DNA from: a virus
Lineage: Duplodnaviria > Heunggongvirae > Uroviricota > Caudoviricetes
Direction: 5' to 3' (one strand)
IMG/VR virus record: IMGVR_UViG_3300029467_000119
Coordinates: 1-8,450 of that record
DNA length: 8,450 nucleotides
Shown here: positions 1 through 8,450 of the stretch, in pieces
Numbering within the stretch: position 1 is the first letter of the stretch
Layout: the number at the start of each line of letters is the position of its first letter
The notes under the pieces: model-generated
Told to the model about the DNA's origin: nothing
Databases searched by the model: none
Seen by the model: the letters and a program-made list of their open reading frames with translations, nothing else
Translations under genes and position numbers: made by a program

Positions 1-483
1 ATGACGAAGAAAAAAGCACATAAACTTGGTTCAGCGACCATCGCGCTTAACAAGCGCGCCCGTCACGAATACTTTATCGAAGAAGAGTTCGAAGCGGGAC
101 TTGCCCTGCAAGGCTGGGAGGTTAAATCCCTGCGCGCAGGAAAAGCCAATATCAGCGACAGCTACGTCCTTCTGCGTGACGGAGAGGCATTTCTGTTTGG
201 CGCTAACATCACGCCAATGGCCGTGGCCTCCACGCATGTGGTGTGCGATCCTACCCGTACCCGCAAGTTACTTCTCAACCAGCGCGAACTGGACTCATTG
301 TACGGTCGCGTCAATCGAGAAGGCTATACCGTAGTGGCGCTCTCCCTATACTGGAAAAATGCCTGGTGCAAAGTGAAAATCGGCGTCGCCAAAGGTAAGA
401 AACAGCACGATAAACGTTCAGACATCAAAGAACGCGAATGGCAGGTGGATAAAGCGCGTATCATGAAAAACGCCCACCGTTAA
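1..483 (+). CDS. smpB: SsrA-binding protein SmpB (trans-translation)
   Basis: 160-aa ORF from ATG at 1 to TAA at 481-483. The translation (MTKKKAHK...[36 protein letters not shown]...) is recognised as enterobacterial SmpB, and it sits immediately upstream of ssrA as in the conserved smpB-ssrA arrangement. Confidence 0.97.
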
Positions 484-674
484 ACCTGTAGTCCAATTAT
501 TGACCAGTTCCTCACCGCGCCTCCCTCTCCGGCGGCGCGAATGAACATCTTATTGGCTATCACATCCGACACAAATGTTGCCATCCCATTGCTTAATCGA
601 ATAAAAATCAGGCTACATGGGTGCTAAATCTTTAATGATAACGCCATTGAGGCTGGTCATGGCGCTCATAAATC

Positions 675-691
675 TGGTATACTTACCGTTA
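675..691 (+). promoter_or_regulatory. Candidate ssrA promoter: extended -10 element TGgTATACT (675..683), predicted precursor start about 7 nt before the mature 5' end
   Basis: TG at 675-676, one base, then TATACT at 678-683, positioned 15-20 nt upstream of the mature tmRNA 5' end at 698. No good -35 hexamer at 17-bp spacing, which is consistent with an extended -10 promoter. Read by eye only. Confidence 0.45.
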
Positions 692-697
692 CACATT

Positions 698-1060
698 GGG
701 GCTGATTCTGGATTCGACGGGATTTGCGAAACCCAAGGTGCATGCCGAGGGGCGGTTGGCCTCGTAAAAAGCCGCAAAAAATAGTCGCAAACGACGAAAA
801 CTACGCTTTAGCAGCTTAATAACCTGCTTAGAGCCCTCTCTCCCTAGCCTCCGCTCTTAGGACGGGGATCAAGAGAGGTCAAACCCAAAAGAGATCGCGT
901 GGAAGCCCTGCCTGGGGTTGAAGCGTTAAAACTTAATCAGGCTAGTTTGTTAGTGGCGTGTCCGTCCGCAGCTGGCAAGCGAATGTAAAGACTGACTAAG
1001 CATGTAGTACCGAGGATGTAGGAATTTCGGACGCGGGTTCAACTCCCGCCAGCTCCACCA
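698..1060 (+). ncRNA. ssrA: tmRNA (SsrA, 10Sa RNA), complete 363 nt
   Basis: Begins GGGGCTGATTCTGGATTCGACGGG at 698 and ends GGTTCAACTCCCGCCAGCTCCACCA at 1060 (tRNA-Ala-like acceptor/T-arm with CCA). Contains the internal tag reading frame and matches the length of E. coli tmRNA. Confidence 0.97.
787..819 (+). other. tmRNA tag-peptide reading frame (resume codon GCA at 787; encodes ANDENYALAA; TAA at 817-819 followed by a second TAA at 820-822)
   Basis: GCA AAC GAC GAA AAC TAC GCT TTA GCA GCT TAA TAA read directly from the sequence. This is the canonical enterobacterial degradation tag. Confidence 0.92.
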
Positions 1061-1070
1061 AATAAATCAA

Positions 1071-1099
1071 GGGGTTACGTGAAAGCGTAGCCCCTTTTT
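1071..1099 (+). terminator. Intrinsic terminator downstream of ssrA
   Basis: Stem GGGGTTACG (1071-1079) pairs with CGTAGCCCC (1085-1093) with one G.U pair, loop TGAAA, followed by TTTTT (1095-1099). Confidence 0.6.
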
Positions 1100-1118
1100 C
1101 TTAGGTAGTGGCGGCAAA

Positions 1119-1157
1119 ATGGCGACAGACTTTTGCGTCCATCTTGCCTGTCGCCAT
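1119..1157. repeat. Perfect 10-bp inverted repeat ATGGCGACAG (1119-1128) / CTGTCGCCAT (1148-1157) with 19-bp spacer; candidate operator or RNA hairpin upstream of the 1184 ORF
   Basis: Read directly. Lies 26 nt upstream of the ATG at 1184. A direct repeat CCATCTTG occurs at 1139-1146 and 1154-1161. Confidence 0.4.
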
Positions 1158-1183
1158 CTTGAAATCATGCAAAGAGGTTTGAC

Positions 1184-1666
1184 ATGGAAGAACTTCACTT
1201 TGTTTACATCAATGCAAATGGTCGTATCGGTGTTCACTCAATACAGAGCATCAGTTATAGCGAAAATCACATACAGGGCATTTGTAAGAACACCGATCGA
1301 ATAAAAACCTTCCGAAAAGACCGCATTCTTAAACAATACGATTCACAAGAACAAGCCATTCAGGAATGCGCGTCATTCCTCCCCGAAAACTACTCACATC
1401 TCACTAAGCAGTCAGGTCCGAAAAAAAATACATTCGATGTGTGTTTCACCGGATTTAAGCAAGCAGATAAAGAAAGGTTGGTTGATAAGGCGAATGAACA
1501 AGGATTAACGGTAAGAACATCTGTAACCCAAAACCTTCAGATGCTCTGTTGCGGTTACAATGCAGGCCCATCAAAAGTATCGGCAGCCAGGATGAAAGGC
1601 ACTATCATCATAGATGAGCCTGGCTTTATACATTTTCTTGAAACGGGTGAGATCCCAGATGAATAA
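1184..1666 (+). CDS. Hypothetical 160-aa protein with WYL-like N-terminal half and BRCT-like C-terminal half (prophage cargo)
   Basis: ATG at 1184 preceded by AAGAGG (1172-1177); TAA at 1664-1666. Residues about 5-48 (FVYINANGRIGVHSIQSISYSENHIQGICKNTDRIKTFRKDRI) fit the WYL-domain pattern ending in R-x-F-R-x-D-R-I. Residues about 84-155 (VCFTGF...ERL...GLTV..SV.....LCCG...GPSK...A...GTIIIDE..F..L) fit a BRCT fold pattern. About 38% GC by hand count of one 60-nt line. Confidence 0.7.
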   Translation: MEELHFVYINANGRIGVHSIQSISYSENHIQGICKNTDRIKTFRKDRILKQYDSQEQAIQECASFLPENYSHLTKQSGPKKNTFDVCFTGFKQADKERLVDKANEQGLTVRTSVTQNLQMLCCGYNAGPSKVSAARMKGTIIIDEPGFIHFLETGEIPDE

Positions 1667-1694
1667 AAACCTGCCGTAGCAGGTTCTCTTTCTT
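1665..1694. terminator. Bidirectional intrinsic terminator shared by the convergent 1184 ORF (+) and ogr (-)
   Basis: Stem ACCTGC (1669-1674), loop CGTA, stem GCAGGT (1679-1684). Flanked by AAAAA (1665-1669), which gives a U-tract for the minus-strand transcript, and by TCTCTTTCTT (1685-1694) for the plus-strand transcript. Confidence 0.6.
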
Positions 1695-1911
1695 AAAAAT
1701 TCATATGGCCCTGACCACCTGGCAATGGATGTGGAGGGGCTGTGGCAATCACTGCAGGTGTCACAATAAACCGGACCACTGTTTCATGGGTAACAAAAGT
1801 GCTCCCGCAGTTAATATTTTGGCACTGGCAGTAACGCTCTTTGGTGCTTTCTGTTACTTGAAAACTGCTCCTTGTGTGCGCCGCATGACCACACTTTGGA
1901 CAATTCATCAT
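1693..1911 (-). CDS. ogr: Ogr/B-family zinc-finger late-gene transcription activator (72 aa)
   Basis: From the second in-frame ATG (1909-1911) the product is 72 aa, MMNCPKCGHAAHTRSS...KERYCQCQNINCGSTF..., with C-x2-C-x22-C-x4-C spacing (Cys 4, 7, 30, 35) typical of P2 Ogr and 186 B. The ORF track's longer 87-aa form begins 45 nt upstream at 1956. Confidence 0.88.
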   Translation of the reverse strand: MMNCPKCGHAAHTRSSFQVTESTKERYCQCQNINCGSTFVTHETVVRFIVTPAVIATAPPHPLPGGQGHMNF

Positions 1912-1979
1912 ATCCAGATCCCTACCTTTGCTATCAGAATCATTGCAATGATACACAAAATATCAATATTGAGAACCAT

Positions 1980-3080
1980 TTATTCCATTTCAAGATCACC
2001 AATTTTCACTTCAAGTTCAATACTGGTCGTAAAACCGTTATCCGGGCTGACGGTATGTGTCAGAGTCGTAATGGTCCATTCCGCATCATCTATTGGCTGT
2101 TTAAAGCCACTGACCTTCACAGGCATTTCCGTGTAGAGATCTGCCCGACCTTCCGCCAGTTGTAGCGAGAATGACGCAACACCGCGTTGCAGGCGTTCCC
2201 ACTGCATTTTCGCCGCTCGTTCGGCGTTGCTCCGGTTGGCATAAGTGCGATTAAGTACCAGCACGTTTTCATCCGTCCCCACCAGATAATCGCCCTGCTT
2301 CGCTTCCGGCTCTTTCTTCTGCTTCTTAGTTCTGCGCTTACGCTTCACCGTGGTGCTTTCTTTCTTCGCGGGTTCGCGGGTATGCAACCAGCTGGCAATG
2401 ACGCCCGTATAGGCTCCGCGATCTGCCAGGGTAAAGCGGTGACTGTCGCCGTCCTTACGCGTGATAGTGATCACCGGCAGTGGTTTACCGCTGGCGCTTT
2501 TGCCCTGTCCCTGCCGGATGAATAACAGATTGCCATTTTTCACCGACGCAATAGCACCGTACTGGCGCGCCAGTCGCATCAGAAAACTGCCGTCACTCTC
2601 ATTGGTCTGGTCTATATGTTCCACGGGTTTATCTGACAGGTCTTTACCCAATGCCATCTTCAGTTTGTGCCGTGCAGCTATTTCCTTCACCACTTCCCCA
2701 ACGGTGGTCTTGTGCCACGACTTTTCACGGCGGGTATTCAGCGTTTCACGAAAATCAGCACTTCGCGCCCGGATAGTCAGGCGGTCCGGTGCGCCAGTGT
2801 GTTCAATCTCGTCCACCGTGAATGCCCCTTTCGGGAAAAGCAGCTGCCCCTTCCAGCCCAGCGCCAGCGTAATAACCGCACCACGGCGCGGCAGCACGAT
2901 TTTTCCGTCGGCGTCGTCCAGCTCCAGATCAAGCTGGTCTGCTTCAAAGCCCCGATTGTCCGTCAGCGTCAAACTCATCAGGCGGTTATCCAGCACAGTG
3001 GTGATATCCCTGCCCTCAATACTGATGCTGAATGCGGGAGTTTTGTTGCCTTTGTTAAGCAGTTCAGAGCTGAAATTCAC
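1980..3080 (-). CDS. D: P2 gpD-like phage tail protein (366 aa)
   Basis: Long ORF whose ATG overlaps the stop of the upstream U gene in an ATGA arrangement at 3077-3080. Recognised as the gpD family by its position in the conserved T-U-D-ogr order and by overall sequence character. Confidence 0.88.
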   Translation of the reverse strand: MNFSSELLNKGNKTPAFSISIEGRDITTVLDNRLMSLTLTDNRGFEADQLDLELDDADGKIVLPRRGAVITLALGWKGQLLFPKGAFTVDEIEHTGAPDRLTIRARSADFRETLNTRREKSWHKTTVGEVVKEIAARHKLKMALGKDLSDKPVEHIDQTNESDGSFLMRLARQYGAIASVKNGNLLFIRQGQGKSASGKPLPVITITRKDGDSHRFTLADRGAYTGVIASWLHTREPAKKESTTVKRKRRTKKQKKEPEAKQGDYLVGTDENVLVLNRTYANRSNAERAAKMQWERLQRGVASFSLQLAEGRADLYTEMPVKVSGFKQPIDDAEWTITTLTHTVSPDNGFTTSIELEVKIGDLEME

Positions 3081-3562
3081 GACAGCAGCCCTCCCACCGT
3101 TTTACTGATATCGCTTAAGGCAGACGTTGCCGTGTCCTGCAGATTATTCAGTTGCGCACTGAGATCACCGAACATATCGGACAGGGATTCATCCACCCGT
3201 TTGAGCGACAGGGTGAACTCAATCCGGCGCGGCATACCGTCGCGGAAAAACTCCGTTTTAGTCTGATTCAGTCCCTCAATCACATACATGCCGTAAATCG
3301 TGCCGCTGCCTTCAATCAGGGGCCATGCTTTCCCCTGTTCTGCCATCTGCTCCAGTACCAGCAACGACAGCCTGCCGCCTGTTATCTCCGGCATAAGAAC
3401 ACCAGAAAGCGTCAGCATGTCGTTGTCCGGTCCCAGAAACTGCGTGGACGGACGTCGGTTGACCCGGCTGTTTGCCGCATGTCGCCAGCTGCGTTGATAC
3501 TGCAGTTCCTGATACGGCACAGTGCGCAGCATAAACACGTACAATCCCAGCACCATCATCAT
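3077..3562 (-). CDS. U: P2 gpU-like phage tail protein (161 aa)
   Basis: ORF MMMVLGLYVFMLRTVPYQELQYQRSWRHAANSRVNRRPST... of the size expected for gpU. Its start overlaps the gpT stop (3559-3562) and its stop overlaps the gpD start, indicating translational coupling within the late tail operon. Confidence 0.88.
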   Translation of the reverse strand: MMMVLGLYVFMLRTVPYQELQYQRSWRHAANSRVNRRPSTQFLGPDNDMLTLSGVLMPEITGGRLSLLVLEQMAEQGKAWPLIEGSGTIYGMYVIEGLNQTKTEFFRDGMPRRIEFTLSLKRVDESLSDMFGDLSAQLNNLQDTATSALSDISKTVGGLLS

Positions 3563-4944
3563 GCGTCGTATCCCCCCTGATCGCTGTAGTTACTCCTGGC
3601 TTTTGCCTTCAGCCTGCGTTCACGTTCATCAAGCTGGCGTGCCACCTCCCGCGCAATATCCTGCGCACTTTGTCCTGGCTGCGTCTGGATGATGATCTGC
3701 GTCGGTGCCTCAATCCGTTGAGCGGGCGGCACAGTGGCTGCACGACTCACCATCGCTTCGCCGCCTTTCGCGGGAAGTGCCAAAGGATGTAACGGCGGAA
3801 GCTCTGCAGGCGCGGCAGCAACGCCCATCATTCCGGCAACAACGGCAGCCAGTGCAGCTGTATTTCTCCGACTGGTCACGTTTGCCGGACCGTTGACAAT
3901 TTCAGGCCCGTTTTCACCGACAATGCCGAACTGCCCGCGCGGGATATAGCCGCCGCTGTCATACATCCCCGCAAAGCCATATCCCCATGACGGAAAACCA
4001 CCCGATGGCATCATCACTTTACCGTCTGCATTCACCGTCGCAGGTTGCTGACGCGTCACGCTTTCCGGCAGTTTCGCCTTTGCAGCCTCTTTACTGACAA
4101 TACCGAGTTTCTCCAGCAACCAGGAAACGCCGGATTTCAGGGAGTCCAACGGATGCATGACCATATTCAGCCCTTCCGCCAGTGCCTCCCCGAATCGTCG
4201 CCCCATTGCCGCTGCGCTCTGCAGTTCGGCAGAGGTCGACTTAACAGGCGTCAGCAGATCAGTAAACCAGCCCCACAACGCCTGTACTTTGTCGCCAATC
4301 CACTGGAACACGGGCTTAAGCGGTTCGAATGCAGCACTGATGGGACCTGCCGCCGCTTTGAATCCTTCCACCACGCCACCGAGAAATGCGGTGATGGGTT
4401 GCCAGTATTTCCAGACAACCAGCGCCACGCCCGCCAGTGCAGTAACCACAAGACCTATCGGACTGAGCAGAGCACCTAACAGACCAGATACGGCATACAG
4501 GGCAACGCGCAGCATCGCCAGCGGACCGGATGCCAGCACACGCAGCACCGCGCCTGCGGCAGCCAGTCCACCGCGTAGTGCTGCCAGTGGATTCATAAAC
4601 ATCACAGCAACCGCACGTAAACCGGATAATCCAGACCGCAACAGTGCAACCGGCACACCTGCTACAGTTTTCAGGACATTCCCCGTCAGTGATGCGGTGC
4701 GGCGCAAAGACGACAACGGCGCAGTAAGTAAACCCGCTGCGTTGCCCGATGAAGCAAGCCCGCGTCGCAGCAGTGCCAGTGGAGCGCCAGCTAACCAGGA
4801 CAACGCGCTGCTGGTTCGTGTTACTGCTGCCGTAACGGAAGGTAACGTTTTGATACCCAGCACAGAGAATCCCAGACGGATGACTGCCAGCGGCCCCAGC
4901 ACTGCAGCCAGCGCCACCGCTAAGGTGCCGAGGCCTACGGTACC
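3559..4944 (-). pseudogene. T: Tail tape-measure protein gpT, 5'-truncated (C-terminal ~461 codons only)
   Basis: Ala/Gly/Leu-rich open frame typical of tape-measure proteins, ending ...ERERRLKAKARSNYSDQGGYDA. The frame is open from the stop at 3559-3561 up to position 4944 and is closed by an in-frame stop at 4945-4947. No ATG is present; the ORF track used GTG at 4915-4917. The length is roughly half that expected for P2-family gpT, recalled as about 800 aa. GC about 75% by hand count of one 60-nt line. Confidence 0.8.
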
Positions 4945-5201
4945 TCATTAATCGGTACACATGGCAGGCAGTGAATCTGTGCCAGAAAACCATCTATCAG
5001 CGTTGAATCTTCAGTCAGATCGGTAAGCAGCCAGATTTCTGGCGCATTGAGCTGATGCGGTTGATCTGGGTTGAGTTTGTTTCGCAGAGTCTGGACATTT
5101 ATTCCTGCACGTTCTGCCAGCTTCGCCATATTGTGACGTAGGGCAAAAGCTCTACAGGCTTCATCAAAATGCGGATGTTTGGAAATCTTATAATCAAACA
5201 T
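4935..5201 (-). CDS. cII: 186-type CII-family regulator, probable N-terminal fragment (88 aa, HTH retained), 3'-truncated at the deletion junction
   Basis: ATG at 5199-5201 preceded by AAGGGGG. The product MFDYKISKHPHFDEACRAFALRHNMAKLAERAGINVQTLRNKLNP... matches the N-terminal half of phage regulatory CII-family proteins, which I recall as about 170 aa. The ORF ends ...PINEVP* exactly where the gpT frame begins. Downstream of apl, as in phage 186. Confidence 0.65.
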   Translation of the reverse strand: MFDYKISKHPHFDEACRAFALRHNMAKLAERAGINVQTLRNKLNPDQPHQLNAPEIWLLTDLTEDSTLIDGFLAQIHCLPCVPINEVP

Positions 5202-5233
5202 GCGGCCCCCTTAGAAAGGTCTCATAATTGAAC

Positions 5234-5482
5234 TTAGTCACCAACGATGACATTAAAGTTGAAATTGGATTGGCCCATTTTTTTCCTGACTTGTTCCTTT
5301 TTGTACTCAAGGTAACGTATACATACTCTGTCTTTCGATTTTTCCTTTTTTTCCAAAAACTTAGCAAGTTTACCATTGTGAATCATTTGATATACCGAAC
5401 CACGAGATCGGCCTTCCCATTCCGCGAACTCTGCAGGGGTCGCCATCACTTTTGGTACACGAATTGAAATGTCGTTGCTCAT
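5234..5482 (-). CDS. Apl/Cox-like excisionase and transcriptional regulator (82 aa)
   Basis: Small ORF transcribed divergently from the CI gene, the position of apl in 186 and cox in P2. The segment TPAEFAEWEGRSRGSVYQMIHNGKLA resembles the Cox DNA-binding region. ATG at 5480-5482, TAA at 5234-5236. Confidence 0.7.
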   Translation of the reverse strand: MSNDISIRVPKVMATPAEFAEWEGRSRGSVYQMIHNGKLAKFLEKKEKSKDRVCIRYLEYKKEQVRKKMGQSNFNFNVIVGD

Positions 5483-5603
5483 AGTGCAGTATCTCTTACT
5501 TTGTGTGCGTTTTAGTTCGTTTTAGCTCGTCTCTTAAAATCTCACATCAAGAGACATGAAGACATTACGATCTTGATTCAAGATTGTCAAATGGAGATTA
5601 CCA
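5483..5603. promoter_or_regulatory. Divergent lysis/lysogeny switch region between apl and CI (presumed pR/pL and operators)
   Basis: 121-bp intergenic region containing a tandem 10-bp repeat TTTAGTTCGT/TTTAGCTCGT (5511-5530), direct GACAT repeats (5553-5557 and 5561-5565) and a 15-bp palindrome ATCTTGATTCAAGAT (5570-5584) about 20 bp upstream of the CI start codon. Exact promoter hexamers were not confidently assigned. Confidence 0.5.
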
Positions 5604-6236
5604 ATGTTAAACATCAGAATGGGTTCCGATACGGGAGGTAAGGCAGCTATTGAGAGGCTGCTTGAGGCTTATGGATTCACAACTAAGCAGGCATTAAGCG
5701 AGCATCTGAATGTCTCAAAAAGCACTATGGCAAACAGAGTGTTACGTGATAGCTTTCCTGCTGACTGGATAATTCAGTGCGCACTAGAAACTGGTGTTTC
5801 GTTGCTTTGGTTAGCAACAGGACAGGGAAGCATGAAAGAAGAATGTGAGCCTGAAAAAAGTTCTCATAATGAGAACAAACTAGCGATTAGACCGTTATCC
5901 AAACTCGTAACTCCATCTATTCCTAAAGGAACCTTGGAGAATGGAAAACTCCGTATTGATGAAAAGATTTTTCTAGACCACAGCATATTACCTGCACATT
6001 ATGAAGAATCGATGTTCTTAGAAACCCCTACTGATTGTTATCTCATCGATAAATCAGTTAAACAAGTCAGCAATGGATTCTGGCTTATCAATATTGATGG
6101 AATGATTATTATTGCAAAAATCATGCGGATTCCCGGCAATAAGATTGTAGTAAATCAAGATGAAGCGTCTTTCGAGTGCTCTGCTGATGATGTGGAAGTT
6201 ATTGGGCGCGCAGTCAAAGTAATAAAGAGTATCTAA
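5604..6236 (+). CDS. cI: Phage 186-type CI immunity repressor (210 aa)
   Basis: ATG at 5604 with GGAGA 5 nt upstream. The N-terminal motif TKQALSEHLNVSKSTMANRVLRDSFPADWIIQCALETGVSLLWLATGQG is characteristic of the phage CI-repressor HTH domain family. The stop at 6234-6236 is followed 2 nt later by the int start, giving a CI-int operon as in 186. Confidence 0.85.
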   Translation: MLNIRMGSDTGGKAAIERLLEAYGFTTKQALSEHLNVSKSTMANRVLRDSFPADWIIQCALETGVSLLWLATGQGSMKEECEPEKSSHNENKLAIRPLSKLVTPSIPKGTLENGKLRIDEKIFLDHSILPAHYEESMFLETPTDCYLIDKSVKQVSNGFWLINIDGMIIIAKIMRIPGNKIVVNQDEASFECSADDVEVIGRAVKVIKSI

Positions 6237-6238
6237 AC

Positions 6239-7255
6239 ATGACTGTCAGAAAACAGCCAAACGGTAAATGGTTGTGTGAGTGCTATCCCAATGGACGCAA
6301 TGGCAAACGCGTACGTAAGCAATTTGCTACGAAAGGCGAAGCCATTGCGTTTGAAAGCTTCACTATGGAAGAGGTGAACAAAAAACCGTGGTTAGGTGAA
6401 AAGGATGATCGGCGGCACCTGTCAGAATTAATTGAGCTGTGGTATTCCCTGTATGGTCGAACTCTCGCTGACCCCAAGCGTTTAATGGCGAAATTAAAAA
6501 TCATTTGTGGTGGACTTGGTGATCCCATAGCCTCTGAATTGACAGCAGGTGATTTCACTAAGTATCGGGAAGCGCGACTAAAAGGTGACGTTAAAAACAT
6601 TGATGGTGTGTTTATGTCGCCGGTTAAGCCTCGAACAGTAAACCTTGAACAACGCAATCTATCATCAGTTTTTGGAACTTTAAAAAAATTAGGCCACTGG
6701 TCCGCCCCCAACCCACTCGCCGGTCTACCAACATTTAAAATTGCAGAGGGCGAACTGGCATTTCTGACACAGGAAGAAATAAAACGCTTGCTGAATGCCT
6801 GTGCTGATTCTCAAAATCCCAGCCTACTTTTGATTGCAAAAATATGCTTAGCCACAGGCGCGCGCTGGAGTGAAGCCGAAAACCTGCAGGGTCATCAGTT
6901 ATCAAAATACCGTATAACTTATACCAAGACAAAGGGCAAGAAAAACCGAACCGTACCTATTTCTCAGGAACTGTACAACGAACTCCCCAAAAAACGAGGG
7001 AAGTTATTCACACCATGCAGAAAAGCCTTTGAACGGGCGGTAAAACGGGCCGGTATCGAACTACCGGAAGGCCAATGCACCCACGTCCTGCGCCATACAT
7101 TTGCCAGCCACTTTATGATGAATGGCGGAAACATACTGGTGCTGCGCGATATTCTAGGACATGCGGATATAAAAATGACGATGATCTACGCTCATTTTTC
7201 TCCAGATCATTTAGAAGACGCGGTGACTAAAAATCCACTAAATTTATTAAAGTGA
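6239..7255 (+). CDS. int: P2-type tyrosine integrase (338 aa)
   Basis: N-terminus ...NGKRVRKQFATKGEAIAFE... and a C-terminal catalytic region with GARWSE (Arg), HVLRHTF (His-x-x-Arg) and MIYAHF (Tyr), typical of P2/186 integrases. Confidence 0.95.
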   Translation: MTVRKQPNGKWLCECYPNGRNGKRVRKQFATKGEAIAFESFTMEEVNKKPWLGEKDDRRHLSELIELWYSLYGRTLADPKRLMAKLKIICGGLGDPIASELTAGDFTKYREARLKGDVKNIDGVFMSPVKPRTVNLEQRNLSSVFGTLKKLGHWSAPNPLAGLPTFKIAEGELAFLTQEEIKRLLNACADSQNPSLLLIAKICLATGARWSEAENLQGHQLSKYRITYTKTKGKKNRTVPISQELYNELPKKRGKLFTPCRKAFERAVKRAGIELPEGQCTHVLRHTFASHFMMNGGNILVLRDILGHADIKMTMIYAHFSPDHLEDAVTKNPLNLLK

Positions 7256-7262
7256 GAAAAGA

Positions 7263-8450
7263 ATGCAACAGGATAGAGATGTTGAAACTCAGTTAAATAT
7301 GATGCTGAATGAGTTGTATAGTAATGAGGATTTAATGCCACCTTTTAAACCTAAAGGTGACATCGTTTCTGATTTTAACTCTCGCTGCAATGAATACCTT
7401 AATTTTTTAAATGAATTTAAAATTAAAAACAAAACCAGGCTTAATATTGATCTGCTAATAAAGCGAGTATTAAAAATACAACTAGGAATAACCGAGAGCC
7501 TTCAAGAGTTTTTAGCGGGTGACATCAAAGAGGCATATGATATTTTCGATGACACTTTTTCAGACAATCTTATTAATAAGCATATTCAAAGAATCACAAT
7601 CCCCCTTAAGGAAATATGTAATTATGATCAACCACTCTATAGAGTACGCAAATCAGACAAGCCATTACTTAACAGGGAAGATATTTTCCATATACCATTT
7701 TCCTGCCGACACCTTGTCAGTGCTCAACGTTACTCAGTAGCGGGACTCCCCTGTTTATATCTAGGTTCATCTCTATATGTATGCTGGCAAGAAATGGACA
7801 AACCAGATTTTGATAAACTATATATATCCTCATTCATATCACAAGATACTAAATCTAAAATCCTTAACTTTGTTCCACAACTGAAAACCTCAATCAATAC
7901 TAAAGAATGGAGCAGCGAAGAGTTAAGAACAAATAATTATATCAAAGCTTCGTATTTGGTTCTCTGGCCCTTAATTTTCTCATGTAGCTATATAAAAACA
8001 CATGAAAACTCAAGTTTTACGCAAGAATATATAATACCTAATTTACTCATGCAGTGGATAAGCACACGGGGTCAATCTCCAATATCTGGCATAGCCTATT
8101 CATCAACGAAAATGAAAAAAAGTCTAGGTTCAAAACTTTCAATAAATGTTGTATTACCCCCCAAAGCCACATATAGACAAACGACTCAAAAAGATTTTTG
8201 CCCAAGGTTGTCATCATTATTTGATTTTACTCCACCTGTTTCATGGCAGGTTTTAAAAACATTAGAGTATCAGAATGCAATCCCTAAAACATCTGAGCAG
8301 GGGAAAGCTATCAGATTTCTTGCTCGAAAAGAAAGGCTATCTGGCATTACTGATTTTGATAGTGACATAATCAGACTTTACCCATTAACTGACTTTTATA
8401 AACTGGAAGTTTGTATGGATCGCTTATTTGATTATTCACCTATTAGATAG
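7263..8450 (+). CDS. Hypothetical 395-aa protein with a central RES-like (NAD+-targeting toxin-type) domain; AT-rich prophage cargo
   Basis: ATG at 7263, 7 nt after the int stop, with a purine-rich GAGAAAAG upstream; TAG at 8448-8450. About 33% GC by hand count of two 60-nt lines. Residues 155-177 (QRYSVAGLPCLYLGSSLYVCWQE) and 274-299 (ISGIAYSSTKMKKSLGSKLSINVVLP) resemble the conserved Arg, Glu and Ser motifs of RES domains: Arg156 codon 7728-7730, Glu177 codon 7791-7793, Ser280 codon 8100-8102. The flanking N-terminal (~115 aa) and C-terminal (~95 aa) regions are unassigned. Confidence 0.8.
   Translation: MQQDRDVETQLNMMLNELYSNEDLMPPFKPKGDIVSDFNSRCNEYLNFLNEFKIKNKTRLNIDLLIKRVLKIQLGITESLQEFLAGDIKEAYDIFDDTFSDNLINKHIQRITIPLKEICNYDQPLYRVRKSDKPLLNREDIFHIPFSCRHLVSAQRYSVAGLPCLYLGSSLYVCWQEMDKPDFDKLYISSFISQDTKSKILNFVPQLKTSINTKEWSSEELRTNNYIKASYLVLWPLIFSCSYIKTHENSSFTQEYIIPNLLMQWISTRGQSPISGIAYSSTKMKKSLGSKLSINVVLPPKATYRQTTQKDFCPRLSSLFDFTPPVSWQVLKTLEYQNAIPKTSEQGKAIRFLARKERLSGITDFDSDIIRLYPLTDFYKLEVCMDRLFDYSPIR

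What the first reader, a model, noticed from the sequence alone, without database searches (positions are those of the whole stretch)
1061..8450. The two cargo genes would be adjacent and co-oriented across attP in the circular phage: a possible two-gene locus split by integration
If the prophage integrated through an att core at the ssrA 3' end, closing the prophage ends joins position 8450 and beyond to position 1061. The order in the phage genome would then be CI - int - 395-aa RES-like gene - attP - 160-aa WYL-BRCT gene, all on the same strand, followed by the convergent ogr. A putative toxin-like effector and a putative sensor or regulator would therefore form one contiguous att-straddling module in the excised phage, but be separated and placed under different transcriptional contexts in the lysogen. 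That could couple their stoichiometry to the integration state. This depends on the right-hand att site lying just beyond 8450, which cannot be seen in this window.
Basis: inference. Interest (0 to 1): 0.6.

Follow-up and report, generated by a model that had tools for sequence, protein, structure and literature searches.

The report
Two independent cargo genes flanking attP
The two genes really do sit side by side across the phage attachment site once the prophage circularises. But they come and go independently in related phages and are separated by a strong terminator, so they look like two unrelated accessory genes rather than one split system.

Summary
The geometry is confirmed; the functional idea is not. 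The window is a deletion remnant of a 186/P2-like prophage in E. coli ssrA.

**Geometry**
- In 7 of 8 sibling loci with the identical 395-aa gene, a 45-nt exact copy of the ssrA 3' end lies 125 nt past its stop.
- Phage Cartapus and one IMG/VR junction contig show cI-int-RES-like-attP(288 nt)-BRCT on one strand, with ogr convergent.

**Against a two-gene module**
- BRCT occurs without the RES-like gene: Yersinia phage MLG42 and E. coli 07-4299.
- The RES-like gene occurs without BRCT: Salmonella RE-2010.
- The int-att slot holds a RES-like gene in 21 of 55 scorable loci, other cargo in 19 (including a dCTP-deaminase defence gene), and nothing in 15.
- Allele identities do not co-vary (rho 0.007, p 0.41).
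- The 288-nt spacer holds Int arm sites, the core and a -19.8 kcal/mol terminator just upstream of BRCT.

**What the genes are**
- The 160-aa protein is a WYL-like beta-domain plus a BRCT domain. In distant P2-like phages it sits just downstream of cI.

Ordinary cargo in a described hotspot; moderate-to-low interest.

The parts
698..1060 (+). ssrA (tmRNA). Its 3' end is supplied by the prophage (attL).
   Evidence: ARAGORN; Rfam RF00023, 295.8 bits.
1016..1060 (+). att core: a 45-nt segment duplicated at the other prophage end.
   Evidence: An exact 45-nt direct repeat lies 125 nt after the 395-aa gene in L003-L008, L010 and L005. It is present once, between the two genes, in Cartapus and L018.
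1069..1096 (+). Intrinsic terminator supplied by the phage. It ends ssrA in the lysogen. In the circular form it would end the cI-int-RES transcript just before the BRCT gene.
   Evidence: 12-bp stem plus T-run. Free energy -19.8 kcal/mol, z -5.2. Conserved, with compensatory stem changes, across lineages whose BRCT is only 70% identical. Phage 186 is annotated with an analogous 'terminator of lysogenic operon' across attP.
1108..1128 (+). Two tandem Int arm-type sites (P' arm): GTGGCGGCAAAATGGCGACAG.
   Evidence: Nearly invariant in 8 divergent loci. A similar pair follows the RES-like stop codon on the P arm. It resembles the reverse complement of the 186 Int arm consensus YAYCGCCAYTY.
1184..1666 (+). 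160-aa protein: an N-terminal five-strand beta domain (WYL-like) plus a C-terminal BRCT domain.
1668..1685 (+). Terminator-like hairpin directly after the BRCT gene, between it and convergent ogr.
1693..1911 (-). ogr/B late-gene activator.
   Evidence: Pfam Ogr_Delta 1.3e-20; annotated as a 72-aa protein in L001.
1980..3562 (-). Tail genes D (1980-3080) and U (3077-3562).
   Evidence: Pfam Phage_GPD and Phage_P2_GpU.
3559..4917 (-). Truncated tape-measure gene T (C-terminal 452 aa only).
   Evidence: Full length is 3078 bp in L001. Window identity to L001 stops at 4942.
4941..4942 (.). Internal deletion junction of the prophage remnant.
   Evidence: Window 1-4942 is 99.7% identical to L001, and window 4941-8450 is 99.97% identical to L010.
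4935..5201 (-). Truncated cII (88 of 169 aa).
   Evidence: Pfam Phage_CP76 positions 1-80 of 146. Intact relatives encode 169 aa.
5234..5482 (-). apl/cox-like excisionase.
   Evidence: phrog_6912 and phrog_575.
5604..6236 (+). CI repressor.
   Evidence: Pfam Phage_CI_repr and Phage_CI_C.
6239..7255 (+). ssrA-specific tyrosine integrase.
   Evidence: Pfam Int_N and Phage_integrase. It is 89-100% identical in all loci that carry any RES-like allele.
7263..8450 (+). 395-aa RES/ART-fold protein with helical N- and C-terminal extensions. It occupies the variable int-att cargo slot.

Best explanation
**Overall reading.** The window is a cryptic, internally deleted 186/P2-like (Peduoviridae) prophage inserted in the 3' end of E. 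coli ssrA. The two genes are the outermost genes at its two ends, so they become neighbours across attP when the element circularises. They are best read as two independent accessory genes, not one system.

**(1) The 395-aa gene.**
- It fills a variable cargo slot between int and attP. In relatives with about 90% identical Int, this slot is empty, holds unrelated genes (including a known dCTP-deaminase defence gene and 2TM proteins), or holds one of many RES-like alleles that are only about 46-60% identical to each other.
- It starts 8 nt after int, with no terminator in between. It is therefore most likely co-transcribed with cI-int from the lysogenic promoter and made in lysogens (inferred from the 186 annotation).
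- Its core has the RES/ADP-ribosyltransferase fold.
- I infer it is a lysogen-expressed, NAD+-using effector: a single-protein abortive-infection or exclusion function. Its helical N- and C-terminal extensions would replace the separate antitoxin of classical RES systems. This mechanism is inference only.

**(2) The 160-aa WYL-like/BRCT gene.**
- It is an older, more conserved accessory gene of P2-like phages. In Mannheimia, Vibrio, Aeromonas, Hafnia, Brenneria, Rahnella and other lineages it lies directly downstream of cI in the lysogenic operon.
- Only in the enterobacterial ssrA-integrating lineage does attP fall between int and this gene.
- Its BRCT domain is closest to the DNA-end/nick-binding BRCT domains of RFC1 and LigA. 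I infer a small DNA-end or ssDNA-binding protein acting in the lysogen. The target is unknown.

**(3) What lies between them.** In the circular form the spacer holds two Int arm sites, the core, a strong terminator and two more arm sites. The terminator that serves ssrA in the lysogen would stop the cI-int-RES transcript before the BRCT gene in the phage form.
For: **Geometry:**

**Independence**
- BRCT without the RES-like gene: isolated Yersinia phage MLG42, where the order is BRCT-attP-int and Int is 91% identical.
- E. coli 07-4299 has BRCT at 99.8% nt identity but an unrelated 309-aa 2TM-like protein after int.
- RES-like gene without BRCT: Salmonella phage RE-2010, with only 79 nt between ogr and the att repeat. 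No BRCT hit was found in any Salmonella phage record.
- Phage collection: BRCT in 28 records, RES-like in 9, both only in Cartapus.
- Complete E. coli genomes: BRCT in 177, any RES-like allele detectable at DNA level in 38-42.
- Slot census among 80 loci sampled by Int: RES-like 21, other cargo 19, empty (152 nt) 15, undetermined 25. One occupant is a dCTP deaminase (PADLOC 2e-146).

**No co-variation.** Among 15 elements with both genes, Mantel rho is 0.007 (p 0.41). Each gene correlates with Int at about 0.39 (p about 0.002). Median pairwise identity is 53% for RES-like, 74% for BRCT and 92% for Int.

**Insulation.** Terminator 1069-1096, -19.8 kcal/mol, z -5.2, conserved with compensatory changes. 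Arm sites are invariant.

**Folds:**

**BRCT gene context.** It lies downstream of cI in distant Peduoviridae. No RES-like gene lies within 8 kb of 38 species-level BRCT loci.

**Precedent**
- Phage 186 has Orf69 between int and attP, and its lysogenic-operon terminator lies across attP.
- The int-att region of P2-like phages is described as a minor defence hotspot (PMC13586616).
- The cI-int interval of Vibrio P2-like phages is described as a hotspot (PMC9122126).
Against: - Both genes do co-occur in at least 12 IMG/VR contigs plus Cartapus, HH107 and the window. A facultative interaction cannot be excluded from sequence alone.
- Co-occurrence rates are lower bounds. The lists were capped at 80, many contigs are partial, and DNA searches miss divergent RES-like alleles.
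- No consensus-grade sigma-70 promoter is seen between the terminator and the BRCT start. BRCT expression may therefore depend on upstream transcription, which does differ between integrated and circular states.
- No biochemical activity, toxicity or anti-phage effect has been shown for either protein. PADLOC has no model for the RES-like protein.
- The window's own protein does not reach the Pfam RES or WYL thresholds.
Confidence: 0.72

Rival explanations
1. The RES-like protein (toxin/effector) and the WYL-BRCT protein (sensor, regulator or neutraliser) form one functional two-gene system. It is contiguous only in the circular phage and split by integration, so their ratio reports the integration state.
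For: - They are adjacent and co-oriented across attP in Cartapus and L018.
- They co-occur in at least 15 elements.
- The RES-like gene lacks the usual upstream antitoxin.
- WYL domains are ligand sensors attached to defence effectors, and WYL-BRCT fusions have been noted (PMC4012209).
- BRCT has no obvious promoter of its own.
Against: - Functional isolated phages carry only one of the two genes.
- The same BRCT allele is paired with RES-like alleles 46-100% identical and with unrelated or no cargo.
- Mantel rho is 0.007.
- A strong conserved terminator and a complete attP lie between them.
- In most lineages BRCT sits next to cI with no RES-like gene within 8 kb.
- The RES-like family is abundant in Salmonella Fels-2/SopE-phi-type prophages, and no BRCT homologue was found in any Salmonella phage record.
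Confidence: 0.06
2. An integration-dependent expression switch that concerns BRCT alone. BRCT was ancestrally the gene after cI and has been displaced across attP. It lacks a promoter, and in lysogens it is expressed by read-through from the very strongly transcribed host ssrA. In the circular form it receives only read-through from the cI-int(-RES) transcript. The RES-like gene is an unrelated passenger.
For: - BRCT lies immediately downstream of cI in many distant P2-like phages.
- No promoter reaching the scan threshold lies between terminator and start codon, and this 45-nt stretch is the least conserved part of the spacer.
- Phage 186 shows the same design, with the lysogenic operon's terminator lying across attP.
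Against: - The terminator is strong (-19.8 kcal/mol plus a U-run), so read-through may be negligible.
- A weak promoter (8 of 12 matches by eye) is possible in the lineage with 70% identical BRCT.
- There are no expression data.
Confidence: 0.2
3. The RES-like protein is not a defence or abortive-infection toxin. It would instead serve the phage itself, for example as a counter-defence or host-takeover ADP-ribosyltransferase, or as a lysogenic-conversion factor. Or it may be catalytically inactive.
For: - ART-fold enzymes are used by phages for host takeover (general knowledge; review PMC9503650).
- There is no PADLOC model and no Pfam-threshold RES hit.
- Similarity to solved RES toxins is only 11-14%.
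Against: - It occupies a slot that also holds a known defence gene, and that slot is described as a defence hotspot.
- It lies in the lysogenic rather than the lytic transcription unit.
- Hypervariability next to a conserved Int is typical of defence cargo.
- Many residues around the RES core are invariant across the family, including R156, Y157, S158, E177 and S189.
Confidence: 0.2

Closest known systems
Coliphage 186 attP region (B - attP - orf69 - int - cI)
   Same: - The gene order is the same: ogr/B, attP, a small cargo position, int, cI.
- The core lies in the 3' end of a tRNA-like gene.
- Int arm-type sites sit on both sides of the core.
- The terminator of the lysogenic operon lies across attP.
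   Different: - 186 integrates in ileY, not ssrA.
- Its slot holds the 83-aa Orf69, not a RES-like gene.
- It has no gene between B and attP, where this lineage carries BRCT.
int-att and cI-int defence hotspots of P2-like phages (PMC13586616; PMC9122126)
   Same: - Gene content varies between conserved flanks next to int.
- The slot contains known defence genes, such as the dCTP deaminase in L185.
   Different: The RES-like family is not a recognised defence system: PADLOC has no model for it. No activity has been tested.
RES-domain toxins of type II toxin-antitoxin systems (MbcT/MbcA, Res/Xre, ParT/ParS, NatT/NatR)
   Different: - The protein is twice as long, with helical extensions of about 120 aa (N-terminal) and about 100 aa (C-terminal).
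- There is no upstream Xre/DUF2384 antitoxin; the upstream gene is int.
- It scores below the Pfam threshold and is only 11-14% identical to the solved toxins.
Lambda int-sib retroregulation
   Same: A cis element that lies downstream of int only in the non-integrated genome, because attP separates the two. Integration therefore changes the 3' context of the int transcript (textbook knowledge, not tested here).
   Different: - The element across attP here is an ordinary terminator that is also needed for ssrA.
- No RNase III site was examined, and no effect on either cargo gene has been shown.
SopE-phi / Fels-2 / RE-2010 ssrA-integrating Salmonella phages
   Same: The same Int type and ssrA att site. 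A RES-like gene of about 45% identity lies directly after int.
   Different: They lack the BRCT gene; ogr is 79 nt from the att repeat.

Membership tests
RES domain (Pfam PF08808) / RES toxins | RES/ADP-ribosyltransferase fold. | tested here: met
RES domain (Pfam PF08808) / RES toxins | Sequence match to the Pfam RES model at its gathering score. | tested here: not met
   The window protein has no hit at E<=1. 25 of 38 relatives hit only weakly, best E 0.015. A PDB sequence-profile search finds no RES toxin.
RES domain (Pfam PF08808) / RES toxins | Conserved catalytic Arg, Glu and Ser. | tested here: inconclusive
   R156, E177 and S189 are invariant in 38 relatives. They were not mapped residue by residue onto a solved active site.
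RES-Xre type II toxin-antitoxin system | A cognate antitoxin gene immediately upstream in the same operon. | tested here: not met
   The upstream gene is int, ending 8 nt before the start. No Xre/DUF2384 match was found in the protein or its relatives.
RES-Xre type II toxin-antitoxin system | NAD+ degradation or ADP-ribosylation causing growth arrest. | not testable with these tools
   Needs an enzyme assay and a toxicity assay.
   MLG42 and 07-4299 have BRCT only. RE-2010 has the RES-like gene only. The slot census is 21 RES-like, 19 other and 15 empty.
   Mantel rho 0.007, p 0.41, n=15. BRCT at 98-99% identity is paired with RES-like alleles of 46, 56, 59 and 100% identity.
   A strong conserved terminator lies between them in the circular form. 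No expression data are available.
BRCT domain | BRCT fold and sequence profile. | tested here: met
WYL domain | Match to the WYL profile, or an Sm-like beta-barrel with the WYL motif. | tested here: inconclusive
   The window protein gives only a PADLOC WYL hit at E 0.027. 8 of 36 relatives match Pfam WYL, best 1.5e-5. The model shows a five-strand beta domain at residues 3-52. No fold comparison of that domain alone was possible.
P2/186-type attP | A core identical to the 3' end of a tRNA-like host gene, duplicated at both prophage ends. | tested here: met
   A 45-nt exact repeat in 7 of 8 sibling loci and in L005.
P2/186-type attP | Int arm-type sites on both arms. | tested here: met
   Tandem TGGCG-type sites on both sides of the core, invariant across lineages and similar to the 186 consensus. 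Binding was not tested.
Phage defence hotspot (int-att slot) | Variable cargo between conserved flanks, including known defence genes. | tested here: met
   Described in PMC13586616.
Phage defence hotspot (int-att slot) | The gene in question protects against phage. | not testable with these tools
   Needs plaque assays.

The most novel reading that the evidence does not exclude
Integration into ssrA rewires an ancestral lysogenic operon.
- The promoter-less WYL-BRCT gene, normally the gene after cI, would be driven in the lysogen by read-through from host ssrA. In the circular form it would be driven by the cI-int-RES transcript.
- The DNA-end/ssDNA-sensing BRCT protein would modulate the RES-type NAD+-using effector whenever both are present.
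- Together they would give an att-straddling, integration-state-sensitive immunity or addiction circuit.
Probability: 0.07. Interest if true: 0.6.

Novelty: new member of a known kind. Interest (0 to 1): 0.3.

Why it matters
**Practical points**
- Both ends of ssrA-integrating P2-like prophages carry accessory genes right up against attP. Prophage-boundary callers that stop at int or ogr will miss them.
- The int-att slot is a compact, well-delimited place to mine candidate defence genes.
- The RES-like family is widespread in Enterobacterales prophages. One Salmonella cluster is counted on 1000 contigs, which is the tool's counting limit. It would be an antitoxin-less, single-polypeptide RES effector if it is active.
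- The WYL-like/BRCT family is a conserved, uncharacterised companion of cI across Peduoviridae.

**Limits**
Neither point needs, or supports, a split two-gene system. If the att-straddling coupling were nevertheless real, it would resemble lambda int-sib logic, but acting on proteins.

Tried and rejected
- **Source contig.** Not recovered. None of 10 loci contained the window, so the att duplicate is inferred from sibling loci.
- **PADLOC and NCBIfam.** Neither has a model for the 395-aa protein.
- **PDB sequence-profile search for the RES-like family.** It gave only chance hits to designed helical proteins.
- **Pfam Plasmod_dom_1 hit.** It covers residues 89-118 (E 1.8e-5, just above the cutoff). 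I set it aside as compositional, because the gene is AT-rich and the hit lies in a helical stretch.
- **Promoter scans.** None reached threshold upstream of BRCT. The hits inside int and the RES-like gene are at chance level, 11 found against 8.8 expected.
- **Rfam.** Only tmRNA was found.
- **Literature searches.** Searches for RES + P2-like, BRCT + WYL + phage, BRCT + anti-phage and RES + anti-phage found no characterisation of either family.
- **afdb50 fold library.** Unavailable.
- **Contig-level cross-tabulation of BRCT against slot content.** Only qualitative, because the lists were capped at 80 and many contigs are partial.
- **Fused antitoxin idea.** I considered whether the N-terminal helical extension is a fused MbcA/Xre-like antitoxin. 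No sequence or fold evidence was obtained, so it stays an inference.

Full report
**What is in the window**

ORF listing, Pfam, ARAGORN and Rfam give the layout:
- smpB at 1-483 and ssrA at 698-1060
- a 160-aa ORF at 1184-1666 (+)
- ogr, D, U and a truncated tape-measure gene T on the minus strand
- a truncated cII and apl on the minus strand
- cI (5604-6236), int (6239-7255) and a 395-aa ORF (7263-8450) on the plus strand

This is the two ends of a 186/P2-like prophage with its middle removed. Window 1-4942 is 99.7% identical to an intact prophage at ssrA in E. coli 07-4299. Window 4941-8450 is 99.97% identical to the int end of intact prophages elsewhere, so the deletion junction is at 4941/4942. 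The window therefore encodes no replication, head or lysis functions. At best it could excise as a dead circle.

**Checking the observation**

The right-hand att site lies outside the window, and the exact source contig was not among those read. Eight contigs encode the identical 395-aa protein. In seven of them, a 45-nt exact copy of window 1016-1060 (the ssrA 3' end) begins 125 nt after the stop codon. L005, an independently deleted remnant, shows both copies 6037 nt apart.

The predicted circular order is seen directly. In the virion genome of Escherichia phage Cartapus the order on one strand is cI, int, a 401-aa RES-like gene, a 288-nt gap containing the core, and the BRCT gene. ogr is convergent. 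IMG/VR contig 2609459831_000011 holds the same junction. The observation, and the prediction about the att duplicate, are confirmed.

**What fills the 288 nt between the two genes**

Reading from the RES-like stop codon, the spacer contains:
- two tandem TGGCG-type repeats
- an AT-rich stretch
- the 45-nt core
- a 12-bp-stem terminator (window 1069-1096; -19.8 kcal/mol, z -5.2, followed by UUUUUCUU)
- two more tandem repeats (GTGGCGGCAAAATGGCGACAG, 1108-1128)
- about 55 poorly conserved nucleotides, a ribosome-binding site and the BRCT start codon

The repeats resemble the Int arm-type consensus annotated for phage 186. Phage 186 likewise has arm sites on both sides of attP and a 'terminator of lysogenic operon' across attP from int. 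The terminator and arm sites are conserved, with compensatory stem changes, in lineages whose BRCT protein is only 70% identical. The spacer is thus a complete attP plus the terminator the phage must supply to ssrA. In the circular form that terminator stands between the RES-like gene and BRCT.

**What the two proteins are**

**Are they one system?**

Four tests say no.

1. *Each gene occurs without the other in functional phages.*
   - Yersinia phage MLG42 (Int 91% identical, BRCT 72%) has BRCT-attP-int with nothing in the slot.
   - Salmonella phage RE-2010 has the RES-like gene after int, but only 79 nt between ogr and the att repeat.
   - Among 50,697 phage records, BRCT is in 28 and RES-like in 9. 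Both occur only in Cartapus.
2. *The slot after int is variable while BRCT stays constant.*
   - E. coli 07-4299 has a 99.8% identical BRCT gene but an unrelated 309-aa 2TM-like protein after int.
   - Eighty IMG/VR loci were sampled by Int (87-100% identity), and 55 were scorable. Of these, 21 hold a RES-like gene, 19 hold other cargo and 15 are empty, with 152 nt from int to the core.
   - One 'other' occupant is a dCTP-deaminase defence gene (PADLOC 2e-146).
   - In 5,426 complete E. coli genomes, BRCT is in 177. A RES-like allele is detectable at DNA level in 38-42, which is a lower bound.
3. *There is no co-variation.* In 15 elements with both genes, pairwise identities of BRCT and RES-like are uncorrelated (Spearman 0.007, Mantel p 0.41). 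Each correlates with Int at about 0.39 (p about 0.002). BRCT alleles of 98-99% identity are paired with RES-like alleles of 46, 56, 59 and 100% identity. The 96-100% RES-like allele is paired with both 98% and 72% BRCT.
4. *Outside this lineage the BRCT gene has a different, consistent context.*
   - It lies directly downstream of cI in Mannheimia PHL101, Vibrio PV94 (cI-BRCT-x-int), Hafnia, Brenneria, Aeromonas, Rahnella and others.
   - No RES-like gene lies within 8 kb of any of 38 species-level loci.

**Best reading**

The RES-like gene is a hypervariable cargo allele. Its median pairwise identity is 53%, next to an Int at 92%, and it is 31-35% GC. It sits in the int-att slot, which a 2026 survey describes as a minor defence hotspot of P2-like phages (PMC13586616). 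In the archetype 186 that position holds Orf69. It is almost certainly read with cI-int in lysogens. I infer a single-polypeptide NAD+-using effector whose helical extensions replace a separate antitoxin, but nothing about its activity has been shown.

The BRCT gene is an older lysogenic-operon companion of cI. In the ssrA-integrating enterobacterial lineage it has ended up on the far side of attP. I infer that it binds DNA ends, nicks or ssDNA in the lysogen.

What integration really splits is the phage's leftward (lysogenic) transcription unit from its terminator, as in 186. It does not split a RES-BRCT pair.

**What remains open**

No consensus-grade promoter precedes BRCT. Its expression could therefore depend on read-through from ssrA in the lysogen, or from the lysogenic operon in the circle. 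This is a real, testable integration-state effect, but it concerns BRCT alone. A facultative interaction where both genes are present cannot be excluded from sequence, and I put it at well under 10%.

**Verdict**

This is a new member of a known kind, namely cargo genes hugging attP of a P2-like prophage. Interest is about 0.3.

Noticed in passing
window 3559-5201 (junction 4941/4942); L002 12621-12623; L005 about 7984-8009; L021/L168: At least three differently deleted remnants of ssrA prophages exist. All keep BRCT-ogr-D-U at one end and apl-cI-int-RES-like at the other. HH107 keeps less of T but more of cII than the window, so the deletions are not nested and arose independently. Remnants that lost an end would not have been found, so ascertainment bias is likely.
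   Followed up: partly
L185 5008-7027 (minus strand); L180, L231, L235, L241 slots; L176 5790-6719: Other occupants of the int-att slot were seen. One is a 585-aa dCTP-deaminase defence protein (PADLOC 2e-146). Another is a recurrent family of about 350-aa membrane proteins sharing the motif SKFPLLLLASxVPLAxIVNNIHRTIQTE; the 309-aa protein in E. coli 07-4299 gives a weak PADLOC '2TM effector' hit. Also seen were a 513-aa protein with no hits, a roughly 220-aa TM protein, and a transposase-like ORF (not scanned).
   Followed up: partly
L005 11542-16203; L006 11540-12781; L098, L105, L113, L123, L170 downstream of the core: Beyond the prophage's far att copy, many genomes carry a second island with its own P4/CP4-57-type integrase. 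In L005 this island also has Psu and Ogr/Delta genes (a P4-like satellite). L123 has a second downstream core copy. ssrA thus carries tandem mobile elements that reuse the same core.
   Followed up: no
L003-L010 positions 1-2300; L176 14910-17259: The known P2 hotspot between replication gene A and portal gene Q differs in almost every sibling prophage. Contents include ThsB-type TIR plus a partner, DUF4145, AAA+ with an S8 peptidase, phosphoribosyltransferase with DprA-like, and TIGR04255 with XRE. All of these siblings carry the identical 395-aa gene.
   Followed up: no
L008 11882-14944: One contig carrying the identical 395-aa allele is flanked by fljA, fljB and hin-like genes and by an iro-like cluster. 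That points to Salmonella, so this exact allele appears to be shared between E. coli and Salmonella prophages.
   Followed up: no
window 7527-7616 (protein residues 89-118): A Pfam Plasmod_dom_1 hit scores just above its gathering score (25.4 vs 23.9 bits). It is probably a compositional artefact of an AT-rich helical segment. Six of 38 relatives show it.
   Followed up: partly
phage collection hits H62-H63 (Bacillus phage SPbeta yopC): The RES-like family extends to SPbeta YopC: 30% identity over 78% of the query, E 3e-33. The long-form RES architecture is therefore not confined to P2-like phages.
   Followed up: no

Follow-up and report, generated by a model that had tools for sequence, protein, structure and literature searches.

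A conserved gene at the ssrA end of a P2-like prophage

The stretch of DNA under study, hereafter the window, spans 8,450 nucleotides and carries on its plus strand, at positions 1184-1666, a 160-aa open reading frame (ORF) for an 18.1-kDa product. As originally predicted, this ORF lies between ssrA (698-1060, plus strand) and ogr (1693-1911), and it is preceded by a good Shine-Dalgarno sequence, AAAGAGG (1171-1177, plus strand), read 6 nt before its ATG. Its conservation, on which the original prediction depended, was checked. Searches recovered 107 homologues at E ≤ 1e-3 and 893 cluster representatives at E ≤ 1e-10, and comparison with close alleles gave dN/dS ratios of 0.09-0.22. Positions 1184-1666 are a real, conserved gene under purifying selection.

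Downstream, the ORF converges with ogr, the minus-strand gene for the late-gene activator, annotated as such in E. coli CUPF12 as well as in phage Cartapus. The two genes are 26 nt apart, and this gap holds a terminator-like hairpin (1668-1685, assigned to neither strand), described by the terminator scan as a stem of 7 bp, 4 of them G-C, with a T-rich tail. The terminator ascribed to the ORF is thus present as a hairpin with a T-rich run, but, because of its position in the shared gap, it may serve both the ORF and ogr.

The ORF sits within a deleted P2-like prophage integrated in ssrA. This tmRNA gene, located by ARAGORN with the tag ANDENYALAA, is the integration target, and the prophage contributes its 3′ end from about position 1016. 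The match to the Cartapus attP region starts at window positions 1013-1016, and window positions 1016-4942 align with Cartapus positions 4833-8759 (locus L001) at 99.8% identity. The attL core (1016-1060, plus strand) is the phage-borne copy of the ssrA 3′ end, and all DNA rightward of it belongs to the prophage. The intrinsic terminator of ssrA (1069-1096, plus strand; in the scan, a stem of 12 bp, 6 of them G-C, plus a T-run) is also phage-supplied; it lies 88 nt upstream of the ORF and is kept in seven diverged phages or prophages.

Alignment of the upstream regions of seven phages and prophages revealed a direct repeat, TGGCGGCA-AAA-TGGCGACA, with an 11-nt period (1109-1127, plus strand). 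The block GTGGCGGCAAA(A/T)TGGCG(G/A)CAG varies at only two positions among the seven sequences, while its flanks have diverged. Judging from this pattern, the repeat probably corresponds to the integrase arm-type sites of the attP P′ arm. In a promoter scan, the DNA preceding the ORF yielded no sigma-70-like promoter, and no conserved promoter appeared in the seven aligned upstream regions, where the conserved block is the TGGCGRCA repeat. A promoter belonging to the ORF itself was rejected on these two results, and, since none is detectable, the gene may be expressed by read-through.

A 186-type CI repressor and an integrase are encoded further along the window (5604-7255, plus strand; Pfam Phage_CI_repr and Phage_CI_C). 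On the circular phage map, where the elements run CI, int, cargo, attP, ORF, this CI-int lysogeny operon immediately precedes the ORF. Cartapus and the Yersinia phage MLG42 have the order CI, int, (cargo), attP, ORF, followed by convergent ogr or D. As attP falls between the lysogeny operon and the ORF in the ssrA-integrating Escherichia lineage, the prophage ORF comes to lie just downstream of the ssrA terminator. The map, with ogr on the opposite strand, bears out the earlier description of the gene as prophage cargo transcribed convergently to the late genes. The ORF is intact in independently deleted prophage remnants. In a scan of IMG/VR, nearly all matches were close relatives, ending at the prophage end.

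A WYL domain joined to a BRCT domain

A model of the full protein was obtained with AF2 (pLDDT 91.5, pTM 0.51). Structure prediction and profile searches both supported the proposed two-domain WYL-BRCT architecture, and the pTM of 0.51 implies that the relative orientation of the two domains is not fixed.

Residues 3-52 (1190-1339, plus strand) form the WYL domain, a five-stranded Sm/SH3-like β-barrel of the kind that characterizes the WYL family (PF13280), and the best matches of this barrel are the solved WYL domains of PafBC, CapW, BrxR, and DriD. By sequence, the window protein itself gave no match to Pfam WYL at E ≤ 10 and an E-value of 0.027 with the PADLOC WYL model. Pfam WYL matches were obtained for 8 of 40 homologues (best E 1.5e-5), one relative (P0131) scoring 28.5 bits for a gathering score of 21.8. 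On the third strand, the W-Y-L triad is replaced by H29-I30-Q31, as the original prediction had noticed, and the family consensus at this place is [HY]-[IVL]-Q-G. Accepted WYL domains also differ in this triad; PafC, for example, has S-Y-L. The predicted signature at the end of the barrel holds for its core, F-R-x-D-R-I, which contains Arg44 and Arg47, but the sequence actually reads K-T-F-R-K-D-R-I and not R-x-F-R-x-D-R-I. This arginine pair aligns with Arg201 and Arg204 of PafC, whose mutation abolishes ssDNA binding (PMC11804915), and both residues are kept in 34 of the 40 aligned homologues, the six that differ being marine sequences. CapW, DriD, and PafBC all bind ssDNA through their WYL domain (PMC11662680).

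The window protein shares with the wHTH-WYL-WCX factors (CapW, BrxR, DriD, PafBC) the F-R-x-D-R-I motif with its two ssDNA-binding arginines, as well as a location at phage-defence or prophage loci. It differs from them by H-I-Q in place of W-Y-L, by the loss of the RWHVR arginines of CapW and BrxR, which are not conserved, and by the lack of both the wHTH and WCX domains. No HTH family was detected in the protein by Pfam at E ≤ 10, and the barrel starts at residue 3, in agreement with the HTH-less architecture first proposed. The WCX domain is absent from the AF2 model, in which two short helices (residues 55-73) and a flexible linker (residues 74-84), together encoded at 1346-1435 on the plus strand, come after the barrel and lead to the BRCT domain. 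These helices and the linker, which has the lowest pLDDT of the model, take the place of the WCX domain of WYL regulators. Without wHTH and WCX domains, the protein cannot be a sequence-specific repressor or activator.

The C-terminal half was correctly recognized as a BRCT module. Residues 85-154 (1436-1645, plus strand) display the β1-α1-β2-β3-α2-β4-α3 topology of the BRCT fold in the AF2 model and match Pfam BRCT (PF00533) with 21.3 bits, exactly the gathering score of 21.3; 37 of 40 homologues match as well. The domain is of the LigA/RFC1 type: searched against the PDB, the family profile picks out the BRCT domains of LigA and RFC1 with E-values of about 3e-5, and the top Foldseek matches are all BRCT domains with a probability of 1.00, those of LigA and RFC1 coming first. 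The T-G and G-x-x-K motifs of these closest domains line up with the window protein, in which Thr89, Gly90, and Lys131 are invariant in the 40 homologues; the aligned human RFC1 residues are presumably T415, G416, and K458. An S/T-G pair in the β1-α1 loop and a lysine at the N-terminus of α2 define the phosphate-pocket subclass of BRCT domains (PMC10386641), and Thr89, Gly90, and Lys131 form a putative motif of this type. Lys131 aligns with the lysine of the human RFC1 'SGQSK' segment and adjoins the position of yeast Rfc1 K208, which lines a 5′-phosphate cavity (PMC9293004). BRCT domains of the LigA/RFC1 class bind DNA, that of RFC1 binding recessed 5′-phosphate ends (PMC9293004), for which the isolated domain is quoted in that article with a Kd of about 10 nM. 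Unlike the LigA and RFC1 domains, the BRCT of the window protein is not attached to an enzyme or ATPase, and it carries a family-specific acidic C-terminal tail, G-E-I-P-D-E (1646-1663, plus strand; family consensus ETGEIP[DE]x). Thr154 and Gly155 are nearly invariant, and the acidic tail is kept family-wide. No catalytic domain was found in the protein.

An accessory gene that travels with the lysogeny module

The family is already catalogued. The ORF product matches phrog_2561, labelled 'DNA ligase', over its full length (E 4.4e-77), and E. coli copies are named 'BRCT domain-containing protein' by PGAP/RefSeq; these entries describe the ORF's own family, yet neither its WYL half nor a function is recorded there. 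In a literature search, neither a functional study of any WYL-BRCT protein nor a mention of RefSeq WP_000391794 came up. The original prediction had called the architecture unusual. In the sense of rare, this does not hold: at least 202 cluster representatives match at E ≤ 1e-30, the family is present as phrog_2561, and WYL+BRCT already figures among the WYL fusions of Makarova et al. 2014 (PMC4012209). The family spans hundreds of 50%-identity clusters, is found in P2-like prophages of many genera, and occurs in 179 of 5426 complete E. coli genomes (about 3%) and in 28 of 50,697 phage records.

About a quarter of the best-scoring relatives are membrane-anchored as predicted from their sequences: among the best 150 of the 893 representatives, 60 longer relatives carry 62 extra N- or C-terminal segments, 42 of which contain hydrophobic membrane-type stretches. 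Such stretches would place the module at the membrane, the entry site of foreign DNA. In other lineages, the module is fused to a domain of about 200 aa with the motif 'WTQG..F..GD', which is encoded by a separate downstream gene at two loci (L097, L116). Neither the window nor the P2-like loci contain this domain. Sequence searches detected no relative of it in the PDB, and a Pfam scan of two stand-alone copies reported no family.

P2-like temperate phages carry the ORF as an accessory gene. It accompanies their lysogeny module, lying at its end on the repressor/integrase strand, with the tail genes transcribed towards it. In Mannheimia, Vibrio, Burkholderia, and at least 10 prophage genera, it lies directly or closely after the repressor on the same strand, with a gap of -22 to +20 nt in eight of the prophages with this arrangement. 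About half of the same-strand upstream neighbours (n = 25) are immunity repressors, 7 of them with Phage_CI_repr (186-type) and 5 with Peptidase_S24. About half of the 43 species-level loci have no P2-type markers near the ORF. The cargo found downstream of it includes KAP NTPase/PDC-S20, PDC-S39 (DUF4209), and AbiTii, and many other downstream neighbours are not defence genes, being lipoproteins and membrane proteins.

An anti-phage hotspot between cI and int has been described in the K139-like and PhiO18P-like relatives of P2 (Rousset et al. 2022, PMC9122126), and the ORF is positioned at or next to it. In Vibrio, Aeromonas, Hafnia, Brenneria, Rahnella, and Acerihabitans, the ORF is flanked by cI and int, or else it follows cI and an int-like ORF comes later, and defence-type cargo follows it in the Brenneria, Hafnia, and Aeromonas loci. 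In contrast to the variable cassettes of the published hotspot, the ORF is the conserved first gene of the cI-int interval, and in the E. coli lineage it is located beyond attP. What is new here is its placement on the repressor/integrase strand across many genera, often right after the immunity repressor, together with its membrane-anchored relatives. PADLOC has no model for the ORF family and returned domain-level matches only, to PDC-S48 and to a generic WYL. PDC-S48 possesses the same C-terminal BRCT subtype (E 1.6e-7, profile positions 334-406 of 411); membership in PDC-S48 was rejected, for the ORF product and for ten longer relatives, because the last ~70 residues match and the remainder is unrelated.

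The partnership suggested with a 395-aa RES-like protein did not withstand the co-occurrence check, in which the two genes proved to occur independently. Homologues of the 395-aa gene exist without the ORF in SopEPhi, RE2010, SE479, and SPbeta yopC, and the ORF exists without the RES-like gene in MLG42. Among phage-database records with either gene, both were present in two Cartapus records only, and a RES-like homologue was found near the ORF in none of the 43 species-level loci. The 395-aa protein gave no match to Pfam RES, and its gene stands at the prophage end opposite the ORF. A two-gene system was rejected on the co-occurrence data, along with the missing Pfam RES match.

Probable binding of unusual DNA structures and possible roles

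The protein probably binds unusual DNA structures and is not an enzyme. As to its role, we tentatively favour, as one possible reading of the motifs and gene positions, a two-domain non-enzymatic binder of ssDNA and 5′-phosphate ends that lysogens would produce and whose target would be foreign DNA. The position of the gene suggests that its product would be made in lysogens; the strong terminator just upstream in the E. coli prophage form counts against such expression. The WYL domain would hold ssDNA through the Arg44/Arg47 pair, and the BRCT pocket (Thr89-Gly90, Lys131) would hold the 5′-phosphate at a DNA end, a nick, or a ss/ds junction. The likeliest task of the protein would be to deal with foreign DNA that enters the lysogen or replicates there, for instance with cohesive ends or gapped and nicked intermediates, and the ORF would then represent exclusion or defence cargo heading the cI-int anti-phage hotspot. 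The signs that point to such a role are positional, namely this hotspot and the defence-type neighbours.

Two properties of the protein bear on how it might work. First, the WCX domain helps to form the ssDNA crevice in solved WYL regulators and completes their dimer; as it is absent here, and as W-Y-L and RWHVR are not conserved, the ligand could be other than ssDNA, such as RNA or a nucleotide, of which c-di-GMP is an example given in PMC11880434. Secondly, with no effector domain, the protein must act by steric binding or through a partner. Of the roles first suggested, sensing DNA ends or nucleic acids, or serving as an adaptor for them, is plausible; the partnership with the RES-like protein is not supported. 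A more specific form of the exclusion reading, which we hold to be unlikely, is that of an effector-less, self-sufficient factor, made in lysogens and often tethered to the inner membrane, which would recognize ssDNA combined with a 5′-phosphate and, by capping it, block ligation, circularisation, or replication. This combination would mark incoming or replicating foreign DNA, such as cohesive ends, gapped junctions, and transferred strands.

A doubtful alternative is a DNA-damage sensor or adaptor serving the prophage, in which the WYL domain would sense the ssDNA of damage and the BRCT domain would bind either broken DNA or a partner, be it a repressor, SSB, clamp, ligase, or repair factor, in order to tune induction, excision, or host repair. 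Eukaryotic BRCT domains are indeed classic damage-response adaptors (PMC10386641). The characterised WYL regulators with a known ligand found in the literature all sense ssDNA as a damage or infection signal, and an ORF co-oriented with the immunity repressor, and often right after it, fits a constitutively present sensor. Against this role stands its linkage to two repressor kinds, 186-type CI_C and S24 peptidase, whose different C-terminal domains make a specific repressor partnership unlikely. Repressors with an S24 peptidase would already be SOS-inducible; the 186-type CI_C is, to our knowledge, not cleaved by RecA. Moreover, an accessory gene present in so few phage records is not part of the core switch, and the membrane-anchored relatives do not fit a nucleoid-based switch regulator.

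We give little credence to the view that the protein is a sensor or regulatory subunit for the variable adjacent cargo, including the RES-like gene, which would detect infection and switch on the neighbouring effector. Its place as the conserved first gene before variable cargo with defence-type genes would suit this view, as would the common regulation of adjacent defence systems by WYL proteins and the ~200-aa domain that is fused to the module in some lineages and separately encoded downstream in others. However, no single partner co-occurs with the ORF, the RES-like gene and the ORF each being found without the other and lying at opposite prophage ends, and no cargo stands beside the ORF in MLG42, in Burkholderia phage vB_FUB5a (L003), or at a Marinobacter locus (L114). 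In addition, the lack of an HTH makes transcription control by the CapW/BrxR mechanism impossible.

A ligase-pathway factor is improbable. Such a stand-alone BRCT subunit would help or compete with host LigA at nicks, in the manner of the T5-like 'ligase subunit B', and the best BRCT matches are indeed those of LigA, with T5-like subunit B among the weaker ones (PDB 9hu3_B, E 0.017; Eps7 subunit B). However, the annotated stretches of the P2-like phages examined showed no ligase catalytic subunit, and the protein lacks the adenylation, OB, Zn-finger, and HhH domains of LigA. LigA models matched the BRCT segment alone, with 12-21 bits for NCBIfam whole-protein cut-offs of 369-1051, and the family profile is distinct, including a WYL domain that is present in no ligase.

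A helper role in site-specific recombination at attP, attL, or attR is very improbable. In the Escherichia/Yersinia/Klebsiella lineage the ORF is about 55 nt from the putative Int arm-site repeats, and it overlaps or adjoins int in some prophages (for example L109), but in most other P2-like phages it stands beside CI or D and not attP; the loci that have no P2-type markers nearby and the membrane-anchored versions also argue against this function.

That the ORF encodes an enzyme, as the labels 'DNA ligase' (PHROGs, RefSeq phage records) and 'putative exonuclease' (Cartapus record) would have it, can be practically dismissed, since matches to these models (12-26 bits for cut-offs of 369-1051) are confined to C-terminal BRCT segments (for example 547-650 of 652, or 229-307 of 331 in the DEDDh exonuclease model NF004719, at 26 bits for a cut-off of 389) and a 160-aa protein taken up by a WYL barrel and a BRCT could not accommodate an adenylation or DEDD domain. 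Both annotations were rejected, the labels deriving from the BRCT domain alone.

In the current understanding, WYL domains sense ssDNA and thereby turn transcription factors on or off during DNA-damage and anti-phage responses. The ORF family couples a WYL sensor to a BRCT domain of the DNA-end-binding type, which replaces the DNA-reading head, and this union suggests that WYL sensing may also be used directly, without transcription. Defining its function would correct thousands of annotations in which the protein is mislabelled as a ligase or an exonuclease. If the tentative reading as a lysogen-made binder of DNA ends is right, the family could reveal a simple, non-enzymatic way in which prophages handle foreign or damaged DNA, and the self-sufficient exclusion factor, if true, would represent a mode of defence without nuclease, NADase, or cell suicide.

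Prophage layout and expression signals

The window opens with smpB (1-483) and the tmRNA gene ssrA (698-1060) and then enters a P2-like prophage. Alignment with the Escherichia phage Cartapus (Peduoviridae, Elveevirus) revealed 99.8% identity over window positions 1016-4942, beyond which the match resumes inside the CII gene, with 86% identity across the cox-like gene, CI and int. This identity break, with its jump into CII at 4942, shows that the prophage is mosaic and internally deleted but still has its two ends. Retained on the left are the 160-aa ORF (1184-1666, + strand), ogr, D, U and a shortened T; on the right lie a shortened CII, the cox-like gene, a CI of the 186 type (matching Pfam Phage_CI_repr and Phage_CI_C), int and, after it, a 395-aa cargo gene (7263-8450). 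Within the deletion region (3559-5201), T abuts CII, leaving 452 aa of the tape-measure protein T versus 1025 aa in Cartapus, and 88 aa of CII versus 169 aa. Similar remnants in other E. coli genomes were deleted independently and keep the WYL-BRCT gene intact. In the region 3559-4993, the G+C-rich tape-measure gene is overlapped by several long ORFs that use other frames or the opposite strand, such as 4157-4951 (+) and 4316-4993 (-); they are taken to be by-products of composition and not genes.

Since both the ssrA 3′ end and its terminator are present as a copy in the phage itself, the ORF, located 88 nt past that terminator, is phage DNA. It faces ogr, in agreement with the original prediction of prophage cargo convergent to the late genes. 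The good Shine-Dalgarno sequence predicted for it was also found, as AAAGAGG 6 nt ahead of the ATG, and a hairpin (1668-1685) lies in the 26-nt gap separating the ORF from ogr. A first search recovered 107 homologs, and a profile search of 1.84 billion representatives gave 2789 at E<=1e-3, 893 at E<=1e-10 and 202 at E<=1e-30. Together with a dN/dS of 0.09-0.22 against close alleles, these counts show that the ORF is clearly a genuine gene. Of 5426 complete E. coli genomes, 179 carry it.

No promoter was detected in a scan upstream of the ORF, and none is conserved in an alignment of the upstream regions, so expression in the E. coli prophage may depend on read-through across the ssrA terminator. 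The direct repeat TGGCGGCA-AAA-TGGCGACA (1109-1127, 11-nt period), conserved in seven phages or prophages despite diverged flanks, probably corresponds to integrase arm-type sites of the attP P′ arm. It is overlapped by an 8-bp inverted repeat, GGCGACAG...CTGTCGCC (1121-1155), present in the window only.

Domain composition and candidate binding residues

The ORF encodes a two-domain, non-enzymatic WYL-BRCT protein, and the original reading was correct at the domain level. In the AlphaFold model (pLDDT 91.5, pTM 0.51), a five-stranded barrel (residues 3-52) is connected through two helices and a low-confidence linker to a canonical BRCT (residues 85-154), for which the top Foldseek matches are the LigA and RFC1 BRCTs. 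The Pfam BRCT score, 21.3 bits, is exactly the gathering score; 37 of 40 homologs match this family, and the family profile matched the BRCTs of Thermus LigA and of human and yeast RFC1 (E ~3e-5 to 1e-4). Pfam WYL falls below detection for the ORF sequence alone and is matched by 8 of 40 homologs; in a comparison of the N-terminal-domain profile with the whole PDB, PafBC and PafC were the only matches, in the expected register. The original motif reading was largely correct: the predicted replacement of W-Y-L by H-I-Q is present, although the signature reads K-T-F-R-K-D-R-I and not R-x-F-R-x-D-R-I.

A Pfam search found no HTH, as predicted, and because of this the protein cannot act like CapW, BrxR, DriD or PafBC, a mode of action that we rejected. 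Ligase or exonuclease identity was also rejected: the NCBIfam models match only BRCT tails, at 12-26 bits against cut-offs of 369-1051. The names 'DNA ligase' in PHROG and 'putative exonuclease' in the Cartapus record are BRCT carry-overs.

Regarding the WYL half, R44 and R47 align with R201 and R204 of M. smegmatis PafC, two arginines whose mutation eliminates both ssDNA binding and activation (PMC11804915). In CapW, ssDNA is bound on the WYL domain just as it is in DriD (PMC11662680). However, WCX, which completes the ssDNA crevice in CapW/DriD/PafBC-type regulators, is missing from the ORF protein, and the RWHVR arginines of CapW and BrxR are not conserved. In the BRCT half, T89, G90 and K131 are invariant among 40 homologs and coincide with the defining features of phosphate-binding BRCTs, the S/T-G loop and the alpha2 lysine (PMC10386641). 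In alignments, K131 pairs with the lysine of 'SGQSK' in human RFC1 and adjoins yeast Rfc1 K208, a residue lining the cavity for a recessed 5′ end; the isolated RFC1 BRCT is reported in that source to bind 5′-phosphate recessed DNA at ~10 nM (PMC9293004). Given this conservation and alignment of key residues, both halves retain plausible candidate sites for nucleic-acid binding. The C-terminal tail (1646-1663, aa 155-160) shows a family-wide ETGEIP[DE]x motif, with -IPDF ending some members, and is loosely reminiscent of the SSB tail and similar acidic docking peptides at protein C-termini.

Genomic context and architectures of relatives

In P2-like phages, the ORF is found alongside the lysogeny module. 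Circular maps of Cartapus and of the Yersinia phage MLG42 read CI, int, (cargo), attP, ORF, then convergent ogr or D; integration interrupts the sequence of genes, and the prophage ORF ends up behind ssrA. The homolog immediately follows the repressor in Mannheimia PHL101 and Vibrio PV94, with one gene between them in a Burkholderia phage. In a survey of 43 species-level genome loci, those in a P2-like setting showed three arrangements: attL, ORF, then convergent ogr (or D alone), D, U; CI, ORF, cargo, int; and CI, ORF, with or without further genes, then convergent D, U. In eight loci with the repressor directly upstream, -22 to +20 nt separate the two genes. Among 25 upstream neighbours on the same strand, about half encode immunity repressors of two kinds, seven matching the 186-type Phage_CI_repr and five Peptidase_S24; this speaks against a specific pairing with a single repressor and suggests instead that the lysogenic transcription unit is being used.

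Downstream genes vary. Directly following the homolog are a KAP NTPase (PADLOC candidate model PDC-S20) in Brenneria (L107) and Hafnia (L108), a DUF7380+DUF4209 protein (PDC-S39) in Aeromonas (L111), and AbiTii in a Pseudomaricurvus locus lacking P2-type markers (L102). In the first three prophages, defence-type genes fill the interval from CI/WYL-BRCT to int, a layout matching the cI-int anti-phage hotspot of K139-like and PhiO18P-like P2 relatives described independently by Rousset et al. 2022 (PMC9122126), with the ORF as the conserved first gene.

The suggested partnership with the RES-like protein was rejected. The 395-aa protein had no Pfam match to RES (the sole match being a spurious Plasmod_dom_1) and no PADLOC match. 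Homologs of it are present in the Salmonella phages SopEPhi, RE2010 and SE479 and, as yopC, in Bacillus SPbeta, none of which carries the ORF; RefSeq names yopC RES domain-containing. Conversely, MLG42 has the ORF and lacks the 395-aa gene, and no RES-like homolog was found near ORF homologs in the 43 loci. The 395-aa protein is only 46% identical to its Cartapus counterpart, gp33, versus 99% for the ORF and its own Cartapus copy, so the two genes have different histories.

Among the 150 best representatives, 85 are stand-alone (<=200 aa). Excision of extra N- or C-terminal segments from 60 longer ones gave 62 segments, of which 42 contain hydrophobic membrane-type stretches, as judged by a simple hydropathy window rather than by a dedicated TM predictor; on this basis, about one in four of the top relatives is predicted to be a membrane-anchored WYL-BRCT module. 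One to five predicted transmembrane stretches and a low-complexity linker precede the module in P0180, P0189, P0197, P0200, P0205, P0215, P0234 and other relatives, and follow it in a few. Others carry a second module, or an additional BRCT or WYL. In many relatives (P0150, P0167, P0185, P0118, P0166), an uncharacterised domain of ~200 aa, corresponding to phrog_36782 and bearing invariant W-T-Q-G and F-x-x-G-D motifs (WTQG..F..GD), is fused C- or N-terminally; in loci L097 and L116 it is a separate, adjacent gene downstream of the homolog. A profile from six sequences of this domain found no PDB match by sequence, the scan of the two stand-alone copies reported no Pfam family, and the domain is absent from the window.

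Proposed function and significance

We propose that the protein would be made in lysogens and would bind a composite DNA feature: the WYL domain would hold ssDNA, and the BRCT a 5′-phosphate end, nick or junction. Its target may be foreign DNA, with exclusion or defence exerted through steric capping. This reading is tentative, and we favour it because a defence hotspot coincides with or adjoins the position of the ORF and because membrane anchoring is predicted for many relatives. The main rival, a DNA-damage sensor or adaptor for the prophage's own switch or for host repair, appears unlikely. A sensor for the adjacent cargo is improbable, a ligase cofactor or decoy even less probable, and a recombination accessory factor very improbable.

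The architecture is less unusual than originally claimed. The ORF is a full-length member of phrog_2561 (E 4e-77), PGAP names its copies 'BRCT domain-containing protein', and BRCT is among the WYL fusion domains listed by Makarova et al. 2014 (PMC4012209). The family is thus already catalogued; it is functionally unstudied, and no functional study of a WYL-BRCT protein was found in the literature. What is new is the combination of an HTH-less WYL sensor with a DNA-end-type BRCT, and its systematic place in the lysogeny unit, a finding of moderate interest that is easily tested.

Follow-up and report, generated by a model that had tools for sequence, protein, structure and literature searches.

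How does a phage locus come to carry the beginning of an early regulatory gene, cII, directly against the final part of the tape-measure gene T? The question is posed by the window, as we call the whole stretch of 8,450 nucleotides analysed here, in which both genes are incomplete, lie on the same strand and meet within a few base pairs. The original prediction read this arrangement as the scar of one deletion inside a prophage. Our findings now place both ends of that deletion on an intact relative. We conclude, with a probability of roughly 0.93, that the element is a defective prophage left beside the Escherichia coli ssrA gene by a single internal deletion of 25.4 kb. The parent phage is a Cartapus/Fels-2-like temperate myovirus (Peduoviridae) with a 186-type genetic switch, and the deletion is a lineage-specific, single-step instance of ordinary prophage decay that is nothing new in kind.

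The Locus and Its Gene Content

The window begins in host DNA, with smpB at 1-483. It then runs into ssrA (698-1060, plus strand), the tmRNA gene that is the target of integration; ARAGORN recovers a tmRNA with the tag ANDENYALAA at this place, and syntenic E. coli loci bear the annotation ssrA. The gene's 3' end is contributed by the prophage, phage DNA extending from position 1016 onward. The attL core (1016-1053, plus strand) starts exactly where homology to phage Cartapus begins, and it forms a perfect 38-nt direct repeat with attR. The latter was located by a blastn-short comparison of window positions 980-1130 with four related loci (L015, L036, L039 and L002) and falls at the window-equivalent positions 8575-8612, 125 nt past the window's end. 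An identical 38-nt att repeat flanks the intact prophage described below.

Next to attL, at the ogr end of the element, lies a BRCT-domain cargo gene (1184-1666, plus strand; 160 aa; Pfam BRCT at the gathering threshold). It is followed on the minus strand by the ogr/Delta late-gene activator (1693-1911; Pfam Ogr_Delta, E = 9e-21; annotated in syntenic loci), by the gene for gpD, the late control D or tail protein (1980-3080; an ORF whose exact protein stands beside full-length T in the intact prophages L024 and L026), and by that for the gpU tail protein (3077-3562; an ORF matching Pfam Phage_P2_GpU), all of them intact. Then come the two incomplete genes, again on the minus strand: T', the 3' remnant of T (3559-4942; codons 566-1025 of 1025), and cII', the 5' remnant of cII (4935-5201; 87 native codons, then a proline codon and a stop contributed out of frame by gpT DNA). 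Beyond these, every gene is again intact, beginning with the apl/cox-type excisionase and lytic-switch gene (5234-5482, minus strand; 82 aa; an ORF whose Cartapus counterpart is annotated as a Cox-like excisionase). On the plus strand follow the gene for a 186-type CI immunity repressor (5604-6236; 210 aa; Pfam Phage_CI_repr and Phage_CI_C; exact protein in intact prophages), that for a tyrosine integrase (6239-7255; 338 aa; Pfam Int_N and Phage_integrase; equal in length to its counterpart in intact prophages) and, between int and attR, a cargo gene of 395 aa (7263-8450; exact protein in intact prophages).

The hallmarks of P2/186-like phages recognised through Pfam and the ORFs comprise a divergent cI versus apl-cII switch, the tyrosine integrase, the Ogr/Delta activator, gpD and gpU, and the same two sources (the ORF list and Pfam) indicate that no gene essential for replication, packaging or lysis lies between the att sites. 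The Cartapus counterpart of the 395-aa cargo gene is diverged and annotated as a putative RES protein; the 395-aa protein itself has no RES match in Pfam, and its sole match, a marginal one to a Plasmodium family, is read as spurious.

The Junction

From an alignment perspective, the phage part of the window is partitioned into two arms, each of which matches Fels-2/Cartapus-like phages: a late arm (1016-4942) with ogr, D, U and the 3' part of T, and an early arm (4941-8450) with the 5' part of cII, apl, cI, int and the cargo gene. In blastn comparisons, the late-arm alignment stops at 4942 and the early-arm alignment begins at 4941. A three-way alignment of the window with the parental gpT sequence (L024) and the parental cII sequence (L036) leaves the dinucleotide TA at 4941-4942, common to both parental breakpoints, as the sole overlap of the arms, with 0 bases inserted; the same TA-only overlap was obtained with three further loci (L018, L017 and L013). 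Every base at 4900-4985 can be assigned either to T or to cII. The original prediction had placed one junction within 4935-4960 and had proposed an alignment against an intact relative to find its ends and any microhomology; that alignment puts the breakpoint at 4941/4942, explains each base by one of the two arms and yields a microhomology of 2 bp.

The reading frames around the junction are also as predicted. The cII-like ORF runs from 5201 to 4935 on the minus strand, encodes 88 aa ending in PINEVP and stops at 4935-4937 (cta, which is TAG on the minus strand), while the tape-measure frame is open from 4944 downward and closed by tca (TGA) at 4945-4947. The program-made ORF for T' starts at a GTG at 4917 and is 452 aa long. 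The prediction had further pointed to the hexamer CGGTAC, which it left without an interpretation. CGGTAC does occur at 4938-4943 and again at 4953-4958, but the breakpoints did not each bring a copy with them: the left one consists of CGGTA from gpT and C from cII and was made by the junction, whereas the right copy is native to cII. For 6.5% of the window's positions, a 6-mer lying over the position has a second copy no more than 25 nt away, and a repeated 6-mer is found in 4.1% of its 26-nt windows. With one copy made by the junction and a frequency at chance level, CGGTAC was rejected as a repeat with a part in the mechanism.

The Undeleted Parent

Two look-ups, one with the exact gpD and one with the exact 395-aa cargo protein, led to the same contig, ABYMZQ010000017.1 (GCA_049245355.1). 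This contig, the source of loci L024 and L036, carries one complete prophage of 32,999 bp at ssrA, with both arms, a T of 1025 aa and a CII of 169 aa. Window positions 1-4942 differ from it at 10 positions, all in host DNA (26-688), so that identity over the late arm of the phage is 100%; the T' region is likewise 100% identical to L024 and L026, both with a 1025-aa T. The early arm differs from the contig at 2 of 3,510 positions, one of which, 5279, is a SNP in apl (N68K) found in the window alone among the contigs compared. More broadly, window positions 4941-8450 are 99.8-99.97% identical to the early arms of the intact prophages L013-L018 and L032-L040; intact prophages with early arms of this identity were found via the exact CI protein.

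In the coordinates of ABYMZQ010000017.1, gpT is broken at 28240 and cII at 53679/53680, so that 25,440 bp are missing. Sizes taken between the att cores agree with this estimate, because a parent of 32,999 bp less a remnant of 7,559 bp again gives 25,440 bp, and the loss of roughly 25 kb that had been predicted is thus borne out by measurement against an intact prophage. What was lost can be read from the parent contig and from the Cartapus annotation. On the tail side, the missing interval holds the 5' part of T and the genes for the tail chaperones, tube, sheath, invertase, fibre, baseplate and tail completion as well as for lysis (holin and endolysin). On the packaging side, it holds the head (capsid), terminase and portal genes and cos, and on the early side a cargo gene, a DinI-like gene, gpA, dam, a TraR-like gene, DUF2732, DUF5347, fil and the 3' part of cII. 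Replication genes, cos, capsid and lysis genes and most tail genes, all of which had been claimed as deleted, lie inside this interval in the intact parent and in Cartapus. The claim had been derived from the gene order of phage 186; the deletion that it implied is supported, but the nearest intact relatives are Cartapus/Fels-2-like phages and not 186 itself.

Mechanism of the Deletion

How might the junction have formed? In the scenario that we favour, a Cartapus/Fels-2-like phage used the 3' end of ssrA as its integration site and, as a prophage there, underwent one illegitimate recombination that joined mid-T to mid-cII via the 2-bp TA. This step removed 25,440 bp and left a remnant of 7,559 bp that keeps attL, the BRCT gene, ogr, D, U, T', cII', apl, cI, int, the 395-aa cargo gene and attR. 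That the recombination was illegitimate is indicated by a homology of 2 bp together with a junction free of IS DNA, att similarity and long repeats. Its timing is suggested by the product, which has neither cos nor replication genes and hence could not be packaged, so that the event presumably occurred in the integrated prophage. The break itself might have been a double-strand break or a replication error, mended by microhomology end-joining.

Such a pathway has a precedent. Break repair in E. coli can produce deletions of 13-35 kb, and of up to 40 kb via ligA-dependent alternative end-joining, with microhomology or none (PMC4872102). The window resembles these products in a deletion of tens of kb, a microhomology junction and the lack of an IS element or long repeat; it differs in that the break was induced there, whereas the event here was natural. 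The same 2-bp junction would, however, also result from gyrase-mediated exchange or from template switching during replication.

Several other routes were considered and rejected. An IS-mediated adjacent deletion finds no IS element, IS end or inserted DNA at the junction, and a site-specific event driven by Int at att finds no match to the att core near it. For recombination between homologous repeats, only TA is shared and no repeat of at least 20 nt occurs at both breakpoints; consistently, no long repeat was found around 4700-5200, where a local repeat scan was unremarkable. Resection by RecBCD from a cut at cos and bounded by Chi was likewise dismissed, Cartapus being without any Chi site and having only distant 7/8 near-matches.

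Alternative Origins of the Junction

Might the junction instead be non-random, one of a class of deletions that recurrently join T to cII, arising through an early-region break that prefers a certain site or through selection for the combination of cI-int-cargo with ogr-D-U? In several other prophages (HH107, PK5/CUPF12, ECL27977, CP007025, E308 and LR-27), the late region is indeed joined to cII or apl, and in five of the junctions the break in cII falls on identical nucleotides (Cartapus 27181-27185), with a partner that differs every time. The window's own cII breakpoint (Cartapus 27106), however, lies 78 nt away from that site and shows a microhomology of 2 bp only. The search for remnants favoured short ones, which biases their endpoints towards T and cII. 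Moreover, the genes retained in the window are at most 2 mismatches away from an intact prophage, so that the deletion looks recent and carries no sign of long-term selection. We therefore regard a recurrent class as a very unlikely origin of the window's junction.

Even less probable is a tandem double lysogen at ssrA, in which T of the first prophage was joined to cII of the second with the loss of about 58.4 kb (25,440 + 32,999). Such tandem arrangements do occur at this att site, as E. coli 503440 has the order ...cII-apl-cI-int-X-[att]-BRCT-ogr-D-U-T... there, and two different phages might account for arms that are unequally related to Cartapus, at 99.8% against 86%. A single intact prophage nevertheless carries both arms in a form essentially identical to the window, which makes two phages unnecessary, and the end product would be indistinguishable from that of a deletion within one prophage. 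The inequality of the arms is accounted for by the known mosaicism of P2-like phages, whose structural and regulatory regions recombine independently (PMC3448106), together with the existence of one intact parent with the same combination.

Finally, the chance that the junction is an assembly chimera, or that the short genes are native to a small functional phage or a satellite, is negligible: the abrupt change of similarity at 4942 is all that speaks for either, whereas the same junction recurs on at least 23 contigs from different samples and assemblers (SPAdes, MEGAHIT and Logan; one contig in 8 samples), no cos, replication or capsid gene lies between the att sites, and the CII family has a length of 169 aa.

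Distribution of the Junction

The identical 88-aa CII' and junction stand on at least 23 independent contigs, the CII' protein being indexed in 27 blocks of the collection and 23 contigs having been read. They stem from several projects and comprise gut metagenomes as well as isolate runs, a breadth of origin that rules out an assembly artefact. The 452-aa T' ORF follows CII' wherever a contig extends far enough, and every junction contig that reaches the flanks shows the chromosomal context smpB...ypjA. Among 5,426 complete E. coli genomes of RefSeq, not one covered a 120-nt junction probe, and the exact junction 40-mer had 0 matches in GTDB species-representative genomes and 0 in JGI metagenome contigs. 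An intact late arm is found at ssrA in many E. coli genomes, at 98-99.7% identity. Together, a junction absent from the complete genomes and an intact late arm that is common imply a deletion that is lineage-specific and not fixed in the species.

One variant, L005, has the same junction and 124 mismatches to the window, all within 2277-4819 (D-U-T'). After the deletion, either the L005 lineage or the window's lineage swapped its D-U-T' patch with another P2-like phage. A corollary of such patch replacement is that remnants of this kind stay open to recombination with incoming phages.

Truncated Genes and Retained Functions

T' and cII' are pseudogene fragments. Relative to the parental CII of 169 aa, the window's version retains 87 native residues followed by one foreign proline, and it covers positions 1-80 of the 146 positions of the Pfam Phage_CP76 (CII) profile. 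Among the best 120 CII homologue clusters, nearly all are 169 aa long, so that the predicted halving of cII is confirmed on all three counts. The gpT remnant corresponds to residues 566-1025 of 1025, with 460 residues kept and the N-terminal 565 lost, again as foreseen. The 461-aa translation of T' has no Pfam match, whereas full-length T has PF10145. Natural homologues of such short lengths, in this adjacency and in intact phages, would have spoken for native genes; instead, the near-identical intact prophages have a CII of 169 aa and a T of 1025 aa, and the adjacency of T and cII is found in remnants only and not in the intact prophages compared.

Do the fragments still have consequences? 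A 186 CII cut to 145 residues is fully active, and its helix-turn-helix lies around residues 36-37 (PMC7708051). The 87-residue fragment retains the helix-turn-helix region but is without about 60 further residues of the 145-residue active form, and by this analogy it is probably inactive. A simple scan revealed no terminator-like site between cII' and T'. Conceivably, T'-U-D may now be transcribed by readthrough from the apl-cII promoter, a tentative suggestion that follows from this gap in termination signals.

Judging by its gene content, the remnant is unable to replicate, lyse, package or form particles. On the other hand, the remnant has kept cI, int, apl and its two att sites undamaged, and these differ very little from their counterparts in complete prophages, for which reason homoimmune immunity, and perhaps excision, should persist. 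On sequence grounds, CI immunity and the cargo genes should still be expressed, and the remnant may still be excisable. In the LF82 lysogen, a Cartapus gene annotated 'putative exonuclease protein' is listed with an expression 15-fold above background (PMC9928086). The Cartapus gene at the position of the BRCT gene bears the annotation 'putative exonuclease protein', and from this shared annotation we infer that the expressed gene is the counterpart of the BRCT gene. The locus offers a clean, datable case of a lysogen disarming its prophage in one step, with the undeleted parent known to the base, and the disarmed remnant retains a repressor, an integrase, an excisionase, att sites and two cargo genes.

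A Shared cII Breakpoint in Other Remnants

A separate observation concerns the five junctions that break cII at one spot (Cartapus 27181-27185), which on the coding strand lies between GGTGCGGTATC and TGG. HH107, PK5/CUPF12 and ECL27977 have theirs at ssrA; E308 and LR-27, whose integrase is a different one, have theirs at ybjL-rcdA. The partners joined to the shared cII site all differ, comprising three positions in T, the portal gene and, in ECL27977, an internal IS66 fragment, with overlaps of 6 to 12 nt. In LR-27, the join produces an in-frame CII-T fusion ORF of 420 aa. The window's breakpoint lies outside this cluster. When compared by eye, dif-like and gix-like sites showed poor similarity to the shared cII site.

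A fixed cII end combined with variable partners suggests either a site-specific nick or break at the shared cII site or strong selection on the truncated product, CII(1-112). The window's break may stem from the same fragile zone as this site, at a distance of 78 nt. That the window's scar is itself one instance of a non-random process, whereby 186-type prophages are repeatedly broken within the region of cII and the end is joined across cos to late-gene DNA, we consider distinctly unlikely. If it were true, the 'grounding' of prophages would be semi-programmed and not a matter of random decay. Of all that was observed here, only the recurrent cII breakpoint of other strains might merit further study.

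Comparison with Known Systems

Given the internal deletion, how does the element compare with what is known? A phage satellite of the P4-like or PICI-like type was considered and rejected, as the element carries neither a primase or replication gene nor genes of the sid/psu type, and as cos lies in the deleted interval. The E. coli remnants HH107, PK5/CUPF12 and ECL27977 at ssrA, and E308 and LR-27 at ybjL-rcdA, are likewise internally deleted, keep their ogr and cI-int ends and have a truncated cII; PGAP labels the other remnants 'incomplete; partial in the middle of a contig'. They differ from the window in the position and overlap of the break, which falls at nt ~336-339 of cII with overlaps of 6 to 12 nt in these remnants and at nt 260-262 with 2 nt in the window.

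Cartapus (LF82 prophage 4; Peduoviridae, Elveevirus; NC_070909), along with Fels-2 and the RE2010-like Salmonella phages, shares the ssrA att site with the window's element, and it also has the gene order BRCT-ogr-D-U-T ... cII-apl-cI-int-cargo. It is a spontaneously induced prophage that gives encapsidated genomes (PMC9928086). Window positions 1016-4942 align with Cartapus 23463-19537 without gaps at 99.82% identity, as does the T' region with Cartapus 19537-20920 (99.82%), whereas window positions 4942-7267 are 86% identical to Cartapus 27106-24784, and the cargo gene of Cartapus shows about 73% identity to that of the window over 215 nt. The principal difference is one of completeness, Cartapus being complete at 33,368 bp and the window's element being without 25.4 kb. 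Closer still is the prophage of GCA_049245355.1, which occupies the same chromosomal site and is effectively the undeleted parent type, in a host whose smpB region differs at 10 positions and which thus represents a different strain background. For annotation, these comparisons mean that the locus should be recorded as a defective Cartapus/Fels-2-like prophage, and not as a small phage, a satellite or a set of novel short genes.

Recurrent breakage within cII

Five prophage remnants other than the window are broken at the same cII nucleotides, equivalent to positions 27181-27185 of the intact reference phage Cartapus (NC_070909). On the coding strand the breakpoint common to the five reads GGTGCGGTATC/TGG (the slash marking the break, at about cII nucleotides 336-339), and it lies outside the window, 78 nt past the cII breakpoint of the window itself. 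The break falls at 7622-7628 in L002, at 5476-5485 in L021/L023, at about 9679 in L020 (ECL27977), at 6009-6014 in L042 and at 5565-5576 in L043 (LR-27), the L numbers being our handles for the compared loci and contigs. These remnants occupy two att sites and carry differing immunity sequences, and the partner joined to cII is different in each of them: the tape-measure gene gpT at three points (19851, 19984 and 20494), the portal gene (at 1478) and an internal fragment of an IS66 transposase, with junction overlaps of 6 to 12 nt. Because one end is constant and the partners vary, the sequence comparison suggests either a site-specific break or selection at this point of cII. Chi sites were considered as the cause of the common breakpoint and fail to account for it.

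The remnant at the ybjL-rcdA locus of E. coli LR-27 joins cII to T without a shift of reading frame. This creates a 420-aa open reading frame (L043 4640-5902), to which PGAP gives the label 'phage regulatory CII family protein' and which it treats as intact. Contrary to that label, the product is a fusion of an N-terminal CII part to a C-terminal tape-measure part. The partly decayed prophage of E. coli ECL27977 has lost internal segments of its tape-measure gene (L020 5059-7358), the alignment to Cartapus skipping about 777 nt (19656-18881) and being interrupted a second time between about 18385 and 18016. Since this copy of T lacks internal segments and is also annotated as frameshifted, the gene seems to be prone to internal rearrangement.

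Relatives of the window prophage

A third independent decay of the window's prophage type is found in CP007025.1 and GCA_048985445.1 (L019, L034 and L041), where the right arm of the prophage is 99.97% identical to the window. Here the junction is complex (L019 9643-9668): gpT is interrupted close to the 3' end, at window-equivalent 3725, and some 35 nt of inverted sheath-region DNA lie between this point and the one where the sequence restarts within apl (window-equivalent 5271). Since the host DNA is only about 95.7% identical to the window, the bacterium probably belongs to an Escherichia species other than that of the window.

The window's own deletion junction is also present in L005 (ERZ1303429 NODE_1399). 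All 124 mismatches between the two lie within the D-U-T' segment (window-equivalent 2277-4819), with none elsewhere; this patch came from another P2-like phage by gene conversion, after the deletion and in the lineage of either L005 or the window. Of the contigs that carry this remnant, those matching the window best (L003 and L008) differ from it solely at 5279, in apl codon 68, where the window has T and the other compared contigs, remnant and intact, have G; the change converts Apl N68 to K.

In E. coli 503440 (L022 1252-10375) the genes run ...cII-apl-cI-int-X-[att]-BRCT-ogr-D-U-T..., an order that indicates two related prophages in tandem at the att site of the window prophage.

Cargo genes

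Intact cargo genes are found at both prophage ends (window 7263-8450 and 1184-1666). The 160-aa protein encoded at 1184-1666 has a BRCT domain at threshold. For the 395-aa protein (7263-8450), the single Pfam match, to a Plasmodium family of unknown function, is marginal and was read as spurious. The position of its gene is a variable cargo slot, because related prophages have different genes there, encoding proteins of 218, 371 and 401 aa. In Cartapus the counterpart of the 395-aa protein has diverged, and its annotation reads putative RES/NAD+-binding protein.

Follow-up and report, generated by a model that had tools for sequence, protein, structure and literature searches.

A RES-like cargo gene behind cI and int as the probable third cistron of the lysogenic operon in a defective Fels-2/186-type prophage

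The window analysed here, an 8,450-nt stretch of DNA, ends with a gene that starts a few nucleotides behind a phage integrase gene. This position raises the question whether the gene is expressed together with the immunity repressor in the lysogen and, if so, what its product may do there. An earlier note had described it as a RES-like cargo gene co-transcribed with cI and int. In our reading, which as a whole we hold at a probability of about 0.6, it would be the third cistron of the pL operon and would encode a divergent RES enzyme that protects the lysogen.

Comparison with intact relatives identifies the window as the two ends (attR side and attL side) of a defective prophage of the Fels-2/186 type (Peduoviridae) inserted in Salmonella ssrA. 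An internal deletion running from cII to the tape-measure gene took out the remainder of the prophage. Positions 1016-4695 are 99.8% identical to phage Cartapus, and homology of the window with intact prophages begins at 4941. The genes and sites of the element are as follows.

698-1060, tmRNA gene (ssrA), found with Rfam
1016..1061, plus strand, att core formed by the 3' end of ssrA, present as an exact repeat in loci L003-L012
1069..1102, plus strand, phage-supplied intrinsic terminator, a 12-bp stem followed by T5CTT
4935..5201, minus strand, truncated cII, 88 of about 169 codons, matching only positions 1-80 of the 146 of Pfam Phage_CP76
5234..5482, minus strand, apl/cox-like excisionase and repressor gene, divergent from cI (phrog_6912, E 4e-33; phrog_575, E 1e-23)
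5604..6236, plus strand, cI immunity repressor, first gene of the lysogenic operon (Pfam Phage_CI_repr, E 1.5e-30; Phage_CI_C, E 2.1e-30)
6239..7255, plus strand, int, tyrosine integrase (Pfam Int_N, E 1.4e-28; Phage_integrase, E 3.2e-25)
7253..7265, plus strand, junction of int stop, spacer and cargo ATG, as read in the sequence
7263..8450, plus strand, cargo gene of 395 aa, family phrog_7835 / SopEPhi orfY / SPbeta YopC

The tmRNA was the sole Rfam match in the region, and no other structured RNA or sRNA was detected. In ten loci with an identical cargo gene (L003-L012), an exact repeat of 38-49 nt of window 1016-1053/1064 begins 125 nt past the cargo stop. By this alignment, the second copy of the att core lies 125 nt beyond the cargo stop, just past the end of the window, and the cargo gene is the last prophage gene, between int and attL. 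The same loci carry a full-length cII (169 aa). Because cII is truncated in the window, the CII-activated establishment promoter pE could not be turned on by this element.

Gaps of 2 nt between cI and int and of 7 nt between int and the cargo gene had been reported, and both were confirmed. The cI gene ends with TAA at 6234-6236, followed by AC and the int ATG at 6239; int ends with TGA at 7253-7255, followed by GAAAAGA and the cargo ATG at 7263. A weak Shine-Dalgarno-like GAG element overlaps the int stop ahead of this ATG. An earlier start of the cargo gene is ruled out by an in-frame stop just upstream (equivalent to 9986-9988 of L003), and cargo homologues align with the window protein from residue 1. 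The arrangement is conserved in 98 related loci with 53 distinct junction sequences: the cI-int gap is 1-3 nt in all of them, and the int-cargo gap lies between -17 and +23 nt in 51 of the 53 distinct junctions, a spacing beyond chance. Over the same loci, int is 89-94% identical and the cargo protein 39-100%. In many alleles the cargo start codon overlaps the int stop (-4, -8, -11 or -17 nt), as is typical of coupled cistrons. SopEPhi orfY overlaps int by 4 nt, and so does an unrelated 516-aa ORF in a Klebsiella phage, while additional genes in L014 and L053 begin 1 nt past the int stop or overlap it. In L019 the cargo homologue is found between cI and int, 9 nt past cI.

As the earlier note had stated, the plus strand shows no hairpin or T-tract terminator between cI, int and the cargo start in either of two scans. 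A site scan detected no terminator-like site from 5100 to 8450, and a ViennaRNA search of 5481-8450 for hairpins with a T-tract found none from cI to the cargo start, the only hairpins being weak and intragenic. The predicted fold of the junction (7190-7330) did not differ from that of shuffled sequences (z = -0.02), hence no structure above background. A hairpin at 7335-7363, within the cargo ORF, was considered as an attenuator and rejected, being weak (-8.6 kcal/mol) and lacking an adjoining T run. Between the cargo stop and the att core no terminator was found either. In phage and prophage forms alike, the att core is passed before the first strong one is met, 173-300 nt from the cargo stop. 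Cartapus has the same sequence as the terminator at 1069..1102, 173 nt past its cargo stop (-19.2 kcal/mol). Judged by its position, this terminator ends ssrA in the lysogen and, in the circular phage, is the first one downstream of cI-int-cargo, across attP. The cargo homologue of L019 is followed by a strong terminator, so the layout of the operon varies.

The lysogenic promoter had been sought within 5483..5603, which did not hold. The probable pL begins at 5464, inside apl, and a candidate for the lytic promoter faces it.

5464..5492, plus strand, candidate pL, -35 TTGAAA at 5464-5469, 17-nt spacer, -10 CAGTAT at 5487-5492, overlapping the apl start
5583..5610, minus strand, candidate lytic pR, TTAACA-16-GACAAT, a promoter-like match of the scan that points towards pL and would transcribe apl

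The candidate pL scores under the 9/12 cut-off of the generic promoter scan. It can be aligned position by position with the pL annotated in phage 186 (TTGCGA-17-CATGAT), a match of sequence only, and is identical in Cartapus; it is probably the lysogenic promoter. The face-to-face arrangement of the two candidates agrees with the annotation of 186.

No sigma-70-like promoter was found in int or in the int-cargo gap, in the window or in close relatives. This result bears on a first alternative, according to which the cargo gene is expressed apart from cI, from an unrecognised promoter towards the 3' end of int or within its own AT-rich sequence, or is silenced in the lysogen (by H-NS or Rho), the tight spacing having arisen incidentally through recombination at the int stop. 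Several promoter-like matches do lie inside the AT-rich cargo gene (34% GC), and the int stop is the exact point at which DNA homology between phages is lost. Moreover, a weak 9/12 match occurs about 170 nt before the int stop in 16 of 67 distinct int sequences of relatives. However, this match arises from codons conserved for the residues FMMNGG, and as a promoter it is not maintained; the overlapping starts described above are those expected of coupled translation rather than of separate expression. We consider this alternative unlikely. Conserved spacing, a first terminator beyond att and the lack of a promoter in int make co-transcription well supported, and from them we infer it. Every sequence-based test able to speak against it came out in its favour. 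The proposal of the earlier note that the cargo gene is co-transcribed with cI and int is thus upheld at the level of sequence, with phage 186 as a precedent, and cI, int and the cargo gene are most likely carried on one mRNA in the lysogen.

Transcriptomes of related lysogens are consistent with such an operon. In E. coli LF82, a Cartapus lysogen, RNA-seq values of cI and int co-vary over five conditions (PMC9928086 S1 table), and int stands about 2-3 log2 units under cI (PMC9928086). The 186-like prophage BTP5 shows transcripts of its repressor and integrase genes under all conditions (PMC7067206). The Cartapus cargo homologue is not among the genes reported at least 5-fold above background in the LF82 lysogen, which could favour separate expression, but it is absent from the table and was not measured as silent (PMC9928086). 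Since int is already 2-3 log2 units below cI, expression of the cargo gene in the lysogen is probably low and may be very low. Our literature search found no paper on orfY, on the function of YopC or on Cartapus gp33, and the D23580 prophage transcriptome paper does not include SopEPhi.

The description of the product as RES-like stands as far as fold and family are concerned and fails for a direct domain match. The structure predicted for the cargo protein (pLDDT 86) has a RES / ADP-ribosyltransferase-like fold, as judged by predicted fold similarity. PF08808 did not match the window protein even at E <= 10, while 30 of 44 close homologues gave weak Pfam RES matches (best E 0.015) and L038, a distant relative, exceeds the RES gathering score (31.9 vs 23.2 bits). 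A Foldseek search against the PDB yielded no significant match, and a PDB sequence search no match. The RES-like core, residues 121-190 and 233-335, is conserved; around it are a variable helical N-terminus (residues 1-120), a variable insert (191-232) and a helical C-terminus. Enterobacterial alleles share 80% identity in the core and 33-34% in the N-terminus and insert. R156 and E177 occur in every one of 44 close and 14 diverse sequences; position 281 is always Ser in the close set and Ser or Thr in the diverse one. These Arg, Glu and Ser residues are conserved in the order seen in RES toxins and are putative equivalents of their catalytic residues. A Pfam Plasmod_dom_1 match in the window was dismissed as compositional. 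The gene is not a pseudogene: a 218-aa product (P0029) is called by NCBI in more than 200 contigs, and the 395-codon ORF is intact there.

The family comprises 311 proteins at E <= 0.001, and members of Firmicutes, Bacteroidota and Acidobacteriota have relatives of it. Its PHROG (phrog_7835) is of unknown function, and PADLOC and NCBIfam matched the cargo protein to no known defence system. With 34.0% GC (GC3 28.5%), where int has 44.9% and the tail genes have 54-59%, and with its hypervariability beside a conserved int, the gene is cargo-like.

The predicted fold is that of RES toxins from toxin-antitoxin (TA) systems, and this raises a second alternative: the protein could be an addiction toxin that stabilises the prophage, kept inactive by its N-terminal domain or by a different product of the operon, and not an anti-phage defence. 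In Firmicute relatives an HTH_3/Xre-type HTH gene lies 10 nt upstream (L045) or is fused to the gene (L043), in L019 the HTH repressor gene cI lies 9 nt upstream, and the gene has been kept intact in two deletion remnants, the window and L005. Yet no antitoxin gene of the Xre, ParS or MbcA type adjoins the cargo gene in the window, where the upstream neighbour is int, and hypervariability of the N-terminus and insert together with turnover of the slot suits genes of an arms race better. We regard an addiction role in place of defence as improbable, slightly more so than separate expression, and a TA role would be compatible with defence. Since cI, in L019, takes the position that the Xre antitoxins have in L045 (separate gene) and L043 (fused domain), CI itself may act as antitoxin or regulator of the RES-like toxin, in which case loss or inactivation of the repressor would unleash NAD+-directed toxicity and the immunity operon would contain an addiction or exclusion device; we rate this as very improbable.

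The slot between int and att bears on a third alternative, in which the protein serves the phage when lysogeny is established or at integration, being made from pE together with Int as a counter-defence, host-takeover or recombination accessory factor, and has no role in the maintained lysogen. The gene would share its operon with int, whose product is required chiefly at establishment, and it adjoins attP; in addition, phages do target NAD+/ADP-ribose-based immunity (PMC9503650). However, the contents of the slot turn over, close relatives having unrelated genes, extra genes or no gene there, the last being the case of Yersinia phage MLG42. A slot that is empty or holds unrelated genes in relatives indicates that the cargo gene is not a core integration function. 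It also persists in a remnant that can neither establish lysogeny nor replicate. This possibility appears to us more doubtful than an addiction role.

Returning to the preferred reading, a third cistron of the pL operon with a protective product, the following course can be proposed. Transcription would start at pL (about 5464-5492) and run through cI, int and the cargo gene without meeting a terminator. In intact phages the operon would also be started from CII-activated pE; with cII truncated, only pL would remain in the remnant. Transcription would not end before it has passed the att core: in the circular phage it would stop at the ssrA-type terminator that the phage itself carries, and in the prophage at the displaced host-side terminator. 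Translation of the cargo gene would probably be coupled to termination at the end of int. With the gene on the cI-int transcript and its translation coupled, the protein would be made at a low, repressor-linked level in lysogens, with a burst at establishment. It would be a long, divergent single-gene RES-domain enzyme of the ADP-ribosyltransferase fold, whose catalytic-type core is conserved and whose N-terminus and insert vary fast. Its most likely role would be that of a prophage-borne NAD+-directed effector against other phages, in the style of abortive infection or exclusion, and such an anti-phage role is plausible. Lysogenic conversion or superinfection exclusion, to which the earlier note had pointed, may likewise be its function.

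If the gene is expressed with the repressor, each lysogen of this widespread prophage group, whose hosts are Salmonella, E. coli, Klebsiella and Enterobacter and which includes defective remnants such as the window, makes a low level of a RES-type enzyme. The family is large, hypervariable and uncatalogued as a defence system. As a candidate for a new NAD+-directed function, anti-phage or addiction, the gene would have the simplicity of a single-gene system. Moreover, it would be a clear case of an int-att slot whose expression rides on the immunity operon with no promoter of its own. As the layout is known from phage 186 and its relatives, operon membership mostly confirms what the biology of 186 would lead one to expect, and the finding is sound and fairly ordinary. 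The cargo gene (SopEPhi orfY, phrog_7835) and the int-att hotspot have already been described, and the novelty is modest.

The closest parallel is indeed phage 186, whose record lists pL, cI, int, Orf69, attP and then a "predicted terminator of lysogenic operon", a design that the window shares. In both, cI and int lie on the same strand with a gap of 0-3 nt, a third ORF stands between int and attP (after a 14-nt gap in 186), and the operon terminator, in 186 and in phages of the window type, is on the far side of attP. In 186, pL lies across the beginning of the divergent apl gene, opposite pR, and the candidate pL and pR of the window, matched by sequence, would be placed likewise. They differ in the third ORF, which encodes an unrelated 83-aa protein in 186 and the 395-aa RES-like protein in the window, in the attachment site, a tRNA-Ile gene in 186 and ssrA in the window, and in the loss of cII, and hence of pE activation, from the window copy.

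True homologues occupy the same slot, in the order int, gene, attP, in SopEPhi (orfY), RE2010 (gp01) and Cartapus (gp33, "putative RES protein"), phages of Felsduovirus/Elveevirus that integrate in ssrA. Their products are 43-46% identical to the window protein (E 1e-87 to 5e-118), from which the window allele has strongly diverged, DNA similarity ending exactly at the int stop. YopC of the Bacillus phage SPbeta, annotated as RES domain-containing, is homologous over residues 25-333 (30% identity, E 3e-33), but phage type and genomic context differ from those of the window. The window protein has about double the length of the RES toxins MbcT, ParT, Res of Xre-RES and NatT and carries additional helical regions at both termini. 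Unlike the RES toxins of type II TA systems, it falls under the Pfam threshold and has no adjoining antitoxin, an integrase gene being upstream instead.

The gene shares with morons a deviant base composition (34.0% GC) and differs from them in having neither its own promoter directly upstream (the gap is 7 nt, with none in int) nor its own terminator directly downstream, the L019 homologue being the exception to the latter. Finally, for P2-like phages the interval from int to att has been reported to be a minor hotspot of defence genes (PMC13586616). Like the defence hotspots of those phages (PMC9122126; PMC13586616), the window has a variable slot between conserved int and att, although its gene matches no defence system catalogued in PADLOC.

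The RES-like gene directly downstream of int (the cargo gene) ends a row of three closely packed plus-strand genes. The features of the window are as follows:

1-483: smpB, the first gene of the window
698-1060: ssrA, the tmRNA gene
1184-1666, plus strand: BRCT/NAD-ligase-like ORF of 160 aa (phrog_2561), adjoining the other att end
Minus strand: ogr, gpD, gpU, then the tape-measure gene T, C-terminal half only (T', 3559-4917)
4935-5201, minus strand: cII fragment of 88 codons
5234-5482, minus strand: apl
5604-6236, plus strand: cI
6239-7255, plus strand: int
7263-8450, plus strand: cargo ORF of 395 codons, its stop codon being the final triplet of the window

The earlier note had claimed that the cargo gene is most likely co-transcribed with cI and int from the lysogenic promoter. 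The gaps it gave, 2 nt for cI-int and 7 nt for int-cargo, proved exact when read on the sequence, and the claimed lack of a terminator between the genes holds: the plus strand was clear both in a terminator scan and in a ViennaRNA hairpin and T-tract scan. No RNA structure above shuffled controls was found at the int-cargo junction (z = -0.02). A cargo start upstream of 7263 is ruled out because an in-frame stop lies immediately 5', and the alignments with homologues begin at residue 1. A 7-bp hairpin is present 72 nt into the cargo ORF (7335-7363, plus strand, CACCTTT/AAAGGTG, -8.6 kcal/mol) with T-rich sequence farther on; it was rejected as a terminator, being too weak and badly placed. We estimate at roughly 0.8 the probability that the cargo gene is a member of the cI-int operon.

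Identity to Escherichia phage Cartapus is 99.8% over window positions 1016-4695; over positions 4941-8450 the intact prophages L003-L012 match at 99.7-99.9%. These blocks of identity indicate that the window is a prophage that has lost an internal segment, with one breakpoint within cII and the other within T. At the deletion junction (4918-4940) cII, cut after about codon 87, abuts T'. In the deleted form apl, cII', T', U, D and ogr are all minus-strand genes downstream of a pR-like promoter. The identical 395-aa protein was found in more than 100 public assemblies, most copies being in complete Fels-2/186-type prophages. One of these loci (L005) is a remnant resembling the window; its deletion differs from that of the window, in the same prophage type. 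Both the neighbouring fljAB/hin and iro genes and the naming of identical proteins indicate Salmonella enterica.

The att core runs from window position 1016 to about 1061 and is the 3' end of ssrA; each of the ten loci with an identical gene repeats it 125 nt past the cargo stop. The cargo gene is therefore the terminal prophage gene and belongs to the element, with int on one side and attL on the other; attL lies 125 nt beyond the window end. Cartapus and RE2010, two ssrA-integrating relatives, have the order cI, int, 401-aa homologue, attP, BRCT ORF, ogr, D, U, T. The stretch from the cargo stop to the att core contains no terminator. In the prophages the first strong terminator comes 200-300 nt past the cargo stop and is of the displaced ssrA type (-12 to -22 kcal/mol), while in Cartapus it comes at 173 nt and has the sequence of window 1069-1102 (plus strand), where it is the ssrA terminator in the lysogen. 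As this terminator also lies downstream of cI-int-cargo across attP in the circular phage, it serves two transcription units, depending on integration state. Transcription of the operon would thus stop past att. The phage contributes the last ~45 nt of ssrA together with the strong terminator at 1069-1102.

The junction was surveyed in 115 loci encoding relatives and in the loci described above. An upstream int on the same strand, 89-94% identical to that of the window, was present in 98 loci. The cI-int gap was 1-3 nt in every case and the int-cargo gap -17 to +23 nt in 51 of the 53 distinct junction sequences, the identity of the downstream proteins ranging from 39 to 100%. The two exceptions (L014 and L053/L054) have an extra gene for a 352-375 aa membrane protein between int and the RES-like gene; it encodes N-terminal transmembrane helices and begins either 1 nt past the int stop or with a 4-nt overlap (L053 2810-3868, L014 2816-3943). 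The SopEPhi homologue orfY overlaps int by 4 nt, as does an unrelated 516-aa ORF that fills the slot in Klebsiella phage ST437-OXA245phi4.1 (L129 3702-5252); in Yersinia phage MLG42 (L130 3527-3813) the slot is empty. The int stop is the exact point where DNA similarity between phages ends. Conserved junctions with differing occupants thus define the position behind int as a cargo slot, and whatever gene fills it is consistently fused to the int cistron.

The alternative that the cargo gene is expressed autonomously, or is silenced, appears unlikely. No sigma-70-like match of 9/12 or better was found within int of the window and its closest relatives. At least one weak match was found in 16 of 67 distinct int sequences, 13 of them at ~165-190 nt and three at ~720-740 nt before the int stop; those at ~165-190 nt arise from conserved codons. 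In Klebsiella sp. R390 (L019 3200-6057) the order is cI, RES-like homologue, int, which shows that the layout is not fixed. There the homologue begins 9 nt past the cI stop, and a canonical hairpin with T6 separates it from int, directly before the int ATG; judged from this arrangement, the homologue could hardly be expressed other than with cI. A 74-nt spacer at this locus holds a promoter-like site (TTGACC-17-TTAAAT).

Published lysogen data support an active cI-int unit. In E. coli LF82, a Cartapus lysogen, log2 values in overnight LB are ~5.0 for cI and ~3.5 for int, against 8.0-9.3 and 5.7-6.4, respectively, in four other conditions; the two genes co-vary, int lying 2-3 log2 units below cI (PMC9928086, S1 table). 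The same table has no entry for the RES homologue CARTA_33, which is also outside the genes at least 5-fold above background. In S. Typhimurium D23580 the repressor and integrase of the 186-like prophage BTP5 are transcribed at a low level in all conditions (PMC7067206). Taken together, these data suggest that a third cistron would be weakly expressed in lysogens. The Cartapus homologue of the BRCT ORF ('putative exonuclease', LF82_783) has the highest expression of all Cartapus genes in the LF82 lysogen (15x background). The window copy (1184-1666) has a weak PADLOC PDC-S48 match (E 1.6e-7) and looks like a genuine accessory gene expressed in the lysogen.

The cargo protein belongs to phrog_7835 (E 3e-151), a family whose function is unassigned there, and nearly all of its 311 homologues at E <= 0.001 are named 'hypothetical'. 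It matched nothing in Pfam RES, NCBIfam, PADLOC or PDB sequences. Pfam RES was matched weakly by 30 of 44 close homologues (best E 0.015), and a Paenibacillus relative (L038 3626-4939) scores above its gathering threshold. Distant relatives (28-35% identity) occur in Aeromonas, Bacteroidales, Acidobacteriota, Paenibacillus and Clostridia, and YopC of Bacillus phage SPbeta is also related. The AlphaFold2 model (44 sequences) is confident (pLDDT 86, pTM 0.87) and fold similarity was observed. R156 and E177 are invariant and S281 is S/T across 14 diverse members. We conclude that the cargo protein belongs to the RES superfamily, as a long, divergent, single-gene representative. Average identity between enterobacterial alleles is 80% in the core (aa 121-190), against 33-34% for the N-terminal 60 residues and the insert 191-232; these variable regions may be sensor or regulatory surfaces. 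The GC content is 34% for the cargo gene and 45% for int. A decaying pseudogene is excluded, because the ORF is intact and near-identical to the copies in complete prophages. NCBI annotation of over 200 Salmonella contigs recognises just 218 C-terminal residues (from M178) of the 395-codon ORF, which is intact in the window and in L009-L012 (9470-10657); this is likely a start-site miscall in an AT-rich gene. A Pfam Plasmod_dom_1 match (7527-7616, aa 89-118; 25.4 bits, gathering cut-off 23.9) is most likely an artefact of composition, the stretch being AT-rich and rich in Asn, Ile and Lys.

Two Firmicute relatives have the classic Xre-RES architecture: an 84-aa Xre-type HTH (HTH_3) gene lies 10 nt upstream of the relative in L045 (3634-3888), and the same HTH is fused at the N-terminus in L043 (3542-4786). 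Unlike a canonical RES toxin, the cargo protein falls below the Pfam threshold and has no adjacent antitoxin gene, and for these reasons it is not filed as one. A toxin-antitoxin or addiction role, which overlaps with defence, is improbable, and a phage-serving function in establishment slightly more so. For P2-like phages, the int-att interval is reported to be a minor defence hotspot (PMC13586616). The cargo protein could be an NAD+-directed enzyme, present at a low level in lysogens and acting against incoming phages; we hold this defence role to be possible, at a little under even odds, and the combined statement of operon membership and defence, as worded, to be moderately favoured. The finding holds and has value as annotation, and it flags a candidate defence or toxin gene. 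The gene itself already carries annotations: SopEPhi has it as orfY ('similar to YopC') and Cartapus as 'putative RES protein'. For 186, the lysogenic operon of three genes, with its terminator on the far side of attP, is likewise annotated.

In the annotated record of phage 186, the lysogenic promoter pL overlaps the apl start and faces pR, cI and int are driven by pL and the CII-activated pE, an 83-aa Orf69 follows 14 nt past int, and a 'predicted terminator of lysogenic operon' is marked past attP. Alignment to 186 places TTGAAA-17-CAGTAT of the window (5464-5492) exactly on the pL hexamers, and a promoter scan gave a pR-like site on the opposite strand (5610-5583). The promoter interval proposed in the earlier note, 5483-5603, leaves out the -35 element of the aligned pL-like site, which starts at 5464. 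By analogy, pL would transcribe cI-int-cargo as a single mRNA, with cargo translation probably coupled to int, and pE would do so too in intact phages; only pL can drive the operon in the window remnant, because cII is truncated. As far as sequence can tell, the architecture of the window thus parallels that of 186 throughout.

Follow-up and report, generated by a model that had tools for sequence, protein, structure and literature searches.

A stand-alone RES-fold protein in the integrase-att slot of a Fels-2/186-type prophage, a candidate NAD+-consuming defence effector

The closest described systems are the aRES proteins, antiphage RES-domain proteins that protect E. coli through phosphorolysis of NAD+ (Osterman et al., bioRxiv 10.64898/2026.01.28.702374, January 2026 preprint). 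Infection-triggered NAD+ depletion with ADP-ribose-1''-phosphate (ADPR-1''-P) as the product is reported for three aRES proteins only (10.64898/2026.01.28.702374). According to the methods of the preprint, an aRES is a stand-alone RES protein of 300-600 aa with no antitoxin in the operon, and the authors additionally required the domain PF18870 (HEPN_RES_NTD1) at an HHsearch probability above 80%. With these data, single-gene defence by an antitoxin-less RES protein is no longer new as a concept. In the toxin MbcT, residues R27, R47, Y58, and E69 are needed for toxicity. RES enzymes are not all NADases, since ParT ADP-ribosylates a protein. In the RES clade, the ‘region 3’ position of ADP-ribosyltransferases (ARTs) is occupied by Asn. 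The ADPR-1''-P released by RES enzymes cannot be recycled by the phage NARP1 pathway.

The locus described here encodes a 395-aa protein with a RES-like core. The window (the whole stretch of 8,450 nt that was analyzed) contains the following main features of the prophage.

1016-1060, + strand: attL core, the 45-nt 3' end of ssrA (tmRNA, 698-1060)
5604-7255, + strand: cI repressor (5604-6236) and integrase (6239-7255); Pfam Phage_CI_repr, Phage_CI_C, Int_N, and Phage_integrase
7263-8450, + strand: complete gene of a stand-alone RES-fold protein; open reading frame, PHROG 7835

The original prediction of a 395-aa gene with about one-third GC was borne out. The gene is a complete frame from ATG to stop (7263-8450, + strand) with the stop codon (8448-8450) forming the last letters of the window, and an equivalent start methionine is found in 38 out of 38 aligned homologs. 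Its GC content is 34.0% (GC3 28.5%) versus 47.3% for the whole window, with values of 44.9% for int, 40.0% for cI, 54% for gpD/gpU, and 52% for smpB. The tape-measure fragment, for which about 75% GC had been claimed, has 58.9%. The protein matches phrog_7835 with an E-value of 3e-151 and carries the RefSeq label ‘hypothetical protein’; searches for its relatives gave 311 homologs by word index and 2,686 representative clusters. A single allele was counted in over 6,000 index blocks from Salmonella assemblies. In a comparison of the gene with another allele, all four nucleotide differences are synonymous. The gene is the last one of a decayed Salmonella prophage and has stayed intact there, most of the prophage genome being lost. 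A pseudogene-like annotation of 218 aa (P0029, about 200 Salmonella contigs) stems from a mis-called start, the 395-aa frame being intact. When complete E. coli genomes were searched with the window gene by megablast, the integrase flank alone gave a match.

The genes follow each other on the + strand in the order cI, int, and RES-like gene, with a gap of 7 nt after the int stop codon, confirming the predicted location at the integrase-to-att end of a 186/P2-type prophage. The attR site lies outside the window; in L005, a locus whose encoded protein is identical, this 45-mer is found again 125 nt past the stop codon of the gene. The cI-int-gene order is present in all enterobacterial loci examined, and the complete cI-int-gene-attR arrangement has gaps of 3-7 nt in Salmonella and E. 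coli prophages. The slot behind int is empty in SEN8 and MLG42 and contains a different gene in a Klebsiella phage. In RE2010 and Cartapus, identity is 91% for the integrase and only 45% for the RES-like protein. The int-att interval has been described as a minor P2 defence hotspot in a 2026 survey. No Xre-type gene adjoins the RES-like gene in the window, as had also been predicted. The cI-int pair presumably forms a lysogenic operon from which the RES-like gene is expressed as well, a reading drawn only from the close spacing and from the absence of any terminator-like site in positions 5300-8450 of the + strand.

An AF2 model of the 395-aa protein (pLDDT 85.4, pTM 0.87) and the family alignments divide the protein into three regions, with the putative active-site residues located in the central one.

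7263-7616, + strand: N-terminal all-helical domain, aa 1-118, five helices (model secondary structure, conservation)
7617-8267, + strand: RES/ADP-ribosyltransferase-fold catalytic core, aa 119-335
7641-7643, + strand: Arg127 codon (strand beta-1, motif LYRVR), aligned with MbcT R27 and aRES R182
7647-7649, + strand: Arg129 codon, invariant in the family
7728-7730, + strand: Arg156 codon, the ‘R’ of R-E-S, aligned with MbcT R47 and aRES R215
7758-7760, + strand: Tyr166 codon, aligned with MbcT Y58 and aRES Y225
7791-7793, + strand: Glu177 codon, the ‘E’ of R-E-S, aligned with MbcT E69 and aRES E236
8103-8105, + strand: Ser281 codon, the ‘S’ of R-E-S (motif GIAYSST), aligned with aRES S334
8145-8147, + strand: Asn295 codon (motif NVVLPP, the region 3 position), aligned with aRES N349
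8268-8447, + strand: C-terminal helical extension, aa 336-395 (model, conservation)

The RES assignment, originally made from sequence motifs, is supported by weak Pfam RES matches in relatives and by the retention of the catalytic residues of MbcT and aRES. Pfam RES matches were obtained for 25 of the 38 close relatives (best E-value 0.015) and, at E ≤ 0.01, for 23 of 53 diverse relatives (best E-value 7.6e-6), while SPbeta YopC scores 22.4 bits with a cut-off of 23.2. The window protein itself has no match with Pfam RES (PF08808), even at E ≤ 10, and its membership would follow from sequence transitively only, via these relatives. There was no relevant match with PADLOC or NCBIfam either. 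The sole Pfam match above cut-off, Plasmod_dom_1 at aa 89-118, was judged to be a compositional artefact of an AT-rich helix rich in Lys, Asn, and Ile. Profiles of three family alignments found no RES protein among PDB sequences by hmmsearch; their PDB matches are designed helical bundles that hit the N-terminal helices only. The predicted structure has an ART-type beta-sandwich fold nearest to solved RES proteins, with MbcT as the best structural match. Foldseek of the model returned nothing significant against the PDB (top match ParT, E-value 0.77) or against the viral BFVD library.

The RES motifs quoted in the original prediction do occur in the protein and are conserved, namely QRYSVAGLPCLYLGSSLYVCWQEM (aa 155-178) and GIAYSST...NVVLPP (aa 276-300). 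In an alignment of 53 sequences with a mean identity of 26%, R129, R156, Y166, and E177 are invariant, and conservation reaches 90% or more for R127, S281, and N295. The R-E-S residues (R156, E177, and S281) are thus kept, together with the NAD+-site residues R127/R129, Y166, and N295. The catalytic trio that had been put forward (Arg156, Glu177, and Ser280) stands for the first two residues, but position 280 is variable among homologs and the conserved serine is S281. H143, R149, and W175 are invariant residues specific to the family and located beside the active site. Outside the core, G86 is invariant and A91 nearly invariant in the N-terminal domain, which is conserved across the family, and the C-terminal extension keeps the motif LYPLTDFYKLE with Y373 and F378 being nearly invariant family-wide. 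We propose that the N-terminal helical domain is a sensor or autoinhibitory module.

The PHROG 7835/YopC-like family comprises about 2,700 clusters from many phyla. In the suggested survey of homolog neighbourhoods, family members were found in the prophage int-att slot and in restriction-modification or defence loci. Many homologs are chromosomal and located inside restriction-modification operons. Among the distant relatives, one lies between hsdS and hsdR (L022), one between a type III methylase and the candidate defence gene PDC-S39 (L035), and one beside Mrr, Schlafen-AlbA, and HNH genes (L021). Among the genes next door to 76 relatives are those for PLD-helicase, type IV and type I restriction enzymes, PbeA, DrmD, and LmuB; this list is based on crude ORF calls and is not set against a matched background rate. 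Most relatives have no conserved partner gene. In some lineages of distant relatives, an HTH gene is found upstream that is of another kind than the Xre antitoxins (yopB in SPbeta, L043, and L059; a cI-type repressor in L031).

Taken together, we consider it probable that the gene encodes a stand-alone, antitoxin-less RES-fold enzyme that consumes NAD+, and that the gene sits as accessory cargo between int and attR of a Fels-2/186-type prophage, where it would provide infection-triggered abortive defence. By analogy with aRES, the protein would most likely protect the lysogen via NAD+ destruction upon infection. In the lysogen, the gene would be co-transcribed with cI and int, and the protein would be kept inactive, probably through its own N- and/or C-terminal helical domains. 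Infection by another phage would switch the protein on, after which the RES core is expected to cleave NAD+, by analogy with MbcT, NatT, and aRES through phosphorolysis to nicotinamide and ADPR-1''-P. The resulting collapse of NAD+ would stop growth and abort the infection. The original guess of a single-gene NAD+-depleting defence or exclusion effector agrees with the aRES experiments and is supported by analogy, since the aRES core is the closest relative detected, aRES proteins have been shown to be defensive, and the genomic context points in the same direction.

Other roles for the protein were weighed against this one. A ParT-like RES-fold ADP-ribosyltransferase that modifies a specific host or phage protein or nucleic acid without depleting NAD+, and that might still act in defence or exclusion, is unlikely: the nearest relative by profile (aRES) is a demonstrated NAD+ phosphorylase, as is the best structural match (MbcT), with a link to NAD/NADP depletion drawn in the NatT paper, and the R-Y-N pattern of the RES clade that phosphorolyses NAD+ is retained in the family. 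The complete loss of catalysis, leaving a RES fold that would serve in binding or as a structural element, would fit the lack of a direct Pfam match and a sequence remote from the characterized toxins. We regard it as highly improbable, because each residue of known importance in MbcT, and likewise each one invariant in aRES, is fully or almost fully conserved in about 2,700 clusters.

The genomic context bears on two further possibilities. Classical RES proteins are the toxins of Xre-RES pairs, which are implicated in persistence and plasmid stability, an HTH or cI-type gene lies directly upstream in the SPbeta, L043, L059, and L031 lineages, and the gene has been kept together with cI in a decayed prophage. 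These observations would suit a factor for prophage maintenance or lysogen physiology without a role in phage defence, for example an addiction-type toxin restrained by cI or another prophage product, or an inducer of stress dormancy. We nevertheless hold such a role to be quite unlikely, given that the adjoining gene in the window is an integrase and not an HTH antitoxin, that no PF09722-type domain was detected, that most relatives are without a conserved partner, and that many of them reside in restriction-modification or defence loci rather than on elements that need stabilization. The gene is also phage-borne, and phages encode many NAD+- and ADPr-processing domains for counter-defence, so it might serve the phage as an enzyme of counter-defence or host takeover, by consuming NAD+-derived immune signals or by ADP-ribosylating host factors at establishment or induction. 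This pro-phage role appears very unlikely, as the gene is situated in a lysogenic cI-int unit instead of an early lytic operon, many homologs are found in chromosomal restriction-modification operons and not in phages, and a survey found NADase-type ARTs to be under-represented in viruses and assigned RES to immune systems.

In a more far-reaching reading, which we consider unlikely, the PHROG 7835/YopC-like family would be an independent stand-alone RES immune effector. The helical N- and C-terminal domains may sense a phage cue different from that of aRES. H143, R149, and W175 could give rise to a different reaction, with another nucleophile or a macromolecular target. The placement in a cI-int operon could make its activity depend on the state of the repressor in the carrier prophage, creating a built-in self-immunity, and the upstream HTH or 220-aa partners of some lineages might be regulators or antidotes.

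If active, the family would count as the second large group of RES NADases that act in bacterial immunity without an antitoxin, and the integrase-att slot of 186/Fels-2-type prophages would be a working defence locus. Its members are annotated as ‘hypothetical’ and go undetected by PADLOC v2.0.0 (2023) and by the Pfam and NCBIfam models searched. Because the gene is very common (a single allele in the Salmonella index blocks mentioned above), it could influence the outcome of phage typing and phage therapy, an effect that could concern Salmonella, E. coli, Klebsiella, and Enterobacter. Since RES enzymes produce ADPR-1''-P, carriers should be resistant to NARP1-dependent phages. An active enzyme would also provide a natural contrast to aRES, with the same core and other accessory domains, which bears on the off/on control of RES enzymes.

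Compared with known systems, the protein differs in architecture from the Xre-RES toxins (MbcT, NatT, P. putida Res, VPA0770, and ParT). These toxins have a single domain and a length of 144-250 aa, and their active site is plugged by an Xre antitoxin encoded upstream, whereas the 395-aa protein consists of three regions, is longer by about 120 residues at the N-terminus and 60 at the C-terminus, and lacks an antitoxin. No PF09722-type toxin-binding domain was found among the Pfam matches of the family. An hhalign comparison of the family with the MbcT-family alignment is weak (E-value 0.005-0.009) and was used solely for local residue mapping, in which R127, R156, Y166, and E177 fall on the four MbcT residues needed for toxicity. 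Such low scores are normal within the RES superfamily, since MbcT and aRES, both bona fide RES families, reach an E-value of only 0.017 with each other.

As judged from sequence profiles, no relative closer to the core of the 395-aa protein than the catalytic core of aRES could be detected. Full-length hhalign yields a probability of 90.2% (E-value 1.5e-6, 271 columns) and the comparison of core with core 84.8% (E-value 6.6e-6, score 42.6), against a score of 18.2 for the best of 60 column shuffles and 10.8 for the reversed alignment. Eleven aRES invariants are in register (R127/R182, R129/R184, R156/R215, G161/G220, Y166/Y225, E177/E236, Y256/Y309, G276/G329, S281/S334, T282/T335, and N295/N349). 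Like the 395-aa protein, aRES proteins stand alone without an antitoxin gene, are a few hundred residues long, and have a non-catalytic N-terminal region followed by the RES core, and both families occur in defence-type loci and in Enterobacterales. The size and stand-alone definition of aRES applies to the 395-aa protein, which is flanked by int upstream and by attR 125 nt downstream (in L005). Outside the core, the two diverge. The aRES proteins have 450-500 aa and match Pfam RES with E-values of 1e-11 to 1e-17, as opposed to 395 aa and no match here. PF18870 is matched by the aRES controls at residues 27-159, and neither the window protein nor its 38 homologs match it at E ≤ 10; together with an hhalign probability of 0.7% (E-value 0.077) for the N-termini only, sequence gives no support for the N-terminal domain being PF18870. 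In the aRES alignment (A6), C8, C11, C31, and C34 are invariant and form a zinc-ribbon-like CxxC...CxxC motif (our own observation and not a criterion of the aRES authors), which is absent from the 395-aa family, whose N-terminus is a helix. The C-termini show no similarity, and the searches with aRES and with the 395-aa protein had no common match among the matches listed. The aRES proteins of the preprint reside in chromosomal defence islands, while the 395-aa protein has its fixed place in P2/186-type prophages, in the cI-int-attR slot, with a further member in SPbeta. The activity of aRES is demonstrated, whereas NAD+ loss caused by the 395-aa family is proposed by analogy.

Among phage proteins, PHROG 7835, 12013, and 37055 and SPbeta YopC are uncharacterized members of the same family. 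YopC is a true member (tblastn E-value 3e-33, 30% identity over 78% of the query), is labelled ‘RES domain-containing protein’, and is preceded by the HTH gene yopB; a literature search on yopC or the 395-aa family returned nothing. The homologs of RE2010, SopEPhi, SE479_1PHIH2, and Cartapus occupy the same slot behind the integrase, the Cartapus copy being labelled ‘putative RES protein, NAD+ binding domain’. DSR/SIR2 proteins and TIR and SEFIR effectors follow the same logic, in which a sensor region is fused to an NAD+-destroying domain and growth is arrested upon infection, but their catalytic folds are unrelated to RES and they yield ADPR instead of the ADPR-1''-P of RES enzymes.

The target gene lies in a prophage of the 186/Fels-2 type, for which the 3' end of ssrA serves as the integration site, and the window is organized as follows.

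1-483: smpB, at the start of the window
698-1060: ssrA (tmRNA gene), encoding the tag ANDENYALAA
1016-1060: att core of 45 nt, within the 3' end of ssrA
1184-1666 (+): BRCT-like ORF
1693-1956 (-): ogr
1980-3080 (-): gpD
3077-3562 (-): gpU
3559-4917 (-): tape measure gene, C-terminal 452 aa only
4935-5201 (-): cII/CP76, truncated (88 of 169 aa)
5234-5482 (-): cox/apl
5604-6236 (+): cI
6239-7255 (+): int
7263-8450 (+): target RES-like gene

This gene content and order identify the prophage as a deletion remnant. The fragments of the tape measure gene and of cII/CP76 abut each other (3559-5201), and compared with intact relatives (loci L003 and L004) the prophage lacks about 25 kb with late and replication genes. 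The identical 395-aa protein is encoded by intact prophages in other assemblies (L003, L004, and L006-L008) and by a similar remnant (L005), the deletion of which differs in being larger and running from gpU straight to cox. Salmonella enterica is the most likely host, because the identical and near-identical proteins carry Salmonella names and fljA-fljB-hin follows some of the loci. At the attL end, the 160-aa ORF has a borderline match to Pfam BRCT (E 3.3e-4, exactly at the cut-off), and its counterpart in Cartapus is annotated as ‘putative exonuclease’. This ORF is present in phage MLG42 and absent from SEN8, and its site may therefore serve as a second slot for cargo, on the opposite side of att.

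The reading frame and start originally predicted for the target gene were borne out, as was its AT-rich composition (34.0% GC versus 40-59% in every other feature of the window), but the tape measure fragment has a GC content of 58.9% and not about 75%. The gene starts 7 nt after the stop codon of int, and no terminator-like site was found on the plus strand from the cI start to the end of the target gene. In locus L005, the 45-nt ssrA repeat (attR) is located 125 nt past its stop codon, so the target gene is the last gene of the prophage. Versions of 218 aa (protein P0029; about 200 Salmonella contigs) were considered as a shortened gene, which was rejected: they reflect a miscalled start codon, with the 395-aa frame intact. 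The annotation of P0029 begins at Met178 and covers no more than the last 218 aa (L106-L108, 7470-8660; DNA 99.7% identical), and the alleles annotated in this way differ from the window at four nucleotides, all synonymous. This systematic miscall strips the catalytic N-terminal half from the annotation.

Scans of the protein against Pfam RES, NCBIfam, and PADLOC gave no match. The sole useful direct library match was PHROG 7835, a family of unknown function, and the E. coli copies in RefSeq are annotated as ‘hypothetical protein’. We nevertheless assign the central 215 residues to the RES branch of the ADP-ribosyltransferase (ART) fold based on three independent lines of evidence, including sequence and active site. 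The family comprises 2,686 representative clusters (E<=1e-3). The Pfam RES model touches 25 out of 38 close members and matches 23 out of 53 diverse members at E<=0.01 (best 7.6e-6), while YopC of SPbeta falls short of the cut-off (22.4 versus 23.2 bits). In the alignment of 53 sequences (26% mean identity), residues R127, R129, R156, G161, Y166, E177, Y256, G276, S281, and N295 are invariant or nearly so. The motifs read as a RES signature in the original prediction are indeed present and highly conserved, except that the conserved serine is S281 in the family alignment and not Ser280. Low-stringency hhalign pairs R127, R156, Y166, and E177 with R27, R47, Y58, and E69, respectively, of the RES toxin MbcT (sequence identical to PDB 6FKG apart from a Met/Val start residue), in which the first three are essential for toxicity and E69 contributes. 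N295 corresponds to the position at which the RES clade carries Asn where ART has Glu (Iyer et al.). A Pfam Plasmod_dom_1 match at 7527-7616 (aa 89-118; 25.4 bits, gathering cut-off 23.9), above the cut-off in the target protein and in six of the 38 homologs, is most likely a compositional artefact of a helix encoded by AT-rich DNA.

In the Enterobacterales loci examined, the target gene always follows cI-int (gap of 3-7 nt) and precedes attR. The content of the slot past int varies: phages SEN8 and MLG42 have no gene in it, and the Fels-2 record ends about 150 bp from int. Klebsiella phage ST437-OXA245phi4.1 (L019, 5023-6573) carries an unrelated 516-aa gene there that overlaps the int stop codon; it has no match in Pfam or PADLOC and is another candidate cargo gene of this hotspot. 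Compared with the window, RE2010 and Cartapus have an integrase that is 91% identical but a RES-like protein of only 45% identity, as is typical when cargo is swapped. According to a survey of P2-like prophages from September 2026, the stretch between integrase and att is a minor defence hotspot that accounts for 3% of P2 defence systems. Directly past attR at ssrA, many relatives contain P4-like satellites or islands as tandem integrations (L009 and L107, ~7570-11650 and ~9020-13150; L010, 9128-13227; L007, 17965-21188). They carry their own defence cargo (SIR2-like protein with DUF87 ATPase, QatB/QueC/TatD of the Qat system, or a type I restriction-modification system), and the ssrA locus is thus a stacked defence site.

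The family is patchily spread over Bacteroidota, Acidobacteriota, Bacillota, Planctomycetota, Myxococcota, and other phyla. One relative separates hsdS from hsdR within a type I system (L022); another, in L035, has a type III methylase on one side and the candidate defence gene PDC-S39 on the other, with reading frames that overlap; a third has Mrr, Schlafen-AlbA, and HNH genes next to it (L021), and a fourth a faint HEPN_AbiU2 match (L020). The 76 relatives surveyed have 119 immediate neighbours, of which five are integrases; PADLOC families among these neighbours include PLD-helicase, type IV and type I restriction enzymes, PbeA, DrmD, DrmC, LmuB, and type III methylases. This survey is supportive only, since its ORFs were crudely called and it lacks a matched background.

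Members of a Bacteroidota subclade (L042, L045, L049, L050, L054, L061, and L063; ~7260-8000 each) share a conserved upstream gene of 219-220 aa (30-84% identity between copies) without a match in Pfam or PADLOC. This gene and the RES-like gene overlap by 14 nt (L042, L045, L049, L050, and L061) or 4 nt (L054), or are 1 nt apart (L063). The pair may be a two-gene variant with the partner as regulator, antidote, or sensor. In several unrelated lineages an HTH gene is located immediately upstream: Cro/C1-type yopB in SPbeta (L001, 2402-2629), homologous HTH proteins in L059 (7211-7795) and L043 (7482-7943), and a 186-type cI repressor in Klebsiella sp. R390 (L031, 7206-7766), where the order is cI, RES-like gene, int instead of cI, int, RES-like gene. 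In Empedobacter brevis (L098, 6007-7827), a 607-aa calcineurin-like phosphoesterase-phosphoribosyltransferase fusion, encoded 2 nt upstream, recalls the calcineurin-type NAD+-cleaving ‘Metis’ defence named in the preprint on antiphage RES proteins (aRES; bioRxiv 10.64898/2026.01.28.702374).

The original prediction of a RES NADase in defence is supported by the homology of core and active site to aRES and MbcT and by the defence-type contexts. We consider it reasonably probable that the gene encodes a self-inhibited enzyme expressed in the lysogen that responds to infection with NAD+ phosphorolysis. Expression would come from the cI-int transcript, as suggested by the spacing and the lack of a terminator-like site. 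The enzyme would be kept inactive by its own helical domains at the N-terminus, the C-terminus, or both, because there is no antitoxin and G86, A91, Y373, and F378 are conserved throughout the family. Phage infection would switch it on, and the RES core would then phosphorolyse NAD+, as homology with aRES, MbcT, and NatT suggests, resulting in growth stop and abortive infection.

Other activities and roles appear less plausible. A ParT-like protein ADP-ribosyltransferase is unlikely, and a prophage-maintenance or dormancy toxin under control of a prophage regulator is slightly more doubtful still. We regard a counter-defence enzyme on the phage side as improbable and a dead enzyme as very improbable.

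The NAD+-depleting defence reading finds its closest parallel in aRES, which the Sorek laboratory described in a preprint of January 2026 (bioRxiv 10.64898/2026.01.28.702374). These stand-alone RES-domain proteins occur in defence islands without a paired antitoxin and shield E. coli against diverse phages with growth arrest; upon infection they deplete NAD+, yielding ADPR-1''-phosphate. Starting from the sequences of its Supplementary Table S4, homologs were gathered and 34 were aligned. The target family matches aRES with a probability of 90.2% (E 1.5e-6, 271 columns) in profile-profile comparison, and the catalytic cores alone with 84.8% (E 6.6e-6, score 42.6), versus a maximum score of 18.2 (E 0.061) for 60 column-shuffled alignments and 10.8 for a reversed alignment. 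Eleven positions, each invariant in the target family as well as in aRES, line up in register. The same test gave E 0.017 at best for MbcT against aRES, two undisputed RES families, so by profile comparison aRES is nearer to the target core than to the classical toxins.

Outside the core the two families differ. The authors define aRES by HHsearch matches to both RES and PF18870 (HEPN_RES_NTD1); aRES proteins are 450-500 aa long, match Pfam RES with E 1e-11 to 1e-17, contain PF18870 at residues 27-159, and have an invariant N-terminal CxxC...CxxC, whereas the 395-aa target protein has none of these features. The N-terminal regions alone have no significant similarity (probability 0.7%), the C-termini are unrelated, and none of the hits listed for one family is also listed for the other. 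‘Salmonella’ occurs only 18 times in the aRES list, whereas the target family is very common in this genus. We therefore treat the family as a sister variant outside aRES as defined, with the same engine but other accessory domains. Since the concept of single-gene RES NADase defence was preprinted in 2026, the target gene is not categorically new; its family is large and unannotated, absent from the defence-finding models searched, and structurally distinct outside the core.
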